A DNA stretch of 64,000 nucleotides, taken from positions 18,207 to 82,206 of the forward strand of contig CAWJKF010000003.1 in assembly GCA_963843335.1 (NCBI GenBank), written 5' to 3'. The stretch is from an uncultured Chloroflexia bacterium (GTDB lineage: Bacteria > Chloroflexota > Limnocylindria > Limnocylindrales > CSP1-4). This document shows positions 1 through 64,000 of this stretch, one piece after another. A program made the translations under genes and the position numbers. Under the pieces are notes generated by a model. The model did not search any database. It was not told the origin of the DNA and saw only the letters and a program-made list of their open reading frames with translations. How positions within the stretch are numbered: position 1 is the first letter of the stretch; every line of letters starts with the position of its first letter.

Positions 1-230
1 AGCGCGGGGCGACGATGCAGGGTGACCTGGTCCGGCGGGCACAGCACGGCGACGCGGATGCGTTCGACGTCCTCGCGGGTGACGCGTACGACCGGCTGTT
101 CGCCCTCGCCCATCGGATCCTCAGGGATGGGGACAGCAGCGACGATGCCGTGCAGGAGTGCCTGGTGATGGCTTGTCGAGCGCGCATGCGCGCGTGCGTT
201 CGACCCGCCAGCGCCCGGGCTGGCTGGTGA
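1..230 (+). pseudogene. ECF sigma-70 region-2 fragment; the 5' end lies outside the window and the ORF stops before any region 3/4
   Basis: ORF 15..230 translates to a sigma-70_r2-like pattern (DAFDVL...YDRLFALAHRIL...DAVQECLV). It then hits a stop with no downstream HTH region. Confidence 0.3.
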
Positions 231-247
231 CACTCAGAGGTGGCACG

Positions 248-1423
248 ATGGAAACGACCTGGCGCGCACACGATGTGCACCTGCCAGCACGACTGCAGGT
301 CGCGCTGCTGATCCTGACGCTCGTGCTCGCGGCTGTGGCCGGAGCAGTCCTGGTGGGGGCGCAGCTCCTGAGGACGGCCGGTCCTGATCGGTTGCCCCCC
401 GTCATGCCCGCGTTCGCCATGCCGCCGACCGCGTGCCCCGAGGGTACGGACCTGCCCAGTGGCGACATCGCGACCATCGCGGGGACCGGCGTGATCGCCA
501 GCACGGGCGACGGCGGTGCCGCGCTCGCGGCCGCGATCGCATCCTCATACAACATGATCGCGGTCGGCCCCGACGATGCCATCTACCTGTCGGACAGCGC
601 CGTCATCCGGCGCATCACGTCCGACGGCCGCATCACGGCGGTGGCCGGACCAACGACCCACGCGCCGTTCGTGACCCCGACAGGCCTGGCGTTCGCGGCG
701 GACGGCAGCCTCTACATCGCGGACTTCACGACGAGCCACATCTGGAAGCTCGCTGAGGACGGATCGATCACCAGCGTCGCTGGTACGGGTGTCAGTGGCT
801 CGGCAGGCAACGACGGACCGGCCACCGAAGCCCAGATCCAGCCCGCGCAGGTCGCTGTCGGTCCGCTTGGTGACCTCTACTTCGATGACTCCAACAGCTA
901 CCGGACCGTCGACCCCGCGGGCATCATCCGGGCGTTCGCCGGGACCGGCCAGGTCGGCTTCTCTGGCGACGATGGCCCGGCGGTCGACGCCAGGCTTGCC
1001 ACCAATGTGCTGGGGGTCGTCGCCGATGCGCAGGGCAACGTCTATGTCGGGGACCCGGACAACCATCGCATCCGGCGGGTGGATTCAGCGGGCATCGTCA
1101 CCACGTTCGCAGGGACCGGCCTGCCGGGCTACTCGGGTGACGGCGATCAGGCCGCGCAGGCTCAGATCGACCATCCGGTCACCATCACGGTCGACGATCT
1201 GGGCAACGTGTACTTCGCCGACCAGGGCAACTCGACGGTCCGGATGGTGGACCCGCACCGGGTGATCAGAACGGTTGCCGGCACAGGCCGCCCGGGTTTC
1301 TCCGGGGACTGCGGGCCAGCGACCACGGCGCAGCTCAACCGCCCTTACGGCCTCGCGGTCCGGGATGGCGTGGTGCTCATCGGGGACGAGGGGAACCACC
1401 GCATCCGCATGGTCGTGCCGTAG
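248..1423 (+). CDS. NHL-repeat protein with an N-terminal transmembrane anchor
   Basis: Start METTW within ORF 158..1423. Hydrophobic helix LQVALLILTLVLAAVAG. Repeated NHL signatures (GDPDNHRIRRVD, YFADQGNSTVRMVD, GDEGNHRIRMV). Confidence 0.7.
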   Translation: METTWRAHDVHLPARLQVALLILTLVLAAVAGAVLVGAQLLRTAGPDRLPPVMPAFAMPPTACPEGTDLPSGDIATIAGTGVIASTGDGGAALAAAIASSYNMIAVGPDDAIYLSDSAVIRRITSDGRITAVAGPTTHAPFVTPTGLAFAADGSLYIADFTTSHIWKLAEDGSITSVAGTGVSGSAGNDGPATEAQIQPAQVAVGPLGDLYFDDSNSYRTVDPAGIIRAFAGTGQVGFSGDDGPAVDARLATNVLGVVADAQGNVYVGDPDNHRIRRVDSAGIVTTFAGTGLPGYSGDGDQAAQAQIDHPVTITVDDLGNVYFADQGNSTVRMVDPHRVIRTVAGTGRPGFSGDCGPATTAQLNRPYGLAVRDGVVLIGDEGNHRIRMVVP

Positions 1424-1461
1424 CCAAGGGGTCGGGGCCGACTCGGCTCCGACCCGCGCCC

Positions 1462-2088
1462 CTACGACCCCGCCAGCTCCAGGACGCCGTCGATCATGAA
1501 CTGCACGGCGAGCGCCGCCAGGATGATGCCCAGCATCCGGGTGCTCACCGCCCGCCCCGTGACCCCCAGGATCGCCGAGATGCGCTCCGCAGCCAGGAAT
1601 GCCCCGAAGCAGGCGAGCATCACCAGGGCGGTGACGGCGAAGAGGCCCGCGGAGTAGGTGAGCTGGCCCCCGGTCCGTCCCGCCAGGAGGATCATCGCGG
1701 TGATCGCGCCAGGGCCGGCGATGAGCGGGATGGCCAGCGGGAACGCCGCGATGTTCTTGACATGGTCGACACGCACCGCGGTCTCGGCCGTCGCCTCCAG
1801 CCGTTGGCTGCGTCGGTCGAACACCATCTCCCATGCCGACCAGAGCAGCAGCAGGCCGCCCGCGATGCGGAAGGCCGAGAGGGAGATGCCAAGCAGGTCC
1901 AGTAGTCTCGCGCCGCCAAGTCCGACCAGCACCAGGATCACGAAGGCGATGAGCGGTCCGCGCCACGCGACCTCGCGCCGCTCGGCGTCACTCATGCCGT
2001 GGGTGAGGGCGAGGAAGAGGGCGCTCAGGAGGATCGGATCGGCGACGACCAGCAGCGTGGCCAGGGACGAGGTGACGTAGTCGATCAC
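1462..2088 (-). CDS. MarC-family (UPF0056) integral membrane protein
   Basis: GTG start at VIDYVTSS inside ORF 1462..2382. Multiple TM helices. MarC-like blocks (NIAAFPLAIPLIAGPGAITAMILL). Confidence 0.7.
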   Translation of the reverse strand: MIDYVTSSLATLLVVADPILLSALFLALTHGMSDAERREVAWRGPLIAFVILVLVGLGGARLLDLLGISLSAFRIAGGLLLLWSAWEMVFDRRSQRLEATAETAVRVDHVKNIAAFPLAIPLIAGPGAITAMILLAGRTGGQLTYSAGLFAVTALVMLACFGAFLAAERISAILGVTGRAVSTRMLGIILAALAVQFMIDGVLELAGS

Positions 2089-2129
2089 CGGCGCAGCGTA
2101 ACAAGTGGGTCCGTAGCCCTTCCGGCCTA

Positions 2130-2498
2130 TTGGCGGGTACGCACCGGAGGCGCATCCTGCGCCGCATGCCACAGCAGCCGCGCGTGCGGTCGTATGAAGG
2201 CCTCTACCGGTCGCAGGCGGATGACCTGTTCCGCGCGGACGCGGACGAGGCAGCGCTCCATGGCTGGTATCCGGCGACCGAGGAATGGCTCCACGGCACC
2301 CTCGTCGTGACGTACGAGCGCGGCAAGCGGCCGAAACCGACCCCTGGCGCGGACGCGCCCCGTGTCGGCCGATCGCGGCCATCAGTGGTGCGCATGACCG
2401 CCTGGGTCATCGCGTTGCTCGTGGTCATCCCGGTGCTGTCCTTCGTGGGTGTCGCGCTCGTCAACCTCAGCCAGCACGGGTCGATCATCGCGCCCTGA
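2130..2498 (+). CDS. hypothetical protein with a C-terminal TM helix
   Basis: 122-aa ORF with a protein-like composition and a C-terminal hydrophobic helix (WVIALLVVIPVLSFVGVALV). No family recognised. Confidence 0.3.
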   Translation: MAGTHRRRILRRMPQQPRVRSYEGLYRSQADDLFRADADEAALHGWYPATEEWLHGTLVVTYERGKRPKPTPGADAPRVGRSRPSVVRMTAWVIALLVVIPVLSFVGVALVNLSQHGSIIAP

Positions 2499-2519
2499 TG
2501 CGGCCGGCCCCGGACCCGG

Positions 2520-3272
2520 TCAGGCCGCGGCGTCCCCTCGATCCGGCGGCGCCTGGGTGGCCACCACCGTCCGTCCGGCCCGGGGTGCCGGTCGGGTCGC
2601 GGCGGGTGCCCGGCGGAGGGCGACCGCGAGCACGATGCGGTAGATGGTCAGGAAGACCACCGTCGCGGTCAGCAGCAGGTAGCCCCAGAAGGCCCACGGG
2701 GCGCCCGTGTCGGTGCCCGCCATGAGGCCATGTGCCGTGGCGCCCAGGAAGGCGAGGAACGTCACGTAGTGGAGGGTCCGCCAGCGCTTCTGGCCGATGC
2801 GCTTGCGCAGCGAGAAGCTCGCGATGACGACGATGGTGAGCACCAGCGACAGCTGCCCGAGGCCGACCCACAGCGGCCGGTAGGGGCCCGTGAAGGGGAG
2901 CAGCAGCTCGGCGATGGTGAACGGCACGCTGTGGTCGAGCGTGAGCATCGCGGCGTGGACGAGGGCGAGCCCGAGGCCGATGGCCGAGAGGTCCTGGTGG
3001 AGCGTGAACGAGACCGTCCGGTGGGCGAACGCGTCGAGGATGCCGGTCGAGAGCAGCAGGCCGTAGATGACCGAGCCGGCGAGCACGAGGTAGGCGAGGA
3101 GGCCGAGCAGCCGGGTGGCGTACCAGGGGATGCGCTCCTGCTCCGCGGTCACCCAGGTGCGCACGGCATCGAGGGCACCGCCGCCGGTCGCGGCGAGGAC
3201 CACGACGATGGCCGCGAGGAACACCGCCCAGCGGAGCGGCCGGGTCCGGGGGTCGAGGCCGCGGTACCTCAT
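2520..3272 (-). CDS. ferric-reductase-like (MsrQ-like) di-heme transmembrane protein
   Basis: 6-TM protein with paired His on two helices (HQDLSAIGLGLALVHAAM and HYVTFLAFLGATAHGLMAG), typical of the ferric reductase transmembrane domain. Overlaps the apbE stop by 4 bp. Confidence 0.7.
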   Translation of the reverse strand: MRYRGLDPRTRPLRWAVFLAAIVVVLAATGGGALDAVRTWVTAEQERIPWYATRLLGLLAYLVLAGSVIYGLLLSTGILDAFAHRTVSFTLHQDLSAIGLGLALVHAAMLTLDHSVPFTIAELLLPFTGPYRPLWVGLGQLSLVLTIVVIASFSLRKRIGQKRWRTLHYVTFLAFLGATAHGLMAGTDTGAPWAFWGYLLLTATVVFLTIYRIVLAVALRRAPAATRPAPRAGRTVVATQAPPDRGDAAA

Positions 3273-4273
3273 GCCAGCCAGCCGAGGGTGCCGGGGGTCG
3301 CGACCGTGCCGCCGGAGTCCAGCAGCAGGATGGCGCCCCGGACGCCGGACCGGTCGAGGAGGGCGAGGGCGTCGTCCGAGCCGGCGATGACCGCCGCCTT
3401 GGCCAGCACCTCCGCCGCGCGGGCACTGCCCGCGATGACCGTCGCCTGGACGACATCGGTGACCGCGGGCCGGCGCGTCCGGGGATCGATGAGATGGTGG
3501 CGCGCGGAGCCGTCGGCGCCGGCCGGCCAGCGATGGACGCTCGTGCCCGATGTGGCGATGCCGAGCAGCGGGCCCGCGATGCGCTCGTCGAGGCGGATGA
3601 CGGCGAGCGGACCCGGGGCACCGGGGCGGGGGTCGGCGACCGCGATGTCCCAGGCGCTGTCCGCGTCGATGCGCAGCGCGATGTCCCCGTCGGCATCGAC
3701 CATCGCCGCGGGGTAGCGCCCGAGGAGCGCGAGGGCCCGGTCGGCGATCCAGCCCTTGGCCACGCCGTCGAGGTCGAAGCGGCAGCGCCCCCGGCGCACC
3801 ACCCGCCCGCCGCGGGCCCCGCGGACCAGGTGCCAGCGGGGTCGTGCCGGGTCATCGACGGGTCCCGCGTGGGTCATGTCGAGCCCCGACCCGGCCGCGA
3901 GGCGCGCGTCGAGGAGCGTCACGTCGAGGAGGCCGGGCGCGCTGTCGAGCGCCCGCTCGGCCCAGTCGAGCACCGCGGCGAGCGTCGGGCGGACCGGCGT
4001 CGATGGCCGGCCCGGGTCGCGGTTGAGTGCCGCGAGGTCGGAGGTCGTCGTGAAACGGGTGAGCCGGGCGGCCCAGCGGTCCACCCGGCGTGCCACGCGA
4101 TCGAGGTCCCGGGTCGCCTCGCCCGCATCGGGTGCACTCCCCGCGACCCGCATGTCGAGGCTGCCGCCCATGGCCGGCACGCTGAGCGTCCACTCCTCCC
4201 GGAGGAGCGGACCGGCTGCCGGGCTGGCCGTGTCAGCGAATGCCGCCACGCGCCACGCGGCTGCGATGGACAT
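3269..4273 (-). CDS. apbE: FAD:protein FMN transferase (ApbE family)
   Basis: ApbE motifs HHLIDPRTRRP and DLDGVAKGW, and the overall ApbE length. Confidence 0.8.
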   Translation of the reverse strand: MSIAAAWRVAAFADTASPAAGPLLREEWTLSVPAMGGSLDMRVAGSAPDAGEATRDLDRVARRVDRWAARLTRFTTTSDLAALNRDPGRPSTPVRPTLAAVLDWAERALDSAPGLLDVTLLDARLAAGSGLDMTHAGPVDDPARPRWHLVRGARGGRVVRRGRCRFDLDGVAKGWIADRALALLGRYPAAMVDADGDIALRIDADSAWDIAVADPRPGAPGPLAVIRLDERIAGPLLGIATSGTSVHRWPAGADGSARHHLIDPRTRRPAVTDVVQATVIAGSARAAEVLAKAAVIAGSDDALALLDRSGVRGAILLLDSGGTVATPGTLGWLA

Positions 4274-4279
4274 CGGGTC

Positions 4280-4732
4280 TTAGCCTCCCGATTGCCGGGT
4301 CCTGGTCACCACCTTGTGGATCACGACCCGCCGGGTCTGCGCCGGGTGCCCGGCGACCCGGGTGACGACCACACGGGGCGGCGGCACCGCGCCAGCGATG
4401 ACCTTGGCGCCCTTCGGGGCCTTCTCGCCTGGCTTCAGATGGACGTACCGGACCTTGTGCTTGACGATGACCGCGGGTCGGGCCGTGGCGATGGTCTCGA
4501 TCGAGGCGGCGTCGGCGGCACCATCGGCGGCGATGGCATCGGCCGACGGCGCGGGGAACCGGACCAGCCCGGCGGCCATGATGGAGACGGCCGCGATGGT
4601 CCCGGCCCCGAGGGCGAGGCGCATCGGCCGGGGATCGGGCCGCGCCTTGGGAGCGGCCGGGGCAGGGTGGAGGGCGGTCGGCGCCGACCGAGGCGCCGCA
4701 GCCGGGGCCGGGCGTGGGTCCTCGCCGGCCAT
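4280..4732 (-). CDS. exported/membrane-anchored Lys/Val-rich protein, paralogous to the upstream gene
   Basis: Start ATG overlaps the upstream stop (TGATG coupling at 4730-4734). Hydrophobic segment TIAAVSIMAAGLV. Repeated VxHKVV/KV motifs shared with 4732..5142. Confidence 0.45.
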   Translation of the reverse strand: MAGEDPRPAPAAAPRSAPTALHPAPAAPKARPDPRPMRLALGAGTIAAVSIMAAGLVRFPAPSADAIAADGAADAASIETIATARPAVIVKHKVRYVHLKPGEKAPKGAKVIAGAVPPPRVVVTRVAGHPAQTRRVVIHKVVTRTRQSGG

Positions 4733-5142
4733 CAGTCGTCACCGCCGTCGTGCTCGCCACCACCGTCATGCTCGTGGCCGTCGTCGTCGCCCTCGTCGTC
4801 GCCGTGGTGCTTGCTTGGCACGACCTTGGTCACATGCACGACCTTGACCTTCGGACGCTGCGTGGCGGCCGGGGTCGGGGCACGCTTGGTGACGTGGATG
4901 ACCTTCGGCTTGGGCGCGGGACGGACGTAGACCGTCGTGGTCTCGACACGCGTGATGGGCTTGATGGAGGCGGCGGGAGTGGCAGGCGCCGCCAGCACGG
5001 CTGGGTCGGTGACTGATGCCAGGTCCAGCTGCTCGGCGTTGGCCGGGGCTGCCGTTGGCCCCAGGCCAGTGGCCGCGAAGCCGATAGCCAGGATCGCGGC
5101 AGCAGCTACGCTGCCAAGGATGACGGCGAGGCGGTGGATCAT
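4732..5142 (-). CDS. exported protein with a His/Asp/Gly-rich acidic C-terminal tail (putative metal-binding)
   Basis: N-terminal signal/TM (LAVILGSVAAAAILAIGFAA). KVIHVTK/KVKVVHVTK repeats. C-terminus HHGDDEGDDDGHEHDGGGEHDGGDD. Confidence 0.5.
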   Translation of the reverse strand: MIHRLAVILGSVAAAAILAIGFAATGLGPTAAPANAEQLDLASVTDPAVLAAPATPAASIKPITRVETTTVYVRPAPKPKVIHVTKRAPTPAATQRPKVKVVHVTKVVPSKHHGDDEGDDDGHEHDGGGEHDGGDD

Positions 5143-5288
5143 GGGGCCTCCGGGTTACAGCGAGTGTCTGACATAACCCTTGAGACGGCGCGTGGCCAGC
5201 GGGTTGCGCTTCCGCGGGAGGACCATCGGGCCGTGGGGCCGTGGCGGTTGGTACCGCGACCCCCATCGGGCGCCCCCCGCGCGGCGGC

Positions 5289-5609
5289 TCAGCGGGATCC
5301 GAGGAGCGTCTCGATCTCCGCGTGATACTGGCGGCCCCCCGAGGATCGAAGCAACCACTCCAGGTAGCCGCGGTCCTGCGTCGCGAGCTGGTTCAAGGAC
5401 CAGCCGGCATATCGCCCGAAGCCGAGGATGCTGACGCCGACTGGCGACGGTGTCGCCTCCCGCCGTGTCTCCGGGATCGGATGCGGCGACCGGGCGGCGC
5501 CCGGGTCGACAGTCAGCGGCACGGCTATCCCGTGCTCCAGGAGAGACGGCCCGTCGTGCCGTGGGCGCCGGTGTTCGCGGAAGAGCCCTGGAATGCCGTG
5601 TCGACCCAT
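5289..5609 (-). CDS. small DUF3820-like protein (start uncertain)
   Basis: C-terminal FGRYAGWSLNQLATQDRGYLEWLL resembles the DUF3820 / exonuclease-X C-terminal-like motif. The N-terminal part of the ORF is low-complexity. Confidence 0.25.
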   Translation of the reverse strand: MGRHGIPGLFREHRRPRHDGPSLLEHGIAVPLTVDPGAARSPHPIPETRREATPSPVGVSILGFGRYAGWSLNQLATQDRGYLEWLLRSSGGRQYHAEIETLLGSR

Positions 5610-6046
5610 GTCGGGAATGTCTCCTGTCGCCTTGGGCCGCCGATGACCGGGGACCACCTCACACAAGGGATGAGACGAGATGCCGTGGATGAGGTGCATC
5701 AGGCGTGGGGTACGTTCGGCCCACAGCACGGCGACGTTCGTCCGGGGTCGTGCTGATCGCATGGTGCGGACGTGCGAAGCCGGCGGACTCGTAGACATCA
5801 GGACTACCTCGCCCAGACCGCCAACGGATCCATCGTCGCGGTACCCGGGAGCAGCCACCTCCAGGACGATCCAGAGAGGCGGTCGCCAGGCCATCCGTAG
5901 CCTTGTCGCGACCGTCACGGGCGGCTGAGCGAGGGCCGGACGCGCACCCTCGATCTGCCTCTTGACCGGCCCGGGCTCGAGGACGATAGTCGCGCCTTCA
6001 CCCCTGCCGCTCCCCGGCAGGGTCGTCCGTAGCCTGAGGCATCCCC

Positions 6047-6712
6047 ATGTCCATCGGCCGAACCATCTCGTTGCGACGCCACCTCCCAGCCAGGGTGACC
6101 GGGATCGCCGGCGTGCTGTTCGCCGCCACCCTCCTCGCAGCCGGGCCGCTGCAGGCAGCTTCCCCGACGCAATATGGCGTGAACCTCGTCAAGAACGGTG
6201 GCGCCGAGAACCGCCTGAATAGCTGGGACCCGTTCCTGGCCTTCAAGACGCACAAGTACGGCGCGGCGGGCTTTGGCTTGCCATCCAAGCACGCCAGCAA
6301 CCAGATCGGTGGCGGCACCCGGTTCTTCCTCTCGGGCGAATTCGACAACGCCTATTCGCAGTGCCCGGAAGCCGACCAGACCGTCAAGCTCACGGGCATC
6401 GGCTCGGCCATCGACCACGGCCACGTCAAGGTGTACCTGAGCGCCTATGCCGGCACCGATGGCGCTGCGGACATCCACGCGCACGTCGACCTCTACTTCC
6501 GGAACGGCAACAACCATTCGGTGAGTGGCAGCGACTTCCACAAGCAGGCTGTCAGCACCAACGAGAAGTACAAGCACCTCACCGCGTCCAAGGTGCTGGC
6601 ACCTGGCACCCGCACCCTCCGTGTCCGTCTCTCCGCTGACGGCGACTCCACGCTCGCGGGCGACTGCTACGCGTTCTGGGACAAGGTCTCGGTCAAGCTC
6701 AAGCACGTCTGA
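6047..6712 (+). CDS. secreted protein of unknown function (signal peptide; gene looks lower in GC than its surroundings)
   Basis: Signal peptide AGVLFAATLLAAGPLQAA. Lys/Asn-rich mature part with many A/T-ending codons, unlike neighbouring genes. Possible beta-sandwich carbohydrate-binding-like fold, not confirmed. Confidence 0.6.
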   Translation: MSIGRTISLRRHLPARVTGIAGVLFAATLLAAGPLQAASPTQYGVNLVKNGGAENRLNSWDPFLAFKTHKYGAAGFGLPSKHASNQIGGGTRFFLSGEFDNAYSQCPEADQTVKLTGIGSAIDHGHVKVYLSAYAGTDGAADIHAHVDLYFRNGNNHSVSGSDFHKQAVSTNEKYKHLTASKVLAPGTRTLRVRLSADGDSTLAGDCYAFWDKVSVKLKHV

Positions 6713-7264
6713 CCGGACCGCCATCCGGCGGCTCGTGCCGCGCTAGCGGATCAGCCGTCCCTCGCCACGCGCGGCGAGGGACTCCGCCATGGCCGTCCAG
6801 GCCTCCGCGGTGGTCCGCCCGGCGACCTCGATCTCATCGCCATCGGGGCCCGTTGCCCGAAGGACCAGGTCCTCGTGGTCCCGACGCGGGTCCTCGAACA
6901 CCCATCCAACGGGCAGGTTGGCGATGGCGGCGAGCTTCGCCGCGCCCTCCTTGTCGCTCACCCGTCGATGGTATGCCCTGCGATCGTGGCTGAGCGGCCG
7001 GGCGCGTGGCACATCCGGGATGCGGCCGGATCTGGCGCGCGCATCGGCCCCGCGGACGCGCGCACCCGGTAGGATGCGTTCCCGGCCGTGCTTCTGACGC
7101 GGGAGAGGGACCAGGACGTTCTGGGCGTCCGGGTCCCTCTCTTGATTTGAGGCGAGCGGGGCGCCATCTGTTGCACGCGGCGGACGCTCTGTCGCCTCCG
7201 GGTACGGACGCGTTGGGAGTTCCGTTGTCCGCGCGCAACCATCCGGCGAGCCAACCAGGTCCCC

Positions 7265-7522
7265 GTGGATGTGCGCCCTGCGCATCATCGGCTCATGGCC
7301 GACGCCCAACGAAACCCGGATGCACGCGCCGCGCTCGACGCCGCGCGACGCACCTACCACGACGCACGTGCCCGGGTATGGTCGGGCGCCCCAGGGGCCG
7401 CGGCGGCCCTCGAGGATGCCGCGCGACGGTATGCACAGGCCGTCGAGACCCTGCGGTCGTCCGCAGACGACCTGCCCCTCGAGACGCCGCCGATCGAGCT
7501 GGTATCGATCCGTCCGGCCTGA
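7265..7522 (+). CDS. small hypothetical helical protein
   Basis: 85-aa ORF with very high GC at third codon positions, consistent with coding. No family recognised. Confidence 0.3.
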   Translation: MDVRPAHHRLMADAQRNPDARAALDAARRTYHDARARVWSGAPGAAAALEDAARRYAQAVETLRSSADDLPLETPPIELVSIRPA

Positions 7523-7534
7523 CACCCGCGACCG

Positions 7535-7903
7535 CTACACCTGCTTGCAGATCGCGAACGTCTTCATGTGGTGGACCTGCCCGCTGCCATCGTTGTAGGC
7601 CGTGCCCTGCCATCCGTCGTCCGGGAAGATGTCGGCGTCGGACCCATCGATGGGGAAGCCGTCGTGCAGCTCGAGATGCGTGTCGGCACCATCGATGTCG
7701 ATGCCCCCGCCCGTGACGCGCGTGCCGCTGGGCCAGCGGACCGTGGTCGTGGCGCTCGTACCGTCCGGCACCGCCGTCCGGGTCCCGACCTTGACCACGT
7801 ACGTCCCGTGCTTCGCGCACACGGCCGTGACGGTCATCGTGACCGGAGCCGTCGAGCCGTTGCCGGCGATACCGAACCAGGCGTCATCGATCTTGATTCG
7901 CAT
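7535..7903 (-). CDS. hypothetical protein
   Basis: Start MRIKIDDAW inside ORF 7535..8032. GC3-rich, Thr/Gly-rich globular composition. Confidence 0.35.
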   Translation of the reverse strand: MRIKIDDAWFGIAGNGSTAPVTMTVTAVCAKHGTYVVKVGTRTAVPDGTSATTTVRWPSGTRVTGGGIDIDGADTHLELHDGFPIDGSDADIFPDDGWQGTAYNDGSGQVHHMKTFAICKQV

Positions 7904-8316
7904 CGGCACCGTCCGCCGGCTCCGATGCGCCGACCTCGACCGAGTGGTCACCGCCGTCGGTCCCGACACCGCCATCCACCGCACTGGGGTGGCTGGCGGT
8001 ACAGGGCACCCCGCCGGGTGTGACGCCGTCACCGGTGCTGCTGCCGTCGGGCAGGCCCTTGGCGATCGTCGCGGCGATCAGGAACCGCCGATGCGGCCTA
8101 CCGTTACCTCCGGACCCGTCGCCGGGGAGACACTGGCTCGCGCCGCAGCGTGGCTGTGCTGTCCTCTCATCTGGGTCGGCTGGGATCGGCAGACTATGCG
8201 GCCCTTGGGCCGGCGTCAAGGGTGATCCCGGCGCCGGCGAACCCGACCTCCGCCGCGCCGCCCGACGGCGCGTCAGCCGCCGGCCCGACCCGGTGGTCAA
8301 CGGTGGTACGAGGCGG

Positions 8317-9195
8317 CTACATCGATCGGAACGAGCGATCCTCATCGGTGACGAGCCGATACAGCTGTCGCTGGCCCGCGAGGCCCTTGAGCTCGTGGAC
8401 GCCTGCGTCCGCGAGCAGCAGCCCGGAACCCTCCAGCAGGTCGTGGGTGGTGGATGAGACCAGGACGTCGTCCGCGTCGGCCACGGACATGACGCGCGCT
8501 GCGGCATGGACCGCGACGCCACGGGCATCCTGGCCCACGAACTCGACCTCGCCCGTGTGGATGCCGACCCGGATGGCGATGCCCAGGGCGTGTGCCGCGG
8601 TCGTCATGGCTGCCCCGCAGCGGACCGCGCGGGTGGCGCCATCGAAGACGGCCAGGAAGCCATCGCCGGTGGTCTTGACCTCCCGGCCGCGGTGCATGTT
8701 GAGCTGCTCGCGCATCAGCCGGTTGTGCTCGAGTAGCAGGTCACGCCAACGCGAGTCGCCGACCCGGCCGAGCATCCCTGTCGAGTCGACGATGTCCGAG
8801 AACAGGATGGTGGCCACGGTCCGCTCGCCGGACGCATCGAGCATCGACGTGATGGGCCGTCCGCTCTGCGATTCGATGGTGATCCAGGGCACATCCCCGA
8901 CCACCCAGGCATCGTGGCCCGGTGGGATCTCGTAGACACCGCCCGGGCCGATGTCCATCGTCTGCCCATCCTCCATGACCACGCGGCACACCCCTGACAC
9001 CGAGAATCCCAGGTGATGGATGGGACAGCTCTGGGCGCCCATGAGCGGGCCCAGGTCGACTGACCATCGCCAGCCGGGTTCGAATGTGGCGTGCGCGATG
9101 ACCGCCTCGCCCATCTGGACCGTCTCGAAGCGTGCCTTCGGGACCTCGCGGACATCATCCGGCTCGTCGAAGTGCTTCACCTGCAAGCGTGGCAT
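8317..9195 (-). CDS. cupin-domain / class III adenylate-guanylate cyclase fusion protein
   Basis: Start MPRLQVKHF. Cupin_2-like N-terminus (ATFEPGWRWS...HHLGFSVSGVCRVV). Cyclase catalytic core (ILFSDIVDST...KTTGDGFLAVFD...GIHTGEV). Confidence 0.75.
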   Translation of the reverse strand: MPRLQVKHFDEPDDVREVPKARFETVQMGEAVIAHATFEPGWRWSVDLGPLMGAQSCPIHHLGFSVSGVCRVVMEDGQTMDIGPGGVYEIPPGHDAWVVGDVPWITIESQSGRPITSMLDASGERTVATILFSDIVDSTGMLGRVGDSRWRDLLLEHNRLMREQLNMHRGREVKTTGDGFLAVFDGATRAVRCGAAMTTAAHALGIAIRVGIHTGEVEFVGQDARGVAVHAAARVMSVADADDVLVSSTTHDLLEGSGLLLADAGVHELKGLAGQRQLYRLVTDEDRSFRSM

Positions 9196-9286
9196 GTCCC
9201 GAGTATGCGCGTCGCCTATGCGCCTGCGGCAGTCCCAGGGCGACCCCGAGCGCCGGGGCGTGCCCGGCTGTGCCAGCATCCGCCCC

Positions 9287-9511
9287 ATGGTCGACCCGAC
9301 GCTCATCTCCGCCGCAGGGGCCTGGACCGGCAACGTCGACTTCGGTGACCTCGGCATCGGTGGCCGATGGGCAGATGTCGCGGTCGCGTCGCTGAGCCTT
9401 GACTGGGGCTTCGGGGAGGGGCACCAGCAGGAGCTGTTCGATGCCTATGGCATCGACCCGGATGCGGAACGGATCCGCTACTATCGGGCGCTCTGGGAGC
9501 TCGAGTCATGA
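9287..9511 (+). pseudogene. C-terminal fragment of an aminoglycoside phosphotransferase (APH) family gene
   Basis: VDFGDLGIGGRWADVAVASL...LFDAYGI..DAERIRYYRALWEL follows the APH(3') C-terminal pattern (IDxGRLGVADRYQD...LYGI...RIAFYRLLDE). The N-terminal two thirds, including the HGD catalytic loop, are absent; upstream sequence is occupied by the cyclase gene on the other strand. Confidence 0.45.
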
Positions 9512-9603
9512 CGCTGGTGCGCTGCTGAAAACCGCTCACCTGGCGGAGGGCGTACCTCCTGTCGAGCGTCCCAGGAGACGTTCACAGCACAGGAGCAACC
9601 GAC

Positions 9604-10092
9604 ATGTCGTACACGATCCGTGCTCTCACTGCGATGGTCGCGATCGCGCTCATGGCAGCCCTGGTCACCGTCGCCCCGGCCGCCGGCCAGTCACCGATGG
9701 CGTCCATGCCCGGGACCCCCAGCGCGGCACCCTGTGCTTCGCCGATGGTCGGCCCGTCGCCGATGGCCCCCGCGGCATCGATGGTCGCCACGTCGCTGGC
9801 ACCAAGCCTGGCGACTCCCTGCGTCTCTCCGGCACCGGTGGCCGCTGCGGCCGCAGTCTCCATCAAGGACTTCTCCTTCCAGCCGGCGACCATCAGCGTG
9901 CCGGTCGGCGGCACCGTCACCTGGACGAACAACGACACCACGGGGCATACCGTCACCGCCGACGATGGCTCGTTCGACAGTGGGACCGTCTCGCCCGGGG
10001 CGACCTTCAGCCAGACGTTCGCGACGGCGGGCACGTTCACGTACCACTGCAACATCCATCCGTCGATGACGGCATCCATCACGGTGCAGTAG
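9604..10092 (+). CDS. secreted cupredoxin (amicyanin/pseudoazurin-like type-1 copper protein)
   Basis: Signal peptide plus Ala/Pro-rich linker. Copper ligands H (TGHTV), C-x2-H-x2-M (YHCNIHPSM). Confidence 0.75.
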   Translation: MSYTIRALTAMVAIALMAALVTVAPAAGQSPMASMPGTPSAAPCASPMVGPSPMAPAASMVATSLAPSLATPCVSPAPVAAAAAVSIKDFSFQPATISVPVGGTVTWTNNDTTGHTVTADDGSFDSGTVSPGATFSQTFATAGTFTYHCNIHPSMTASITVQ

Positions 10093-10160
10093 CCGGTCAC
10101 GGCGCCTCAGTCGGTCGCTCGGGACGCCTGACAGCGTGGCGAGCGGGTAGGCCGGAGCCG

Positions 10161-11030
10161 ATGTCCGAGCTGCTGCGACGTGCCGCGTTCACACTCGACC
10201 CGGCCGGGGGCAACCCGGCCGGCCTCTGGATCGGTGACGTCATGCCTGCGGCATCGGAGATGCAGCGCATCGCCACCGAGGTGGGCTACTCGGAGACCGC
10301 GTTCCTGGTCCCGGACCGGATGCGGCTGCCTGGCGCATACCGGGTCCGCTACTTCAGCCCCGCCGCCGAGGTCGCGTTCTGCGGCCACGCCACGATCGCG
10401 AGTGGCGTGGCGCTCGCCGAGCGGACCGGACCCGGTCGCCTCCTGCTCGCCACGAACGACGGCGTCGTGCCAGTCGAGACGGAACGAGACCCGGACGGGT
10501 GGTTCATGGCGACCCTGACCTCCGTGACACCACGGGTGAGCATCGCCCCGCCGGGTCTGGTCGGGGAGGTGCTGGCTGCCCTGCGATGGCACGAGGACGA
10601 GCTGGACAAGCGTTTGCCTTCGGCGCTGGGATACGCCGGGGTCAACCACCTCATCCTGGCCACCGCCACCTACGAGCGGCTGCGGGAGCTGGACTACGAC
10701 TTCGACCGGCTCCGATCCATCATGCTGGCGGCCGACCTGACGACGCTCCAGCTCATCTGGCGCGAGGCACCGGATCGATTCCGGGCGCGTGACCCGTTCC
10801 CGGTCGGTGGCATCATCGAGGACCCGGCAACGGGCGCTGCCGCGGCCGCCCTGGGCGCCTACCTCCGCTGGCGCGGCGAGCTCTCGCCACCGGCCCGGTT
10901 CCGCATCCGCCAGGGGGTGGAGATGGGACGGCCCAGCGACATCCAGGTCGAGGTGCCCGACGATAGCGGCGGCATCCGGGTGAGCGGCACTGCCGTGCCG
11001 CTGCCCGAACCCGGGCGCCTACCCCACTGA
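10161..11030 (+). CDS. PhzF-family phenazine-biosynthesis-like isomerase
   Basis: Start MSELLRRAAF inside ORF 9399..11030. PhzF-like blocks (GGNPAGLWIGD, SETAFLVP, EVAFCGHATIA, EDPATGAAAAALGAYL). Confidence 0.75.
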   Translation: MSELLRRAAFTLDPAGGNPAGLWIGDVMPAASEMQRIATEVGYSETAFLVPDRMRLPGAYRVRYFSPAAEVAFCGHATIASGVALAERTGPGRLLLATNDGVVPVETERDPDGWFMATLTSVTPRVSIAPPGLVGEVLAALRWHEDELDKRLPSALGYAGVNHLILATATYERLRELDYDFDRLRSIMLAADLTTLQLIWREAPDRFRARDPFPVGGIIEDPATGAAAAALGAYLRWRGELSPPARFRIRQGVEMGRPSDIQVEVPDDSGGIRVSGTAVPLPEPGRLPH

Positions 11031-11077
11031 TCGGGGCGACGGCTGCAGGTCGAGATGCCGGCCGACGTGGTCCCGGA

Positions 11078-11350
11078 TCAGTCCGTGCGGCGCGGGGCGA
11101 TGGACCGGATTGCCACGACCGGTACCCGCCACTTGGCGGTCTCGGCAGCCCAGCCATAGCCCAGGCCGACGACCTCCAGTGCCACGATGCGCCATGTCGG
11201 CTCCAGGGGCGGGCTCATCCGCTGGACCCGGTCGGGATCCAGGTAGGCGCCCACGAGCGGCATCGTGCCGAGCCCCTGCGCTTCCCGCTCCATCGTGCCG
11301 CGCTCCAGGGTCCCCGCGGCGAGCCCCGTCCTGATCTCGTCCTTCGTCAT
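11078..11350 (-). CDS. small conserved hypothetical protein (paralog of 16080..16382)
   Basis: Shares IRxGLAxG...G.MPxVG..L.P..V.R..PP...W.V...GLG......W.VPVV.IR with the ORF at 16080..16382. Confidence 0.4.
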   Translation of the reverse strand: MTKDEIRTGLAAGTLERGTMEREAQGLGTMPLVGAYLDPDRVQRMSPPLEPTWRIVALEVVGLGYGWAAETAKWRVPVVAIRSIAPRRTD

Positions 11351-11493
11351 CCGGCCACCTCCGACCCTAGCGGATGGTAGGACGGACAGGGCCCGTGGGG
11401 GCAGGTCCTGGGCTGGGACGGCTGGGCTCCGACGTGCTATACCGCTGGGGTCCGTGCCGTCGACGAGACGGCCACGGTGAGAGGAGACGACCG

Positions 11494-12228
11494 GTGCGCG
11501 GACGATCGTTCCTGGGTGCGCTGCTCCTCCTGACCGTGCCGGTCAGTGGGCATGCCCAGGGTCTCAGCCCATCCCCAGCGGTCACGGGGACCGGCTTCTC
11601 GACGCTCGATGGGACGGACTGGAAGCTCCTGGAGATGGCCGGTCGGGACCTGCCCCCTGACGCGCTGATCACGCTGTCGCTGAGGTCGGAGCGCGCTCGT
11701 GGCCGGGACCTCTGCAACGCCTATGTCGCTGACTTCGTGACCAATGGCACGGCGCTCTCGTTCGGGCGGCCAACGGCCACCACCAGTGACTGCGCCCAGC
11801 CTGACCTTGGGGCGCGCTACCTCGACGCGCTCAGCGGCACGGTGGCCTATCTGCTCGACGACGCCGCGGGACAGCAACGGCTGTCGTTGTTCCAGGGTGC
11901 CCCGGTCCCGGGCCTCGTCTTCCGCCCGTCCGCGCCGTCGATCCCGCTGGCCGGCACGACCTGGCATGCCGACGATGGGTCCATGCTGCGCTTCGGCGAC
12001 GGCGTCGTCAGCGGCACGACGAGCTGCGGTGACTGGACCGGCTCCTTCGGTACTGACGGCGACTGGCTTCGCCTGGACATCCGATCCGCAGCCTCGTTCG
12101 ACTGCGACCGAGCCAGCGACGTCTTCCTGGGCCAGCTCCTTCGGGTCGAGAGCTATCTCGTGGACGCCGGAGGGCTGCACCTGCTCGGCCCGGATGGCCA
12201 GGTGCTGCTGTCATTCACGTCACCGTGA
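11494..12228 (+). CDS. META-domain (HslJ-like) lipoprotein with two META repeats
   Basis: GTG start with GAGAGGAG Shine-Dalgarno upstream. Signal peptide. Two repeats of the WKLLEMAGRDL / LCNAY...G / WTGSFGTDGDWLRL pattern typical of META/DUF306. Confidence 0.6.
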   Translation: MRGRSFLGALLLLTVPVSGHAQGLSPSPAVTGTGFSTLDGTDWKLLEMAGRDLPPDALITLSLRSERARGRDLCNAYVADFVTNGTALSFGRPTATTSDCAQPDLGARYLDALSGTVAYLLDDAAGQQRLSLFQGAPVPGLVFRPSAPSIPLAGTTWHADDGSMLRFGDGVVSGTTSCGDWTGSFGTDGDWLRLDIRSAASFDCDRASDVFLGQLLRVESYLVDAGGLHLLGPDGQVLLSFTSP

Positions 12229-12288
12229 GCCCGAACGGTCACCGGGGGAAGCGAATCACCACCGCGTCCCGAGCCGCCGATGGCACGG

Positions 12289-13167
12289 CTACGGGGCGGC
12301 TGACGGAACCACCGAAGGAGCCGTCGACGGGAGCGGCGTGGGCTCGATAGACGGCACGCCACCGAAGGTGATGGACTGCACGAGTGCATCGATGGACGTC
12401 AGTGGGGGCTTGAACGCGGATGGGTCCGCGCCATCGAGGGTGGCAAGGCTGGTGCGCAGGTACTGCGCCCATCGCTTGGCGCTCGAGCTGATGCGGTTGG
12501 CGTCCTTGATGTCGAGCTTGGTCGGGAACATGCTCGCCGTGATGACGAAGTCGGCGCTGACGTACCAGGTCCCGTCGGTGCTCAGCCCCTGGAACGTGTA
12601 CCAGAAGTCGCCCGCCGTGAACGGATAGACGTCCTGCCGGAAGACCGTCAGATAGGCCACACCCGAAAGCTCCGGTGTATCGACATAGCCGACCCGCGCG
12701 ACGATGGCCTGGGCCGCCGCGAAGTCGACCACGAACGGCAGCGGGTTCACGCTTCCGTCGGCACCGATGGTCTTGAGCGTGGCCGGGTCGGGCCGCTCGC
12801 TCAGCAGGGTCTGGAGACGTGCCAGCTGCTGGGCCTGCAGGTCGTACGGCGCGAGGTCCGCCGTGCGATAGAAGCGGACGACGCCGGGAGCATCGATGGG
12901 TCGAGGGATCCGCTTCTCCTCGGCACGCCGGCCGTACAAGGTGAACGCGAGATGGGGCGGCTGCGGCGCATCGATCTGCTGCGTGGTCGGTGATTGCCCA
13001 GGCACCTGGCTGATGTTCACGCTCGTGCCCAGGGCCCTGTCGAAGCTGAAGCCGACCCCGTCGAGCGATACCGTCCGCGCGGCGTCCTGCGCGTGCACCG
13101 GCAGCGAGAGCGTGAGCATGAGCATCGTGGCGGCGGTCGCCGCGACACCCCGGAAACGGAGCTGCAT
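12289..13167 (-). CDS. secreted hypothetical protein
   Basis: Start MQLRFRG with signal peptide (ATAATMLMLTLSLPVHA). Globular composition. No family recognised. Confidence 0.55.
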   Translation of the reverse strand: MQLRFRGVAATAATMLMLTLSLPVHAQDAARTVSLDGVGFSFDRALGTSVNISQVPGQSPTTQQIDAPQPPHLAFTLYGRRAEEKRIPRPIDAPGVVRFYRTADLAPYDLQAQQLARLQTLLSERPDPATLKTIGADGSVNPLPFVVDFAAAQAIVARVGYVDTPELSGVAYLTVFRQDVYPFTAGDFWYTFQGLSTDGTWYVSADFVITASMFPTKLDIKDANRISSSAKRWAQYLRTSLATLDGADPSAFKPPLTSIDALVQSITFGGVPSIEPTPLPSTAPSVVPSAAP

Positions 13168-13272
13168 GTCGCACCTGACAGCTGGGTCTCGATCCTGGAG
13201 GGCCGCACCGGAGACCGTGACGTGCGGGCCGCTCGCGCCGTGACGCGCCACCGAAGTCTACGGTGCCGGGAT

Positions 13273-13818
13273 TCACATGACGATGACGGTCGTTCCCTGG
13301 GCATGGCCGTCGCCGACGTGGCCAAGCGCCTCGGCCGCGCCGCTCAGGGGCCAGGTCCGGTCGATGACGGGGGTGATGCTGCCGGCCTCCAGCAGCCCCG
13401 CGAAGGCCGCGAGGTCGTCGCGGTCCTGGAACTTCACCGACGGGCTCAGCTGCTGACGGACCAGGAGTGACGTCAGGGTCGACCGGATCACGATGGCCAG
13501 GGATCCGACCCAGCGGCCGTCCGAGTGCCCGCCGCCGTTGGGCTGGAGCACACCGGTCGATGTCAGCACTCGCCGCATCTGTGAGGACGAACGATCGCCA
13601 ACGTTGTCGAGGATGATGTCGTAGCGTGAATCACCCGTGCTGAAGTCGTCCTGGGTGTAGTCGATGACATGGTCGGCGCCGATGGATCGGACCATCTCGA
13701 CGTACCGGGTGCCGCACACGCCCGTGACCTCGGCACCCAACGCCTTGGCGGTCTGGACCGCATACGTACCGACGCCGCCAGAGGCGCCATTGATGAGCAC
13801 CTTCAGGCCAGGCCGCAC
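13273..13818 (-). pseudogene. 5'-truncated medium-chain dehydrogenase/reductase (NAD(P)-binding Rossmann half only)
   Basis: ORF begins directly in the cofactor-binding domain (VLINGASGGVGTYAVQTAKALGAEV). The N-terminal catalytic GroES-like domain is missing. Confidence 0.5.
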
Positions 13819-13849
13819 CTTGCACTGTCGCGGAGCAGCCAGCCCTCGC

Positions 13850-14160
13850 CATCACGACGCGGTCCTCGGCTGCCTTCGCGCGGGCGGCTTCGACATGGCC
13901 CGGACGGCACATGCCTACTCCCTGCTCGACAGCTATATCTACGGGTTCGCCCTGACGAAGATCGACCGGCCCTTCCAGGACCCGGAGCAGGTCGCGCAGG
14001 TGGCACAGCAGATGCTGCCCCATTCCCTGCTGGCGAGTACCCCAACCTCGCGGCGTTCATCACCGACTACGCCATGCACGTGGGCCACGACTACGGCGAC
14101 GAGTTCGCGATCGGTCTCGAGCTCATCCTCGACGGGTTGGAGGCGCTGCGTGCGTCTTGA
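13850..14160 (+). pseudogene. TetR-family regulator C-terminal fragment, frameshifted and lacking the N-terminal HTH
   Basis: TetR_C-like HHDAVLGCLRAGGFDMARTAHAYSLLDSYIYGFAL in one frame continues as DEFAIGLELILDGLEALRAS in another. No HTH region precedes it. Confidence 0.4.
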
Positions 14161-15371
14161 CCTCGAGGATGCGGTCGTATGACGCCCGGAGCGTCGCACG
14201 CGGCAATGACCCCTCGTTGGCATGCGCGAGGAGCGCGTCGAACAGCTTGGTCGTGGTCCGCTCCGAGCCAGTCGTGAGGATCATGTCCGTGCCGGCGATG
14301 GCGGCCCGCAGCCCCAGCACCCTCACGGGCAGCCCTCGTGCGTGACCCGTGCCGTCGAGCGAATCGGTGATGGTGATGCCCCGGAAGCCGAGCTCGTCGC
14401 GGACCAGCGACACGGCGATCGCGCGCGACCAGCCTGCCGCATTGGCGTCGTCCCATGCTGGGTAGGTGGCGTTCGAGAGCATGATCGCGGGCAGGCCATT
14501 CGCGATGGCCCGACGGTACGGTCGGAGGTCGGCGGCCAGCTCCGCAGCCGTCGCGCCGATGGTATCGACGTACCGATCGGTGTTCCTGGTCGCTCGTCCG
14601 ATCCCCGGGAAATGCTTCATGGTGGCAATGACCCCGCTGTCACCCAGACCACGTGCGAAGGCGTCGGCCATGGCTGCTGTCCGCCCGGCATCGAACCCGA
14701 AGGTGCGTCCCTGCTGGTACATGAACGAGGCCGCAGAGCGCGGGATATCGGCGACCGGGGCCAGGTCCATGTTGACACCCAGGGCCCGCAGCGCCGCTCC
14801 GGTCCGCTGACCCTGGCGCCGTGCGACCTTCGTGCTCGATCGACCCATGGCCGGCACCGTCAGCGTCGGCGGCGCCCACGGCACGCGCTTCACGGATCCA
14901 CCTTCCTGGTCGAGCGCGATGAGGAGTGGCGGCTGCCCACCGGCGGCCGCCGCCTCCTGGAGCCTGCTGGTGAGCTGGATGAGGGCAGCCCGGGTGGTGA
15001 TGTTCGACCCGAGCAGCACCACACCCCCGATCTCACCCCGGCTCGATCCGACCCAGCAACGCGCGACTGGGCCGATGGCCGGCCATCCGGACCATCAGCT
15101 TCTGGCCCACGAGCTGGGCGAGCGTCGGCTCCTGGCCGAAGGGCGTCGAGCCATCCGGGGCCTGGCCCCCGAGCAGCGCGCCCAGCATCTGCTCCAGGGA
15201 GACCAGCCAGGCACGGATCTGCATCGGGCCCGGACGGGCTGGCCCAGTGGTGGCTTCGGGTACGCCCGAGGCTCCCTGAGCCGAGGTCGTCGACACCATG
15301 GTGCACAGCAGGCACAGCACGAGAGCGATGGTGGCCGCGACGGACCGGACCCAGGAGGACGACGACACCAC
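14123..15371 (-). CDS. glycoside hydrolase family 3 (NagZ-like beta-N-acetylhexosaminidase) with an apparent frameshift near 15030
   Basis: N-terminal signal peptide and GQKLMVRMAG in ORF 15033..15371. GH3 core (LLIALDQEGGSVKR, KHFPGIGRATRNTD) in ORF 14123..15022 in a different frame. Junction lies in C5/C4 homopolymer runs. Confidence 0.6.
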
Positions 15372-15451
15372 CTCGGCAGGATATCCGGGATCGCACGCCC
15401 ATCATCGCCGCGGGACCCGGACGCGACCGCGGGCGCTATCGTGCACGGACC

Positions 15452-16012
15452 ATGCCGCAGACCGCACCGCCGCCCGATCCGCCCCGGCTGCGTCTCGCGA
15501 CCCTCGCCGACGCCGATGCCATCGACATGCTCATGAAGCGCTCCATCGAGGCACTCTTCCCGAGCTACTACGACGAGGCCCAGACCCGGTCGGCCGCGAT
15601 CCACATCGGCACCGTGGACCGGATGCTCATTGCCGATGGCACATACCTGGTGGTGGAAGCGGGCGATGCGCTGGTCGCCTGTGGTGGCTGGAGTCGGCGC
15701 GACAAGCTCTACAGCGGCTCGTCCGATCAGGTGGATCGTGTCCGGACCCTCGACCCGACCTCCGAGCCGGCCCGTGTCCGGGCGATGTTCGTGCGTCCCG
15801 ACCGGACCCGCCAGGGCCTCGGCACCCTCATCCTCCAGGCGTGTGAAGCGGCAGCGCGCGCGGCAGGCTTCTCTCGTCTCTCGCTCATGGCCACGCTGCC
15901 CGGGGTCCCGCTCTACGAGCGCATCGGCTTCCGGGTCGTCCGGCACCAGACCATCACCTTGCCCGACGGGATCGTGCTGGCGACCGCGAGCATGGAGAAA
16001 CCCATCGGCTAG
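15452..16012 (+). CDS. GNAT-family N-acetyltransferase
   Basis: Start MPQTAPP. Acetyl-CoA binding motif region RVRAMFVRPDRTRQGLGTLILQACEAAARAAG. Confidence 0.7.
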   Translation: MPQTAPPPDPPRLRLATLADADAIDMLMKRSIEALFPSYYDEAQTRSAAIHIGTVDRMLIADGTYLVVEAGDALVACGGWSRRDKLYSGSSDQVDRVRTLDPTSEPARVRAMFVRPDRTRQGLGTLILQACEAAARAAGFSRLSLMATLPGVPLYERIGFRVVRHQTITLPDGIVLATASMEKPIG

Positions 16013-16079
16013 CCGTGGGGCCTGACCCATGGCCGCGGTGACATGGGAGCTGGCACGACCGTGATGCACGCTGCGAGAC

Positions 16080-16382
16080 ATGCGACAACGGAGCGTCGAC
16101 CGAGCCCACCAGCCGCCGGTACGTGCCCCGGTGATAGCGACGGACATGATCCGGGCCGGGCTCGCGAACGGCAAGTACGTCCGGGGCATCACCGCCAGGG
16201 CGGCGAGCGGGGAGGGCGCCATGCCCGTCGTCGGGGACCTGCTCCTGCCGGGGCACGTGGTGCGTGTCGAGCCGCCGGTGGGCCGGGGTCAGGTCGCAGC
16301 CTGCTGGGAGGTGACCGGCCTCGGGCGCGCCCACGATGGTCGCTGGACGGTCCCGGTCGTGGGCATCCGCGAGACCGGATGA
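16080..16382 (+). CDS. small conserved hypothetical protein (paralog of 11078..11350); start uncertain
   Basis: Alignable with the 11078..11350 product across about 75 residues, ending ...WTVPVVGIRE. Confidence 0.4.
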   Translation: MRQRSVDRAHQPPVRAPVIATDMIRAGLANGKYVRGITARAASGEGAMPVVGDLLLPGHVVRVEPPVGRGQVAACWEVTGLGRAHDGRWTVPVVGIRETG

Positions 16383-16597
16383 CCGACTCGTGCTGGGGCA
16401 CGGCCCGGGCGACGGGTCGGAGCCGGTCGGACCGCGAACACGGGTGATCCGGCCATGCCCCGGGCGATCGGCTCGCAGTGGCCCCGAGAATGGCGAGCGT
16501 TGGCACCGTTCCACGCCGAGACCCGCACCGGCTTCGATGCGGGCCTCGACCGTGCCTGGGGTATCGACTGACGGAGCGACCTCACGGCCGCCGCGGG

Positions 16598-17155
16598 TCA
16601 GACGGTCGGCACCTTGATGACGATCGTCTCGCAGCCGCCGACCACGACATCGGTCGGGTCCACGACCGCCCGATCGTGGGCGCCGTCGCCACAATCGATG
16701 GTGTCGATGGCGCCATCACCGGCGGCATGGATGAGGTCGTTGCCCGGCCCGCCGTTGAGGACATCCGCGCCGGCGCCGCCCCACAGCTCGTCACGGCCCC
16801 ACTGGCCATTGAGCGTGTCCGCGCCGGGGCCACCCAGGAGCAGGTCGTTGCCGGCGCCGCCGTTGAGCGTGTCGTCGCCGACCCCGCCGGCGAGCCGGTC
16901 ATTGCCCCGGTTGCCGTTGAGGGTGTCATTGCCCTTCTCGCCGAAGAGCCAGTCCCGGCCGCGGTTGCCATTGAGCGTGTCGTTGCCGGCGCGTCCCCAC
17001 ACGGTATCGCCGCCTCGCCGCGCGGAGATGACGTCGTCGGCGGGCGTGCCGACGATGCGGTCGGCATGCCACGTGGGGTGATGGGCACCGTGGGCCAGAG
17101 TCGTTGCCGGGGCCGCGATGGCGACCGCAGCGAAGACGGCTGGCACGGCCAGCAT
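16598..17155 (-). CDS. secreted calcium-binding protein with hemolysin-type (RTX-like) nonapeptide repeats
   Basis: Signal peptide MLAVPAVFAAVAIAAPATTLAHG. At least 5 tandem GxxGxDxL repeats (GNDTLNGNRGRD, GNDTLNGNRGND, GDDTLNGGAGND, GADTLNGQWGRD, GADVLNGGPGND). Confidence 0.65.
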   Translation of the reverse strand: MLAVPAVFAAVAIAAPATTLAHGAHHPTWHADRIVGTPADDVISARRGGDTVWGRAGNDTLNGNRGRDWLFGEKGNDTLNGNRGNDRLAGGVGDDTLNGGAGNDLLLGGPGADTLNGQWGRDELWGGAGADVLNGGPGNDLIHAAGDGAIDTIDCGDGAHDRAVVDPTDVVVGGCETIVIKVPTV

Positions 17156-17309
17156 GCGGAGCTTGTTCGTCAGGTGCACGGCTCGCACCCTCCTCTCTGG
17201 TGGCACGTCGCGCCACATGGAGTCAGCCGGCGATCCGGCTCACTCCTCTATCGAGGGACGGACGGTCCAAAACGTCTCGATCCTGCGGATCGACGTGCCC
17301 CGCGAACCG

Positions 17310-18260
17310 TCAGCCGGGGCCGTCACTCGCTGTCGGCAGCTCCGGCAGGCCGGTCGGTGCCGGCGTTGGCCGGTCGGTGGATGTCGGTTCCAGGGTCGGC
17401 GCCGGGGTGGCGCGTCTGGTGGGCTCGGGGGTCGACTCCGGGGTCGCGAGCGTCGTGGCTGCCGGCGCCGTGGTCGGGTCTGGCTCCGCACTCGGGAGCT
17501 CGGTCGGCGTCGGGGGTGGATCGGACGGCGCCTGGCTCGCCGCGATGACTGGTGACGCGCTCGTGTCTGGCCGGGCCGATGGCGGAGGCGACGTTGGGTC
17601 GCCGGCCGGACGGTCGACGGTGTGCGGTGGCACGCTCGCGTTCGCCGCGGGTCGGGTCCGAGGGCGCTTCGTCGGTCGTGCGTGGACCGTCTTCGACCGT
17701 GTCGTGTGCCGGGGGCGTGGCGACGCGGTGGCGGTCGCACCACGGGCATGGGCCGCGGAGCCGGTGGTCGCGGTGGACGGGACCGGCGAGAGCATCGGAC
17801 TCGGGCTCGGGCTGGGGCTCGGTGACGCGGCGGGCACGGTCGGTACCACGCTGGGCGCGCCCACGCGGTCCGCCGTCGGCCGGAGCAGGATGATGCCCGC
17901 GACGGCGGCGAGGCCGATGGCGAGGAAGAGGACCGCAGCCATCGCCAGGCCCTGGGCGCGGGGCGGTCGTAACGCGCCGCCCCGACCCAGCGCGGCATCG
18001 GTCCGCTGCCGGACCGTCATCCGGAAGCCGTTGGGCGGGACGCTCGTGACGGTCGGTGCTGGCCGCGACTCGCGTGCCAGTCGCTCGCGGACCCGGGCGG
18101 CGATGTCGACGGGCGCTTCGATGGACGTCGCGTCGTGGAATCGCTCGAGCCGACGCGCCACGGGACCGGTCAGCGGGTCGGTCATGGGATCGGGGGTGTC
18201 ATCGGCACGCGCATCGGCCGGGTCGCGGCTGGAGCGAGGGAACTGGTCGTGGTCGCTCAT
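17310..18260 (-). CDS. anti-sigma factor, single-pass membrane protein with a Pro/Thr/Ser-rich extracytoplasmic tail
   Basis: Start overlaps the sigma-factor stop (ATGA). TM helix LAMAAVLFLAIGLAAVAGIILL. Low-complexity PT-rich C-terminus. Confidence 0.55.
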   Translation of the reverse strand: MSDHDQFPRSSRDPADARADDTPDPMTDPLTGPVARRLERFHDATSIEAPVDIAARVRERLARESRPAPTVTSVPPNGFRMTVRQRTDAALGRGGALRPPRAQGLAMAAVLFLAIGLAAVAGIILLRPTADRVGAPSVVPTVPAASPSPSPSPSPMLSPVPSTATTGSAAHARGATATASPRPRHTTRSKTVHARPTKRPRTRPAANASVPPHTVDRPAGDPTSPPPSARPDTSASPVIAASQAPSDPPPTPTELPSAEPDPTTAPAATTLATPESTPEPTRRATPAPTLEPTSTDRPTPAPTGLPELPTASDGPG

Positions 18261-18805
18261 CGACGCTCGTCCTGCATGATCGTCCGGAGCCGCTCCAGGC
18301 CCCGGTAGAGGTGCGTCTTCACGGTCGCCTCCGGGCGACCGGTCACCGCGGCGATGTCCGCCAGCGAGCGGTCGCCCAGGAACCGCAGCGAGACCACCTC
18401 GCGGTACGGCTCCGGCAACGCCTTCAGGGCGCGGCGGACCTCATCCCGCTCCTCGGCCGCAAGGACCTCCCGGGCCACATCGGTCGGATCAGCGGCCGTC
18501 GCCTCGACGGTCGCATCGAGCGGCTGCGTGCGCGTGATCCGACGCGTCTGGAGACGACCACGCCGCCAGCACTCGCGCACGGCGATGCGGGCGAGCCAGG
18601 CGGCCGGCGGGCCGTCACCACGATACGAACCAAGGCCCCTGTAGGCCAGCACGAACGTCTCCTGGACTGCGTCCTCTGCCTCTTCGATCGAACCCAGCAC
18701 CCGGTAGCAGACCCGGAACACCTCGCCGGCGTAGTCGTCGACCAGGCGCTGGAACGCGGCCTCATCACCCTTGGCCAACGCCTGGGCCAGGGCGCGGTCA
18801 TCCAC
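18257..18805 (-). CDS. ECF (sigma-70 family) RNA polymerase sigma factor
   Basis: Region 2 (FQRLVDDYAGEVFRVCYRVLG...AEDAVQETFVLAYRGL) and region 4 HTH (LKALPEPYREVVSLRFLGDRSLADIAAVTGRPEATVKTHLYRGLERLR). Confidence 0.8.
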   Translation of the reverse strand: MDDRALAQALAKGDEAAFQRLVDDYAGEVFRVCYRVLGSIEEAEDAVQETFVLAYRGLGSYRGDGPPAAWLARIAVRECWRRGRLQTRRITRTQPLDATVEATAADPTDVAREVLAAEERDEVRRALKALPEPYREVVSLRFLGDRSLADIAAVTGRPEATVKTHLYRGLERLRTIMQDERR

Positions 18806-18974
18806 AGCAAGGATGAGGTGCGTTCGGGCGGATTCGTCTCAGGCGACCCATGGGCCCGTCCTGACGAGCCCACCATGGTCGCCGCTGGCTCGCGTGCATC
18901 CGCTGACCGTACCCCGTTCGGAGCGCATCCGTCCACGGGCGACCCGGTGCGACCGCGAGGCCGATCCGCCTACC

Positions 18975-19562
18975 ATGACGTGCGTGACATCCACCGCCGG
19001 CGATCCCCAGCCCGCGCCCGCGACAGCCACGCGTCGGGGCCGGCTGACCGAGCTTGCCACCACGGTCATCCTGGCGGTGCTGCTCTACTGGGTCCTCCAG
19101 GCCTTCGTCGTGGGCACGTACCGCGTCGAGGGCATGTCCATGGAGGAGACCCTCCAGGACGGCCAGCACCTCCTGGTGGACAAGCTCACACCCCGGTTGT
19201 TCCCGTATCGCGACGGCGACATCGTGGTGCTCCATCCACCGGCATCGGAGCACTCCGACATCCCGTTCATCAAGCGGGTCATCGGCGTTGCCGGTGACCA
19301 CATCGAGATCCGGGACGGTACGGTGTGGCGCAACGGCGCCGCTCTCGATGAGACATACCTGCCACCCGGCAGCGTCACCCGGCCGACCGGGGGTCAGGCT
19401 TCCTGGGACGTGGACCCCGGTGACGTGCTGGTGATGGGCGACAACCGCCTCCACTCGGAGGATGGCCGGGTGTTCGGCGAGATCGCCGTGGACCAGGTCA
19501 TCGGACGTGCTTGGCTGCGCTTCTGGCCGCTGGACAGCCTCGGGACGGTGGGGGCGCCGTAG
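18975..19562 (+). CDS. lepB: signal peptidase I
   Basis: SPase I boxes GMSMEETL, IKRVIGVAGD, GDNRLHSEDGR. N-terminal TM anchor. Confidence 0.8.
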   Translation: MTCVTSTAGDPQPAPATATRRGRLTELATTVILAVLLYWVLQAFVVGTYRVEGMSMEETLQDGQHLLVDKLTPRLFPYRDGDIVVLHPPASEHSDIPFIKRVIGVAGDHIEIRDGTVWRNGAALDETYLPPGSVTRPTGGQASWDVDPGDVLVMGDNRLHSEDGRVFGEIAVDQVIGRAWLRFWPLDSLGTVGAP

Positions 19563-19582
19563 CGGCCGCCCTCCGGCCCGCC

Positions 19583-20197
19583 ATGGAGCAGCATCGACCG
19601 ACCGGCCAGGTGGTCGCTCGTCTGGGCCTGATCGTGGCCGCTGGCGTGACGCTCGGGGTCCTCACCATCGTGGGCCAGGGCGTCCTCGATGCCCGCTGGA
19701 ACCGGCTGGCGAACTCGGGTGCCATCTGGCTCCTGGTCGCTTGGCTGGTCGGGTCGCGGATGCCGACCGGACGGTGGGCCACAGGGTCGGGCTTCGTCGT
19801 CCTGGCGAGCGCGTTGGCCGGGTACTACGTGGCCGCGCTGGTGTCCGGAGCTGGCGTCTCGACCTCATCGGTCGTCATCTGGCTGGGTACCGCGGTCGTC
19901 GGCGGCCCTGTCTACGGGCTGGCGGGTCGGTGGTGGCGGGTGGGTGGCAGCGGCCAGCGCATCGTGGCCATCGGGCTCGCCGGTGGCATCCTCGTGGCCG
20001 AGGGCGTCTCGACGCTCATGCGCATCCCCGACCTGGCGGTCGTGGGCTGGATCGAGGCGGCCGCCGGCGTGCTGCTCGCGCTCGGGCTCGGTCGCACGTG
20101 GCGAGAGCGCGGGTCGGTGCTGCTCGTGGTCGTCGTGGTCACGCTGCTGGGCGTGGTGGCCTACGAGCTGCTCGATCGGATCATCGGCGCGAGCTGA
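19583..20197 (+). CDS. integral membrane protein of unknown function
   Basis: Start MEQHRP. Five or six hydrophobic helices. No family recognised. Confidence 0.5.
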   Translation: MEQHRPTGQVVARLGLIVAAGVTLGVLTIVGQGVLDARWNRLANSGAIWLLVAWLVGSRMPTGRWATGSGFVVLASALAGYYVAALVSGAGVSTSSVVIWLGTAVVGGPVYGLAGRWWRVGGSGQRIVAIGLAGGILVAEGVSTLMRIPDLAVVGWIEAAAGVLLALGLGRTWRERGSVLLVVVVVTLLGVVAYELLDRIIGAS

Positions 20198-20227
20198 CCG
20201 CCTTTCGGGCGGGACAGCCCCGTCCGG

Positions 20228-21025
20228 TCAACGCTCGAGCAGGAGCGTGTCCAGCCCTCGGGTCAGCCCGACTCGTCCCTGGACGCGCCGCACCGCGAGC
20301 AGCGTCCCGGCGACGTAGGGAACCGCCGAGAGCCCGGCATCGTGCCGGATGGTGAGGCGTTCGTCCGGCAGGCCGAAGATCGCCTCCGTGGAGACCGAGA
20401 AGCTCGGCAGCCGCACCGAATGCACCGGCACGCCGTCGACCTGGGCGCCGCGGGCCTCGCGGAGTCCATGGGTGGCCTCGATGGCCCGACCGAGGACCGG
20501 TGGCCGGGCGATGGCGAGCCGCTCCGCCAGCTCCCGCGCGGTCCCGCTCGGCGCGTCCGGCTTGGTGGCGCTGGAGTAGTCGATGATCTCCGCCTGGGGC
20601 AGGAAGGGCGCCACCAGGACCGCTGCCGCCTGCGCCATCGCTGCCGTGAGCGAGAAGTTGCCGGACGAGATGACGCCGACTCCAGCGGCCAGCGCCGCCC
20701 TATCGATGACCGCGTAGTCATCCGCGGTGAGCCCGGACGCGCCGATGATGACCGCCACGCCGCGGCCGATCGCGTGCAGCGTGTTGGCCATCACGGCCGT
20801 GTGGGAGGTGTACTCGATGAGCACGTCGACGCCGTCGAGGGCCTCCGCGACGGTCGCATGCACCGGTACGTCGATTGGCGCACGTCCCAGGGCCACGCCC
20901 AGGTCCTGGCCTGCGGCAGCACGTGCGACCGCCGAGCGCAGCACGAGGTCATCCGCGGCACGGACGCCCTCGACGAGCGCCCGGCCAGCCCAGCCGGTGG
21001 CGCCCGCGACGCAGACCGTGATCAC
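20228..21025 (-). CDS. dapB: 4-hydroxy-tetrahydrodipicolinate reductase
   Basis: GTG start gives N-terminus VITVCVAGATGWAGRAL (NAD-binding). DapB C-terminal domain pattern (VISSGNFSLTAAM...EIIDYSSATKPDAPSGTA). Confidence 0.7.
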   Translation of the reverse strand: MITVCVAGATGWAGRALVEGVRAADDLVLRSAVARAAAGQDLGVALGRAPIDVPVHATVAEALDGVDVLIEYTSHTAVMANTLHAIGRGVAVIIGASGLTADDYAVIDRAALAAGVGVISSGNFSLTAAMAQAAAVLVAPFLPQAEIIDYSSATKPDAPSGTARELAERLAIARPPVLGRAIEATHGLREARGAQVDGVPVHSVRLPSFSVSTEAIFGLPDERLTIRHDAGLSAVPYVAGTLLAVRRVQGRVGLTRGLDTLLLER

Positions 21026-21057
21026 GTCCGAGGTCCCGGCCAGGTCGCCGGAGGCGT

Positions 21058-21771
21058 TCAATCGCGCAGCCACGGCGTCGCGCCGGGGTCCCCGGGCAGC
21101 GAGGCGAGGAGCCGGAGCACGGGGACGGCGACCGAGAGACGATCCGCGATGAGTGCCGGCAGTGCCGTCGACTGCGCCTCGGCGTCCGAGAGCGCCATGC
21201 CGAAGGTGACATCCTTGAGCTTGAGCAGCTCGATGTCCTGGTCGTCCTTGGGGAAGCCCGCCGGACCTCGCTGGAGACGATCGCCGCCGACCTCCCCGAA
21301 CAGGGCCCGGAAGGACCGGCCGTCGATGGCCGCATGCACCCGCGCACGGTCATCGACGACCGCCTGTCGCCAGGCCGCGAGCCGCTCCGGCGCCGGATGC
21401 CACATGCCCCCGCCGAGATAGGCATGCCCGGGCTCGATGTGGATGTAGCCGCCGACACCACCGCCATCGCCCGTCCACGGGAAGCTCGCGCTGACCGCGG
21501 TCTTGTAGGGCGACTTGTCCTTGGAGAAGCGCACGTCGCGGTAGATCCGGAACGGCGAGCGCGCCGGGTCCGATGCCAGTGGCACCGTGCGCGCCCGGAA
21601 CTCGGCATCCAGCGCTTCGCAGAGCGCCTCGAGTGGTTCCTTGAGCAGCCGCTCGTAGTCAGCCTTGCGCGGCTGGAACCACGACCGCTCGTTGTTGAGG
21701 GCGAGCTCCACGAGGAACTGGAAGGCCGCCGGCTGGAACCCCTGGAACGACCCGCTTGCGTCGCCGCTCAT
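21058..21771 (-). CDS. DUF2461 / TIGR02453-family protein
   Basis: Characteristic blocks FQFLVELALNNERSWFQPRKADYE, YRDVRFSKDKSPYKT, GGYIHIEPG. Confidence 0.65.
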   Translation of the reverse strand: MSGDASGSFQGFQPAAFQFLVELALNNERSWFQPRKADYERLLKEPLEALCEALDAEFRARTVPLASDPARSPFRIYRDVRFSKDKSPYKTAVSASFPWTGDGGGVGGYIHIEPGHAYLGGGMWHPAPERLAAWRQAVVDDRARVHAAIDGRSFRALFGEVGGDRLQRGPAGFPKDDQDIELLKLKDVTFGMALSDAEAQSTALPALIADRLSVAVPVLRLLASLPGDPGATPWLRD

Positions 21772-21912
21772 GCTCGACCTCGCTCCGATGACGCTGGGAG
21801 CAGCGCCTGACCAGTGCCCCACATCTTCGCAGGTCCGCAGCGCCGTCCCGGCTCGGATCGCCCGACCGGTGAGCAGCGCGCCGGTACCCGGTGAGCGAGC
21901 GGCACCCGCCAG

Positions 21913-24900
21913 CTATCCCAGCGGCTGGGTGAGTCCGAGCTCGAAGCCCACGCGTGCCGCCTCCGTCCGGGAGCTCACGCCCAGCTTGCCCAGGATATTG
22001 GACACGTGGACGCCGGCCGTGTTCTCGCTGATGAACAGCTCCACGCCGATCTGGCGGTTGGTCCGACCGGCCGTGACCAGGGTCAGCACCTCCAGCTCGC
22101 GCGAGGTGAGGCCATACGGCCGTATCGCGACACGACCATCCGACCCTGGTCGGTCAGCCGACCCGGCACGTCCCAGCGATCCGCCCGTGCCCCGGATGCC
22201 GTATCGGCGCGCGACACCGAGCAGCCAGGATCGCAATGGCACAGCACCCAGGCGCCGCGCGACGACATCCGCGGCATCGAGCGCAGTCTCCGCGGCCTCC
22301 AGGTCGCCAGCGACGCCATGGGCGATCGCCGCGCGCACGGTGCAGTAGGCGGCCTCGTACGGGACCTCGACCGACTCCCACCGATCCTGGAGCGCGGTCC
22401 ACATCGTGGCCGTTGCCGCACCCTCGAGGCGGGCGAGCTCTGCCGCGATCATGTCCAGCTCCAGCTCGTTCCTGCGGGCGGTCGCAGTCGCCGGCTGGGC
22501 CATCCCGGCGCGAGCCGCCTCGGCCTGCTCGCGGTATCCCACGAGTCGGGCCCGGCATTCGAGCCGAGTCTCGAGGGTGTCTGAGGCGAGGCCCAGGTCT
22601 GCCGCGGCCCGGGCACCGAGACGTGCCAACCGGATCGTCAACGGGGACGACTCGCCGCCGCCCATGCGCAGCAGGCCATCGTCCGCGATGAGCATCGCGT
22701 CCGCGGGTCGTCCCTCCCACAGCCGGAGCTCGATACCCGCCAGCTGGGGTGGCACGCCGGCGGTCGTGGCTGATGGGTCGGAGCCAACGAGCTTCCAGGC
22801 ACGTTCCCAGTCGGCGGCCGCCTCGGGCCAGCCGCCGGCGACCTCGAGGGCGAGGGCATATCCCAGGCGGTAACGCTCGGACCCTGCGTCCTCGGCGTGG
22901 CGGGCGGTCGCCTCCGTCAACAAACGTTTGGCGAGCTCCCACTCGCCGAGGTCGAAGGCATGGAAGACACCGTTGATGCGGATGTAGAACCCATATACGG
23001 AGCTGACCCCGATCGCATCCGCGACCGCCGCGCCCTCGATCACCCGGTCCAGGGCCATCCGGGTCTCGCCCGCGAGGAACAGCGCATCCGACAGGTTCAC
23101 GTACGCTCGGCCGATGTCGTCCGCATTCCGGACCTCCCGGGCGATCGCCAGCGCCTGCTCGAGCGCCTCGATCCCCGGGATGGAGACGCCGACGTTGGCG
23201 AGACTCATGCCCAGCGTGTTGAGCGCATGGCCCTCCGCTTCACGCGCACCGGCCGCGCGCGCGACCTCGACCGCCTCACGGCACAGCTCGATCGCCAGCG
23301 TGGTGCTGGCCGATGAGCATGTGCACCTGGCCCAGGCCTGCGAGGGCACGCGCCCGCTCTGCCGTGGGTGGCTTGGCCGGTATCACCGCGACGGCCTCTT
23401 CGCTGAGCGCGACGGCCGCGGCCGAGTCGCCGGCGACCCAGACCACCCGGCCCAGCTGCTGCAGGAGCGTGCCGGTCCGACGCGGGTCGTCCTGGTCACG
23501 GGAGAGGGCGACCGCCTCACGCAGGAGGGCGATCGCCCGTCGGTCCTCGGATACGAGGTGGACGGCCCGGGCGGCGCGCTGCAGCAGCTCGATGCGGTCG
23601 ATGCCAGCGGCAGCCTCGGCATCCTGCAGCTGGTCCCATGTCCCGAGCGCATGTTCGTACTCGGTCGCCGCCTGCGAGAACGCATAGGCGTTCGACGCTT
23701 CGTCGCCAGCCCGCACCGACGCGATCAGGCCACGTCGCAGGTCGCGTGCCGAACGCCAGTGATGCGCCACCTCCGACCAGCTGCTGGAGGTGCCGGCCTG
23801 GGACGCCGATGACGACTCCAGGTGGGAGGCGAGCGCGCGATGCAGCTCCCGGCGTTCGCCGGGCAGCAGGTCCTCGTATGCCGCCTCCTGGACGAGCGCA
23901 TGCCGGAAGGCATAGCCCTCGTCACCGGTGGTCGAGACGACCACCAGCAGGCCGCCGTCGACGAGCTCCCGCAGGGTCGTCCGCAGATCGGGGACGCGGC
24001 TGGCCACGAGCGAGGCGAGGGTGTGGTCGTCGAGGGGCCGGCCGGCCACCGCGACGACGCCGAGCACGTATCGGGCAGCATCGGAGGCGCCGCCGATGCG
24101 CGACGCGAGCAGCTCCCGCAGGGAGGACGACAGGCCCTGGCCCTCGTCCACCACCCCCGACGCCAGCAGCTCCTCCGCGAAGAAGGGGTTGCCGTCGGAT
24201 CGTCGATGGATCGTGGTCACGAGGCTGGCCGGGGGCGTCCCGCCGAGCACCCCACTGATGAGCGCTTCGACCTCGCCCATCCCGAACGGCGCGAGCTCCA
24301 GTCGGACGGGCCGGACCGAGCGGGCCACCTCCGCCAGCCAGCCACGCAGCGGGTGGCGACGATGCAGCTCATCGCTGCGGTATGTGACGAGCAGTGACAC
24401 CCGCTCCGTCCGGAGGTTGCGGAACAGTGAGGCCGCGGCTCCCAGGGTGTCGCTATCGGCCCAGTGCATGTCCTCGAGGACCACGAGCACCGGCGCCCTG
24501 CCCGCGAGACGGGTGAGCAGGTCGTAGAGCGCGTCATGGATGCGTGCCTGGACCCAGCGTTCCTGCGTCAGGCCCGTCTCGCTGGGACGCAGCTCGGCGA
24601 CGAGGCGGCCCAGATCGCCGGCATTGGGACCCGCGAACGCGATCGCCTCCGCCCTCCCGACGCTCCGTACCCAGCCACGCAGCAGCTCCGAGAACGGCGC
24701 GTAGGGTGCTCCGCCGTCGCCGAGGTCCAGGCACCCGCCCGTCAGCACCTGCCAGCCATCCTCCCGGGCGACCCGGGTGCCCTCACCCACGAAGCGTGAC
24801 TTGCCGACGCCGGCCTCGCCCGAGACCAGCAGGTGGGTCGAGCGTCCGGCGGCCGACTCGGCCAGGGCGTGCCGCAGCTGATCCAGCTCCCCGTGCCGAC

Positions 24901-24946
24901 CGATGAACTCCGGACTGGTGACCCGCCTGCTCACGCTCCCGAGCAT
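21913..24946 (-). CDS. large LuxR-family transcriptional regulator (AAA+ ATPase, TPR-like region, C-terminal LuxR HTH) with an apparent frameshift near 23300
   Basis: N-terminal Walker A (LLVSGEAGVGKSRF) in ORF 23276..24946. TPR-like repeats and HTH_LuxR (NRQIGVELFISENTAGVHVSNILGKLGVSSRTEAA) in ORF 21913..23349. The two ORFs overlap in different frames. Confidence 0.6.
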
Positions 24947-24965
24947 AGCGATCGCTCCCGGCGCC

Positions 24966-25163
24966 TCAGCCGCGTCGGGGTGCCGTCGTCGTCAGTCGCG
25001 GCCTGCCGGGCTCGCCGTGGACCAGGCGCGCCAGGCGAGCGCGCCAGCCGGGTCCCCGCGTATCTGCCAGGCGAGCGGTGTGCGTGTGCTGTCCGTGGTG
25101 TGCCTCGGCGCGCATCCGGTCGATGCGCTCGGTGACCATGAGATCGGCGATGTGGGGATGCAT
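24966..25163 (-). CDS. small basic hypothetical protein immediately upstream of the LuxR-family gene
   Basis: ATG preceded by GGAGG at 6-nt spacing. 65 aa, MHPHIADLMVTERIDRMRAEA... Confidence 0.25.
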   Translation of the reverse strand: MHPHIADLMVTERIDRMRAEAHHGQHTHTARLADTRGPGWRARLARLVHGEPGRPRLTTTAPRRG

Positions 25164-25319
25164 GTCGGGCCTCCGTTCGGTGCCTGCGCCGGTTGGCGTG
25201 GGCACCACGATCGGCCTAACGGGGGGTCGGATGGATGCACAGGATCCACTAAAGGTGCGGCGAACCGCGCCTGCCCGGCCGTTATCCCGGCTGCGCACGA
25301 CCCGTCATGTCTCCCGTGG

Positions 25320-25931
25320 TCACATCTCCGGGAGGCTGCGCGCCCTCGCGAACACGGGGGCAGCCACCCGGACGGGCAGCGCCTCGCGCATCGCGGAACC
25401 CAGCTGCGGTCGAAGGCCACGACCATCCGGCGCCCGTCCCGCGAAGATGCGGGCCCGGTCGCGCATCGGCTCCGGTGCCGGACGAGCGGGCCGGGACGGG
25501 GTCGGCGGCCCGCTCGGGATCATCGTCGTGAAGGGTGTCGTGAGCTCGTCCAGCGTGAACGTCAGCAATGACAGGCGTCCGCCGTCTCCCGTATGCCACG
25601 CCAGCCAGCCATCCCCGGAGGCGTGCTGGACGAGCGTCAGGCCGCGGAGGTCGCGTTCATCTGCCAGCCGCCCGAGCGCCACGAGCGTCCGCTCGATGGG
25701 TCCGGCCGGCTGCCGGCTGCTTCGCCGTGCGGCCGCGGCCATCTGGGCCTGTCCCAGGTCCAGGTGGGTCAGGCGCCGCTCGACACGCGACCAGGTGCCG
25801 TCGAGCCGGTCGCCGATGCTCGCGACGACCTGGGCCCGGACGAGCAGGCCATCCGGCTGCTGGGTGATGACGACCCCGCGAGCGAGGTGCGCATCGAGGA
25901 CGGCCCCCAGAGGCCGCAGGATGTCCTGCAT
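25320..25931 (-). CDS. hypothetical protein
   Basis: Start MQDILRPLG. The first roughly 135 aa are globular-looking; the C-terminal third is low-complexity. Confidence 0.3.
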   Translation of the reverse strand: MQDILRPLGAVLDAHLARGVVITQQPDGLLVRAQVVASIGDRLDGTWSRVERRLTHLDLGQAQMAAAARRSSRQPAGPIERTLVALGRLADERDLRGLTLVQHASGDGWLAWHTGDGGRLSLLTFTLDELTTPFTTMIPSGPPTPSRPARPAPEPMRDRARIFAGRAPDGRGLRPQLGSAMREALPVRVAAPVFARARSLPEM

Positions 25932-26141
25932 CTGACGACGCCGCGGATCGATGGGTATGTACACGTTGGTCACACTCCTGAGTGGTTGTGTGCAGTGCAG
26001 TGTGGATCGGTGGCCGCGCGTGGGGATAGCCCGATGGTCGGGGAGCGATGGCGCCAGACGTCCCCTCGGTCCGATGGCAGTGGCGCACGTGGGATGCTCG
26101 ATGGCTTGCCAGATATAGAACGTCTGTCCTATCCTGACCCG

Positions 26142-26432
26142 ATGAGCGAGCGGCCGGTGTTCCCCCAGGGACGGACGGAGGTGTCCGTCAACGCGACCTG
26201 GTTCGACACCCGCTGGCGACTCGAGGCACGCGCCGATGGACACCTCTGCGCGGCGACCGCGAATCCGCCGATGCTCGGCGTCGTGGGCCGCTCCGCGGTC
26301 CGCTTGGGCGAGTACCTCGCCATCGTCATCGATGGCTGGACCGCGGACGAGCCACCCTCCCCGGTGTTCCACAGCGAGTGGCGGGAAGTGGCAGACCTCA
26401 TCGCAGAGTTCGAGGGGCACCGCCCACGCTAG
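26142..26432 (+). CDS. small hypothetical protein
   Basis: Start MSERPVF preceded by an AT-rich stretch (agatatagaacgtctgtcctatcc). 96-aa globular composition. Confidence 0.35.
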   Translation: MSERPVFPQGRTEVSVNATWFDTRWRLEARADGHLCAATANPPMLGVVGRSAVRLGEYLAIVIDGWTADEPPSPVFHSEWREVADLIAEFEGHRPR

Positions 26433-26484
26433 CGCGCCCCGCATCAAGCGGCTCGCGAGGCACGCGGCACGCCACGAGGCCGGG

Positions 26485-27681
26485 TCAGGGCGTCGTGGTC
26501 GGGACCTGTCCCAGGAACGTGGCTGCCTTGGACGTGTTCGGCCCCGTGTACCGTGCGGCTGCTGCGAGGAGCGTGCCATCGGTGAGCTCGAGCGTGGTCG
26601 ATACGCCATAGCCCTTGAGCTCGGGTGCCGCGGTCTGCTGCCATGCCGACCCATCCACCGTCTGCCACAGTCGGTCGGCACCGAAGGCGATGACCTGCGG
26701 GCCGAGGACCCCGAGCGTGGTGATGGTGCCCGACGTGACGTCGAGCGACCGCGTCCAGGACGTGCCATCGGGCGAGGTCCAGACAGAGGCCGCCTGCTTG
26801 CTGGCGATGTTCTGGATGACGCCGATGGCGAACCCCACCGGGGTCCAGCGAAGGTCGATGACACCGCTCGGCGCATCCGTCAGCCCTGCCAGCTGGGCAC
26901 TCCCGAGGATGCCGTCGTGGAGCGTCCAGGTGATCGGGACCGTCACGCCACCCGCTTCCGCCAGATTCCCGCCAACGGCGACGGTGCCGTCTGCGGCAAC
27001 TGCCACCCGGACCGGGCGTCCCGCGTCACCCAGGACCAGCGGCAGCCACGTCAGCCCATCCAGGGAGCTCCACAACGTGGGGATGCCAGCAGGACCGGGG
27101 GTCCCCGATTGCCCGACGGCGACCAACCCCGCGGCCGTCGCGGCGATGTCCGTGAAGCTCGTGTCGGGCAGCACGTGATGGGTCCATGCGACGCCGTCGG
27201 CCGAGGTCCAGGTCCCGCCGCCCCCGATGGCGACGAAGCCAGCGGCCGTGGACACGACGCCGGACGCACCGGACAGCCTGGGTGTCTTCCATGACGAGCG
27301 CGCCCACCTGCGGCCATCGCTCGAATGCCAGGCCGCCGCCGTCGGATGACCGGCCTTGTCGCGCACGATGCCGACCATGACGATGGTGCCGTCCGGACCC
27401 TGCGCGAGGCTGCTGAAGTAAGGGCTGCGGTCGAATCCCTTGCCCTTCGTGGACATCGTCCAATCGATGGGCGCGGCCCCGCCCGGCACGGGCGCCGCGT
27501 CCGGCGACGTGGCGGGCAGCGATGCGAGGGGGGAGGGCATCGCGATCGGCTGCGGCGAGGCCATCGAGCTGACCGCTGGCGACGTGGCGGGCACGGCCGC
27601 TGCGACCGGGCCGGTCATGACCAGACCGGTGACCACGACGCTCAGCCCAAGGGCGACCCGGAACGTCGGTCGAACGTGCAT
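26485..27681 (-). CDS. secreted BNR/Asp-box repeat protein (sialidase-like beta-propeller)
   Basis: Start MHVRPTF with signal peptide. Repeated SxDxGxTW Asp-boxes (TSADGVAWT, SSLDGLTWL, TSPDGTSWT, QTVDGSAWQ, HSSDGRRWA). Confidence 0.65.
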   Translation of the reverse strand: MHVRPTFRVALGLSVVVTGLVMTGPVAAAVPATSPAVSSMASPQPIAMPSPLASLPATSPDAAPVPGGAAPIDWTMSTKGKGFDRSPYFSSLAQGPDGTIVMVGIVRDKAGHPTAAAWHSSDGRRWARSSWKTPRLSGASGVVSTAAGFVAIGGGGTWTSADGVAWTHHVLPDTSFTDIAATAAGLVAVGQSGTPGPAGIPTLWSSLDGLTWLPLVLGDAGRPVRVAVAADGTVAVGGNLAEAGGVTVPITWTLHDGILGSAQLAGLTDAPSGVIDLRWTPVGFAIGVIQNIASKQAASVWTSPDGTSWTRSLDVTSGTITTLGVLGPQVIAFGADRLWQTVDGSAWQQTAAPELKGYGVSTTLELTDGTLLAAAARYTGPNTSKAATFLGQVPTTTP

Positions 27682-28497
27682 GCCCGCACCTCTTGTCGTG
27701 GCGCCGGGCCCGACCCAGGGCGACGGCTGGTCAGCGTCCGCGCATCCTAGCCGGTGGCCGGCGCAGATGGACCGACACCGCATCACGACCAGTCGGACGG
27801 GATCCCAGCCCAGCGTCTGGCGCGCGAGGCGATTACTCACGAGCTCCCCGTCATCGACGACGTTGTAGACGCCGGCCGGCCCACGGTCCACGGCGAGTGC
27901 CGCCGCCCGGGCTGCAGCCACGACATGGACGCTCGGCAGATCACCCGGGGCGTCCCCGACGGTCCCCGGGCCGTAGAGATACCCGTAGCGGAGGACGATC
28001 CCATCGAAGCCGCGCGTGTGCGTCACGAGCCGCTCCAGCTCCAGCAGACCAGGCAGCGTCAGGTCGCCCGGGCCGCCCGGCTGGCGCAGCGGGTCCGCCT
28101 CCTGGTGCGGCAATGGCCCTTCGGCGTACGTCCAGGCGCCACCCTGGGCGATGAGCCGGCTCGCGCCAGCGGCGAGCGTGGCGGTAACCAGGTTCGCGGT
28201 CCCGATCCGGCGCAACCGGACGTTCCGCTGGAGGCTCGCCGCGTCGAACCCGGACGAGAGGTCCGTCAGCTGATGGATGACGACGTCTGGTCGGGTATCC
28301 ACCACGATGTCACGCAGCGTGTCGCTGTCGAACACGTCCACCACCGCCGCCTCGGCACCGAGCGCGCGCAACCACGTGGCACGTTCGTTCGATCGGGTCG
28401 TGCCGGTCACCACGTGTCCGGCACCGATGAGCATCGGCACCAGCTGCCGGCCGATGGCGCCGGTCGCACCCGCGACCACGATTCGTCGCACAGCCAT
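27682..28497 (-). CDS. NAD-dependent epimerase/dehydratase (NmrA-like) with no in-frame stop before the downstream BNR gene
   Basis: MAVRRIVVAGATGAIGRQLVPMLIGAGHVV Rossmann N-terminus. Reading frame is continuous into 26485..27681 (single 683-aa ORF in the track). Confidence 0.6.
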
Positions 28498-28553
28498 CAC
28501 ATCCCCCTCGGTCCGGCACCACTCCACGCCGGGCATCGACCCATACTTGGGTC

Positions 28554-29104
28554 ATGCGCGAACGATCGCTCGCTGAGCTGGAGGTCGGCCTGGCTGACAT
28601 CCTCGCTGCCCCGAGATCCCCTGGTCGCGTCGTGCTCATCGCGCGGCGGCCCGGCATCGGCGAGCGTGAGCTCCTGCGCAGCGCCACCCTGGATGTGGAC
28701 CAGGGACTCGTCGGGGATGGCTGGGCCAGCCGGGGCAGCAGACGGATGCCCGACGGGTCGTCCGACCGCGAGGCGCAGGTGACCATCATGAGCAGCCGGG
28801 TCGCGACGCTGCTGGCCGGGGCAGCCCGGAGGACTGGGCGCTCGCGGGCGACCAGCTGTATGTCGACCTCGCCCTGGGCGTGGACGACCTGCCGCCCGGC
28901 AGCCGCCTGCGGCTGGGCACGGCCGTGGTGGAGATCTCGGCCGTGGCCCACAACGGCTGCGTCAAGTTCGCGGGACGGTTCGGGTCGGATGCGCTCCGGT
29001 TCGTGAGCAGCCCGAACGCTCGACAGCACCGGCTGCGGGGCGTGAATACCCGCGTGGTGATGCCGGGCGAGGTACGTCTCGGCGACCCGGTCGTCCCCGA
29101 GTAG
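28554..29104 (+). CDS. MOSC-domain protein with an apparent frameshift near 28830
   Basis: MOSC N-part (GRVVLIARRPGIGEREL) in ORF 28554..29006. C-part (LAGDQLYVDLALGVDDLPPGSRLRLGTAVVEISAVAHNGCVKF) in the frame of ORF 28880..29104. Confidence 0.55.
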
Positions 29105-29250
29105 CCCGCTCGATCCCCCCTCGTATCAGCCCGCCGAGATCAGGGCTTCTTGACCACCGGCTTCGGCCCGCCCTTGGGCTTCTTGCCGCCGCCCTTGCTG
29201 CCCGGTCCCTTGTCACCCATCAGATGATCCTCCATGCGGATGAAGCGAGC

Positions 29251-30528
29251 ATGAGTCTACGCCGCACATCCGCATCGGAACCCTGGAACGCCTCGAGGGT
29301 GCATGCTCTCAGCGTGCGCCCCCGCTCGCCCTTCCGTGGCCTGTCGATCCTGCCGCTCACGGCCGTGCTGGGGGTGTCGTTCGGGATGTTCGGTGCTGTC
29401 GCGACCGGAGCCGGTCCGACGCCGAGCGGGGCGACCACGACGTCCCTGCCCGAGCTACCGCCGGCCGACCTCTACGCTGCCGGCGGACCGGTCGCCGCCG
29501 GGCCAGCGGGGTCCATCCTGGCCCAGGTGGAGCTGCGCGCGCCACAGGGCGCCCGCAAGTGGGCCGTCATCTACCGCTCGACGAGCTACGACGGGTCTCC
29601 CATCGGCGTCTCGGGACTCATCATCGCGCCCGCGCGACCACTGCCGCCAGGGGCACCGCCCCGGACGGTCCTCTCCGTGGCACACGCGACCGTCGGTATC
29701 GCCGATGGCTGTGCACCCTCGCGGTCGCCATCCGATGGGTTGGTGACCACGGCCATGCCACTCCTGGACCAAGGCTATGTGCTGGCGGTGACCGACTACG
29801 AGGGTCTTGGGACTCCTGGTCCGCATCCCTACATCGTGGGCGCGAGCGAGGGCCGCTCGGTGCTCGACGCGGCACTGGCGGCGGCCGCCATCCCCGAGAC
29901 GGGCGCGGGTTCCCGGACCGTCCTCCTCGGTGGCTCGCAGGGCGGCCACGCCGTCCTGTGGGCGGCTGACCTCGCGGCGTCCGCGGCGCCGTCACTCGAT
30001 GTGCTGGGTGCCGTCGCATTCGCACCCGCCGGCGATCTGGAAGCCATCGCGCGCGACGGCCGCTCCGCATCGGCGGGCACGGATGCCTGGGCGAGCGCCG
30101 TCATGCTCGTGACCGCCTGGCACGCGGTGTACGGCCTGCCGCTCGACGTGCTGACCCCGACCGCTGTCGCGCTCGTGCCGCGGCTGGAGGGCGCGTGCCA
30201 CCTCCAGCTGGACCACGACCCGATGCGGCTCGACCTGGCCGACCAGCCCGAATGGCTGGCGCGCCTGCGGGAGAACACGCCGGGGGCAAGTCACACGGCC
30301 GTGCCGGTGCTCATCTTCCAGGGTGACGCCGACCGGGTGGTGCCCATCGAGAGCACCCGGGCACTCGTCGCGAGGATGTGCGCCGTGGGGGACACGGTCG
30401 ACCTCCGGGTGCTGCCGGGTGCGGACCACCGGGGGTCGCTGAACCCGGCATCCCTGCTGGCGGCGGTCGGCTGGGTCACGGACCGGCTGGCCGGTACGCG
30501 GGCCGCCTCGACCTGCCCGTCCGCCTGA
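29251..30528 (+). CDS. secretory lipase (LIP family, alpha/beta hydrolase)
   Basis: Signal peptide. GGSQGGHA nucleophile elbow. Overall LIP-family length and pattern. Confidence 0.7.
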   Translation: MSLRRTSASEPWNASRVHALSVRPRSPFRGLSILPLTAVLGVSFGMFGAVATGAGPTPSGATTTSLPELPPADLYAAGGPVAAGPAGSILAQVELRAPQGARKWAVIYRSTSYDGSPIGVSGLIIAPARPLPPGAPPRTVLSVAHATVGIADGCAPSRSPSDGLVTTAMPLLDQGYVLAVTDYEGLGTPGPHPYIVGASEGRSVLDAALAAAAIPETGAGSRTVLLGGSQGGHAVLWAADLAASAAPSLDVLGAVAFAPAGDLEAIARDGRSASAGTDAWASAVMLVTAWHAVYGLPLDVLTPTAVALVPRLEGACHLQLDHDPMRLDLADQPEWLARLRENTPGASHTAVPVLIFQGDADRVVPIESTRALVARMCAVGDTVDLRVLPGADHRGSLNPASLLAAVGWVTDRLAGTRAASTCPSA

Positions 30529-30617
30529 CCGGTCTTGCGGCGGAACGGCCGTCGCTTGACGATCGACGCTCCCCGGCGGCAGCCTTGGAGCCGCCAAGCC
30601 CGCGCCACGGAGCCCCG

Positions 30618-31067
30618 ATGCGATTCACGACGACCCTGCTCCAGAGCAACGGCAATGCGACCGGCATCGTCGTGCCGCCCGAGGTGGTCGAGTCGCTGGG
30701 TGCCGGCAAGCGCCCGCCCGTGTCCGTGACCCTCAATGGCTACACCTACCGCAACACCATCGCGGTCATGGGCGGCGAGTACATGGTCGGGGTGAGCGCG
30801 GCGCACCGGGCGGCTGCTGGCGTCACCGGTGGCCAGACGCTGGATGTCGACATCGAGCTGGACACGGCGCCCCGCGTCGTGACCGTACCCGCTGACCTCG
30901 CTGCAGCCCTGGACGCGGAACCGGATGCCCGGCGGACCTTCGACGCGCTGTCATACAGCAACCAGTCATGGCATGTGCTCCAGGTCGAGGATGCCAAGAC
31001 GGCCGAGACGCGCCAGCGGCGCATCGCGAAGTCGGTGGAGATGCTCCGACAGGGCAGGGCACGATAA
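30618..31067 (+). CDS. YdeI/OmpD-associated family protein (DUF1905 plus a DUF1801-like tail)
   Basis: Start MRFTTTLLQSNGNATGIVVP... VSVTLNGYTYRNTIAVMGGEYMVGVS. Confidence 0.6.
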   Translation: MRFTTTLLQSNGNATGIVVPPEVVESLGAGKRPPVSVTLNGYTYRNTIAVMGGEYMVGVSAAHRAAAGVTGGQTLDVDIELDTAPRVVTVPADLAAALDAEPDARRTFDALSYSNQSWHVLQVEDAKTAETRQRRIAKSVEMLRQGRAR

Positions 31068-32077
31068 CCTCGGGCCGGCAGCGGAGCCCTGCCCGGCGTC
31101 GACCCGCTGCGCCGACCAACGTCGTCCTCGGTGCGGGCGCCATCGGGACCACCATCGCGCAGCAGCTCGCCAACAGTGGCGCGACCGTCCGGGTCGTGAC
31201 ACGGTCCGGCCAGGAGCTCGGGATCCCCCGCGTGACCTCGGTCGTCGGCGATGCCACGCAACCGGACCGGGTGCGGGCATTGACCGCGGGCGCGCACACC
31301 GTCTACTTCGCGGCCCAGCCTCCCTATACCGAGTGGTCGGAGGGCTTTCCGCCGCTCATCGAGGGGCTCCTCGCCGGCTTGCGAGGCTCGGGTGTCCGCC
31401 TGGCCGTCGCTGACAACCTGTATGCCTACGGCGACACCCACGGCCAGCCCATCCACGAGGCCCTGCCGCTCAGCGCGACGACCCGCAAGGGAGTGGTACG
31501 GGCCTGGGTGGCGGAGCGGCTGATGGCGGCCCACGCCGCCGGTGACGTCGAGGTCACCATCATCCGCGGCTCGGACTACTTCGGTCCGGACGGCTTCGAC
31601 TCCCTGCTCGGCGACCGGTTCTTCGGGCCCATCCTGGCCGGCCGGAAGGTACGCCTGCTGGGCGACCCCGACGCTCCGCACACGGTCACGTACATCGCCG
31701 ACTTCGCGCGGACGCTCATCGAGCTGAGCGGTCGCGACGAGGCATACGGCCACGCGTGGCATGTCCCGTCCGCGCCGGCGGTGTCGTTCCGGCGGCTCGC
31801 CGAGCTCGCAGCCGAGGTCTCCGGGTCCCCGCCGGTGCTGGTGAGCCGCGTCTCGCGCATCGGGCTCAGGCTCGTGGGCGCGTTCTCGCCACCGGTTCGC
31901 GAGATGGTCGAGATGCTCTACGAGTTCGAGCAGCCGTTCATCGTCGACGACAGCCGTGTCCGTCTGGCATTCGGCCTCACGGAGACCCCGCTGGAGCACG
32001 CGTTGCGTCTCACGGCCGAGTGGTGGCGCGGAGAGCTCGCTGCCGCGGCCGTTGCCTCCGGCAAGCAGCCGCGCTGA
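30968..32077 (+). CDS. NAD-dependent epimerase/dehydratase family protein (start uncertain; only in-frame ATG overlaps the upstream gene by 100 bp)
   Basis: Rossmann VVLGAGAIGTTIAQQLANSGATV begins near 31118. No alternative start codon lies between 31067 and the motif. Confidence 0.6.
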   Translation: MACAPGRGCQDGRDAPAAHREVGGDAPTGQGTITSGRQRSPARRRPAAPTNVVLGAGAIGTTIAQQLANSGATVRVVTRSGQELGIPRVTSVVGDATQPDRVRALTAGAHTVYFAAQPPYTEWSEGFPPLIEGLLAGLRGSGVRLAVADNLYAYGDTHGQPIHEALPLSATTRKGVVRAWVAERLMAAHAAGDVEVTIIRGSDYFGPDGFDSLLGDRFFGPILAGRKVRLLGDPDAPHTVTYIADFARTLIELSGRDEAYGHAWHVPSAPAVSFRRLAELAAEVSGSPPVLVSRVSRIGLRLVGAFSPPVREMVEMLYEFEQPFIVDDSRVRLAFGLTETPLEHALRLTAEWWRGELAAAAVASGKQPR

Positions 32078-32186
32078 GGGCAGAGCGCGGCGCCCGGCGC
32101 GGCCGCGCATCGTCTGTCCTCGGCTCTGGGTATAGTGTGCGCAGCTCGCTAGCCCATCGATCGATCGCCGTACGGAGAGGACGACC

Positions 32187-33039
32187 GTGACATCAAGCAT
32201 CGCACCGCGGCCCAGGGGCCGACCCGCCAGTCGCCCATCCTGACGCACCACAGCAACGCGTACAACATCTTCATCCTGGTCCTGACGATCCTGTCACTGG
32301 TCGTCATGGTGGCCATGATCCTGCCCCTGGACGACGCGACGCATCAGATCCTGCAGGTGTACGACAACCTCATCTGCGTCGTGTTCCTCATCGACTTCAC
32401 GCGTGAACATCACCAGGGCGCAGCCCGAAGCAGGCGTACTGGATCGATCAGCGTGGCTGGCTGGACCTGCTGGGTCCATCCCCAGCTTCGGTGGTGCATT
32501 CCGCTTCGCTGCCCTGTTCCGGCTCGCCCGCCTGAGCCGTCTGGGCCGCATCGGCCGACTGCTCAGCGGCAAGAACAAGAAGGAGCTCATCAAGGACGTC
32601 GTCGAGAACCGCGGCCAGTACGCGATCTTCATCACGCTCCTGCTGATGCTCATCGTGCTGACGACCTCGAGCGTGCTCATCCTCCAGTTCGAGAGCCGCG
32701 ACCCGGAAGCCAACATCAAGACCGGCGGTGACGCCCTCTGGTGGGCGATCGTGACCATCACCACCGTCGGATACGGCGACTTCTATCCGGTGACGGCGCT
32801 CGGGCAGGTCGGTCGGTGTCGTGGTCATGTTCTCCGGCGTGGGCATCATCGGCGCCCTGGCCAGCATCCTGGCCAGCATCCTGGTGCCGTCCCCCAAGGA
32901 GCCTGAGACGCCCGCGGTGGACCCGATGACCGCCATGGAGTCCGAGCTGGCTGGTGTTCGGGCGGAGCTGGTCGCCCTCCGCGAGATGCTCGCCGCTGAC
33001 GGGCCGGCCAGGGGCGACCCATCGACGGCCCCTGGCTGA
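32187..33039 (+). pseudogene. voltage-gated (KvAP-like, 6TM) potassium channel disrupted by at least four single-base frameshifts
   Basis: Across three frames: S1-S3 (NAYNIFILVLTILSLVVMVAMILPLDDATHQILQVYDNLICVVFLIDF), S4 (FRFAALFRLARLSRLGRIGRLL), pore (WWAIVTITTVGYGDFYP), S6 (VVMFSGVGIIGALASILASILV). GTG start with GGAGAGGA Shine-Dalgarno at ~32187. Confidence 0.6.
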
Positions 33040-33100
33040 GTCCGCGATCACGCAACGCGCTCGTCATCGTGCTGTCACACACGCGGCGTAGCCTCCGGGC

Positions 33101-33517
33101 ATGTCAGACACCAGGATCACGTATCTCACCGACAAGACCGACGACGAGTGGCGGGCGGCGCTGTCGCCCGGAGCAGTACAAGGTGCTGCGCCAGAAGGGC
33201 ACCGAGCGCGCCGTTCTCGCGGCGCGCTCTGGGACGAGCACCGCCCCGGGATCTATCGCTGTGCGGGATGCGGCAGCGAGCTGTTCGAGTCCACGACCAA
33301 GTTCGAGTCCGGCACCGGCTGGCCGAGCTTCTTCGCTCCCGCCAACCCGGGCGCGGTCGCCAACCACACCGACCGGTCATTCTTCATGACCCGGACCGAG
33401 GTCACCTGCGCCACCTGTGGTGGCCACCTGGGGCACGTGTTCGAGGACGGTCCTCGGCCGACCGGACTGCGCTACTGCATCAACTCCGCGGCCCTGGAGC
33501 TGGACCCTGCCGACTGA
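33101..33517 (+). CDS. msrB: peptide-methionine (R)-S-oxide reductase MsrB, with two compensating indels garbling the conserved N-terminal motif
   Basis: RYCINSAAL, CATCGGHLGHVFEDGP, CAGCGSELF present. Conserved PEQYKVLRQKGTERA appears in a different frame (ORF 33069..33389) between ~33160 and ~33215. Confidence 0.7.
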   Translation: MSDTRITYLTDKTDDEWRAALSPGAVQGAAPEGHRARRSRGALWDEHRPGIYRCAGCGSELFESTTKFESGTGWPSFFAPANPGAVANHTDRSFFMTRTEVTCATCGGHLGHVFEDGPRPTGLRYCINSAALELDPAD

Positions 33518-33530
33518 CCATCGCGTAGGG

Positions 33531-34989
33531 TCAGGATCGCGGGGCGGTCCCGTCCTGCCCCGGGCTCGCCGCACGGCGTGCCAGGACCCGCACAGTGCCG
33601 CGGAAGATCAGCGCGTGGACGGGATACAGCAGGTACCAGTAGGCCAGGCCGCCGAGCCCGCGTGGCTCGAAGAACGCGGTCTGGACCACGCTGCTGCCCG
33701 CGCCGCTGGGCACCATCTCGTACTGCAGCCACGCCCGACCGGGCACCTTCATCTCCGCCCGGAGCCGGAGCAGCTCCGGCCGCCGGAGCTCCTCCACGCG
33801 CCAGAAGTCGAGCGCGTCGCCCTCCCGTAGACTGACCGGATCGCGCCGACCCAGGCGCATGCCCACTCCGCCGACGATACGGTCGGCCAGGCCCCGGGCG
33901 CGCCACAGCACGGTTGGCATATGGCCAGCCGGTCCGACCCCCGAGGCGTTCCACCTCGGCGAAGACGCGCTCCGGTGACGCATCGACCGTCTGGACACGA
34001 CGCTCGACGATCATCCCCTCGCGTGATCCCTCCAGCGCCAGCCGCTGCCGTCCCGGTGCCGAGCGGGCGTCGAACCAGGTGGTCTCGACCGCGTGACGGT
34101 CGGTCCGGTCGATGGCCAGCTGGAGCGCCTCGGCGTATGGCAGCGGCCGGACCGCGAACCTCGAGGCCGGCCCCGGGTCGCGCACCACGACCTCGTTGCG
34201 CAGGCCCTCGATGAGCGGTCGCGCGATACCCGACGGGATGGGGCTGATGAGACCCACCCAATACGAGCTCAGGCGCGGCGTCAGGACGGGCACTGGGATC
34301 ATCAGCCGCCGCAGCCCGCGCTGGCGGGCGTACGTCAGCATCATGTCGCCGTACGAGAGGACGTCGGGACCGCCGATCTCGACGATGCCCGCGATCGTCG
34401 GGGTCGGTCGAGCGCCGCGCACAGGTAGTCCAGGACGTCCCGGATGCCGATGGGTTGGCAACGCGTCTTGACCCAGCGGGGTGTGATCATCACCGGCAGC
34501 CGCTCCGTGAGCTGACGGAGCATCTCGAACGAGGCGCTGCCCGACCCGATGACGATCGCTGCCCGGAACTCCGTCACTGGCACGCCGTGTGCCGCCAGCT
34601 CGGCGCCAACGGCATGCCGGCTGGCCAGGTGGTGCGACAGGTCGGTGGCGTCGTCGCCCAGACCACCGAGGTAGATGATGCGACCCACACCGGCCGCCGC
34701 CGCAGCCGCGCGCGAAGTCGCGTGCGGCCCGCAGGTCCCGCTCGGCGAAGCCCGCCTCACCGGCCGCCATGGAGTGCGCCAGGTAGTAGGCCACATCGAT
34801 GCCTGCGACCGCAGCCGCCAGGCTGGTCGGGTCCAGGAGGTCGGCCCTGACGGTGCGCGTCCCCGGGAACCGCTCGGAGAGCCGGGCCGGTTCGCGGCCC
34901 GCCAGCGTCAGCGCGTGGCCTCGCTGCGACAACAGCGGGACGAGTCGTCCACCGATGTACCCACTCGCACCGATGATGAGGATGCGCAT
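33531..34989 (-). pseudogene. NAD(P)H-binding SDR-like domain fused to DUF2867, interrupted by at least three frameshifts
   Basis: MRILIIGASGYIGGRLVPLL (frame a) -> GVGRIIYLGGLGD...IVIGSGSASFEMLRQLTERLPVMITPRW (frame b) -> GGPDVLSYGDMMLTYARQRGL...PVLTPRLSSYWVGLISPIPSGIARPLIEGL (frame a) -> DUF2867 block DALDFWRVEELRRPELLRLRAEMKVPGRAWL (frame c). Confidence 0.6.
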
Positions 34990-35083
34990 CGCCCGAGTAT
35001 GCGCTCCCGGCCCAGGGACCCAGCGACGTGCATCCGGCGTCATGTGAGGCGAAGATAGCCACCTCAACGGAGGGTCACGGCTG

Positions 35084-35782
35084 GTGCCCAGACCGTCACG
35101 TTCCCGATATCGCCGGACGTCGCCGTGGCAGGACCCGCGGTTGCTGGACCGGCAGGGCGACCTGCGGGGCGCGTCAGCGTTCCTGCTGGTGCTGTTGATG
35201 GTGGGCGGCGTCGCCCTCCTGGGTGGGGCGCTGGTGGGTGTCGGTCGGCTGGTGCCGACCCCCCTGCCAACGCCCGTGCCGACGTCCGCTCCGGTGCTGA
35301 CCCCGACCCCAGCACCGCCGTCTGCCGCGCCATCAGTGCTGCCGTCGCCCACGGACGAGCCGGCGGCGTCCGGCGCGCCTGCGCCTGATCCGCTCTGGGT
35401 GGCGGCCGGCGACCCGGCGCCCATCACCGAGCGAGGCCGGCAGGTCGGCAGCGTGACCGTGGTCTCCTCCGGCTATCGTTCGCGCATCGCCGGCCAGGAC
35501 CCGCCCTCGGGACGCCGCTGGCTGCGCGTCTCCCTGCGGTACCAGGCGACGGTCGCCACCCCCTACGAGGCCGGGCGTTGGTCCGCACTGGACGCGGACG
35601 GGCAGCGGTATCCGTGGCTGGGCTCCAGGGCCACGGATCCGGCGCTGGGAGCCGGCACACTCGATCCGGGCGCCACGCGGACGGGCTATGTCGTGTTCGC
35701 CGTGCCGACGCGGGTCGCCATCGTCTCCCTCGTGCTCCAGGACGCTGAGGGCCACGACATCATCATCGCGGCGCTCCGCTGA
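35084..35782 (+). CDS. membrane-anchored DUF4352-like protein
   Basis: TM helix LLVLLMVGGVALLGGALVGV. Pro/Thr linker. C-terminal domain with GYVVFAVP motif. Confidence 0.55.
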   Translation: MPRPSRSRYRRTSPWQDPRLLDRQGDLRGASAFLLVLLMVGGVALLGGALVGVGRLVPTPLPTPVPTSAPVLTPTPAPPSAAPSVLPSPTDEPAASGAPAPDPLWVAAGDPAPITERGRQVGSVTVVSSGYRSRIAGQDPPSGRRWLRVSLRYQATVATPYEAGRWSALDADGQRYPWLGSRATDPALGAGTLDPGATRTGYVVFAVPTRVAIVSLVLQDAEGHDIIIAALR

Positions 35783-35828
35783 ACGACGGGTGGGCCGGCG
35801 GGCTCGCCGCGCCGACTATCCTGCTGCC

Positions 35829-37787
35829 ATGAGCATCCCCCAGTCGCGTCCCTATGGCTCATGGCCATCACCCATCACCCTCGACCTCGTGCTGGCGGGC
35901 GGCCGCGGCCTGGCCGAGCCCTGGCTCGACCGTGGTGATGTCTACCTGCTCGAGGGGCGGCCCGAGGAGGGCGGCCGGATGGTCCTGTTGCGGATCGGCG
36001 CCGACGGCACCGTCACGGAACTCAACCCGGCGCCCTCGAACGTGCGCACCCGGGTCCACGAATACGGCGGTGGTGCCTGGACGGTGCTCGATGGTCTGAT
36101 CATGCACAGCGAGTTCGCGGATGGCCACCTGGTGCGCATCGATCCGGGTGCGGCGCCCCGGCCGTTGACGACCGAGCCAGGGCTGCGCTTCGCCGACCTG
36201 CGCATCGACGCACCGCGAGGCCGGCTCCTCGCCGTGCTCGAGGACCATCGGACGGACGACCTCGAGCCGACGAACAGCATCGTGGCGGTGTCCCTGGATG
36301 ACGGCAATGTGATGCCCCTCGTGGATGGCCACGACTTCTTCAGCCATCCCCGCGTGTCACCCGATGGCACCACGCTGAGCTGGTTGACGTGGGATCGCCC
36401 GAACATGCCCTGGGACGGCAGCGAGCTGTGGGTCGGCACCATCGATCCGGACGGGTCGGTGGCAACCTCCGACCTGGTCGCGGGAGGCTCGACCGAGTCC
36501 ATCGCCAGCCCTGCGTGGGCACCCGATGGCAGCCTCGTGTTCGCGTCCGACCGGACCGGTTGGTGGAACCTCTACCGGTGGCGTCCGGGGACGCCCGGCA
36601 TCGAGGCCATCGCACCGATGGACGCCGAGTTCGCCGATCCCCAGTGGGTGTTCGGGCAACGTCTGTTCGGGTTCGATGACGAGGGCCAGGTCATCGCCAT
36701 CGCACGCTCGCGTGGCCGCGACGAGCTGCTGGTGCTGGCCCCTGGTGAGGCGCCACGTCGGCTGGCCATCGACGCGACCGACCTGCACGGCCTGTCCGTG
36801 TCCGGCAGCACCGCGGTCATGGTGGCATCCGGACCCACCCGCCCCAGCGCCGTCGTGCGCGTCGACCTGGCCACCGGTGCGCTCGAGCGGATCCGGGAGT
36901 CGAGCACGCTCGCGATCCATGCCGCCTACCTGTCGCAACCCCGGTTCGTGGAGTTCCCCACCGCGGGTGACCGCACCGCATTCGCGTTCCACTACCCGCC
37001 GACCAACCCGGACGCGGTCGCTCCCGATGGGGAGCTGCCGCCGCTGCTGGTCATCTCGCACGGCGGTCCGACATCGAACACCGACCAGCGGCTGAGCCTC
37101 GACGTCCAGTTCTTCACCAGCCGCGGCTTCGCCGTGGTGGACGTCGACTACGGTGGCAGCAGCGGATATGGTCGGGCGTACCGTGATCGCCTCCGCGACA
37201 GCTGGGGCATCGTCGACCTTGATGACTGCACGATCGCCGCGACCTGGCTCGCCGGTCAGGGCCTGGCCGACCCGGCTCGGCTGGCCATCCGGGGCGGCAG
37301 TGCCGGCGGCTACACCACGCTCTGCGCGCTGACGTTCCGGGAGGCGTTCGCGGCGGGCGTCAGCTACTTCGGGGTGGGCGATCTCGCGGCGCTCGCCCGT
37401 GACACCCACAAGTTCGAGTCACGCTACCTCGACCTTCTGGTCGCCCCCTGGCCCGATGGTGTGGCGGTCTATGACCAGCGGTCACCCATCCATTCCGCGG
37501 ACCGGATCCGGACGCCCATCCTTGTGCTCCAGGGCGCCGACGACAGGGTGGTGCCACAGGCGCAGGCGGACGAGCTGGTCGCGGCCCTTGCCCGCAACGG
37601 GGTGCCCTACGGCTACATCCTGTTCCAGGGTGAGGGTCACGGCTTCCGGCGCGCCGAGAACCGTCGCCGCTCCCTGGAGGCGGAGCTGTCCTTCTACGCC
37701 CAGGTGCTGGGGTTCACGCCCGCGGACGACCTGGAACCTGTCGAGGTGGTGGGCCTCGCGGAACGGGGACGGCCAGATCCGGCATGA
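35829..37787 (+). CDS. S9-family serine peptidase (prolyl oligopeptidase / acylaminoacyl-peptidase type) with N-terminal beta-propeller
   Basis: Start MSIPQSRPYGSWPSP. Catalytic GGSAGGYTT (Ser), D in QGADDRVVP, H in GEGHGF. Confidence 0.8.
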   Translation: MSIPQSRPYGSWPSPITLDLVLAGGRGLAEPWLDRGDVYLLEGRPEEGGRMVLLRIGADGTVTELNPAPSNVRTRVHEYGGGAWTVLDGLIMHSEFADGHLVRIDPGAAPRPLTTEPGLRFADLRIDAPRGRLLAVLEDHRTDDLEPTNSIVAVSLDDGNVMPLVDGHDFFSHPRVSPDGTTLSWLTWDRPNMPWDGSELWVGTIDPDGSVATSDLVAGGSTESIASPAWAPDGSLVFASDRTGWWNLYRWRPGTPGIEAIAPMDAEFADPQWVFGQRLFGFDDEGQVIAIARSRGRDELLVLAPGEAPRRLAIDATDLHGLSVSGSTAVMVASGPTRPSAVVRVDLATGALERIRESSTLAIHAAYLSQPRFVEFPTAGDRTAFAFHYPPTNPDAVAPDGELPPLLVISHGGPTSNTDQRLSLDVQFFTSRGFAVVDVDYGGSSGYGRAYRDRLRDSWGIVDLDDCTIAATWLAGQGLADPARLAIRGGSAGGYTTLCALTFREAFAAGVSYFGVGDLAALARDTHKFESRYLDLLVAPWPDGVAVYDQRSPIHSADRIRTPILVLQGADDRVVPQAQADELVAALARNGVPYGYILFQGEGHGFRRAENRRRSLEAELSFYAQVLGFTPADDLEPVEVVGLAERGRPDPA

Positions 37788-37829
37788 TGCTGACCAAGGC
37801 TGACGGGTACATCCGCCATCCTGTCGGTC

Positions 37830-39020
37830 ATGCCCAGTCGACCTCTCGTCACGGACGCCCAGCGCCGCGCTCGCATCGGCCAACGGCATGCGATCGCACC
37901 CCGCTCGCGTGTCGCGTCGCTCGCCGATGCCGCGCGGTCGGTGGTCGCCATCCATGGCACGGACGTCTCGTCGATGTACCTCCAGGGTCGCGCCCGGCTG
38001 CGCCAGTCGTCGCCGATCGCGATCGGACAGGAGCTGTTCGAGACGCGCTCGGTGCTTCGGGTGCTCGCGATGCGCCGGACGCTGTTCCTGGTGCCCGTCG
38101 AGGAGGTGGCCACGCTCCACGCGGCGGCGTCCATCGCCATCGGCCGGCGGGAACGTGCCCGGACGCTGACGATGTTCGGGGTCGGCGACGATGGCCCTGA
38201 CACGGCGGCGATGTTCCAGGACCTGGAAGCCATCGGGCTCGCGGCGATCCGGGCGGCTGGGGAGGCATCGACCGCCGAGCTGACCGGCCTGGATGCACGC
38301 CTGGGCCAACGCATCGACGTCTCGCGGGGCACGTCGTACGCAGGCTCGATCAGCGTCTCCCAGAAGGTGTTCTTCCATCTGGCGCTTGACGGCCGCATCG
38401 GCCGCGGACGACCACGTGGCTCGTGGACCGGGTCACAGGTACGCTGGCGGCCCATCGAGGACTGGCTGCCGGAGGGCATCCGCCCGATGCCGACCGACGC
38501 GGCCCGGGCCCGGCTCGTCGGCCAGTGGCTGCGGGCCTTCGGTCCCGGCACTCGCGAGGATGTCCGCTGGTGGACCGGCTGGACGGTCGCCGAGGTTCGG
38601 ACCGCGCTGGCCGCCAACGATGCAGCCGAGGTAGAGCTCGAGGGTGGCCAGACCGGGTACCTGCTGCCCGACGACCTCGACCCGGTCGGCGTGCCCGAGC
38701 CATGGGTGGCGCTGCTGCCGTCGCTGGATGCCACCACCATGGGTTGGTCGGCGCGCGACTGGTACCTGGGGCCCTATAAGCCCGACCTGTTCGATCGCAA
38801 CGGCAATGCCGGTCCGACGGTCTGGGTGGATGGCCGGATCGTGGGCGGCTGGGCGCAGCGGCCGGACGGCGAGGTCGTCACACGACTCCTGGAGGACGTG
38901 GGGACCGAGGCATCCTCGGCCATCTCGGCGGAGGCAGCCGCAATCGAGTCGTGGCTGCATGGGGCGCGCATCCGGTACAGCTTCCCGACGCCCATGGACA
39001 TCGGCATCCGGATCGGCTGA
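37830..39020 (+). CDS. winged-helix DNA-binding domain protein (DUF1006 / AlkZ-YcaQ-like)
   Basis: Overall length and blocks shared with the AlkZ/YcaQ family (RSVLRVLAMRRTLFLVP, DVRWWTGW, NGNAGPTVWVDGRIVGGW). Confidence 0.65.
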   Translation: MPSRPLVTDAQRRARIGQRHAIAPRSRVASLADAARSVVAIHGTDVSSMYLQGRARLRQSSPIAIGQELFETRSVLRVLAMRRTLFLVPVEEVATLHAAASIAIGRRERARTLTMFGVGDDGPDTAAMFQDLEAIGLAAIRAAGEASTAELTGLDARLGQRIDVSRGTSYAGSISVSQKVFFHLALDGRIGRGRPRGSWTGSQVRWRPIEDWLPEGIRPMPTDAARARLVGQWLRAFGPGTREDVRWWTGWTVAEVRTALAANDAAEVELEGGQTGYLLPDDLDPVGVPEPWVALLPSLDATTMGWSARDWYLGPYKPDLFDRNGNAGPTVWVDGRIVGGWAQRPDGEVVTRLLEDVGTEASSAISAEAAAIESWLHGARIRYSFPTPMDIGIRIG

Positions 39021-39052
39021 GCGAACGGGACGGTGAACGACGTGGCCGTGCC

Positions 39053-39901
39053 TCACGATGGGCGGGCGGCGAGCTCCGCGATCAGGTCGGCCAGGAGGCG
39101 TGGGTCGGCGGTCCAGCCATCCGCGCCCAGCGAGCGTGCCGTCGCTGCATCGGCGACGGCGAAACCACCGACGATGAGGAGTGCCCCGGGATCCTGTCGG
39201 CGCGCCGCGGCGATGAGGCGTCGCGCGTCCCGAAGACGGGCGACATCGGCCACGCTCACGATCACCGCGACCAAGTCGTCGTCGGCGGCCATCGCCGCGG
39301 CCAGCGACGCAGGTGGGGTGTCCGGGCCTGAGTCCAGGACCGCATAGCCATCCCCGCGAAGGATGTCGGACACCATCGCGGCGCCGAGCCCGTGACGGTC
39401 ACCGGGCGGCATCACGACCAGGATGTTGCCGCGGTGGCGACCACGCCGCTGGAACCTCGGTCCGAGACGACCGATGAGCGAGGTGGCGACGCGACTGGCG
39501 ATGTGCTCCTGCTCGATGCCCAGATCGCCGTCCCGCCACCTGCTACCGATGGCATGGAGCGCAGGGCCCAGGATCTCGACGTACGTGTCGGCGGGCGTCA
39601 TGCCAGATGCCATGGCCGCTTCCAGCACCTGCCAGCTGCCCGCAGGGTCGCCGGCCAGCATCCTGCGCTGGAGACGACCTGCCCATGGAGCCGGCTGCCG
39701 CGGGAGCGGGTGGCCGGCGGCGTCTCCGGGCTCAGGCGCCCGGAGACGGTCGAGGTCTCGTGGGTCGACCCGCCAGTGACCACCGACCTTGTCGGCCGGC
39801 AGGATGCCCAGCCGGACATACCGGTACGCGGTCATGTAGTGCACGCCGAGTCGCTCCGCCGCCTGCTGCAGCGTGATCTCGTCGGGAGGGTCGATGGTCA
39901 T
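39053..39901 (-). CDS. CarH/LitR-like B12-binding photoreceptor regulator with an excisionase-type HTH
   Basis: Start MTIDPP. N-terminal HTH (LTLQQAAERLGVHYMTAYRYVRLGILPADKVGGHWRV). B12-binding_2 helical bundle with Wx9EH (WRDGDLGIEQEH). Rossmann B12-binding domain with DxHxxG (GDRHGLG). Confidence 0.75.
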   Translation of the reverse strand: MTIDPPDEITLQQAAERLGVHYMTAYRYVRLGILPADKVGGHWRVDPRDLDRLRAPEPGDAAGHPLPRQPAPWAGRLQRRMLAGDPAGSWQVLEAAMASGMTPADTYVEILGPALHAIGSRWRDGDLGIEQEHIASRVATSLIGRLGPRFQRRGRHRGNILVVMPPGDRHGLGAAMVSDILRGDGYAVLDSGPDTPPASLAAAMAADDDLVAVIVSVADVARLRDARRLIAAARRQDPGALLIVGGFAVADAATARSLGADGWTADPRLLADLIAELAARPS

Positions 39902-39915
39902 GGCGTCTGGACCGG

Positions 39916-40715
39916 TCAGCTGGGGGCCAGCGTTCCCGCGAACACCTGCCAGGCCAGCAACGACTTGGCCACGAGGCTCAGGATGATGTACGTCTTCTCG
40001 CCGAAGAGGTACGAGCGCCAGCGACCCACGCGGCGGTATTGCAGCAGCATGTTGATGGCGAAGATGTTGAAGAACACGAACAGCGACACGAAGATGGCGT
40101 AGACGAAGGCGGGCGGCTCTGCGGCGCTTCCCGGGGACCAGAGATAGATGCCGATGGCCAGCCACGGCGCGATGCCCACGACGCAGCCCATCCAGAAGGG
40201 CAGCAGGATCCGCCCGGCCGTTCGTACTTCTCCTGGACCGCGCCAAAGAAGATCATCGCCGCGTTGGCCGCGAAGATCGCGATGAGGGCAGCGACGTCGC
40301 TGATGCCGGTGATGAGCGCGATGAGCACGATCATCACCGAAGACGACAGTGAGTATTCGGCCCAGCGGTAGAAGTTGTGGTCGGCCTCGAGCCCGGAGAT
40401 GTAGCGACCGAAGACACCCGGCGCGCTCACGAGCCAGTGGAAGCCAGCGGACAGGAACAGGAACAGCGCGACGCCCCACGCCACGGACACGTCGAACAGC
40501 GTGGTCGGCGTGCTGGCCGGGGTCCCTGGAGGACCGTTGAGGAACGATGCCGTGACCGGGAGCGCGAAGGCAGTCGCGAGCGCGATCACTGCCACGCCCT
40601 GCAGGGCGTGGATGAGACCCATCCCGACGTTCCATCGTCTCAGGGACGTTGCGGTGGCCACTGGCATCGGGCGTGGTGATGCGGCTGCTGCTGCAGCGGC
40701 GGAGGCGGAGATCAT
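39916..40715 (-). CDS. heliorhodopsin (retinal-binding, inverted-topology rhodopsin) with one apparent single-base frameshift near 40215
   Basis: Match to heliorhodopsin along its length (SFLNGPPGT, NFYRWAEYSLSSSVMIVLIA, FGAVQEKYERPGG / LLPFWMGCVVGIAPW, YIILSLVAKSLLAWQVFAGTL with Schiff-base Lys). GAGGA Shine-Dalgarno before the ATG at 40715. N- and C-halves lie in ORFs 39978..40715 and 39916..40635. Confidence 0.75.
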
Positions 40716-40775
40716 GAAGCGTGTCCTCAGAGAGCTGCGGAGATCGCGATGGCGGCTCGCTCGCAGCGTCCGTAC

Positions 40776-40787
40776 TTTAGTACTAAA
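40776..40787. promoter_or_regulatory. 12-bp perfect palindrome TTTAGTACTAAA in the AT-rich divergent intergenic region between heliorhodopsin and vapB
   Basis: Read directly in sequence. Lies in the only AT-rich stretch of the intergenic region; candidate operator (RHH antitoxins bind palindromes). Confidence 0.3.
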
Positions 40788-40899
40788 TTGCGTTCGTTGC
40801 AGGGATCGCGCCGACGTCCGGGGTCACGCCTTCCCAGCTGGCGTGACAGCGGGGTCGAACAGGCAGATATCATGTAGCTCCGACTGTTATCATATCGAC

Positions 40900-41142
40900 G
40901 TGATCCGAACACAGATCTCCCTGACCGACGACCAGATGCGGCGCCTTCGCTCGGAAGCCCGCAGGCGGGGCGTGCCGATCGCCGCGGTGGTCCGCGAGGC
41001 GGTGGACCGCGTGGTTCCCGGGGGTGCGCCGTCGCGTCGCGCGGCGTTCGATCGCGCCCTGGCCGCTGCCGGCCGGTTCGACTCCGGGACCGGTGACGTG
41101 GCCGAACGCCACGACGAGATCGCGGGCGAGACGGACTGGTGA
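40900..41142 (+). CDS. vapB: ribbon-helix-helix (CopG-like) antitoxin
   Basis: GTG start. RHH pattern ISLTDDQMRRLRSEARRRGVPIAAVVREAVDR. Stop overlaps the vapC start. Confidence 0.6.
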   Translation: MIRTQISLTDDQMRRLRSEARRRGVPIAAVVREAVDRVVPGGAPSRRAAFDRALAAAGRFDSGTGDVAERHDEIAGETDW

Positions 41143-41555
41143 CGCGCGTCTTCGTTGACACGAGCGCCTTCCTGGCGCTACTCGACCGCGCCGACCCGCG
41201 GCACGTGGACGTCCGGAATGCGTTCGCCGAGCTCACCGGCGACGAGTTGGTGACGCACGGCTACGTCGTGGCGGAGTCGCTCGCAGTCGTCCGGCGCCGC
41301 TTCGGCGTCGACGGCGCGATCGCCCTGGTGGACGACCTCTTGCCGGTCGTGGACCTCGTCCCGGTCGAGCCCGATCTGCACCGGCGCGTTCTCCTTCGCT
41401 ACCGCGAGTCTCTGCCTTCCGGCATCTCGTTCGTCGACCGGGTCAGCTTCGCGATCATCGAGCGCGACGCGATCGATGCTGCCCTGGCGACCGACGCGGA
41501 CTTCCGCGCAACCGGCGTGCCGCTCATCCCGGTGCCTGCGGACCCCACGTCCTGA
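41139..41555 (+). CDS. vapC: PIN-domain ribonuclease toxin
   Basis: MTRVFVDTSAFLALLD (first acidic residue) plus conserved D/E positions further on. Start overlaps the vapB stop. Confidence 0.75.
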   Translation: MTRVFVDTSAFLALLDRADPRHVDVRNAFAELTGDELVTHGYVVAESLAVVRRRFGVDGAIALVDDLLPVVDLVPVEPDLHRRVLLRYRESLPSGISFVDRVSFAIIERDAIDAALATDADFRATGVPLIPVPADPTS

Positions 41556-41796
41556 CCGCTACGGTGGACGCCGTCATGCGGGTGGCGGCCGGGCGCCGGT
41601 ACCTCGGGCGAGCCGAATGCCGAAGCCGATGCTTCGGCTCGTGAGCCTCGAGGAGCCGTACGTCCTGGACGACCAGAAGGCCCGCTGAGGCGATCGCGGC
41701 CGTCGGCCTCTCCCCGGAGGTCGCGGTGACACCGGTGGTCCTCCGTGGACCGGTGTCACCGCGTGCACCATTCGCGCATCCTGTGTACACTCCGTT

Positions 41797-41871
41797 GGCG
41801 GGGTGGAGCAGCGGCAGCTCGTCGGGCTCATAACCCGAAGGTCGGCGGTTCGAATCCGTCCCCCGCAACCA
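41797..41871 (+). tRNA. tRNA-Met(CAU): initiator-type tRNA-Met (anticodon CAU)
   Basis: GGCGGGGTGGAGCAGCGGCAGCTCGTCGGGCTCATAACCCGAAGGTCGGCGGTTCGAATCCGTCCCCCGCAACCA. Near-identical to the E. coli tRNA-fMet architecture (three G-C pairs in the anticodon stem, 1-72 mismatch, encoded CCA). Confidence 0.85.
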
Positions 41872-41929
41872 AAGACTCCTGACTTGACGGCCCCGTGGAT
41901 CCCGCCTCCCGGGGTCGTTCCCTTTGTCC

Positions 41930-43103
41930 TCAGAGATGCCGGCCGGCCTCGACGGGCCCCAGCGTCATCACGGCGTCCGTGCCACAGATCCGGCCGAGGC
42001 GCTCCACCTGGGCCGAGAGCTCACGCGCCTGCGCACGATCGAGATCGGCGAAGAGCTCCACCCGCAGGTGGAGGCTCCGGCCGACTGGACGCTGGTGCCA
42101 GATCCCGGCTACCACCCCATCCACGAGCACGACCGGCACGTTGCCCGCCTGGCCCCGTGACAAGGCCCGATGCGCCGCGAGACCTGGGAACAGCTGCTCG
42201 CGCGGGTGGCAGCCGACCGTGTACGCGTCGAAGTAGGGCAGGAGCCTGATGCCACGAGGCGGGGGCGGCGGACACCTCGAGGTCGTCCGACGGTAGCCAC
42301 GCCCGCGTGCCCTGGATGTCGACCTCCGTCAATGCCGGGCCCATACGCTCGAACAGCCCGGCCGCCCATCGTTTCGGTGCAGCCAGCCACTGTGCGAACT
42401 GCGCGGGTGTGGCGGGTCCATACGCGAACAGGTAGCGCCGCACCAGGTCCGCGATCGCGGCGTCAGGATCCGCCGGTGCGAAGCCGGGAAGCCAACGACG
42501 CGGGCTCGTGTACGTGACGTTTCGGCCACGGCCAGGGCCGAAGCACAGGACGCCCTGTCGTGCGGCTGGGATGATGGCGCGTCGCCACCGGGGCCACATC
42601 TCGTTGAACGCCGGGATGACCCGCGCATCAGCCCACGGACCGGTCGCCGCCACGACCCGCTCGCCCAGCTGGTCGAGCGTCAGCTCTGCGTCGCGCACAG
42701 CCGTGTCCATCGCCGCGATGATCTCGATCATCTCAGCATCGCCCAGTCGCAGCTCTGGGGGCAGGCTGTCCGACCCAGCTGGAACGCACGACAGCGCGCC
42801 GGTCCACATCGGCAGCTCGCTGGTCGGCAGCAGGTGCACCGTGCCGCGAGGCCCGAACGTCTTGATCAGGCTGCGGTCCACCCACAGCGCCTGCCGGATG
42901 TCCGATCGAGTGCCGGTCGCCATCCGCAGACCGATCGAGAGCTCGGCCGCAGCCATGACCTGGGCATGCGCGCCGGCGATGCTGCTGCAGACCTCGGCTG
43001 GCCGGGCAACGGATACCGGGTCAGCCAGCCGGTGGCGTTGCAGCCGCCTCGCGTGGACCTGCGACCACGTCATCAGGGGCAGGATCGGACGGCCGGCGCT
43101 CAT
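41930..43103 (-). CDS. second winged-helix DUF1006 / AlkZ-YcaQ-like gene, with an apparent frameshift near 42200-42300
   Basis: Start MSAGRPILPLMTWSQVHARRLQRHRL. Family blocks RGTVHLLPTSELPMW, FGPGRGRNVTYTSP, YLFAYGPATPAQFAQW. C-terminal GNVPVVLVDGVVAGIWHQRP is in a different frame (ORF 41930..42163). Confidence 0.55.
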
Positions 43104-43128
43104 CGCGACAGTGTGACGCCACGTATGG

Positions 43129-43901
43129 TCAGGACCCGAGTACCCCGCCATTGATATCCAGGGTGGCGCCGGTGATGAAGCCATCGTATTCGGAGGCAAG
43201 GAACACCGCGGCCCGGGCCACGTCGTCGGCCGTACCAGCTCTGCCGAGCGGATCCTGGCGACCGACGCCTCGGCGGATTCGGCCGTGGTGTGGGTATCGT
43301 GGAACGAGGTGCCGAGGATCATGCCCGGGGCCAGGGCGTTGACACGCACGCCGCGCGGCCCGACCTCGCTCGCCAGGGCGCGCGTGAAGGTGAGGATGGC
43401 GCCCTTGCCGGTGGAGTAGACGAGCGAGCCCGGATGGCCACCCTGACGACCGGCAAGCGAGGCGAGGTTGACGATGCTCGCGCCACCGCGGGTCTGTGCC
43501 GCCGCGATGAGGTGGGGCAGGGCCGCCCGCGTGACACGACGGGTGCTGCCCAGATTGACGTCCATGACCTCGTCCCAGAAGGCATCGTCCGCTTCGCTCA
43601 GGCTCTTGCGCGCGACCAGCGACCCTGCGTTGTTGACGAGCACGTCGATGCCGCCGAGGAAGTCGACCGCGCACGCCACGAGCTCGTCGCATGCTGCGGT
43701 CGCAGTGAGGTCTGCGGACGCCTGCGCGGAGCGGCGACCGAGCTGCTCGGCCTCGCGTGCCAGCTCCCGTGCGCCCTCCGCACTGGAGCGGTAGTGGACG
43801 AACACGTCGCAGCCCGCCGCCAGCAGGTGGCGGGAGATGGCATGGCCGATACCTTGACCGCCCGCGGTGACGAGCGCCCGCTTCCCCGACAGCTTGTGCA
43901 T
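43129..43901 (-). CDS. short-chain dehydrogenase/reductase (SDR) with an apparent frameshift near 43290
   Basis: TAGGQGIGHAI (cofactor-binding motif), NNAG, YSTGKGAIL (catalytic Y-x3-K) in one frame. C-terminal GRAGTADDVARAAVFLASEYDGFITGATLDINGGVLGS in another. Confidence 0.6.
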
Positions 43902-43949
43902 CGCCGGTCCAGACGTCTCGACCATGTGCACGGGTCGTCAGGCCGAGGA

Positions 43950-44484
43950 TCGAGAGCCAGCCGACGATGCGTCCGGCGACGCTCTCGGCCGACAGGTCGT
44001 CGACATCGATGATGAGGTCAGCGATGGCCGTGTACAGACGCTCCCTGGCCTCCGCCTGACGGACCAGCCAGGTGGTATCCGTGGCCTCCTCGCGGCGTCC
44101 GGCACCCGATCCGATGCGAGCCCGGAGCGTCTCCGGACGTGCCCGCAGCCACACGACGGTGGCCGACTCGCGCAGGGCCCGCACGGCATCGTCGGCGAGC
44201 ACCACGGCAGCCGCGGCGCCGATGAGGACCGGCGGCGGCAGCCCCAACGCCTCGATGAGGGCGCGGGTCTCCAGGGTGTGCAGGGTGTCCTCGCCATCCG
44301 TGGCGCGGATGTCTGCGGGCTCACGTCCGCTGGTGCGTCGCACCAGCTCATCGTTGTCGGCGTACGGCCAGCCGGTCCGGTCTGCCAGCAGCCGCCCGAC
44401 CGTCGTCTTGCCGCAGCCCATCATGCCTACCAGCACGACGCGCCGGGACGGATCACGAGCCGCGGCGCGTGGGTCGGCCGGCAT
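43950..44484 (-). CDS. aroK: shikimate-kinase-like P-loop kinase (3' end uncertain; no stop in frame before 43129)
   Basis: RRVVLVGMMGCGKTTVGRLLADRTGWPYADNDELV...; the length of the conserved part is about 175 aa. Confidence 0.5.
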
Positions 44485-44573
44485 CTCCCTAGGTCACCCC
44501 GTTGCGCTTGTCAGTGGCAGGACCGGACGACGCGCTGTCGCCCGGTCCTGAGGACGTGCTCGGGAGCGCGGTG

Positions 44574-45887
44574 CTACTGGGCCGGGCAGGCCCCGGAACT
44601 GACACACGCTGCCGCGATGGCGGACTGCGTCCCGGCGACATCCCTGGACGTCACGAAGACATTGATCGCGTCCGTGAACGGCGTCAGGAACGCAGGGACG
44701 GTAGCCGGTCCGTTGGCCTGGCTGGGGACCAGCTCGAGGCTGCCGAAGTCGGCCATCGCCTGCTGCGAGTATGCGTCGTACAAGGTCTTGTCGGCGTCCA
44801 CACGAGCCGGGATGGAGCCCTTCTTGGGGTTGAAGGCATCCTGACCCGCGACCGATGCGAGCGTGTCGAGCCAGGCGATCGCGTTGTCCTGGTCCTTGGC
44901 CCCGACCGGCACCGCGAAGGTATCGGTCACGACCGTGAAGGTACCGTCCGCGCCCGGCACGGGACTCCAACCGAAGTCCGTATTCGGCTTCCAACCCTTG
45001 GAGGTGAAGTAGCCCTTGGTCCAGTCACCCATGACGGTGAAGGCAGCTGTGCCGGACAGGACCTTGTCCGCTGCCTGGTCCCAGCTGAGCGTTGCGTGAT
45101 CGTCATTGACGTAGTCGAGGACCTTGCCGAAGGTGGTCAGGGCGTCGGTGACACGGGCATCGGTCCACGGCACGGTGCCGGCCCAGACACCCCGATAGTC
45201 GGCAGCGCCGAGCTTGCCCAGCAGGATCTGCTCGAACAGGTTGACGTCGGTCCAGCCGTCCTTGTCGCCCAGGGCGAGGGGCGTGATACCCGCTGTCTTG
45301 AGCTTGTCGGCCGCCGCGAAGAAGGAGTCCCAGTCGGTCGGTGCGCTGATGCCATTGTCCGCGAGGACCTTGGCGTTGTTCCAGAGGACGCCGTTGCGGT
45401 GCACTCCCACCGGCACGGCATAGGGCGCGCCCTCGTAGCTCACCAGATCGACGATGCCCTTGGGGAACTTGTCATTCAGGTCGCGCTGCGTGTAGAAGTC
45501 AGCTAGCGACTGCGTGAAGCCGGTCTTGACCCAGGTATCGATGTTCTCCGCGCCGCCGTGGATCTGGTAGGCGTCGGGCGGCGTGCCACCGGTCATGCGT
45601 GTCGCCAGCACCGCGTTGGCGTTGGTGCCCGCTCCGCCGGCGATGACGGCGTTGATGACCTCGATGCCGGGGTGCTGCTGCGCGAACACGTCCTCGATCG
45701 CCTTGAGGCCGTCCGCCTCCCCGCCCGCGGTCCAGTAGGTGAAGATCTCCACCTGCCCGCTGCCGGGTGACTGCGCGGCTACGCCCGACCCGACGGCCAG
45801 CGCGCCGGCGATGATCGCCGTCGTCGCGATCGCCATCGTGCCTCGAACCAGTGGTCGCCCGCCAGGCGTCCGGTATCCGTGGATCAT
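44574..45887 (-). CDS. carbohydrate ABC transporter substrate-binding protein
   Basis: Start MIHGY with GAGGAGG Shine-Dalgarno. Signal peptide. Family-1 sugar SBP pattern. Confidence 0.8.
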   Translation of the reverse strand: MIHGYRTPGGRPLVRGTMAIATTAIIAGALAVGSGVAAQSPGSGQVEIFTYWTAGGEADGLKAIEDVFAQQHPGIEVINAVIAGGAGTNANAVLATRMTGGTPPDAYQIHGGAENIDTWVKTGFTQSLADFYTQRDLNDKFPKGIVDLVSYEGAPYAVPVGVHRNGVLWNNAKVLADNGISAPTDWDSFFAAADKLKTAGITPLALGDKDGWTDVNLFEQILLGKLGAADYRGVWAGTVPWTDARVTDALTTFGKVLDYVNDDHATLSWDQAADKVLSGTAAFTVMGDWTKGYFTSKGWKPNTDFGWSPVPGADGTFTVVTDTFAVPVGAKDQDNAIAWLDTLASVAGQDAFNPKKGSIPARVDADKTLYDAYSQQAMADFGSLELVPSQANGPATVPAFLTPFTDAINVFVTSRDVAGTQSAIAAACVSSGACPAQ

Positions 45888-45901
45888 CGTGTGCCTCCTC
45901 T

Positions 45902-45932
45902 GGCAATACCGGTAAGACCGGCAATACCGGTA
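45902..45932. promoter_or_regulatory. two direct copies of GGCAATACCGGTA, each containing the palindrome TACCGGTA, in the divergent promoter region between the SBP gene and gntR
   Basis: Copies at 45902-45914 and 45920-45932. A TATACT -10-like hexamer follows. GntR/FadR operators are typically short palindromes. Confidence 0.4.
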
Positions 45933-45969
45933 TACTAGCGAGGATGTCAACCACGGAGAGGTGACCAGG

Positions 45970-46752
45970 ATGCCCGCTCCCAGCGCCGATAGCGTGGTCC
46001 GGACGCTGTCCGAGGAGATCCTCTCCGGTGCCTTGGCGCCGGGAGACAGGCTCCCCTCCGAGCGGGACCTGGCGATGCGCTTCAGGGTCGGCAGGCCACT
46101 CATCCGGGAGGCGCTGCGGTCCCTGGCCGAGCTCAACCTCATCGAGACCATCCCCGCCAGGGGCACCTTCGTGCGCGCCGGCAACGACACTCGCGCCGAC
46201 CGACAGGCGGGCATGGCCATCCGCCGCCGGGGCGTGACGGCGCACGAACTGTCCGAGGCGCGACTGATGCTCGAGACCGGGACCGCACGCCAGGCCGCCC
46301 AGCGCGCCACGCCGGAGGACATCGAGCGGTTGGAGGCGATCCTTGGGGTGCTCGACCGCAGCGCGGGCATCGACCACGTCGAGCGGGATCTCGCTTTCCA
46401 CCTGGAGATCGCTGCGGCGGCCCACAACCCGGTGGTGGAGATGATGCTCGAGTCCATCGCGGTGCCCACCGCAGCGCTCATGTTCCGGAGCGTGGGCGAC
46501 GGTGCGGTGATGGCGCGCAGCCAGCCATTCCATCGCATCGCGCTGGACGCCATCCGGGTCGGTGACGGGGACGCGGCAGGGGAGGCCATCCGCGCTCACC
46601 TCACGGTCGCGGAGGAGCTCTACGGCGTGGACTACGAGCGGAGCGTCGACGAGCTGGCGCGCCAGGCCCTGACCCAGATGGGCGCGCGCACCGGGCTCGA
46701 TGACTTGGTCGACAGGGTGCTCTCCGCACGCCACGCCGACCGCGACGGATGA
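45970..46752 (+). CDS. GntR-family (FadR/FCD subfamily) transcriptional regulator
   Basis: GGAGAGG Shine-Dalgarno. HTH LPSERDLAMRFRVGRPLIREALRSL. FCD-like C-terminal helical domain. Confidence 0.75.
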   Translation: MPAPSADSVVRTLSEEILSGALAPGDRLPSERDLAMRFRVGRPLIREALRSLAELNLIETIPARGTFVRAGNDTRADRQAGMAIRRRGVTAHELSEARLMLETGTARQAAQRATPEDIERLEAILGVLDRSAGIDHVERDLAFHLEIAAAAHNPVVEMMLESIAVPTAALMFRSVGDGAVMARSQPFHRIALDAIRVGDGDAAGEAIRAHLTVAEELYGVDYERSVDELARQALTQMGARTGLDDLVDRVLSARHADRDG

Positions 46753-47717
46753 ACCGACGTCAGCAGCTATGGGCGGCGATCGTCCTGGTGCCCGCGCTGC
46801 TCTCCACCGCCATCTTCGTCTACGGCTTCGTGGCCTGGACGGGATACGCCTCGCTCACCGACTGGAACACCATGCGACGGGTCACGAGCTTCATCCCCGA
46901 TGCGCCCCTGGTGGGTGTCGCCAACTATCAGGCGGTGTTCGACACACCCCGGTTCTGGACCAACGACGTGTTCGCGAGCATCGTGTTCACGCTCGTGTTC
47001 GTGATCGGCTGCATCGTGATGGGCCTGCTGCTGGCCATCCTCATCGACCAGCACATCCGGGCCGAATCGGTCTTCCGGAGCATCTTCCTGTTCCCGATGG
47101 CGCTCTCGTTCGTGGTCACCGGGACGGTGTGGGCATGGATCCTCAATCCCACGAACGGCATCAACGTGCTGCTCGACGCGACGGGCATCTCGGTCATCCG
47201 GAGCGCGCTCCTGGGTGTGGGTGTGCTGCAACCGTTGTGGGGGCTGCTCGACTCGCTGCGCATCGACATGCTCCGACCGGGCATGACCGCCGACCCCCGC
47301 GCGGTGCTCGCGGCCATCGGCATCGCGGCCATCTGGCAGATGTCGGGATTCGTGATGGCCCTCTACCTGGCTGGGTTGCGGGGTGTCTCGGATGAGCTGC
47401 GTGAGGCCGGCCGGATGGACGGCGCATCAGAGATCAGCATCTACCGGCGCATCGTCATCCCGCTGCTGCGACCGATCACGGTCAGCGCCATCGTCCTGCT
47501 GGGCTACGTCTCGCTCAAGATGTTCGACCTGGTCTTCGTGCTCACGCACGGCGGTCCCGCCCTGTCCAGCGACCTGCCATCGATCTTCATGTTCGAGACC
47601 ACCTTCAAGAGCAACCAATGGGCGCGCGGCGCAGCGGTGGCGGTGCTGATGCTGCTGGCCTCGGCCGTCGTGGTGGTGCCGTACATCCGGTCCGAGCTGC
47701 GGCAGCGCAACGCATGA
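46749..47717 (+). CDS. sugar ABC transporter permease (MalF/UgpA-like)
   Basis: 6-TM permease. EAA-loop region MSGFVMALYLAGLRGVSDELREAGRMDGAS. Confidence 0.8.
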   Translation: MNRRQQLWAAIVLVPALLSTAIFVYGFVAWTGYASLTDWNTMRRVTSFIPDAPLVGVANYQAVFDTPRFWTNDVFASIVFTLVFVIGCIVMGLLLAILIDQHIRAESVFRSIFLFPMALSFVVTGTVWAWILNPTNGINVLLDATGISVIRSALLGVGVLQPLWGLLDSLRIDMLRPGMTADPRAVLAAIGIAAIWQMSGFVMALYLAGLRGVSDELREAGRMDGASEISIYRRIVIPLLRPITVSAIVLLGYVSLKMFDLVFVLTHGGPALSSDLPSIFMFETTFKSNQWARGAAVAVLMLLASAVVVVPYIRSELRQRNA

Positions 47718-48613
47718 CCGCGACGACGATGCCCACCGGGCCCACCGCACGTCCGCCCGTTCGTCGACGGCCACGGTTCACCCGCCGTCGGGTCGCGCTG
47801 TACGCGCTCCTCATCGGGCTGGCGATCCTGTACCTCATCCCGGTCTACGTGGTCCTCGTGGGGAGCATGAAGTCCGGGACGGAGATCAGCACGACGAGCA
47901 TCTGGGCGCCACCGGGCTCGGCCGACTTCGCCGCCTGGCAAGCCGCCCTGACGCCACCGCTCCAGAACGCCGGCGGCATCGCACCCGGGCTGGTCAACAG
48001 CCTGATCATGACGCTGCCGGCGGTCGTCATCTCGTCGCTCTGGGGTTCCATCAATGGCTATGCCCTGAGTGCCTGGCGATTCCGGGGTTCCGAGGTGCTC
48101 TTCGGGCTGATCCTGTTCGGGCTGTTCATCCCCTACCAGGCGGTCCTCATCCCGCTGCTCCGAACGCTCCAGATCATGGGCCTGTACGACTCGCTGGCGG
48201 GCCTCTCGCTCGTCCACATCATCTATGGCCTGCCCATCACGACCCTCATCTTCCGCAACTTCTACGCCGCGATCCCGGGCGAGCTCTTGGACGCAGCCCG
48301 CGTCGACGGGGGTGCCTTCTGGTCCATCTTCCGACGGGTGTACCTGCCGTTGTCCGTGCCTGCGTTCGTGGTCGTCGGCATCTGGCAGTTCACGTCCATC
48401 TGGAACGAGTTCCTGTTCGCGGTCACGCTCACGAGCTCGCCCAGATCGCAGCCCGTCACCGTCTCCCTCCAGAACCTGGCGGGGAGCTTCGCGGCCCAGT
48501 ACAACGTGCAGATGGCGGGGGCGCTCATGACCGCGCTGCCGACACTCATCGTGTTCCTGTTGCTCGGCCGTTACTTCGTGCGCGGCCTGCTGGCAGGTTC
48601 GCTCAAGGGCTAG
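47714..48613 (+). CDS. sugar ABC transporter permease (MalG/UgpE-like)
   Basis: ATGA overlap with the upstream permease. EAA-loop region NFYAAIPGELLDAARVDGGAFWSIFRRVYLP. Confidence 0.8.
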   Translation: MTATTMPTGPTARPPVRRRPRFTRRRVALYALLIGLAILYLIPVYVVLVGSMKSGTEISTTSIWAPPGSADFAAWQAALTPPLQNAGGIAPGLVNSLIMTLPAVVISSLWGSINGYALSAWRFRGSEVLFGLILFGLFIPYQAVLIPLLRTLQIMGLYDSLAGLSLVHIIYGLPITTLIFRNFYAAIPGELLDAARVDGGAFWSIFRRVYLPLSVPAFVVVGIWQFTSIWNEFLFAVTLTSSPRSQPVTVSLQNLAGSFAAQYNVQMAGALMTALPTLIVFLLLGRYFVRGLLAGSLKG

Positions 48614-48693
48614 CGCGGCCGGGATCCCGTTGCTGGCAAGCCCGGGAAATCAGAGGTACCCGGTTCGCCGCGACGGTTGTACGATGCCGCGCG

Positions 48694-50616
48694 ATGAGGA
48701 CGCCGGATCCGCGCCGGGGCCGCGTACGCCCCCTCCGTCTTGCGGTGGTCATGCTGAGCACGGTCGCGATGATGGTCGCGACGGCGCCGCCCGCGGCGTT
48801 CGCTGCAGCGCCAGCAAGCGCGAGCCCGATGGCAGCCTGTGTGCCGACGGCGGATCCGTCATGGTCGGCGGCCCGTGTCTGGGACGAGCAGGCACTCGAT
48901 GCCATCCGGCGCGACCTGCCGCGTCCCACGGTGCACGCCCGCAACCTGTTCCACATGTCGGCGGCCATGTGGGATGCCTGGGCTACCTTTGACCCCGTGG
49001 CGCAGGGGTACTTCACGACCCAGAAGCTCCACGCGAGCGACGTGGCAGCGGCTCGCAGCGAAGCGATCAGCTATGCGGCATACCGGCTGCTGACGGAACG
49101 GTATGCGAATGCGGTCGGTGGCACGGACAGCCTGGCCGAGTTCGACAAGACCATGGCGTCGCAGTGTTACGACACCGCGGTCACGACCACCGAGGGCGAC
49201 ACGCCCGCCGCGCTCGGCAACCGCATCGCAGCCGCGGCCATCGCCTTCGGGCTCACGGACGGTTCCAACGAGCAGAACGACTACGCTGCCCCTGCGACCT
49301 ATGTCCCGGTCAACAAGCCGCTCATCGTCACCGAACCCGGCACGAAGATGAAGGACCCCGATCGATGGCAGCCGCTGGCGCTGGATAAGCAGGAAGCCCA
49401 GAACGGCGTCTTCATCCCCGGCAAGATCCAGAAGTCGGTCACCCCGTTCTGGGGACACGTCATCTCGTTCGGCCTGCCCGCGTCGGCGAACGGCACACCG
49501 GTCGATACCGGCATACCACCCAAGATCGATGACCCCAAGATCAAGGGCGCCCAGCTGAACCAGTACCGGGCCGATGCCCTCCGGGTCATCGAGCTGAGCG
49601 GCACGCTCGACCCGACCGACGGGACCAGTGTGGATATCTCGCCTGGCAACATCGGCAACAACGACCTGGGCACGAACGACGGCAGCGGCTACAGCATCAA
49701 CCCCGACACCGGCGAGCCGTATGCGCCCGACATGGTGCTGGAGGGTGACTTCGCCCGGGCGCTCGCCGAGTTCTGGGCTGACGGCCCCAACTCCGAGACG
49801 CCGCCCGGCCACTGGAACACCATCGCCAACCATGTCGGCGACGCACCAGGCTTCGAACCCCGGATCGGTGGCACCGGACCGGCGGTCGACCGGCTGGAAT
49901 GGGATGTCAAGACCTACTTCGCGCTCAACGGGGCGCTCCACGACGCCGGCGTCGCGGCCTGGGGCGACAAGGGTTACTACGACTCGGTGCGGCCCATCTC
50001 GATGATCCGCTATATGGGCGGCAAGGGTCAGTCGACGGACAGAAAGCTGCCCTCGTACGATCCGGAGGGTCTGCCGCTCGTGCCGGGCCTCATCGAGGTC
50101 ATCACCAGGCAGTCGAGCGCGCCGGGCAAGCGGCATGCGGCGCTGCGCAAGCACGTCGGTGAGATCGTCATCAAGGCGTGGCGAGGCAACCCCGCGGATC
50201 CGAAGTCCCAGATCGGCGGCGTTGGCTGGATCCTGGCCACGAGGTGGGTGCCCTATCAGAAGCCGACGTTCGTGACGCCGGCGTTCCCCGGCTTCGTGTC
50301 CGGCCATAGCACGTTCAGCCGCGCCGGCGCGGAGGTGCTGACGGCGATGACCGGATCGGCGTTCTTCCCCGGCGGTCTTGGCGAGTTCATCATCCCCAAG
50401 GGAAGCCTGGCGTTCGAGGCCGGCCCGACCACGGACGTGCCGCTCCAGTGGGCGACCTACTACGACGCCGCCGACCAGGCGGGTCTGTCACGGTTGTACG
50501 GGGGCATCCACACCCCGACCGACGACTTCGCCGGTCGACGGACCGGCTCCATCTGTGGCAAGTCGGCCTGGGCGCTGGCCACCCAGTACTTCGACGGGAC
50601 CGCTGCCACGTCCTGA
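48694..50616 (+). CDS. secreted vanadium-dependent haloperoxidase-like / PAP2-superfamily protein
   Basis: Signal peptide. PAP2/vanadate-site motifs (KxxxxxxRP: KGYYDSVRP; PSGH: FPGFVSGHSTF; SRxxxxxHxxxD: SRLYGGIHTPTDD). Confidence 0.65.
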   Translation: MRTPDPRRGRVRPLRLAVVMLSTVAMMVATAPPAAFAAAPASASPMAACVPTADPSWSAARVWDEQALDAIRRDLPRPTVHARNLFHMSAAMWDAWATFDPVAQGYFTTQKLHASDVAAARSEAISYAAYRLLTERYANAVGGTDSLAEFDKTMASQCYDTAVTTTEGDTPAALGNRIAAAAIAFGLTDGSNEQNDYAAPATYVPVNKPLIVTEPGTKMKDPDRWQPLALDKQEAQNGVFIPGKIQKSVTPFWGHVISFGLPASANGTPVDTGIPPKIDDPKIKGAQLNQYRADALRVIELSGTLDPTDGTSVDISPGNIGNNDLGTNDGSGYSINPDTGEPYAPDMVLEGDFARALAEFWADGPNSETPPGHWNTIANHVGDAPGFEPRIGGTGPAVDRLEWDVKTYFALNGALHDAGVAAWGDKGYYDSVRPISMIRYMGGKGQSTDRKLPSYDPEGLPLVPGLIEVITRQSSAPGKRHAALRKHVGEIVIKAWRGNPADPKSQIGGVGWILATRWVPYQKPTFVTPAFPGFVSGHSTFSRAGAEVLTAMTGSAFFPGGLGEFIIPKGSLAFEAGPTTDVPLQWATYYDAADQAGLSRLYGGIHTPTDDFAGRRTGSICGKSAWALATQYFDGTAATS

Positions 50617-50713
50617 GGCCTGCGAGACGGCCTCGCCACGCGATGTGCTTCAATGCCCGAGCGTGCGAGGCTTCGGGGCCCCGCAGCCAGGGAGCGGATC
50701 GAGTGGGGACACG

Positions 50714-52348
50714 ATGAGGGACCGGGCGGCGATCACAGGCGTTTGCCTGCTCGTGCTGGTTCTCGTTGCGCCGGCGGTGACGGTGGCGCAGTCAGGCGCG
50801 GCCCCGACGCCGCATTTCGTGGCGGAGACCCGCAAGTCGGGCATCAAGCACGTCTATGCGGGCGACTTCCAGTTCTACACGGGTGGCGGCGTCGCGGCGT
50901 TCGATTGTGACGGTGACGGGCTTGACGAGCTGTACTTCGCAGGTGGCAGCGAGCGTGCGGCCCTGTATCACAACGACAGCACCGTGGGCGGGCCGCTCCG
51001 CTTCTCCAGGGTGAAGGATCCGGCGACGGACCTCGACTCCGTGACCGGCGCCTACCCCATCGACATCGACGGCGACGGACAGATCGACCTCGCGGTCCTG
51101 CGATACGGTGAGAACGTCCTCCTGCGGGGCCTTGGCGACTGCCGGTTCGAACGAGCGAACGAGGCCTGGTCGTTCGCCGGTGGCGACGCGTGGACGACGG
51201 CGTTCAGCGCCACCTGGGAAGGGGATGCGGCGCTGCCGACCCTCGCCATCGGCAACTATGTCGACGAATCCGGCGAGGGACCCTGCCTCGGTAACGAGCT
51301 CGTGCGTCCCGCGGCGACCGGGGCCGGGTATGCGCCGGCCGTGCCGCTCCAGCCGAGCTGGTGCGCCCTGTCGATGCTGTTCAGCGACTGGGACCGCTCC
51401 GGCCGTGCCGACCTGCGTATCAGCAACGATCGCCAGTACTACCCGGTCGACGAGGGCCAGGAGCAGCTCTGGCGCGTCGCTCCCGGGGAGCAGCCCCACC
51501 TGTACACCCCGGACGAGGGATGGCAGCTGCTGCAGCTCAACGGCATGGGCATCGCGAGCTACGACCTCACGGGTGACGGCTATCCCGAGGTGTACCTCTC
51601 GAGCCAGGGTCCGAACATGCTCCAGACGCTGGCCGATGGTCCGAAGCAGCCCGACTACCAGGACATCGCCATCGAGCGCGGTGTCATCGCCACGAACCCG
51701 ACCGGGGACAAGTCATTGCCATCGACGTCGTGGCATGACGAGTTCGAGGATGTCAACAACGACGGGCTCATCGACCTGTTCGTGGCCAAGGGCAACATCG
51801 ACGAGATGCCGACCTACGCGATGAAGGACCCCAACGTGCTGTTCCTGGGTCAACCGGACGGCACCTTCATCGACCAGGCGAAGGCGGCCGGCGTCCTCAG
51901 CAACGCGCGTGGTCGCGGGGCAGCGCTCGTGGACCTGAACCTCGACGGCCTGCTCGACCTGGTGGTGTCCAACCGGCGCGCGAACGCCGAGGTCTGGCGC
52001 AACGTCGGCTCGGGAACTGCCAAGCATCCGGCACCGATGGGCGACTGGCTCGCGGTCCGGCTGAACCAGCCAGGTCCCAACCACGCCGCGGTGGGAGCCC
52101 TGGTCGAGGTGAAGGTCGGCGACGCCACCATGTCACAGGAGCTCACCGTAGGTGGCGGTGACGCCGGTGGTCAGTGGGGCTGGATGCACTTCGGACTGGG
52201 ACAGGCCGATGGCGCGACGGCACCCGAGGTCCGGGTCCAATGGCCCGACATGACCTGGGGTCCCTGGCTGCCGGCGACGGCCAACACGTTCGTCACCGTC
52301 GACCGTGCGTCGGAGCAGCTGCAGGCCTGGACGCCACCGCCCGGTTGA
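50714..52348 (+). CDS. secreted FG-GAP-repeat / ASPIC-UnbV (CRTAC1-like) protein
   Basis: Start MRDRAAITG with signal peptide. Repeated DxDGDGxxD Ca-binding FG-GAP motifs (FDCDGDGLDELYF, IDIDGDGQIDLAV, YDLTGDGYPEVYL, EDVNNDGLIDLFV, DLNLDGLLDLVV). C-terminal UnbV_ASPIC-like region. Confidence 0.65.
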   Translation: MRDRAAITGVCLLVLVLVAPAVTVAQSGAAPTPHFVAETRKSGIKHVYAGDFQFYTGGGVAAFDCDGDGLDELYFAGGSERAALYHNDSTVGGPLRFSRVKDPATDLDSVTGAYPIDIDGDGQIDLAVLRYGENVLLRGLGDCRFERANEAWSFAGGDAWTTAFSATWEGDAALPTLAIGNYVDESGEGPCLGNELVRPAATGAGYAPAVPLQPSWCALSMLFSDWDRSGRADLRISNDRQYYPVDEGQEQLWRVAPGEQPHLYTPDEGWQLLQLNGMGIASYDLTGDGYPEVYLSSQGPNMLQTLADGPKQPDYQDIAIERGVIATNPTGDKSLPSTSWHDEFEDVNNDGLIDLFVAKGNIDEMPTYAMKDPNVLFLGQPDGTFIDQAKAAGVLSNARGRGAALVDLNLDGLLDLVVSNRRANAEVWRNVGSGTAKHPAPMGDWLAVRLNQPGPNHAAVGALVEVKVGDATMSQELTVGGGDAGGQWGWMHFGLGQADGATAPEVRVQWPDMTWGPWLPATANTFVTVDRASEQLQAWTPPPG

Positions 52349-52357
52349 CCGCGTCCC

Positions 52358-53143
52358 TCAGTGCAACTGAGCGAGATCCTTCTCCGTCACCTCGTCGCGC
52401 GACTTGCCGAGGATGATCATCCCGAGCACCTCATCGGGTGTGACCTCGGACTTGTTGACGATGCCCACGATCCTGCCGTGATACATGACCCCGATGCGGT
52501 CGGAGAGATCGAACACGTCGTGGATGTCATGACTGATGAGGAAGATCCCGATGCCCTCGTGCTTGAGTTGCCGGATGAGGTCACGCACCTGGGCGGTCTC
52601 CGCCGGGCCCAGGGCGGCCGTCGGTTCGTCCATGATGAGGATCCGGGCGTTGAAGTGGACAGCCCGGGCGATGGCCACCGCCTGTCGCTGGCCGCCTGAA
52701 AGTGACTTCACGGGCATGGAGAAGCGCGTGAAGTTGGGATTGAGCCGGCCCATGACCTTGCGGGTGGCCGCCTCCATCGCGCCGTCGTCGAGGGTGCCCC
52801 AGCGGGTCACGATCTCACGCCCCAGGAACACATTGGCGGGTGCGTCGACGTTGTCGGCCAGGGCGAGCGTCTGGTAGATGGTCTCGATGTTGTAGGCCTT
52901 GGCGTCGCGCGGGTTGTTGATGGTGCGCGGGATGCCGTCGATGAGGATCTCACCCGAGTCGGCAGAGTGTGCGCCGGAAAGCACCCGCATGAGCGTCGAC
53001 TTGCCAGCGCCGTTGCCGCCCACCAACCCGATGACCTCGCCCTCCCTGAGGTCGACGGAGACATCGCGGACGGCGTGGACGCCGCCGAAGGCGACGCTGA
53101 TGTTGCGCATCTCGACCAGGGGTGGGCGCTCGTCGACCGTCAT
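52358..53143 (-). CDS. monosaccharide ABC transporter ATP-binding protein
   Basis: Walker [10 protein letters not shown]. Signature LSGGQRQ. Walker B ILIMDEPT. Confidence 0.8.
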
Positions 53144-53157
53144 CTCCGCACCCCGCT

Positions 53158-54480
53158 TCAGCGTCCGCCGCCGCGGCGGCGATTGTATGAGTCAAGGCCG
53201 ACGGCCACGATGAGGACGACGCCCGCCACGATGTTCTGGGTGGGCGTGTTCACCCCGACGAATGCGAGGCCATAGGCGAGGGACTGCATGACGATGGCGC
53301 CCAGGACAGCACCCGGGATCGTGCCGATGCCGCCGGCGAACGACGTGCCTCCGACGACCGCCGCCGCGATGACGTACAGCTCATCGCCGGACCCGACATC
53401 GAGCGTGGCGCTGTCCTGGCGCGCGACCGCGACCGCGGCCGCGAGCGCACACAGCACGCCCATGAGCATGTACGTCTTCATGATCGTCCAGCGGGTGTTG
53501 ATGCCAGCCAGGTCCGCGGCATCCGGGTTGCCGCCGTATGCGTAGACGTATCGACCGAAGCGTCGTCGCGTGGCGACGAACGTCATCAGGAGGGTCACCG
53601 CGATGATCACGATGATGGGCCACGGGAAGCCGGTCGAGATCTGCAGCCCGCCGGGAGGCTCCACGATGCCGTGCTGCTGGGCGTACTTGGTGGCGAGGCC
53701 CTTCGGCCAGTAGTTGGCATTCGCGATGGCGGCGATCCCCAGCACTGCCGCGCAGCTGACGACCCCCAGGAGGATGTCCGCCCACGCGGGCCGGACGGGA
53801 AAGCCGAATCGCCCACGCTGCCGCCGGTTGTAGAGCAGCAGGCCAACGGCCGCGACGCAACCGATGATGGCCAGGGCCCAGGTGGCATCGCCGCCGATGG
53901 AGCCCTGGGCGCTGCCACCGAGCAGCTTGAAGGTGTCGTCCAGACCGGCCACGGCCGCGCCGCTCGACATCAGCCACACCACACCTCGCAGGGCGAGCAG
54001 CCCGCCGAGGGTGACGATGAAGGAGGGCACGCCGATGTAGGCGATGATGAAGCCCTCGACGGCACCGATGCCGGCGCCAAGGGCCATGCCGACGGCCAGT
54101 GCCAGGATCCAGATGAGCGGATTGCCCACGCCGAGTCCGAGGATGTTCGGCAGCCAGTCCGTCATCAGCAGCGCGTATGCCATCGCCACGACGCCCACGA
54201 TCGACCCGACTGACAGGTCGATGTTGCGCGACACGATGATGAGCACCATGCCCGTCGCCATGATGGCCACGACCGCCGTCTGCACGGAGAGCGTGATGAA
54301 CGTGGTCGGCTTCAGGAACGAGCCGCCGGTGACCAGACCGAAGCCGAGCAGGATCGCGATGAGCGCGATCAGCATGCCGAACAGGCGCAGATCGATCTCG
54401 GTCGCCGCGATCAGCCCTCGGAGGGAACGCGGAGACCGACCCTCTGCCTGGTCGGGCGCTGTGCCGGTGATCTCAGTCAT
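53158..54480 (-). CDS. monosaccharide (xylose/ribose-type) ABC transporter permease
   Basis: 10-12 TM helices. AraH/XylH-like pattern. Confidence 0.8.
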
Positions 54481-54576
54481 CGTCGGTCCCGGGTGTCATC
54501 TGTGAAGAAGCGCCCTGCGTCACGTGATCCGTGAACGCAGGGCGCCTTGGGTCTCGCTACGACGCGAGCGTGAGCG

Positions 54577-55725
54577 TTACTTGCAGGCGGCCGGAGCCGT
54601 CGCCGCGTCGACGCCCTTGCACAGGTCGTCCTTGGTGATCCAGCCGGCGTCCAGCACGAGCTGGAGGTTGTCGGCGGTGATCGGTGTGGGCGTCAGGATG
54701 AGCGAGCTGACCGTCGTCCCGTCGGGGGTCGTGAACGGCACAGCCGTGGTCCCAGCGGCCGGGACGGCAGCCGGATCCAGATCGGCGGGCGTCGTGACGG
54801 CAGTCATGGCCGTCCCGGCGCACAGCTGGAGGGCGGCGGCGCCAGCCACCTTGCCCAGGTTGGTGCTGTTCTTCCAGACGTCCACGTACTGGAGGCCCTT
54901 GGCGACGTTGTTCAGGTTGGCGGGGTCGCCATCCTGGCCGCTGACCGGCACGACGCCATAGTTCTTGGCCGTGAGGGCGGCAACCACGCCCAGGGCGGTG
55001 CTGTCGTTCTCAGCCAGGACGGCGTCGATCTTGTTGCCGTCCGTGTTGGCCTTGTCGATGATCGCTTCCATGTTGTTCTGGGCGACATCCGTCTTCCAGG
55101 CGTCAGTCGACTGATCGGCCAGGATCTTGATGTCACCGGACGCGACCTTGTCCTTCAGGCCGGCCTGATCCCAACCAGCGGGCAGGAAGGTGGATGCGTT
55201 CGGGTCGCCCGGGTCGCCCTTGATGAGGACGTAGTTGCCCTTGGGCACCTTGGCGATGATCGCGTCTGCCTCGGCCTTGCCGACGCCGACGTTATCGAAG
55301 GTGAGGTAGAGGATGCTCGGATCCTCGATGAGCCGGTCATACGCGATGACCGGGACGCCGGCTGCCGCGGCGGCCTCGAGGGCCGGCCCCACGGCCTTGT
55401 TGTCCTGGGCAAGCAGGATGATGACGTTGGCGCCCTTCTCGATGAGCGTGTTGACGTCCGTGATCTGCTGCTGGGTGCTCAGGTTCGCGTCCGCATCGAT
55501 GTACGTGCCGCCGCCTGCCTCGACCGTGCCCTGGATGGCCGGCTTGTCGCGGGCTGCCCAGCGTGGCTGCTGGAAGTTGTTCCACGAGACGCCGACGGTG
55601 CAGGCAACTGGGGCGGCCATCGATGCCGCCGGGGATTGTGCGACTGCTGCACCTGTCGAGATGAGACCTGCCGCGACGACTACCGCGGCACCGAGGCCCA
55701 CGAATCCTCGTTTGGCGTTGTGCAT
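54577..55725 (-). CDS. monosaccharide ABC transporter periplasmic-binding protein (XylF-like)
   Basis: Start MHNAKRGF with GAGGAGG Shine-Dalgarno. Signal peptide. Peripla_BP_4-like pattern. Confidence 0.8.
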   Translation of the reverse strand: MHNAKRGFVGLGAAVVVAAGLISTGAAVAQSPAASMAAPVACTVGVSWNNFQQPRWAARDKPAIQGTVEAGGGTYIDADANLSTQQQITDVNTLIEKGANVIILLAQDNKAVGPALEAAAAAGVPVIAYDRLIEDPSILYLTFDNVGVGKAEADAIIAKVPKGNYVLIKGDPGDPNASTFLPAGWDQAGLKDKVASGDIKILADQSTDAWKTDVAQNNMEAIIDKANTDGNKIDAVLAENDSTALGVVAALTAKNYGVVPVSGQDGDPANLNNVAKGLQYVDVWKNSTNLGKVAGAAALQLCAGTAMTAVTTPADLDPAAVPAAGTTAVPFTTPDGTTVSSLILTPTPITADNLQLVLDAGWITKDDLCKGVDAATAPAACK

Positions 55726-55875
55726 CTGCTTCCTCCTCTGACGGTTGAACCACCGTCGTGACGACTGGAGATTACCGCATGCAGGGACCCTCGGTGTCAA
55801 CGTCGTAGCAACTCTTCGTCACGATGGATACGGTCCGGATGCGTCCTCTGCCACCGATGAGGATGGCGACGCATC

Positions 55876-57268
55876 TCAGGCGCGCGCGCGCGTCATCACC
55901 CGATCGGGCCGCAGCAGGAATGGCGGCAGGTACGCCGGGATATTGGACAGCGGCAGCACCTCCGGCTGGAGGTCGATGCCGAGTGACTCGCGCATGAATC
56001 CGCGGCGTCGCAGGATGCGCTCCCATGCCTCCGGATAGCAGGCCGCCAGCTCCTCACGAAGGGCCGCGTCCGCGATCGCGATGCCGTCCTCGATATTCGT
56101 CGTGAAATACGCGGAGCCGGTCGCCGGGATGACGTCCACCTGGAGCACCATCCCTGACCGCAGTGGTACGCGCGAGCCGCGCGACACGGGCGTGCTGACC
56201 CATTCATCCAGGTGGAGCAGGTGGCCGGGGTTGAGGAAGATGCCGAAGAACGGATCGCCAAGCCGGCGGTCGATCGATCTCCTGCAGCGCCCCCCCGGGG
56301 AGCCCGATGCGCAGCGCCTCATACCACTCGGCGACCGCCCCGAAATACGGCTCGACGAGTCGCTCCACGTAGTCCGTGATGTCCGGAGGCAGGCCCCGGG
56401 CATCCTCGGCCACGAACCCCGCACGACAGGTGAGCGCACCCCAGATGCCGAAGGCGGTCGTGAACCGGTCGCCGTGCTCGATGGGTCGGTCGGATGGGCT
56501 CAGGAGACCGAGCGTGGCGCGTGGTCCCGCCGTCAGCATCAGGTGACACGAGAGGGGCGTGCCATTCCAGGCCAGGAGCCGGGCAGCTTCCTGCTCGGTC
56601 ATCCCCGGCTGCAGCCCGAACAGCAGGCGCCGGACCCCGTCCGAGGTCTGGCAGGAGGCGTACTCGAAGGCGGCGATCTGGTCCACCTCGTTCGTGGTTC
56701 GCAGGCCCGCCGCCGGATCGATGAGCAGGTCACCGGCATTCATGACCGTGCCGGACGTGCCGACCAGGCCCCGGATCACATCGACGAGGTACGACGGCGC
56801 ATCGATCCAGGAGGGGTTGGCGTACGTCTTCCAGCCGATGACCCCGATGCGTGCCCCGGACACGACGCCCTCGTCTCCCAGGATCTCCCCGAGCGTTGCG
56901 GACCGGTCGCGGGGCTGGTTGGGCAGGCTCAGCTCCTGATCAAGGTGGCGGCGCATCGGCAGGGGTGCTGCGCCGGCCATGCCGAAGCATTCGTTGCCCA
57001 CGAGGATGGCCGGCTCACCATCCGGGCCGACCACGAGGATGGCCTCCTCGAAGCGCGGGTCGAACCCTGTCAGGTAGCTGATGTTGGCGCTGTGCTCGCG
57101 GTCGGCGTAGAGCACGACGCGGTCGAAGCCACGCGCCGCTGCGGCCGCCCGGAAGCGGTCCATCCGGGCGAGGTAGACGGACGGCAGGAGCTGGGGCATG
57201 GCCGTCGGCATCCCCAGCTCGGGCAGCTCGACCCGACGGACGCTGGCACGCGCCATCGCTCCTCCCAC
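55876..57268 (-). CDS. M24-family metallopeptidase (Xaa-Pro aminopeptidase/creatinase type) with a frameshift inside a C8 homopolymer (~56291-56298)
   Basis: Creatinase_N-like N-domain in ORF 56204..57268. Pita-bread catalytic domain (HLDEWVS..., GMVLQVDVIPA...) in ORF 55876..56439. The two frames meet at cgcccccccgggg. Confidence 0.6.
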
Positions 57269-57286
57269 GCTTCGCTCGTCGCGCGG

Positions 57287-58255
57287 CTATCGCGCCACAG
57301 TGACGGGCGTCAGGCCGTCCGCGGCGCGGTACAGCGCCTCGATGGTGCGCGCCTGACCCAGGGCGTCCGCGCGACCTAGCAGTGGCGGCCGTTCGCCACG
57401 GATGGCGGCGCCCATGTCCTCGAGCTCCAGCTGGTAGGGGTTCGTTGGCTCGACCATGATCCGCTCGTCGTCGAGGTAGAGGACGCCGGTCGTGGAGTGC
57501 CACGGATCGGGCAGCAGGAGCCGCCCATCCCGGCCGATGACCTCGAGCGTCTCGTGCGTGGTGGAGTCGAAGCCACAGGTGAACGTGGCCATGACATCGT
57601 CCGCGAAGCGCATCAGCCCGGACATCCGACGCTCGACGCCGGCCGCGTCCAGGAGCTGCTCCGCCATGACCCGCTCCGGCTCCCCGGCGACGAGCCTGGC
57701 GCCGCTCACGCAGTAGCAGCCGACATCCATGAGCGACCCACCATCGAGGTGACCCGCGACCCGGACATCGGTCTCGGCCCCGATGACGTAGCTGAAGGTG
57801 GACCGGATGGTGCGCACCGGACCGATGCGGGGCAGCAGCTCCAGGAGGCGTCGTACCTGGGGCGTGTGGCGCCACATGAACGCCTCCTCGAGCACCAGGC
57901 CTGCCTGCTCGGCCGCATCGAACGCCGCGTCGACCTCCGCCGGTCGGCGGGTGTACGGCTTCTCGCACAGCACGTGCTTGCCCGCTGCGAGCGAGTGCAT
58001 CGTCCATTCGTGATGGAGGGAGTTGGGCAGGCTGATGTACACCGCGTCCACGTCCGGGTCCGCCAGCAGCGCCTCGTAGCTGCCATGTGCGCGGCCGATG
58101 CCGTTGTCGCGGGCGAACTGGCGAGCACGCTCATCGGTGCGGCTGCCCACCGCCACCACCTCCAGGGCGCTCGCCGACCTGGCGCCCGCCAACAGCTTGC
58201 GGCAGATGTTGCCGGTACCCAGCAGCCCCCAGCGGATGCGCGTTGGCGTGGTCAT
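57287..58255 (-). CDS. Gfo/Idh/MocA-family oxidoreductase
   Basis: Start MTTPTRIRWGLLGTGNI (NAD-binding). EKP motif (HVLCEKP). Confidence 0.75.
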   Translation of the reverse strand: MTTPTRIRWGLLGTGNICRKLLAGARSASALEVVAVGSRTDERARQFARDNGIGRAHGSYEALLADPDVDAVYISLPNSLHHEWTMHSLAAGKHVLCEKPYTRRPAEVDAAFDAAEQAGLVLEEAFMWRHTPQVRRLLELLPRIGPVRTIRSTFSYVIGAETDVRVAGHLDGGSLMDVGCYCVSGARLVAGEPERVMAEQLLDAAGVERRMSGLMRFADDVMATFTCGFDSTTHETLEVIGRDGRLLLPDPWHSTTGVLYLDDERIMVEPTNPYQLELEDMGAAIRGERPPLLGRADALGQARTIEALYRAADGLTPVTVAR

Positions 58256-58821
58256 GATCGACTCCCTCCTGGGCTGGCCGCGGGTGGCACGATCGTCGCC
58301 AGGTCGGCCACCAGGCCTGCCGCCGAGAATGGTCCAAGGCTGAAGGCCCGCACGATGCCGTCGCCGTCGATGAAGTAGCTCTGGGGGACCCCCAGCCCGA
58401 TGTAGTCGCGCCACACCACATCGGCGTCATCGAGCAGCATCGGCCACGTGGCGCCCTGCTGCTGGGCGAACGCGCGGGCATTGGGGCCGCTGTCATCATG
58501 CACGATGCCCAGGATCTCGAGGCCCCGGTCGCGGTACTCCCCATAGGCTCCCACGAGGAGCGGGAACTCGCCCCGGCAGGGGACGCACCAGCTGGCCCAG
58601 ATGTTGACCACGACCGGACGGCCCGCGTAGTCCGCGAGCGTCACGGCATTGCCGTCCAGATCCTTGAGGGCGATGGCCGGGGCCGGCTTGCCCAGGAGCG
58701 GTGAGCCACCGACGACGATGGGCCCGGACCCTGTCGGCGATGCGCTCGGCGCCGTCCCGCCGAGGGGCACGAAGAGGGCGACGGCAAGCACGACCACGAC
58801 GACCGCCGCGGCGGCCACCAT
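58252..58821 (-). CDS. TlpA/ResA-like membrane-anchored thiol:disulfide oxidoreductase
   Basis: TM anchor. WASWCVPC active site. Confidence 0.7.
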   Translation of the reverse strand: MVAAAAVVVVVLAVALFVPLGGTAPSASPTGSGPIVVGGSPLLGKPAPAIALKDLDGNAVTLADYAGRPVVVNIWASWCVPCRGEFPLLVGAYGEYRDRGLEILGIVHDDSGPNARAFAQQQGATWPMLLDDADVVWRDYIGLGVPQSYFIDGDGIVRAFSLGPFSAAGLVADLATIVPPAASPGGSRS

Positions 58822-58847
58822 GGCGATCCGGCGTCGGTCGACGGTGC

Positions 58848-59840
58848 TCAGGATGTCGGCGGCGATCCCGCCTTGACGAGCAGCGTCCCGGTCATCGGCG
58901 GATGGATGGTGCAGATGTAGGTGTATGTACCGGCGGGCAGCGGCGGCAGCTGGTACTTGATGGTCGCCACACCCGTGATGTCCTTGCCCGCGAACAGGTA
59001 CGTCCCCGGCGTTGCGGGGTCTTCCACGTGGACGTTGTGGGGCACGCCGTCCTGCTTGTTGTCGAACGTCAGGGTCACCGGGGTGTTGGCCGGGATCACG
59101 ATCTGGCCCTGGTCGAAGTGGGTCGCCGCCGAAGCGGACAGGTAGGGCGTGGTCGTCGCCGGCGGGCCCTGGTCACCGGCCGCGGCCTGCTTGGGCAGGA
59201 ACGTCAGCAGCCAGGGTCCGAGCGTGAGCACGATCGCGACCAGGGCGACACCCGCGAACACCGGCACCAGCTTGTGGGGGAACACCTTGACCGGGTCGCG
59301 GGTCACCGGCTCGGCCTCGTGGCCGGCTTCCACCTGCACGAACTCGCGGTTGGCGTCGATGTACCAGCCGGCGGCCGCGGCGAGGGCCATCACGACGCCC
59401 GCCAGGATGAGCAGGGGACCCAGGACAAGACCCAGGAACACGAAGAACAGGCCGATGGGCGCGAGGAAGGGCCACGGGCTGGGGCCGGGCATATGGATGC
59501 CCTCGGGGATGGCCACCGGCGCAGGTGCCACCTGGGTCTCGGCCACCAGCCGCAGGCCGTGGTCGTGGGCATCGATCTGCTCGTACTCGCGGTTGGCGTC
59601 CCGGTACCAGCCCGCAGCGCCGATGACCGCGATGAGCAGTCCCGTGACCGCGATGGGGATGTTCAGGAAGACGCCGCTACCGCCGCCGACCGCGAGCGAG
59701 AAGAAGATGAGCACGAGGCCGATGGGCGCCACGAACGGCCACAGGGAGCCGCTGGGCATGTGCACGCCGCTGGGGACCGGGCCCGCCGGCAGGGGCCGCG
59801 GCACGCGCGACGCGTTGTGCGCGGCGTTGCGATGCCACAT
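58848..59840 (-). CDS. tandem-duplicated cytochrome c oxidase subunit-IV-like (CtaF-like) membrane domain fused to a C-terminal cupredoxin
   Basis: Two repeats of WPFxAPIGL...TM...AGWYxDANREx. C-terminal type-1 copper domain (VPHNVHV...YTYICTIHPPMTGTL). Confidence 0.6.
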   Translation of the reverse strand: MWHRNAAHNASRVPRPLPAGPVPSGVHMPSGSLWPFVAPIGLVLIFFSLAVGGGSGVFLNIPIAVTGLLIAVIGAAGWYRDANREYEQIDAHDHGLRLVAETQVAPAPVAIPEGIHMPGPSPWPFLAPIGLFFVFLGLVLGPLLILAGVVMALAAAAGWYIDANREFVQVEAGHEAEPVTRDPVKVFPHKLVPVFAGVALVAIVLTLGPWLLTFLPKQAAAGDQGPPATTTPYLSASAATHFDQGQIVIPANTPVTLTFDNKQDGVPHNVHVEDPATPGTYLFAGKDITGVATIKYQLPPLPAGTYTYICTIHPPMTGTLLVKAGSPPTS

Positions 59841-60005
59841 CGCGACCAGGCCCAGCAGCGTCAGCAGCAGCAGCCCGAGGAACAGCAGCGGGATGTATTG
59901 CAGGAGCGTCGCCCAGAGGGGCGTGACGACCTGGCTGACGAGATCGAGGGTGGAGTTCCAGAGGATCCATGGTCGCCGATCAGCTCTGGAGGACCGGGTC
60001 GGTCC

Positions 60006-60221
60006 TCATACGTCGCGGGAGCCGCGGACCAGCACGGCCAGCCCGAACACCATCGAGACACCCGCGAGGATGAGCATCAGCACGCCGGTAAGGTCGAGGG
60101 TCCGACTCGTGCAGTGGGTCATCTCGGGAGCACAGGTGCCGGCACCCTGCGTGACGAAGTAGATGATGCCGACGAGCACGAAGAACGCCCCCACCACGAA
60201 GGTGTTCCGCCAGTTGAACAT
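60006..60221 (-). CDS. small two-helix membrane protein within the oxidase cluster
   Basis: 71-aa ORF with hydrophobic helices (FVVGAFFVLVGIIYFV and VLMLILAGVSMVFGLAVLV). Confidence 0.35.
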   Translation of the reverse strand: MFNWRNTFVVGAFFVLVGIIYFVTQGAGTCAPEMTHCTSRTLDLTGVLMLILAGVSMVFGLAVLVRGSRDV

Positions 60222-60236
60222 CGGCTGGTCTCCCGC

Positions 60237-60812
60237 TTACCGCAGCACGTAGATGGTCAGGAACAGGAACACCCAGACCACGTCCACGAAGTGCCAGTAG
60301 TAGTGGACCGCTTCCACGGCGACGTGGTGCTCCTTCGAGAACTGGCCACGCATGCCGCGCGCGAGCACGACCGCGATACCCACGATGCCGCCCAGGACGT
60401 GGGCGCCGTGGAAGCCCGTCATGACGTAGAACAACGAACCATAGACGCCGCTGTTGATGCCGAAGTCTTCCGTCGACACGAGCATGTAGTACTCGAACAT
60501 CATCAGGCACAGGAACGCGATGCCCAGGCCCAGCGTGACCGCGAGACCCCGGTTCATGCCCGTCCGATCACCCTTGCGGATCTGGTCGGTCGCCCACTGC
60601 ATCGTGAACGAACTGCTCACCAGGATGATGGTGATGAGCACCGACAGGCCCAGGCCGAAGAGGCCGCTGCCCTGCCAGCTGATGAACTCGGTGCCTTCCG
60701 GTGGCCAGACCGCCGCGGTCGCCCGGACGTTGAAGTAGACCCCGAACAGCGCCGCGAAGAACATGATCTCGCTGGCGATGAACAGGAGCATGCCCATGAG
60801 GGCGATGTCCAT
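60237..60812 (-). CDS. ctaE: cytochrome c oxidase subunit III
   Basis: COX3 pattern (FGVYFNVRA, YYMLVSTEDFGINSGVYGSLFYVMTGFHGAHV, YYWHFVDVVWVFLFL). Confidence 0.85.
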   Translation of the reverse strand: MDIALMGMLLFIASEIMFFAALFGVYFNVRATAAVWPPEGTEFISWQGSGLFGLGLSVLITIILVSSSFTMQWATDQIRKGDRTGMNRGLAVTLGLGIAFLCLMMFEYYMLVSTEDFGINSGVYGSLFYVMTGFHGAHVLGGIVGIAVVLARGMRGQFSKEHHVAVEAVHYYWHFVDVVWVFLFLTIYVLR

Positions 60813-60881
60813 GCCCTTGGAGCCGTGGCTGGAGTCGGTCTCGGAGTCCGTGGCCCGCGGTCAGGCCATCGACAGGTGCGG

Positions 60882-62534
60882 TCACTGGACGGACCCCTCC
60901 GTCGTGGCGAGGCTGGCGCTCGGGGCATGACCCGCGTTGGGGTGCTTCAAGTCGAACACGGGGCGCTCCGAGCGGACCGGCGGCAGGTGGTCGAAGTTGT
61001 AGACCGGTGGCGGGCTCGTCGTGGCCCACTCGAGGGTGTTGGCATCCCACGGGTCGTCACCGGCCTCGGCCGGCTTGCGCAACGTGCTGAACACGTTCCA
61101 CATGAAGAACATCACGCCCACCGCGATGACGAAGGCGCCGATGGTCGACAGGAAGTTGAGCTCGCTCCAACCCGCGTTTGCGGAGTAGTCGGCGATGCGC
61201 CGGATCATGCCGTCAAGGCCCAGGAGGTGCTGCGGGAAGAAGGCCAGGTTGGTGCCGATGAACAGCAGCCAGAACTGGACCTTGCCCAGCCGCTCGTCGA
61301 GCTTCCGTCCGGTCATCTTGGGGAACCAGTAGAACAGCGCCGCGAAGATGGCGAACACGGAGCCCGCGACCAGGACGTAGTGGATGTGCGAGACGACCCA
61401 GTAGGTGTCCTGGACCATGAAGTCGAAGGGCACGACCGCCAGGAACGCGCCGTCGAGGCCACCGATGAGGAACAGGGCGATGAAGCCGCACGCGTACAGC
61501 ATCGGCGTGTCGAAGCTGAGCTTGCCGCCCCACATCGTGGCCAGCCAGTTGAAGAACTTGATGCCCGTGGGCACCGCGATGAGGAACGTGAAGAAGCTGA
61601 AGAAGGGCAGGTACACCGCGCCCGTCGTGAACATGTGGTGGGCCCAGACCGTGAAGCCCAGGGCGCCGATGGACGCGGTGGCGATGACGAACGCCTTGTA
61701 GCCGAACAGCGGCTTTCGCGAGAACACAGGCACGATCTCGCTCACGATGCCGAAGGCCGGCAGGATGAGGATGTACACCTCCGGGTGACCGAAGAACCAG
61801 AACACGTGCTGCCACAGGATCGGGTTACCGCCGAGGGACGGCTCGAAGAAGCCACCGCCGTAGTTGCGGTCGATGAAGATCATCACCAGGCCCGCCGTGA
61901 CCACCGGGATGGAGAACAGCAGCAGGACGCTGGTGACGAGCTGGGCCCAGCAGAACATCGGCATCCGCAGCAGCCCCATGCCCGGAGCGCGCAGCCGGAA
62001 GATGGTCACCAGGAAGTTGATGGAACCCAGGATGGAGCTGATGCCGGTCATGATCAGGCCCAGCACCAGCAGGTTGACACCAGTCTCCGGTACGTGGGTG
62101 GACAGCGGCGCGTACATGGTCCAGCCGACCGGCGCACCGCCGAACAGGAACGATGACTCGATGAGCAGGCCGCCGGCGAGGAACACCCACAGCGAGAGGG
62201 CATTGACGCGCGGGAAGGCCATGTCCGCGGCGCCCACCTGGAGTGGCACCACGTAGTTGCCGAGGCCCGTGAGCATCGGCATCACGAACAGGAAGATCAT
62301 GTTGATGGCGTGCAGCCCGAAGATCGAGTTGTACGTCGCCTCGCTCACGAACTGCAGTCCGGGCGCCGCCAGCTCGCTCCGGATGACGAGCGCGAGCACG
62401 CCACCGACGAGGAAGAAGAAGAAGCTCGTGATCACGTACATGATCCCGATCTTCTTGTGGTCGACCGTGGTGATCCAGTCGTAGACAGCAGCCCTGCGGT
62501 AGGACTGGGCCTGCGGGAGCGCGGTGGAAGCCAT
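60882..62534 (-). CDS. ctaD: cytochrome c oxidase subunit I
   Basis: COX1 pattern (WFFGHPEVYILILPAFGIVSEIVPVFS, HHMFTTG, YVVSHIHYVL). Confidence 0.9.
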   Translation of the reverse strand: MASTALPQAQSYRRAAVYDWITTVDHKKIGIMYVITSFFFFLVGGVLALVIRSELAAPGLQFVSEATYNSIFGLHAINMIFLFVMPMLTGLGNYVVPLQVGAADMAFPRVNALSLWVFLAGGLLIESSFLFGGAPVGWTMYAPLSTHVPETGVNLLVLGLIMTGISSILGSINFLVTIFRLRAPGMGLLRMPMFCWAQLVTSVLLLFSIPVVTAGLVMIFIDRNYGGGFFEPSLGGNPILWQHVFWFFGHPEVYILILPAFGIVSEIVPVFSRKPLFGYKAFVIATASIGALGFTVWAHHMFTTGAVYLPFFSFFTFLIAVPTGIKFFNWLATMWGGKLSFDTPMLYACGFIALFLIGGLDGAFLAVVPFDFMVQDTYWVVSHIHYVLVAGSVFAIFAALFYWFPKMTGRKLDERLGKVQFWLLFIGTNLAFFPQHLLGLDGMIRRIADYSANAGWSELNFLSTIGAFVIAVGVMFFMWNVFSTLRKPAEAGDDPWDANTLEWATTSPPPVYNFDHLPPVRSERPVFDLKHPNAGHAPSASLATTEGSVQ

Positions 62535-62546
62535 GCCGTTCCTCGC

Positions 62547-63698
62547 TTACTGGACCGTGAGCGTGCCGGTCATGTTGGCATGCACGCTGCAGTAGAAGGT
62601 GTATGTCCCTGCCTTGAGGGCCGGGGCCTTGTAGACCGCGTTCTGGCCCGCCTGGGCGATGGGCAGCCCGATCCAGTCGGTGCCGTCGGGGTTGGCGCCC
62701 TTGATGGACACGTTGTGGGGGTTCACCGGGTCCAGGTTGGCGAAGTCGATGGTCAGAGGCTGATCGGCCGGTGCGCTCAGCGTGGACTGGTCGAACTTGA
62801 GGTTGTCCGAGGCGCTGACCGAGAGTGTGGTCGCGGCCGGCACGCCGGGGCCCTCGCTGGGCTGCGGCTCCGGTGTCGCGGCTGCCTTGACCTGCTCGTC
62901 CGCGACCCACTGGTCGAACGTGGCCCGGTCGACGGCACGCACCGTGAAGTACATGTCCGAGTGGGAGAGGCCACAGAACTCCGCGCATTGACCACCGAAG
63001 GTGCCTTGCTCGAGCACCTTGACCTGGAACTCGTTGATGCGCCCGGGGACCACGTCCAGCTTCCGGAAGAACTGGGGCACGTAGAACGAGTGGATGACGT
63101 CATTGGCGTGCAGCCGGATGTCGATGGTCTCGTTGACCGGCACGACCATCTCCGGACCGTCCTTGCCGGCACCCGTGAAGCTCAGGCCCTGGTCCTTGTA
63201 GTCGAAGGTCCATTGCCACTGGAAGCCGGTGACGTCCACGGTGACCGCGGGGTTCGCGGCGACGGCGTCGACCTTGAGCAGCACGCTCGTCGAGACGAGG
63301 AAGAGCGCCAGCACGACCACCGCGGGGATGGCCGTCCAGAGGACCTCGAGCACATTGTTGCCGTGGCGCTGGCCCGGCAGCTCCGTGTCGCCACGCTTGC
63401 GTCGGAAGCGGATGGCGACGGTGATCAGGAGCCCCTCGACGAGCACGAAGACGATGCACGCGATGATGAAGATCGGGAGGTAGAGGTCCGCCGCCAGGCG
63501 TCCCTGCTCCGTGACCACGTTGCCCGGAAGGATGGCGGGCGTGCCAGCGCTCGTCGGATGGTCGTCACTGCGCGTCGCACAGCCCAACAGCACCAGGGCC
63601 GCCAGCGTCGCGAGACCGATCCACGACAGGTACCGGGTCGCGGCGCGAGCCGCGGAGATGACGCGCAAGGACTCCCCCGTGATTCCTGGGCTGGGCAA
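62547..63698 (-). CDS. ctaC: cytochrome c oxidase subunit II with an extra C-terminal cupredoxin domain
   Basis: CuA site HSFYVPQF...CAEFCGLSHSDMYF. C-terminal type-1 copper domain (NPHNVSI...YTFYCSVHANMTGTLTV). Confidence 0.85.
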   Translation of the reverse strand: MPSPGITGESLRVISAARAATRYLSWIGLATLAALVLLGCATRSDDHPTSAGTPAILPGNVVTEQGRLAADLYLPIFIIACIVFVLVEGLLITVAIRFRRKRGDTELPGQRHGNNVLEVLWTAIPAVVVLALFLVSTSVLLKVDAVAANPAVTVDVTGFQWQWTFDYKDQGLSFTGAGKDGPEMVVPVNETIDIRLHANDVIHSFYVPQFFRKLDVVPGRINEFQVKVLEQGTFGGQCAEFCGLSHSDMYFTVRAVDRATFDQWVADEQVKAAATPEPQPSEGPGVPAATTLSVSASDNLKFDQSTLSAPADQPLTIDFANLDPVNPHNVSIKGANPDGTDWIGLPIAQAGQNAVYKAPALKAGTYTFYCSVHANMTGTLTVQ

Positions 63699-63770
63699 AA
63701 GACCGGCCTATGATACGGCGTGATGTCCCGCTCCGTAGCCCGTACTCCGGCGCGGTCGCGCGCCCATCGG

Positions 63771-64000
63771 ATGTCAGGCGTCGCGCACGCCGGGCGAGCA
63801 CTTCCTGGTCACCCCGGCCGGCCCAGGCTGGCGGCCACTTCTGCCGGCCTGGCCCTGGTGGCCGTCCTGGTGCTCCCCGCGGTCGCCGCCGCGCACGGCA
63901 TCGCGCCCGTTCCCCCGGACCTCGGGATGCTGCTGACGGGCTGGTCGTTCGACATCGAGGTCTGGCTGCCGCTGCTCCTGGCGGCGTGGGCGTACCTGAC
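63771..64000 (+). CDS. ctaG: partial CtaG / copper-resistance-D-like cytochrome oxidase assembly factor (3' end outside window)
   Basis: Signal/TM LALVAVLVLPAVAAAHG, then GMLLTGWSFDIEVWLPLLLAAWAYL, typical of caa3-type CtaG N-termini. Confidence 0.45.
   Translation, partial: MSGVAHAGRALPGHPGRPRLAATSAGLALVAVLVLPAVAAAHGIAPVPPDLGMLLTGWSFDIEVWLPLLLAAWAYL

Follow-up and report, generated by a model that had tools for sequence, protein, structure and literature searches.

A conserved Limnocylindria gene cluster with an orphan ApbE: a candidate variant of MsrQ-like electron-transfer systems

Many bacterial electron-export systems depend on ApbE flavinylation. 'Orphan' apbE genes, whose substrates are unidentified, occur in ~4% of genomes (Meheust 2021, PMC8238504). 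The window studied here, a 64-kb stretch of DNA, contains an apbE gene placed between genes for two small proteins, P1 and P2, and a gene for a ferric-reductase-like membrane protein, FRD. Which protein does this ApbE modify, and on which side of the membrane? An earlier note had compared the four genes with extracytosolic flavinylation and transmembrane electron-transfer modules, and had drawn from the His/Asp-rich tail of P1 a hint of a role in metal reduction or metal handling.

Operon layout and conservation of gene order

The four minus-strand ORFs are real and closely packed (Table 1), and the gene identities given in the earlier note were correct. The junctions were read from the DNA. 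P1 and P2 share a single base (TGATG), and the ApbE and FRD ORFs have 4 nt (ATGA) in common. P2 and ApbE do not overlap; their junction consists of TAA, 6 nt and ATG, and the ApbE Shine-Dalgarno sequence GGGAGG sits within the 3′ end of the P2 gene. No promoter was recognisable in the operon 5′ region, and promoter, terminator and Rfam scans across the operon region gave no informative match.

Table 1. Positions of the cluster genes and of features within and upstream of them
Feature	Position in window	Strand	Remarks
P1	4732..5142	(-)	ORF, 136 aa
P1 C-terminal acidic tail HHGDDEGDDDGHEHDGGGEHDGGDD	4735..4809	(-)	read from sequence
P2	4280..4732	(-)	ORF, 150 aa
P2 C-terminal motif T-R-Q-S-G-G	4283..4300	(-)	family signature T-x-Q-S-G
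ApbE	3269..4273	(-)	ORF, 334 aa; PF02424 match
FRD (ferric-reductase-like)	2520..3272	(-)	ORF, 250 aa
FRD heme-ligand His codons (predicted)	H92 2997-2999; H106 2955-2957; H168 2769-2771; H181 2730-2732	(-)	
Operon 5′ region	5143..5288	(-)	GGAGG Shine-Dalgarno 4 nt ahead of P1 ATG

Conservation of the arrangement in related genomes, a check proposed in the earlier note, was evident: the order P1-P2-ApbE-FRD was present in 27/27 Limnocylindria loci examined, comprising 25/25 genome loci (P2 identity 38-91%) together with L026 and L027. It was also kept in three more distant loci (L029-L031). A P1-like gene was found at every locus checked, and a single genome carried up to three copies of the cluster. 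Conservation of this order far exceeds chance expectation. The lineage is the class Ca. Limnocylindria (Chloroflexota), whose members are abundant, uncultured bacteria of soil and freshwater.

Several loci have further genes alongside the cluster. A divergent OmpR-type two-component system adjoins it in ~19/27 loci, and an intergenic box is common to the loci linked in this way. The response regulator of this system is similar to RppA and heavy-metal regulators, though it scores below their cut-offs. Genes for a FdxA-like ferredoxin and a FNR-like protein were found at L006, L023, L024 and L026, and genes for a NuoF-like protein and a Fer4_15 protein at L029. In most loci a dehydrogenase is neither fused nor adjacent. 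Near the window copy there is no two-component system and no donor module, and the box is absent across the whole 64-kb window, including the operon 5′ region.

The predicted heme protein FRD and the ApbE clade

FRD scored 21.2 bits against PF01794, whose gathering score is 28; many of its homologs (60-78% identity) carry a precomputed PF01794 match. Across 33 sequences the pairs H92/H106 and H168/H181 do not vary, and they are spaced H-x13-H and H-x12-H. The AlphaFold2 model (pLDDT 82.5) contains six long helices, and its top Foldseek matches in the PDB were 8qta/8qt6 (SpNOX), STEAP1/2 and NOX5 (probability 1.0, E 0.015-0.12, with modest TM-scores of 0.43-0.51). Because of the four invariant His residues, the model and the structural matches, FRD can be assigned to the family despite its sub-threshold PF01794 score: it is a predicted six-helix bis-heme b membrane protein of the NOX/STEAP/MsrQ fold. 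Like NOX, SpNOX, STEAP and FRE proteins, it has six helices with His pairs on helices 3 (13 apart) and 5 (12 apart). Unlike them, it has no fused dehydrogenase, the donors being separate ferredoxin and FNR-like or NuoF-like proteins where present, and it is coupled to an ApbE.

Helix 5 of FRD carries an invariant x-G-A-T two residues ahead of H181, with no upstream Ser/Thr or Asp. As a flavin acceptor this G-A-T was rejected; it is buried in the membrane helix, and a heme ligand follows two residues later. The G-x-x-x-H-G spacing is presumably general to the FRD family, as seen in the NOX2 and Fre1 sequences.

Several FRD homologs are named 'sulfoxide reductase heme-binding subunit YedZ' by JGI, and the membrane subunit of MsrPQ (YedYZ) belongs to the same heme-binding superfamily. 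The cluster might on this basis be taken for a MsrPQ-type system of periplasmic methionine-sulfoxide repair. However, a gene for the molybdopterin protein MsrP/YedY is absent from the window operon and from the called genes of L026, L027, L029 and L031, whereas MsrPQ for its part lacks ApbE, P1 and P2. The His spacing and the best structural matches of FRD are also of the NOX/STEAP type. We regard a MsrPQ-type function as highly improbable.

ApbE matched PF02424 with 127.9 bits (cut-off 25.6; E 6.5e-37), and its PDB relatives include the Ftp_Tp, Tm ApbE and Vc ApbE structures. The catalytic residues are S240, R245 and H256 in Ftp_Tp, and S241 and H257 in Vc ApbE (PMC4436053 and a review). Alignment to 4xdt mapped TSG, HRW and HHLIDP of the window ApbE onto S240, R245 and H256, and the catalytic Ser, Arg and His are invariant among 24 clade members. 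The Mg site is altered. Both first-sphere Mg ligands known from the T. pallidum enzyme Ftp_Tp are replaced in the clade (D284 by Glu and T288 by Lys), and the resulting AE..AK pattern is invariant among the same 24 members. Judged from the alignment, the D-to-E swap is conservative and the T-to-K swap is not. With Lys in place of T288, transferase activity is therefore not guaranteed. A C-terminal LDSGGT was rejected as a self-flavinylation site; it aligns to an ordinary terminal strand of Tm ApbE and is not conserved.

These replacements, found throughout the clade, raise the possibility that ApbE is not a transferase and serves the FRD complex as a stable FAD-binding cytosolic subunit or as a flavin-delivery factor. 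In Ftp_Tp, FAD pyrophosphatase activity was abolished by T288A and by D284A, and D284A abolished FMN transferase activity as well (PMC4436053). The overlap of apbE with FRD, which would couple their translation, and the solvent-exposed isoalloxazine ring of ApbE structures (described in a review) are consistent with such a role. However, the Ser, Arg and His implicated in catalysis are kept, Glu could still ligate Mg, and no ApbE acting as a redox subunit is known. Loss of the transferase function thus appears quite improbable.

The earlier note had likened the architecture to extracytosolic flavinylation; the extracytosolic part of its reading was not supported. Neither the window ApbE nor its counterparts at 24 homologous loci showed a signal peptide, a lipobox or a membrane helix. 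The reading frame of the window ApbE opens just 2 codons ahead of its ATG, the N-termini in the 24 loci are short, variable and non-hydrophobic, and the maximum hydropathy over 19 residues is ≤1.74. Flavinylation is therefore predicted to take place in the cytoplasm. The cytoplasmic ApbE of Klebsiella pneumoniae likewise has no secretion signal; its target is a soluble fumarate reductase with a FMN_bind domain and the canonical motif (PMC12052999), whereas the partners of ApbE here are membrane proteins without that motif.

P1, P2 and the search for a flavin acceptor

P1 begins with MIHR and a hydrophobic helix containing an AxA-like site (APANA followed by EQ). Two conserved strands, TVYVRPAPKPKVIHVTKR and KVVHVT, precede its acidic tail. 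Flank charges gave an N-in/C-out topology in 48/48 members of the family (48 homologs), and P1 is predicted to be a small bitopic or secreted protein. The tail is present in P1 as the earlier note quoted it, although its His residues are not shared across the family: the tails of relatives contain 0-5 His, and conservation extends only to an acidic Gly/Asp/Glu composition and to DD at the very end. The idea of metal handling is weak because the tail His residues are not conserved. The only other observation pointing to it is the sub-cut-off resemblance of the linked regulator to RppA and heavy-metal regulators.

The N-terminal tail of P2 is rich in Pro and Ala, and its C-terminal region is basic; the protein also has a conserved RPDPRPxR, a single membrane helix and the core RYVxLKPGQKAPKGAKVI. 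Its relatives (92 homologs; 223 representatives) are all small, stand-alone proteins, and flank charges gave an N-in/C-out topology in 223/223 members. AlphaFold2 modelling from 30 sequences gave no usable fold (pLDDT 59, with low confidence outside the core). In an exhaustive HMMER search of 1.84 billion representatives with the P2 profile, two giant low-complexity proteins being disregarded, every relative retrieved was small and stand-alone, and none was fused to a known domain.

The paralogy of P1 and P2 noticed earlier was weak in pairwise comparison (BLASTP E 0.047) and clear between the family profiles (hhalign 94%, E 1e-7); by profile comparison the two are remote paralogs. Neither protein matched Pfam or NCBIfam at E up to 1, none of ~140 P1/P2 homologs carried a precomputed Pfam domain, and the family profiles gave only chance-level matches to all PDB sequences. 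By these searches, P1 and P2 are two protein families not described before.

In agreement with the earlier note, the four cluster proteins contain neither a FMN_bind domain nor a D..[ST]G[AS][ST] motif, and none of the likely genes across the 64 kb of the window encodes one. A regular-expression search of P1, P2 and FRD for D-x-x-[S/T]-G-A-[S/T] gave no match. Pfam revealed neither DUF2271 nor DUF3570 in the cluster, and no FMN_bind gene was present among the called genes of L026, L027, L029 and L031. A six-frame search of the window gave three strict matches to the canonical motif, all in frames without Pfam support. Loose matches in real window genes were rejected as acceptors, since they lie in unrelated enzymes (epimerases, a lipase and a peptidase) and a FG-GAP protein.

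The absence of a canonical acceptor from the cluster and the window would be expected if ApbE simply matured some ordinary FMN_bind, NQR or RNF-type protein whose gene lies elsewhere, and if its place in the operon were incidental. Against this, apbE lies between P2 and FRD in all ~30 loci, even where P2 identity falls to 38%; a separate apbE accompanies every paralogous copy of the cluster, of which a genome has up to three; and the stop codon of apbE overlaps the start codon of FRD. NQR and RNF targets, moreover, are flavinylated outside the cytoplasm (PMC12052999), yet the ApbE of the cluster has no export signal. We consider an incidental position rather improbable.

The most informative feature of the cluster, overlooked in the earlier note, is the near-invariant T-x-Q-S-G signature of P2. 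The signature lies 0-4 residues from the C-terminus, and QSG plus 0-4 residues ends 218/229 relatives. Q147, S148 and G149 are invariant in the homolog alignment, variant tails (TSG and QSA) still keep the Ser, and two of the distant loci, L029 and L031, have the motif too. P2 has no residue at the position of the canonical acceptor; its tail reads T-R-Q-S-G and then reaches the C-terminus.

We tentatively rank the invariant Ser of this tail first among possible flavin sites. It lies on a terminal tail, and its gene is directly upstream of apbE. Flavinylation of an unstructured C-terminal extension has a precedent in FMN_red proteins (Huang et al. 2024, PMC11334425), and the candidate Ser of P2 likewise lies on an unstructured C-terminal tail encoded next to apbE. 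In FMN_red, the tail has a canonical-like motif and docks on a flavin-binding fold that already exists (PMC11334425); in P2, no flavin-binding domain is recognisable and the motif reads T-x-Q-S-G. Against the P2 Ser stands the predicted topology, which puts it outside the cell and ApbE inside. In its fullest form, in which the P2 tail Ser is a non-canonical ApbE site and P2 represents a new class of domain-less flavin carrier, with FMN on the short tail of a single-pass protein that docks at the bis-heme FRD and with maturation by a signal-less, metal-site-remodelled ApbE, the proposal is a doubtful one.

Ser/Thr residues of FRD on the cytosolic side near the inner heme (S88/T90 or S75/T76) rank next and are unlikely sites; the remaining options are a substrate encoded elsewhere or a role of ApbE other than transferase. 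The FRD residues belong to an explanation in which the signal-less ApbE places FMN on the cytoplasmic face, either on FRD Ser/Thr or on a cytosol-facing part of P2. The tethered flavin would serve as the entry point for electrons in place of the NOX/STEAP FAD site, and P1 and P2 would be no more than accessory or substrate-binding subunits outside the cytoplasm. At every locus ApbE is predicted to be cytosolic, and cytosolic ApbE enzymes have a precedent (PMC12052999). The ATGA overlap of ApbE and FRD in the window, the coincidence of the ApbE end with the FRD start in tblastn alignments of several other loci, and the lack of a fused or adjacent dehydrogenase in most loci also agree with it. 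According to the alignment and the model, S75/T76 and S88/T90 are conserved at the cytosolic ends of helices 2 and 3, and S88 lies one helical turn below the heme ligand H92. However, no flavinylated protein of the FRD family is known, the candidate sites are unlike a flavinylation motif, and the invariant P2 tail Ser is left without explanation. We judge cytoplasmic flavin entry unlikely.

A proposed electron path and its significance

With moderate confidence we favour the view that the cluster is a lineage-specific variant, belonging to Limnocylindria, of the MsrQ-like flavinylation-associated transmembrane electron-transfer systems. The resemblance to such modules seen in the earlier note was thus borne out and could be narrowed to the 'MsrQ-like' class of Meheust 2021 (PMC8238504). 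In both, apbE is clustered with a PF01794-type six-helix bis-heme protein (predicted here) and optional donors occur, NAD-binding (PF00175) or NuoF-like in the known systems and encoded here at L006, L023, L024, L026 and L029. Differences are the lack of a FMN_bind gene, which is typical of MsrQ-like systems, and of a [S/T]GA[S/T] motif; the novel bitopic proteins P1 and P2 instead; the tightly linked two-component system; and the lineage, Limnocylindria here and Actinobacteria there. Meheust 2021 included clusters with a PF01794 gene ≤5 genes from apbE and with a signal peptide or lipidation site on ApbE, FMN_bind, DUF2271 or DUF3570. Here apbE adjoins and overlaps FRD, and no such export feature was found; because its ApbE has no signal peptide, the cluster falls outside that filter.

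In the proposed MsrQ-like variant, electrons would pass from cytosolic NAD(P)H or ferredoxin to the inner heme of FRD and then to the outer heme. From there they might reach an extracytoplasmic assembly of P1 and P2 (P2 strongly basic, the P1 tail acidic), which would stand in for the usual secreted FMN_bind protein. A metal ion, O2 or a protein might serve as terminal acceptor. ApbE would attach covalent FMN at a non-canonical site, and the two-component system may turn the module on upon an envelope, redox or metal cue. NAD-binding and NuoF-like partners have been reported for MsrQ-like clusters, and the cytosolic donors at the five loci named above match them (PMC8238504). Several observations stand against this explanation: the canonical motif is missing from the cluster proteins; ApbE has no export signal, whereas the P2 tail is extracytoplasmic (both as predicted); the Mg ligand T288 is Lys in this ApbE clade; AlphaFold2 yields no confident fold for P2; and the window copy lacks a neighbouring two-component system or donor module. 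In Klebsiella, localisation governs ApbE specificity (PMC12052999).

The cluster offers a concrete case of an orphan apbE within a gene set that is strictly conserved in Limnocylindria. It holds two undescribed families with distinctive C-termini and a signal-less ApbE clade with an altered Mg site. The linked two-component system provides a route to the physiological signal. If the P2 Ser is the acceptor, ApbE specificity would extend beyond D-x-x-[S/T]-G-A-[S/T], and either P2 would have an unexpected topology or flavinylation would occur ahead of export. The specificity of ApbE is relevant to flavin-tagging biotechnology. The identity of the acceptor would either widen the sequence specificity of ApbE or show covalent FMN on the cytoplasmic side of NOX/STEAP-like conduits.

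Operon structure and conservation of gene order

The window has a G+C content of ~70%, and P1, P2, apbE and FRD lie in this order on its minus strand. The earlier note described all four genes as coupled by overlaps. Reading of the junctions from the DNA bore this description out except at P2/apbE, where a 6-nt gap separates the genes and a GGGAGG Shine-Dalgarno sequence lies within the P2 3′ end. At the P1/P2 junction, stop and start codons have a single base in common (TGATG); at apbE/FRD the overlap is 4 nt (ATGA). GGAGG precedes P1.

Conservation across relatives, a check proposed in that note, was assessed with one genome per species, giving 25 loci. All were from Chloroflexota, labelled Chloroflexia or Ca. 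Limnocylindrales MAGs, with no more than three loci per genome. tblastn revealed the order P2, ApbE, FRD in 25/25 loci and P1 in most; manual inspection found a P1-like ORF (helix, VYVKPAP, acidic DD tail) in every remaining locus. The same core was present in L026, L027 and the more distant loci L029-L031. All four genes keep this arrangement strictly, even where P2 identity falls to 38%. The window copy has L001 as its ortholog; L002, in the same MAG, is a paralog linked to a two-component system.

The MarC/NAAT-family gene follows FRD on the same strand after 137 nt; it adjoins ortholog L001 and is not found beside the paralogous loci. Its ORF, listed at 306 aa, is probably over-extended at the 5′ end, because the Pfam match begins at residue 103. 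At the corresponding place ahead of P1, L001 encodes a C-terminal sequence nearly identical to that of the ORF that immediately precedes the operon. The cupredoxin gene is ~4.5 kb from the operon on the opposite strand and showed no link to the cluster in paralogous loci.

Coordinates of the operon, its neighbours and related features in homologous loci (window positions unless a locus is named)
Feature	Coordinates	Strand	Remarks
P1	4732-5142	-	ORF, 136 aa
P2	4280-4732	-	ORF, 150 aa
ApbE	3269-4273	-	ORF, 334 aa
FRD, ferric-reductase-domain-like membrane protein	2520-3272	-	ORF, 250 aa
Membrane-anchored NHL-repeat / teneurin-NHL beta-propeller protein	158-1423	+	PF25021 E 8e-30; PF01436
MarC/NAAT-family membrane protein	1462-2382	-	PF01914 E 4e-45
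ORF directly upstream of operon	5289-5918	-	weak C-terminal ExoX-like_C match, 16.3 bits, below cut-off
ORF	6047-6712	+	coding-like GC3 (0.88), signal-like N-terminus; no Pfam or NCBIfam match
ORF	7535-8032	-	coding-like GC3 (0.88); no Pfam match
Class III adenylate/guanylate cyclase catalytic domain	8317-9357	-	PF00211 E 1.6e-16; weak cupin-like N-terminal region
Secreted cupredoxin, plastocyanin/azurin family	9604-10092	+	PF00127 E 3.5e-11; PF13473
Nested inverted repeats upstream of P1	L005:6330-6520, L018:6410-6600, L022:6400-6530		loci without two-component system
Histidine kinase with acidic insertion	L026:6718-8619	-
Distant cluster version	L029:8001-14108

P1, P2 and FRD as predicted membrane proteins

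Neither P1 nor P2 had a relative in Pfam, NCBIfam or PDB. A word-indexed search yielded 92 P2 homologs and an exhaustive HMMER search 223 representatives, all small and stand-alone. In the P2 family alignment, a variable Pro/Ala-rich N-tail is followed by a conserved RPDPRPxR, one hydrophobic helix, a variable acidic linker, the conserved core RYVxLKPGQKAPKGAKVI, a very basic region and an invariant C-terminal T-[RK]-Q-S-G. QSG plus 0-4 residues formed the C-terminal end of 218/229 relatives; the rare variant tails TSG and QSA retain the Ser, and tails in distant loci read ...TTQSGTVLP and ...TTQSGKVVP. The AlphaFold2 model of P2 had low overall confidence (pLDDT 59), with only the core reaching ~83.

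The P1 family (48 homologs) starts with MIHR and a hydrophobic helix; an AxA-like site (APANA|EQ) comes next. Members also contain the strands TVYVRPAPKPKVIHVTKR and KVVHVT, and their acidic tail, made up of Gly, Asp and Glu, terminates in DD. The His residues that the earlier note had emphasized in the P1 tail are not a family feature, their number varying from 0 to 5 among relatives. Pairwise similarity of P1 and P2 was marginal (E 0.047); however, their family profiles aligned with 94% probability (E 1e-7), indicating that the two are remote paralogs. Charges counted over the 15 residues flanking the helix (P2: N-flank +3.0, C-flank -1.3, 223/223 members in agreement; P1: +2.0 and -1.0, 48/48) predict an N-in/C-out orientation for both.

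FRD was tested independently because its score against Pfam PF01794 (21.2 bits) was under the gathering score of 28. H92, H106, H168 and H181 were invariant in a 33-sequence alignment, with spacings of 13 residues on helix 3 and 12 on helix 5. The AlphaFold2 model has six helices (pLDDT 82.5), and its top Foldseek PDB matches were S. pneumoniae NADPH oxidase, STEAP1/2 and NOX5, with probability 1.0 and modest E-values and TM-scores. Many close FRD homologs have a precomputed PF01794 match. By the positive-inside rule, FRD would be N-in/C-in; its basic RKRIGQKRWR loop and Arg-rich C-terminus would face the cytosol.

Linked regulatory and electron donor genes

A divergent OmpR-type response regulator and a histidine kinase were found immediately upstream of P1 in ~19/27 loci; they were missing from the window copy, L001, L005, L010, L014, L018 and L022. 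The best NCBIfam match of the regulator was RppA (224 bits vs cut-off 250), followed by the heavy-metal cztR/silR/copR subfamily, both under cut-off. This family resemblance and the acidic P1 tail only hint at a metal-handling role; no iron or other metal transporter was linked to the cluster. The L026 kinase has a long insertion of acidic PEPGE(T/S)/DEPGES repeats in its predicted external region, which recalls P1 acidic tails in composition.

The region between the response regulator gene and P1 contains a shared box, CGCAATGG-N-TTCTTTGGAATCTCTCAyGC-N-CACAAGG, including a TGAGA..TCTCA inverted repeat, in L002, L003, L004, L007, L008, L011, L012, L013, L016, L017, L026 and L027. The linked OmpR-type regulator may bind this box, which was absent from the whole 64-kb window with up to 2 mismatches allowed. 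Just upstream of P1, L005, L018 and L022 have nested inverted repeats in common, CTACCTGAGGG ... GGTTCCATC ... GATGGAACC ... CCCTCAGGTAG, that are not present in the window's own upstream region. The L022 copy folded at -46.8 kcal/mol (z-score -2.35), and no Rfam match was obtained. Such repeats could function in the 5′-UTR or serve another regulator as its operator.

An FdxA-like ferredoxin and an FNR-like protein (FAD_binding_6/NAD_binding_1) are linked to the cluster in L006, L023, L024 and L026, and an FNR-like gene is present in L031. L029 adds a second ApbE-FRD pair, a NuoF-like protein (Complex1_51K/NADH_4Fe-4S) and a Fer4_15 ferredoxin. Its third small membrane-anchored protein is Ser/Gly/Thr-rich, without a Pfam match; it ends in ...GRVTTGGS and has an internal GQVTTGGSG repeat and AGAT just past the helix. 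The ferredoxin, FNR-like and NuoF-like genes match the cytosolic NAD(P)H donors reported from MsrQ-like flavinylation clusters (PMC8238504), and their linkage in several loci supports electron flow from the cytosol outward. In a reading well supported by anatomy and context, the cluster would be an MsrQ-like conduit carrying electrons across the membrane, with P1/P2 replacing the FMN_bind protein.

ApbE and its candidate acceptor

ApbE matched Pfam PF02424 (E 6.5e-37); its closest solved relatives are T. pallidum Ftp, T. maritima ApbE and V. cholerae ApbE. Canonical ApbE is secreted or lipid-anchored and attaches flavin to the final Ser or Thr in the motif D-x-x-[S/T]-G-A-[S/T] (PMC12052999). 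The enzyme described here differs in three respects. First, N-termini in 24 homologous loci were short, variable and non-hydrophobic, and no membrane segment was found, so the clade is predicted to be cytosolic; in the window copy, the frame opens just two codons ahead of the ATG. Cytosolic ApbE enzymes are known, e.g. in Klebsiella (PMC12052999). Second, alignment to Ftp_Tp, with residue numbering checked against it, showed that S240, R245 and H256 are retained, whereas both first-sphere Mg ligands are altered, with Glu at D284 and Lys at T288 as invariant replacements across the clade. In Ftp_Tp, D284A abolished FAD pyrophosphatase and FMN transferase activities, and T288A abolished pyrophosphatase activity (PMC4436053). 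A role other than transferase is one alternative for this ApbE. Third, the canonical motif was absent from all cluster proteins, and its matches elsewhere in the window were only in non-coding frames or unrelated enzymes. A substrate encoded elsewhere is another alternative; genomes with orphan apbE remain, according to Meheust et al. (PMC8238504).

The strongest candidate acceptor is the P2 tail Ser, in view of its conservation and the adjacency of P2 to apbE, and flavinylation on a C-terminal extension has precedent (PMC11334425). However, the P2 motif is non-canonical, and the tail is predicted outside the cell whereas ApbE is predicted inside. A cytosolic FRD site beside the inner heme is a further alternative.

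Apart from P1 and P2, every component is a member of a known family, and the system as a whole follows the logic of a described class. Meheust et al. required a signal peptide on ApbE or on an acceptor domain for a cluster to be retained (PMC8238504), so the present cluster would have been excluded. Judging by the literature searched, four features are unreported: the lack of a canonical acceptor, two new protein families whose termini are invariant, an ApbE clade that has no signal peptide and a remodelled metal site, and the tight two-component-system link. Non-canonical flavinylation of P2 is a clearly testable possibility of high interest.

Follow-up and report, generated by a model that had tools for sequence, protein, structure and literature searches.

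Known Light-Responsive Regulators and Heliorhodopsin Operons

The closest described counterparts of the regulator considered here are transcription factors of the CarH/LitR type (TtCarH, PDB 5C8D/5C8E; Myxococcus CarH; Streptomyces and Bacillus LitR). They share a three-part build that comprises an N-terminal winged helix, a four-helix bundle with a Wx9EH motif that caps the adenosyl group, and a Rossmann B12 domain with a lower-ligand His in E/DxHxxG, and their targets are carotenoid genes. The operator of TtCarH consists of direct repeats. CtMerR of Chloracidobacterium thermophilum (8JBS/8JBT) was reported to bind adenosylcobalamin, to form a tetramer and to respond to green light, with a DNA-binding domain that diverges from that of CarH; the excerpts of the article (PMC11796333) name neither its target genes nor its operator. 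The same excerpts give a signature of light-responsive cobalamin domains (SignatureFinder), composed of GxxW, EH, GxxH, and GxxxP. In Streptomyces, LitR partners the ECF sigma factor LitS (excerpts of PMC11519972).

Heliorhodopsins (HeRs) form operons with genes for glutamine synthetase, photolyase, or an ABC transporter, and such linkage has served to uncover what HeRs do (PMC11109279). At the present locus HeR likewise stands next to a candidate functional partner; the difference is that the neighbour is a predicted transcription factor with a chromophore of its own, and regulation of HeR is favoured over regulation by HeR. Among the neighbours of HeR, Chazan et al. found cobalamin-binding proteins (bioRxiv 10.1101/2021.02.16.431466). 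In 2024 Cho et al. reported HeR operons grouped under 'MerR family transcriptional regulator', which the excerpts of the article (PMC11109279) give by family label. An earlier sequence-only reading of this DNA knew of no description of the pairing. The pairing is undescribed only in part: cobalamin-binding neighbours had already been listed, but the excerpts of both surveys contain statistics or lists and no analysis of the pairing, with operator, promoter, mechanism, and the fasciclin gene absent from them. A literature search for heliorhodopsin returned nothing in combination with CarH or with fasciclin, and only a spurious match with LitR.

The Gene Pair and Its Surroundings

The window, i.e., the whole 64-kb stretch of DNA that was analysed, has its nearest relatives among MAGs labelled Chloroflexia or Limnocylindrales. 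It carries a HeR gene and, downstream of it on the same strand, the gene of a B12-binding-type regulator. The features of the locus are listed below with their positions in the window.

37830-39020, plus strand: AlkZ-like gene (PF06224, E 2.5e-59)
39053-39901, minus strand: CarH-like B12 regulator, putative photoreceptor, 282 aa (Pfam, NCBIfam, AlphaFold/Foldseek)
39902-39915, minus strand: spacer of 14 nt between the HeR stop codon and the regulator ATG (read from the sequence)
39916-40715, minus strand: heliorhodopsin gene, 266 aa once one missing base is restored
40205-40211, minus strand: site of the 1-nt deletion, at or adjoining GGATCC (40206-40211; DNA alignment, blastn gap list)
40770-40815, minus strand: presumed operon promoter region, placed by alignment to the consensus of relatives, gcTTGACAnnnnngaTTTAGTGCTAAATAcT
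40776-40787, minus strand: candidate operator, perfect 12-bp palindrome TTTAGTACTAAA, 60 nt upstream of the HeR ATG
about 42008-43088, minus strand: second, weaker AlkZ-like stretch

The adjacency of the two genes was read correctly before, but the gap between them is 14 nt rather than 15 bp; the same spacing of 14 nt is seen in the close relatives L081 and L082. Neither a terminator-like nor a promoter-like site was found in this spacer, and a scan of 38900-41200 found no intrinsic terminator. A cobalamin riboswitch or another known RNA 5' of HeR was considered and rejected, since Rfam gives only a tRNA-Met in the window. The AlkZ-like genes noticed earlier on the flanks are present, but the UV-damage context proposed for them is weak. 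The gene at 37830-39020 lies outside the operon because it is convergent with it, and it accompanies the HeR-regulator pair only in the closest relatives and in two Acidimicrobiia (L021, L040). AlkZ was for these reasons rejected as a part of the module. A Pfam scan of 20 further ORFs of the window revealed neither carotenoid nor retinal genes, and none for B12 or photolyase.

The one-base-repaired translation of HeR matches the full PF18761 profile (E 1.5e-98, 329 bits vs. a cut-off of 26.7) as well as NCBIfam NF038020 (317 bits, cut-off 100), and scores 282 bits against HeR 48C12 (PDB 6SU3). Its H36, E120, and K251 align with H23, the helix-3 counterion E107, and the helix-7 Schiff-base K241 of 48C12. 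Like 48C12, the window protein is a canonical HeR with all key residues kept, which bears out the earlier assignment made from the Schiff-base Lys and the helix-3 Glu. Its amino-acid identity to the intact genes of L081 and L082 is 88-95%.

The computed domain make-up of the regulator comprises HTH_17 (PF12728), B12-binding_2 (PF02607, E 7.5e-13), and B12-binding (PF02310, E 2.2e-11), all above the Pfam cut-offs. Residues 9-53 make up the HTH_17 winged helix, residues 76-146 a helix bundle with GxxW and EH, and residues 160-264 a Rossmann domain with GxxH and GxxxP, so the protein has the same three-part build as CarH/LitR. All four elements of the published light signature are present as G119-S-R-W122, E132-H133, G167-D-R-H170, and G192-P-D-T-P196, every one of these columns being invariant in 20 homologues. 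The domains and the two motifs quoted in the sequence-only reading, Wx9EH (W122-x9-E132-H133) and DRHGLG (with H170), are all correct. The AlphaFold model (pLDDT 83) matches both 8JBS and full-length TtCarH with a Foldseek probability of 1.0, and the whole predicted structure aligns to the latter. Among solved structures, the best relatives are the cobalamin-binding domain of CtMerR (8JBS, E 5.9e-21, Foldseek rank 1), photocobilins, and TtCarH. Identity to CtMerR across the B12 domain is no more than about 30%, and the N-terminal DNA-binding regions stay unaligned. A homology search at E <= 1e-5 gives a regulator family of more than 1000 proteins.

Unlike CarH/LitR, the regulator has a DNA-binding domain that is typed as HTH_17/excisionase by Pfam and NCBIfam (TIGR01764) and not as MerR. 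Its match to NF052513 TransRegCarH is partial, covering the B12 part only with 68.7 bits vs. a cut-off of 400, which places the protein outside the CarH equivalog. Because of this typing and this score, the behaviour of CarH is not simply transferable to the regulator.

The Frameshift in the Heliorhodopsin Gene

As assembled, HeR lacks exactly one base in comparison with three close relatives, in which the gene is intact and encodes 266 aa. The sequence-only reading recognized this 1-bp deletion but put it near 40215; the DNA alignment places it at GGCGGATC^CTG, plus strand 40205-40207, and the frame shifts after ...EKYERPGG. Programmed frameshifting was rejected, as the relatives have a single frame throughout, with a Ser codon at the site.

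The frameshift is probably an assembly error, which the sequence comparisons make likelier than a pseudogene. Within a 24-kb syntenic stretch, three of the three gene-breaking 1-nt deletions (40206, 43250, 32475) are at or adjoining GGATCC, a context that covers only about 0.7% of positions, and 4 of about 20 syntenic genes are broken. This is what systematic errors of long reads at a methylated site typically look like. Furthermore, the dN/dS of 0.04-0.07 on the 3' side of the break points to strong purifying selection on the codons there, no lesion other than the 1-nt deletion was found in HeR, and the identity to L082 is 94% of amino acids on either side. It was also considered that HeR is a true and very recent pseudogene in a decaying remnant locus, where the regulator alone still works. 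The frameshift is, after all, present in the assembled sequence, and HeR has been lost recurrently from this operon: it is gone from L001, L003, and L031 and carries an internal deletion in L016, L023, L028, and L029. Set against the GGATCC-linked deletions, the purifying selection, and the otherwise intact gene, this explanation is unlikely, and the cell presumably makes an intact HeR in vivo. Broken genes in this assembly are concentrated at GGATCC sites, a caution against calling them pseudogenes.

Conservation of the Gene Pair, the Candidate Operator, and the Promoter

A survey of other genomes, which the sequence-only reading had suggested, reveals that the pairing is conserved. HeR lies directly upstream of the regulator on the same strand in 22 of the 30 Chloroflexota-labelled species genomes, and HeR remnants occur in 5 further ones. 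The pair is also present in the close relatives L081-L083 and in 4 Actinomycetota-labelled loci (a few Acidimicrobiia), so that the arrangement is common to >25 other species. In most relatives the operon order is fasciclin lipoprotein, HeR, B12 regulator. The regulator family occurs without HeR at 41 of the 46 assessable Actinomycetota loci. At 8 Chloroflexota loci HeR is cleanly deleted or eroded, yet the regulator and the operator remain.

The palindrome TTTAGTACTAAA has no other match in the 64 kb, even if up to 2 mismatches are tolerated, compared with 0.1 matches in shuffled sequence. Base composition would predict about 1 occurrence of TTAGNNCTAA in the 908 kb of regulator loci, where 58 are counted; the palindrome is enriched about 40-fold. 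It is found in 27/27 assessable Chloroflexota loci, singly in each locus, and is kept in L081-L083 amid otherwise diverged upstream DNA. A role as the site of a neighbouring RHH antitoxin was rejected, since the palindrome is conserved in loci with no toxin-antitoxin pair. In the relatives the promoter reads TTGACA-17 nt-AATACT (consensus gcTTGACAnnnnngaTTTAGTGCTAAATAcT, 26 loci), and in these 26 loci the palindrome is at a fixed distance from the TTGACA hexamer, fills the 17-nt spacer, and touches the -10. Proposed earlier as an operator of the regulator, it thus appears to be a strongly conserved candidate that is located inside the operon promoter of relatives. Its position is of the repressor type, and with an optimal spacing of 17 nt MerR-style activation is less likely.

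As in CarH/LitR systems, the predicted operator coincides in part with the promoter of an operon related to light, namely with the spacer and -10 of the relatives (26 loci). In contrast to the operator of TtCarH, it is a 12-bp palindrome, and the target is HeR, with or without the fasciclin lipoprotein, instead of carotenoid genes. In the window itself the -35 is weak (CTGCAA) and a -10-like TAAAGT overlaps the palindrome; a scan of 38900-41200 found no consensus sigma-70 promoter. The clade of the window does not have the strong TTGACA -35 of other Chloroflexota.

In Acidimicrobiia the same palindrome, often paired 26-37 nt apart, precedes genes for an ECF sigma factor, an anti-sigma factor, an acyltransferase, and a photolyase. 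By analogy, this set resembles a typical light regulon like that of Streptomyces LitR-LitS, the operator pairs preceding the sigma and anti-sigma factors and then the photolyase. The Chloroflexota loci, including that of the window, differ in having no sigma factor in the operon, and the control of HeR appears to be direct. At many Actinomycetota regulator loci the palindrome is absent within 6 kb.

Proposed Mechanism and Alternative Explanations

We favour, with moderate confidence, a light-inducible, self-regulated two-gene operon under an adenosyl-B12-dependent, CarH-like repressor, in which HeR is most likely switched on by light. In the dark, the regulator would bind adenosylcobalamin and oligomerise, and the oligomer would sit on the palindrome TTTAGTRCTAAA and, as this overlaps with the core promoter, block RNA polymerase. 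Green or blue light would break the Co-C bond, the oligomer would dissociate and release the DNA, and both HeR and the regulator would be transcribed. HeR would thus be the target of the switch, made only when usable light is present, and not a signalling partner of the regulator. That the regulator binds B12 and leaves the DNA in light is our inference; in favour of the model are the full light signature, invariant in 20 homologues, and the closest solved relatives, which are proven adenosylcobalamin photoreceptors. The model is also preferred because the HeR-regulator adjacency is conserved, because the palindrome is enriched and at a repressor-type position, and because palindromes precede light-regulon genes in Acidimicrobiia, the only site of the window being directly upstream of HeR. 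The control of HeR by light through a B12 regulator, as the sequence-only reading had suggested, thereby gains support from cross-species adjacency and from the palindrome in the promoter of relatives.

Several observations count against this model. The clade of the window is missing a strong -35 and no promoter was found by the scan there, the Chloroflexota have a single palindrome vs. the several repeats contacted by a CarH tetramer, and many Actinomycetota regulator loci have no palindrome within 6 kb. HeR is frameshifted as assembled, and the window ORFs scanned include no genes for adenosylcobalamin or retinal supply.

A partnership of two photoreceptors, in which light-activated HeR would bind, sequester, or release the regulator at the membrane and two chromophores would be integrated, could account for the tight operon linkage conserved across species. 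Characterised HeRs do act by binding proteins encoded next to them: glutamine synthetase, photolyase, and an ABC transporter (PMC9529153, PMC9769723, PMC11109279). Regulation of an HTH transcription factor by a proton-pumping rhodopsin has also been reported (PMC11217422). However, most assessable Actinomycetota regulator loci manage without HeR, and the eight Chloroflexota loci that have lost it or let it erode have kept regulator and operator. The regulator already has a complete light sensor, and in the 20-homologue alignment HeR-linked regulators display no extra domain or HeR-specific feature. A partnership of this kind therefore seems decidedly unlikely; nothing points to the direct two-chromophore module that had been suggested for the pair. 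An equally slim chance is given to an envelope module gated by light, where the B12 switch would act over an extracytoplasmic fasciclin protein working with HeR, or to feedback by HeR through binding of the regulator. Fasciclin and HeR might act on the membrane's outer face, e.g., handling carotenoid or retinal, and direct binding of HeR to the regulator would make a true two-chromophore circuit.

It is quite improbable that the regulator is a light-dependent activator (MerR-like or class II-like) or that it represses in light. The palindrome does occupy the stretch separating -35 from -10, a place that MerR-type activators use as well, and the poor -35 in the clade of the window could need activation. 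MerR activators correct overlong spacers of 19-20 nt, whereas 26 loci have the optimal 17-nt spacer together with consensus TTGACA. Moreover, according to the excerpts of PMC4557120 and PMC11796333, every characterised CarH/LitR protein that uses adenosylcobalamin represses in the dark. Repression over activation is what we infer from these points. A reading in which the B12 domain responds to the supply of cobalamin and not to light, the operon answering B12 availability, draws on the occurrence of B12-binding and B12-binding_2 in light-independent corrinoid proteins too, and the regulator indeed weakly matches MtgC, MtaC, and MetH. It is nevertheless very improbable, as the light signature is complete and invariant in all four elements, photoreceptors are the best relatives by structure, and the genes under presumed control are related to light (HeR, photolyase).

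Implications

The regulator belongs to a large CarH-like family with an excisionase-type DNA-binding domain, for which we found no experimental studies; this family with its simple palindromic site could serve as a green-light gene switch. The operon supplies a candidate 12-bp operator and promoter, as well as co-regulated genes to test, namely the fasciclin lipoprotein in Chloroflexota and the ECF sigma factor and photolyase in Acidimicrobiia. Should the envelope module or the feedback circuit prove true, HeR would gain a defined partner and a defined output, both open to test. In general, HeR function is known for only a few members, and this operon may offer the family a concrete regulatory input, a B12 photoreceptor.

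The Heliorhodopsin Gene and Its Reading Frame

The features on which the analysis centers are the following (window positions).

40715–39916, minus strand: heliorhodopsin (HeR) gene, 266 aa once one base is restored, with PF18761 and NCBIfam HeR matches
39901–39053, minus strand: CarH-like B12 regulator gene, 282 aa, beginning 14 nt past the HeR stop codon
40776–40787: candidate operator, the palindrome TTTAGTACTAAA

The one-base-repaired HeR product covers PF18761 end to end (E 1.5e-98), scores 317 bits with the NCBIfam HeR equivalog (cut-off 100) and 282 bits with HeR 48C12 (PDB 6SU3). H23, the counterion E107 and the Schiff-base K241 of 48C12 align with H36, E120 and K251. The heliorhodopsin assignment made in the sequence-only reading is thus borne out, as is the 1-bp deletion it had noticed: compared with the intact 266-aa HeR genes of three close relatives, L081 (ENA), L082 and L083 (both JGI), one base of a Ser codon is absent at GGCGGATC^CTG.

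Translated comparison reveals frame breaks in four of about 20 window genes syntenic with L081/L082, namely those for HeR, an SDR, an epimerase/DUF2867 protein and an ion-channel protein.

40206–40211, 43250–43255, about 32475: GGATCC (BamHI-type site) at or beside each of the three uncompensated 1-nt coding deletions
32401, 32801, 33911: further positions given with the frame breaks
42021–43931: ORF that is an artificial fusion of SDR and AlkZ-like genes, created by one of the breaks

Three of three is far from chance, since the 17 GGATCC sites in the 24.5 kb syntenic stretch place only about 0.7% of positions in such a context. The pattern suggests that bases were systematically miscalled at a methylated motif, not that the genes are decaying. 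For HeR itself, the simplest reading, which we regard as quite probable, is that long reads err systematically at a methylated site; downstream of the break, dN/dS against the relatives is 0.04–0.07. It is possible that the gene is a genuine pseudogene or carries a very recent real mutation, HeR being demonstrably lost from the same operon in other genomes. In two long-read MAGs (L064 6152–6802, L079 6221–6844) the regulator match begins 150–220 nt later than in other loci, a sign that the regulator gene too may be frame-broken, possibly through assembly errors of the same type.

The Regulator

W122-x9-E132-H133 and DRHGLG with H170, the motifs quoted in the sequence-only reading, are present and invariant in 20 homologues of 57–84% identity. 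The signature of light-responsive cobalamin domains (GxxW, EH, GxxH, GxxxP), as set out in PMC11796333, is complete. Among solved structures, the best matches are to proven adenosylcobalamin photoreceptors: the CtMerR B12 domain of Chloracidobacterium thermophilum (8JBS, E 5.9e-21), CarH from T. thermophilus, and the photocobilins. An AlphaFold model (mean pLDDT 83) comprises a winged helix, a helix bundle and a Rossmann fold. Foldseek matches it to 8JBS and full-length CarH with probability 1.0; the TM-scores are low, about 0.4, which, given an rmsd of ~10 Å, is attributed to differing relative placement of the modeled domains.

The regulator probably functions in the manner of CarH/LitR without being a strict member of that group: its DNA-binding domain is typed as excisionase/HTH_17, and it reaches only 68.7 bits with the CarH equivalog model, whose cut-off is 400.

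Conservation of the Operon

One genome per species was scanned with the regulator alignment, giving 80 loci, the best 80 of at least 590 matches, each inspected 6 kb to either side of the regulator.

HeR at the 80 regulator loci (best 80 of at least 590 matches)
Chloroflexota-type (Chloroflexia, Limnocylindrales and similar), 30 loci: intact HeR directly upstream on the same strand, 22; remnants, 5; no HeR, 3; other, none
Actinomycetota, 50 loci: intact HeR directly upstream on the same strand, 3; remnant, 1; no HeR, 41; intact downstream, 1; cut by contig end, 4

The closest relatives (regulator 83–86% identical) have HeR, a 14-nt gap and the regulator in identical layout, and share the flanking AlkZ-like and S9 peptidase genes. 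Since the pair recurs across species and these relatives keep the layout, the adjacency, whose conservation the sequence-only reading had left to a survey of other genomes, is, judging from gene order, a conserved operon and not coincidence.

In most Chloroflexota loci of this best-80 set (of at least 590 matches) one promoter precedes three genes, for a fasciclin-domain lipoprotein, HeR and the regulator. The lipoprotein (PF02469, E 4.8e-41) occurs in 33 loci; it is secreted, has one or two FAS1 domains, and is kept where HeR is lost (examples: L004 4506–5048; L001 4762–5769; L008 704–1699). The window clade lacks it, which places the operator immediately in front of HeR. A literature search found no link between heliorhodopsin and fasciclin; the algal FAS1 protein AstaP reportedly binds carotenoids. 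The fasciclin and HeR genes are separated by a conserved GC-rich stem-loop of 13 bp (L007 5111–5203; L017 5099–5191), in which 10 of the 13 pairs show compensatory changes and which has no T-tract; an AAGGA element resembling a ribosome-binding site comes next, immediately 5′ of the HeR start. The hairpin might set the fasciclin:HeR ratio, either as a partial terminator or by stabilizing the mRNA.

HeR is cleanly removed in L001, L003 and L031, internally deleted in L016 (5653–6001), L023 (5546–5992) and L028 (5492–5977), and reduced in L029 to a C-terminal piece similar to the one in L023. The internal deletions take out either the region of the Schiff-base lysine or the N-terminal helices; L027 is also counted among the loci with HeR loss. 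Since the fasciclin gene, operator and regulator persist at all of these loci, the regulator does not depend on HeR.

Two other neighbors deserve mention.

40900–41555, plus strand: ribbon-helix-helix antitoxin and PIN-domain toxin, between tRNA-Met (41797–41871, plus strand) and the HeR promoter
33534–34989, minus strand: NAD-epimerase/NmrA protein fused to DUF2867

The toxin pair looks like a recent insertion beside the tRNA-Met gene, since it is missing from the otherwise syntenic L081 and L082. The fusion protein turns up again close to the regulator or HeR in distantly related lineages (L008 2518–4089; L041 1213–2682); in L008 its gene lies within the operon, in the HeR–regulator gap, adjoining that of a START/polyketide-cyclase-like protein.

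Candidate Operator and Promoter

TTTAGTACTAAA has a single match in the 64-kb window, even allowing two mismatches. L081–L083 carry it as TTTAGTGCTAAA or ATTAGTGCTAAA inside otherwise diverged upstream DNA. The 908 kb of regulator loci surveyed (best 80 of at least 590 matches) contain 58 copies of TTAGNNCTAA, where an estimated 1.3 or so would be expected from base composition. A single copy is present at each of the 27 Chloroflexota loci of that set whose upstream sequence is long enough; at 26 of these the context is gcTTGACAnnnnngaTTTAGTGCTAAATAcT, in which the palindrome fills the 17-nt spacer between a consensus −35 and a −10-like AATACT. The window clade has a poor −35, and scanning 38900–41200 for a consensus promoter gave no match, so the putative promoter there is assigned by homology with relatives.

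In Acidimicrobiia, palindrome pairs 26–37 nt apart precede genes for an ECF sigma factor, a zf-HC2/RskA anti-sigma factor, an acyltransferase and a DNA photolyase (L041 2875–6706; L044 6896–10650; L048 2253–6073; L042 4527–6181); in L042 HeR comes after the sigma factor. The layout is reminiscent of Streptomyces, where LitR is partnered by the ECF sigma factor LitS (PMC11519972), and it marks the family's probable targets as light-response genes.

Because of its promoter position and its link to one regulator family in two phyla, the palindrome, already suggested as operator in the sequence-only reading and now found conserved within the operon's promoter in relatives, is best explained as the operator of this family.

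Probable Mode of Regulation

A dark-repressed, light-induced operon is the most likely working model. In the dark, the adenosylcobalamin-bound regulator would sit on the palindrome and block the promoter; in light, photolysis of the cofactor would dissociate the regulator oligomer, so that HeR and the regulator, and in relatives the fasciclin protein, would be made. B12 binding, light response, repression and the shared transcript are all predicted from sequence. The position of the palindrome would also suit light-dependent activation by the regulator, which is possible, but the optimal 17-nt spacer favors repression by occlusion over MerR-type activation. A regulator sensing B12 rather than light would be at odds with its complete light signature. 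Direct signaling between HeR and the regulator has precedents in other HeRs that act on neighboring gene products; against it, HeR is often absent beside the regulator.

Relation to Known Systems

HTH_17 fused to B12 domains is recorded only in domain-architecture surveys (PMC8717448; PMC11796333). Chazan et al. (bioRxiv 10.1101/2021.02.16.431466) list cobalamin-binding proteins as neighbors of HeRs and proton pumps, and Cho et al. (PMC11109279) have a HeR-operon group 'MerR family transcriptional regulator'. The claim that the pairing was undescribed therefore holds in part: such neighbors had been listed, while the literature search found no paper containing both 'heliorhodopsin' and 'CarH'. 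The link to HeR is not wholly new, and induction by light is in itself no surprise. What makes the locus valuable is a regulatory unit, conserved and open to dissection, for HeR, a family with few functionally understood members.

Follow-up and report, generated by a model that had tools for sequence, protein, structure and literature searches.

The locus described here raises the question of how electrons enter an aa3-type oxygen reductase whose operon encodes two blue-copper domains and no haem c motif. It lies in a 64,000-nt stretch of DNA, hereafter the window, from an uncultured soil bacterium of the Chloroflexota, class Limnocylindria. On the minus strand the order is ctaC, ctaD, ctaE, a 71-aa ORF, an accessory gene encoding a membrane protein with a cupredoxin domain, and a tlpA-like gene; a CtaG-family gene diverges from the operon and begins at the window edge. 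The other neighbours in the window are sugar-transport and oxidoreductase genes. The first-pass annotation had described an aa3-type oxidase cluster in this region, and an A-family cluster is indeed present, its elements lying at or close to where that annotation had put them.

Subunit I, encoded by ctaD (60882..62534, minus strand), is that of an A1-type haem-copper oxidase (PF00115, E=2.5e-158) and is recognised as CtaD_CoxA by TIGR02891 (706.5 against a cut-off of 670.75). Its translation contains the GHPEVY motif with the helix-VI glutamate, read as 'FFGHPEVYILILP'. The product of ctaC scores as CoxB with TIGR02866 (185.8 against 147.7) and retains its CuA ligands, so that both subunits place the enzyme in the A1 type of the A family. 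The annotation had further called the oxidase actinobacterial in type, which does not hold: the three NCBIfam models for actinobacterial aa3 CtaD, CtaC and CtaE (NF050116, NF050117 and NF050119) score below their cut-offs (712.7 against 880, 213.5 against 250 and 158.4 against 190, respectively), and the close homologues all come from Chloroflexota/Limnocylindria.

The ctaC gene (62547..63698, minus strand) encodes a lipoprotein-type subunit II in which two TM helices and a CuA domain (Pfam COX2_TM, and COX2 with E=1.7e-21) are joined by a proline-rich linker of ~20 aa to a C-terminal cupredoxin at residues ~290–383 (Cupredoxin_1, residues 292–382, E=2.3e-12). The true start is most likely the TTG at 63668, which is preceded by a GGGGGAG Shine-Dalgarno sequence and gives a protein of 373 aa, matching a 96%-identical homologue. 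Across 32 homologues the CuA ligands H203/C238/E240/C242/H246/M249 are invariant, as are the predicted type-1 copper ligands H328/C370/H373/M376, bearing out the claim that a complete additional type-1 copper domain follows CuA. More than 120 clusters in public data combine COX2 with a cupredoxin in this way. CtaC carries no CxxCH motif; the caa3 type proper was therefore rejected, the C-terminal domain being Cupredoxin_1 where a CxxCH domain would be expected.

The accessory gene extends over 58848..59970 (minus strand; ~374 aa), where ORF callers give 58848..59840 (330 aa). Its real start is the ATG at 59970; relative to the 92%-identical gene of locus L002, the window sequence has a 1-nt insertion, an extra C after ATGGAT, which breaks the frame and so produces a 330-aa call that is short of ~43 residues at the N-terminus, together with one TM helix. 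The full product comprises an N-terminal helix and TM0, two tandem hairpins, TM5, a linker of ~20 aa and a type-1 cupredoxin. In the 58848..59840 ORF, Cupredoxin_1 matches residues 237–322 (E=3.8e-10), and the predicted ligands H268/C310/H313/M316 (330-aa numbering) are invariant both in a set of 13 homologues and in one of 36. This domain is 38% identical to the cupredoxin of ctaC, and the accessory protein has more than 400 homologues in public data.

The membrane part of the accessory protein had been taken for tandem CtaF/subunit-IV repeats followed by a paralogous cupredoxin. Two clear internal repeats and the paralogous cupredoxin were recovered, but the repeats correspond only to the hairpin common to COX3 helices I–II and the C-terminal half of CtaF (PF12270 positions 83–125). 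A profile of the repeat matches the N-termini of solved COX3 structures (1m56_C residues 6–65, E=7e-7; bovine, E~1e-5), and each repeat also aligns to the CtaF C-terminal hairpin (27 of 36 members at E<=0.1); searched against the PDB, the profile finds no actinobacterial CtaF chain at E<=10. A full four-helix CtaF domain was rejected, given that the window protein scores 14.6 bits with PF12270 against a gathering cut-off of 26.9 and only positions 83–125 of 132 match. The accessory protein further differs from COX3 and CtaF in being a separate polypeptide with the hairpin duplicated, and in carrying two extra helices and the cupredoxin.

This hairpin bears on the neighbouring subunit III. The ctaE product (60237..60812, minus strand) is a short, five-helix form that covers PF00510 profile positions 78–255 of 258 and thus lacks helices I–II of the canonical seven-helix COX3. 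We rejected the seven-helix form, since helices I–II are not contiguous with III–VII and their homologues are found, duplicated, in the accessory protein. On the sequence relationships, we propose that the membrane part of the accessory protein would supply, duplicated and in trans, both helices that the short CtaE has lost. Operon position and hairpin homology together suggest that it assembles with the oxidase. Between the two genes, the 71-aa two-helix ORF (60006..60221, minus strand) occupies the same place in most related loci; Pfam, NCBIfam and PDB homology searches with it returned nothing, and it is presumably a small oxidase subunit.

Both fused cupredoxins are predicted with a confident fold and high AF2 pLDDT (>90 for that of ctaC), although the inter-domain geometry of the models is unreliable (pTM 0.60 and 0.43 for the two modelled proteins). 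Each has the Greek-key beta-sandwich and the His...Cys-Xn-His-Xn-Met arrangement of type-1 cupredoxins, with ligands that align to amicyanin and a C-x2-H-x2-M loop of amicyanin length. Loss of the ligands on proper alignment would have spoken against the first-pass proposal, but all four are kept throughout the 32 and 36 homologues, respectively. Electron-transfer proteins give the best matches in sequence, and the top structural match of the accessory cupredoxin is auracyanin B, with CupA and EfeO-type cupredoxins also among its neighbours. Positive-inside loops and COX3 topology in the alignments show that both domains follow an outward-directed segment, and they thus lie on the same side of the membrane as CuA. 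The same domain type also occurs in large multi-cupredoxin proteins, and metagenomes contain a fusion of cytochrome c to this type of cupredoxin (P0426) as well as a single-copy CtaF plus cupredoxin relative (P0378; PF12270, 32.8 bits).

Two flanking genes had been linked to copper-centre assembly, and profile and synteny matches confirm both. The last gene of the operon (58252..58821, minus strand), conserved in that position, encodes a membrane-anchored TlpA/ResA-like thiol-disulfide oxidoreductase with a CVPC motif (AhpC-TSA/Redoxin; NF002854 ResA) that probably keeps copper-site cysteines reduced. On the plus strand, 63720..64000 encodes the N-terminus of a Caa3_CtaG-type assembly factor that runs off the window; its counterpart by synteny in L002 shares 74% identity with it, and those in L001 and L021 match PF09678 at E~1e-77. 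In L001 and L021 a CtaA-CtaB fusion (haem A/haem O synthase) lies 1–4 kb upstream of the operon, a region that is beyond the window here.

The distribution of the arrangement was examined in the 63 related loci that allowed scoring of both cupredoxin-bearing genes. Both cupredoxins are present in 47, that of subunit II alone in 4 and neither in 11, while the accessory one never occurs alone (0). The order ctaC-ctaD-ctaE-small ORF-accessory-tlpA is kept in dozens of species-level genomes. This distribution fits a relay ending at subunit II; it is important to note, however, that the domains may co-occur through one or a few evolutionary events and not because they are functionally coupled. Since 11 related operons do without either cupredoxin, the oxidase core does not depend on these domains. 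Judged from sequence, the product of the locus is probably an oxygen reductase of the aa3 type into which two blue-copper (type-1) domains are built, and this arrangement is conserved across the class Limnocylindria.

If electrons enter through blue copper, the place of cytochrome c has to be considered. The reported absence of CxxCH from the cluster was borne out and extends to the entire window, where only three ORFs of at least 60 aa contain the motif, all without coding-like third-position GC. In L001, L002 and L006, the closest relatives, the 10 kb on either side of the operon likewise contain no credible CxxCH gene. Other Limnocylindria, however, carry an actinobacterial-style qcrC (di-haem)-qcrA-qcrB cluster followed by a second oxidase without cupredoxin, and in the more distant L070 and L027 this qcrCAB plus second-oxidase operon directly adjoins the cupredoxin-oxidase operon. 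A cytochrome c gene just beyond the window, which would have told against the original proposal, is thus absent near L001 and L002 and present in L070 and L027. Accordingly, the suggestion that blue copper stands in place of a partner cytochrome c is supported only in part. Such wiring is also less exotic than first supposed, because in Chloroflexota respiratory complexes are already expected to work with a blue-copper carrier, auracyanin (PMC3150298).

Our preferred reading of these results, which we hold to be reasonably probable on the sequence evidence, is a "Cu-aa3" enzyme, an analogue of caa3 with blue-copper entry sites tethered in place of the haem c domain. A wholly cytochrome-c-free chain, in which the carriers linking quinol oxidation to the oxidase would all be blue-copper rather than c-type proteins (ACIII or a c-less bc complex, say, reducing cupredoxin(s) that then reduce CuA), would account for the lack of credible CxxCH genes in the window and near the operon in L001, L002 and L006, and for the standalone tethered cupredoxin in the window, and archaeal lineages with c-free chains are known (PMC9038741, PMC8305020). 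The di-haem QcrC of the class, twice encoded beside this operon, nevertheless makes it unlikely, and the inspected part of this genome amounts to 64 kb. The qcrCAB-linked second oxidase could instead serve the general quinol-to-O2 chain, leaving the cupredoxin oxidase free to take up the electrons of one particular extracytoplasmic oxidation, much as amicyanin serves methylamine dehydrogenase and rusticyanin/AcoP serve Fe(II) oxidation. The amicyanin-length ligand loop and the occurrence of the domain type in large multi-cupredoxin proteins are compatible with this, but no conserved dehydrogenase or metal-oxidation genes accompany the operon, its near-universal presence in the sampled class is that of a housekeeping oxidase, and its window neighbours are the sugar-transport and oxidoreductase genes already mentioned; we consider this explanation improbable.

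It could also be argued that the domains with a cupredoxin fold serve to store copper or to chaperone it for the assembly of CuA and CuB, and not as redox carriers, given the flanking TlpA-like and CtaG genes, the CtaA-CtaB fusion near the operon in relatives, and the CupA and EfeO-type structural neighbours. The CuA chaperone PCuAC likewise has a cupredoxin-like fold, with the motif H(M)X10MX21HXM (PMC9145763). The fused domains instead carry the invariant type-1 His/Cys/His/Met set in a C-x2-H-x2-M loop, and both their best sequence matches and the auracyanin B match are to electron-transfer proteins. We judge a chaperone role very unlikely; we know of no precedent for two chaperones that stay covalently attached to an enzyme once it is finished. 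That the fusions are artefacts of assembly, frameshift or gene calling is barely credible: indels do occur in the source assemblies, breaking the accessory start in the window and fusing or splitting genes in L002, L004, L012 and L034, but the fused architectures recur in 47 loci and in >120 and >400 independent clusters (NCBI, ENA, JGI, Logan), with continuous reading frames and conserved linkers.

The tethered blue-copper reading can be set against known systems. The best PDB match of ctaC is the caa3 subunit II of Thermus thermophilus (2yev_B, E=2.3e-36), likewise A-family and with a carrier linked to the C-terminus of CuA, and no solved structure aligns past the COX2 part. In caa3, however, the fused carrier is haem c, whereas here it is a type-1 cupredoxin without CxxCH, and a second carrier is found on another subunit. 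Bacillus subtilis CtaC shares the lipoprotein-type N-terminus and has a Caa3_CtaG-family CtaG nearby. Auracyanin B of Chloroflexus aurantiacus (1ov8) is free-standing, unlike the covalently attached domains of this locus, and its ligand loop is longer than the amicyanin-like loop here. In Halobacterium salinarum the halocyanin/CbaD fusion OE_4073R, similarly a blue-copper carrier joined to a small membrane oxidase subunit, has been cited as evidence for the copper protein as donor to the oxidase (PMC8305020); it differs in being archaeal, ba3-type and uncharacterised, with an unrelated membrane subunit, and no subunit II fusion is described there. The sulfocyanin (SoxE) of the SoxM supercomplex and AcoP of Acidithiobacillus are separate acidophile gene products rather than fusions, with marginal similarity.

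In the mechanism that we propose, the oxidase of this monoderm Limnocylindria bacterium would bring along its own carriers for electron entry, in the form of tethered type-1 copper domains, without a haem c domain. One would hang on the flexible linker at the C-terminus of subunit II, in the position of the caa3 cytochrome c domain, and the other from the lineage-specific accessory subunit. With redox-active copper sites, electrons would pass from an upstream donor to type-1 copper (possibly accessory copper to subunit II copper) and on through CuA and haem a to haem a3-CuB, TlpA and CtaG serving copper-centre assembly. Candidate donors are the di-haem QcrC of a bcc complex and a free tethered cupredoxin of the kind encoded at 9604..10092 (plus strand). 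As originally noted, the 9604..10092 product is a standalone secreted cupredoxin. It carries a signal peptide and a long tether rich in Pro, Ala and Ser (Copper-bind, E=3.5e-11; Cupredoxin_1, E=1.4e-10); it is only distant kin of the fused domains and is unlinked to the operon, and we regard it as a candidate mobile or tethered carrier. A bolder extension, which we put forward as doubtful, is a copper-only relay from accessory copper through subunit II copper to CuA, in which the hairpin subunit docks a quinol-oxidising partner and blue copper bridges the supercomplex as di-haem QcrC does in actinobacteria, possibly free of c-type haem in some lineages. We found no description in the searchable literature of such a "Cu-aa3" oxidase with tethered blue-copper domains, and the putative accessory membrane subunit, carrying one blue-copper domain, would be a previously undescribed component of a terminal oxidase.

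At the 3' end of the window lies one minus-strand oxidase operon. Its ctaC (62547..63698) carries COX2_TM, COX2 and Cupredoxin_1 domains and scores above the CoxB threshold, and its ctaD (60882..62534) scores above the CtaD_CoxA equivalog threshold and encodes the GHPEVY motif of A1-type enzymes. There follow ctaE (60237..60812), matching positions 78-255 only of the COX3 profile, a 71-aa two-helix ORF (60006..60221), a membrane protein with a C-terminal Cupredoxin_1 domain (the accessory subunit, called at 58848..59840) and a TlpA/ResA-like thiol-disulfide oxidoreductase (58252..58821), all on the same strand. An ORF divergent to the operon, from 63720, encodes the N-terminal part of an assembly factor of the Caa3_CtaG type, recognised by synteny with the related loci L002, L001 and L021: the ORF is 74% identical to its syntenic counterpart in L002, and the syntenic ctaG ORFs of L001 and L021 match PF09678 at ~1e-77. 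The first-pass annotation was thus correct in flanking the cluster with TlpA-like and CtaG-like genes. Its description of the enzyme as an actinobacterial-type aa3 oxidase we do not retain, as the window proteins score under the cut-offs of all three NCBIfam actinobacterial aa3 subunit models, and the named homologues of both CtaC and the accessory protein all come from Chloroflexota. In relatives, CtaA (COX15, haem A synthase) and CtaB (UbiA, haem O synthase) form a single 640-720-aa fusion, encoded upstream of the oxidase operon at 1834..3756 in L001 and 1074..3224 in L021.

Two gene models require correction. The true start of ctaC is most likely TTG 63668, which stands behind a GGGGGAG motif and agrees with the 373-aa homologue P0121. 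The accessory protein is called at 330 aa in the window, versus 365-385 aa in its homologues, which share the N-terminus MD(L/P)W..LDL..Q.VTP.W. The window does encode this N-terminus, in the frame of the called ORF though lacking a start codon: it reads ATGGATCCTCTGG against ATGGATCTCTGG in the 92%-identical L002, and one surplus C after ATGGAT (window 59960..59970, ATG at 59970) shifts the frame and so truncates the call. P0001, the publicly recorded call of 330 aa, is shortened in the same way. The surplus C is probably a long-read assembly indel, since indels of this kind are numerous in related loci from long-read MAGs; in several of them (L002, L004, L012, L034, L057 and L068) frameshifts split ctaC, ctaD or ctaE into many pieces, and in L002 and L004 the accessory gene is fused to tlpA by frameshift (P0010, 570 aa). 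Care is needed with domain architectures read from such assemblies.

Both fused type-1 copper domains are real. The cupredoxin that the first-pass annotation placed after the CuA domain of CtaC occupies residues 292-382 (Cupredoxin_1, E=2.3e-12), following COX2_TM and COX2, and its ligands H328, C370, H373 and M376 are invariant, as are the CuA ligands, in an alignment of 32 homologues with identities down to 51%. The paralogous domain that it described on a downstream gene is equally evident at residues 237-322 of the accessory protein (Cupredoxin_1, E=3.8e-10), with ligands H268, C310, H313 and M316 invariant in two alignments, of 13 and 36 homologues. The two domains are 38% identical, share the ligand loop C-x2-H-x2-M, and are modelled by AlphaFold2 with pLDDT >90 throughout. 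Amicyanin is the top solved structure for the accessory-protein profile (E~1e-6), and its ligands align; among solved structures, none aligned past the COX2 part of CtaC. More distant from both is a standalone cupredoxin (9604..10092, plus strand). It has a signal peptide, its copper domain is preceded by a ~60-residue tether rich in Pro, Ala, Ser and Met, and an adenylate/guanylate cyclase-domain gene (8317..9357) adjoins it.

In the AlphaFold2 model the full accessory protein runs from an N-terminal helix through TM0, two helical hairpins and TM5 to a linker and the cupredoxin. The hairpins had been annotated as tandem CtaF-like, subunit-IV repeats. That there are two repeats holds, and the CtaF label was a fair lead, with Pfam scans of 36 family members matching PF12270 (CtaF) in 27, each time through the C-terminal hairpin of that profile, and PF00510 (COX3) in 11. 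However, the repeats do not qualify as members of the CtaF family. A profile built from 18 repeat units matches canonical seven-helix COX3 over its initial ~60 residues (helices I-II), at E=7e-7 for Rhodobacter sphaeroides and about 1e-5 to 1e-3 for mammalian and yeast COX3; it also matches the point where subunits I and III join in the Thermus caa3 fusion and the C-terminal extra helices of Bacillus aa3-600 subunit I, while among solved structures no actinobacterial CtaF chain was matched at E<=10. Since CtaE aligns with COX3 positions 78-255 only, the hairpin that CtaE lacks is present twice in the accessory protein; whereas canonical COX3 holds helices I-II within its seven-helix chain, here they are duplicated on a separate protein. 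The 71-aa ORF keeps its position across related loci, where it is about 60 aa long; the window copy has an ~11-residue inter-helix insertion with two cysteines (GAGTCAPEMTHCTSRTLDLTG versus GDGRTIDRTG). The idea of a split CtaF, with this ORF as its N-terminal part, is unsupported; a profile of the ORF has no homologue in PDB or Pfam.

Among one-genome-per-species contigs, 138 stretches encode a relative, of which 80 were kept as loci; their titles are nearly all Limnocylindria, Limnocylindrales or other uncultured Chloroflexota, the two exceptions being Gaiellaceae and Rubrivivax. Gene order is conserved as ctaC-ctaD-ctaE-small ORF-accessory-tlpA. The high-GC DNA of these loci also holds conserved antisense ORFs, which confound all-against-all ORF clustering. 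We scored the cupredoxin pattern in the 63 loci where both genes could be judged, though these counts are not phylogenetically independent. Both domains are present in 47, CtaC alone has one (a diverged copy) in four, and 11 have neither, their CtaC ending in an acidic C-terminal tail with no CxxCH; one further locus, L066, ends at the contig edge. The four loci with a diverged CtaC-only domain rule out invariable co-occurrence, but an accessory copper domain without that of subunit II was seen in none of the 63. Given the loci with one domain or neither, the cupredoxins are modular and dispensable for the core enzyme. In L055, and similarly in L056, L061 and L080, the accessory subunit has no cupredoxin. 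An opposite-strand gene parts ctaC from ctaD in these loci (6179..7045, minus strand, in L055); its product in L055, a 288-aa secreted protein of two near-identical ~125-aa repeats with His/Cys/His/Met-containing motifs, may be another copper protein.

An exhaustive cupredoxin-domain search recovered several 50%-identity clusters of COX2+cupredoxin proteins and many multi-cupredoxin proteins, all from metagenomes; a cluster look-up of diverse COX2+cupredoxin representatives likewise returned metagenome records only, of which one bears a Chloroflexi-bin label. The fused cupredoxin has relatives in three other metagenomic architectures: a single-copy CtaF+cupredoxin fusion (P0378, 285 aa), proteins with up to 13 tandem cupredoxin stretches (P0407, 1422 aa) and a cytochrome c+cupredoxin fusion (P0426, 288 aa), so that a cupredoxin of the same type does pair with haem c.

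The absence of a CxxCH cytochrome c, claimed for the cluster, extends to the entire 64-kb window, where the motif occurs in only three ORFs, all in frames without coding-like codon-position GC. Content upstream of the window was inferred from L001, L002 and L021; CtaG, the CtaA-CtaB fusion and unrelated genes occupy the 6 kb preceding ctaC in the closest relatives. Scanning the loci for CxxCH without the codon-position filter, however, did reveal a cytochrome c gene just outside the operon in two relatives. In L070 the divergent ctaG is followed by a gene whose product is a di-haem cytochrome c (two CxxCH motifs), and then by genes for QcrA (QcrA_N+Rieske), cytochrome b, a second COX2 with no cupredoxin, and COX1, the ctaG being common to the qcr and cupredoxin-oxidase operons; in L027 a 65%-identical qcrC lies 1 kb upstream of the cupredoxin-ctaC. 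This actinobacterial-style series of di-haem qcrC, qcrA and qcrB, then cupredoxin-less COX2/COX1, maps to L070 1..5987, L027 438..1295 and L081 3157..9133; qcrC-qcrA-qcrB-COX2-COX1 forms a single cluster on a Limnocylindrales contig, and about 500 QcrC homologues were found. The Limnocylindria lineage is not without cytochrome c. The proposal that blue copper replaces cytochrome c is only partly supported.

Our best-supported reading, a plausible one from sequence, is a "Cu-aa3" oxidase: an A1-type aa3 enzyme into which electrons would enter through tethered blue-copper domains on the membrane's outer face. One domain would sit in the place held by haem c in caa3 oxidases, and the other on an accessory subunit that would complete the subunit III fold in trans. 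In a monoderm cell, with no confined periplasm, tethering the carrier to its enzyme would be sensible. The upstream reductant would probably be the di-haem QcrC of a bcc complex, or else a free tethered cupredoxin. A chain wholly without c-type cytochrome fits the window, but is less likely given qcrC in relatives. We also rank lower an oxidase reserved for some particular extracytoplasmic oxidation, with a qcr-linked oxidase on the main chain; L070 does encode two oxidases. That the domains are copper chaperones, in an operon beside assembly genes, is again less likely; their type-1 ligand set is complete and invariant, and the best sequence matches are electron-transfer proteins. Artefactual fusion is all but refuted: frameshifts do occur in these assemblies, but both fusions recur in 47 loci, and the observation is solid.

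Elsewhere in the window, an ApbE-family flavin transferase gene and the two small ORFs after it (150 and 136 aa, no Pfam match; 3269..5142, minus strand) may form a flavinylated extracytoplasmic redox module, and a 206-aa protein (16598..17218, minus strand) is built nearly throughout of calcium-binding RTX nonapeptides (HemolysinCabind, six stretches).

That a blue-copper protein donates electrons to a haem-copper oxidase is established or proposed for haloarchaea, for Thaumarchaeota and their relatives, for Sulfolobus and for Chloroflexus (PMC8305020, PMC9038741, PMC3150298), and in Halobacterium a halocyanin fused to a small ba3-oxidase subunit has been noted (PMC8305020). In the full-text literature that we searched, no account was found of a type-1 copper domain fused to subunit II of a bacterial A-type oxidase, of a double-hairpin/cupredoxin subunit, or of oxidases from Limnocylindria; the proteins are publicly recorded only under the labels "cytochrome c oxidase subunit II", "plastocyanin" or "cupredoxin domain-containing protein".

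Haem-copper oxidases are usually classed by the electron route to CuA: soluble cytochrome c, fused cytochrome c (caa3), the di-haem QcrC of a supercomplex, or a free blue-copper protein, the last in some archaea and perhaps in Chloroflexus. Whereas caa3 oxidases carry a haem c domain on subunit II, here a blue-copper domain holds the same position, and a bacterial A-type oxidase so built would add a clean "Cu-aa3" category, its second copper domain lying on a new subunit by which the missing COX3 helices are restored as well. Being split and duplicated, the COX3 hairpin bears on the kinship of subunit III, CtaF and the extra subunit I helices of other oxidases. The soluble domains are small and expressible, which opens their potentials, and electron transfer to CuA, to direct testing. 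Limnocylindria are an abundant, uncultured class of soil and freshwater, auracyanin has long been proposed to feed the aa3 oxidase in Chloroflexota, and the CtaC fusion would be direct genetic evidence for blue copper doing so.
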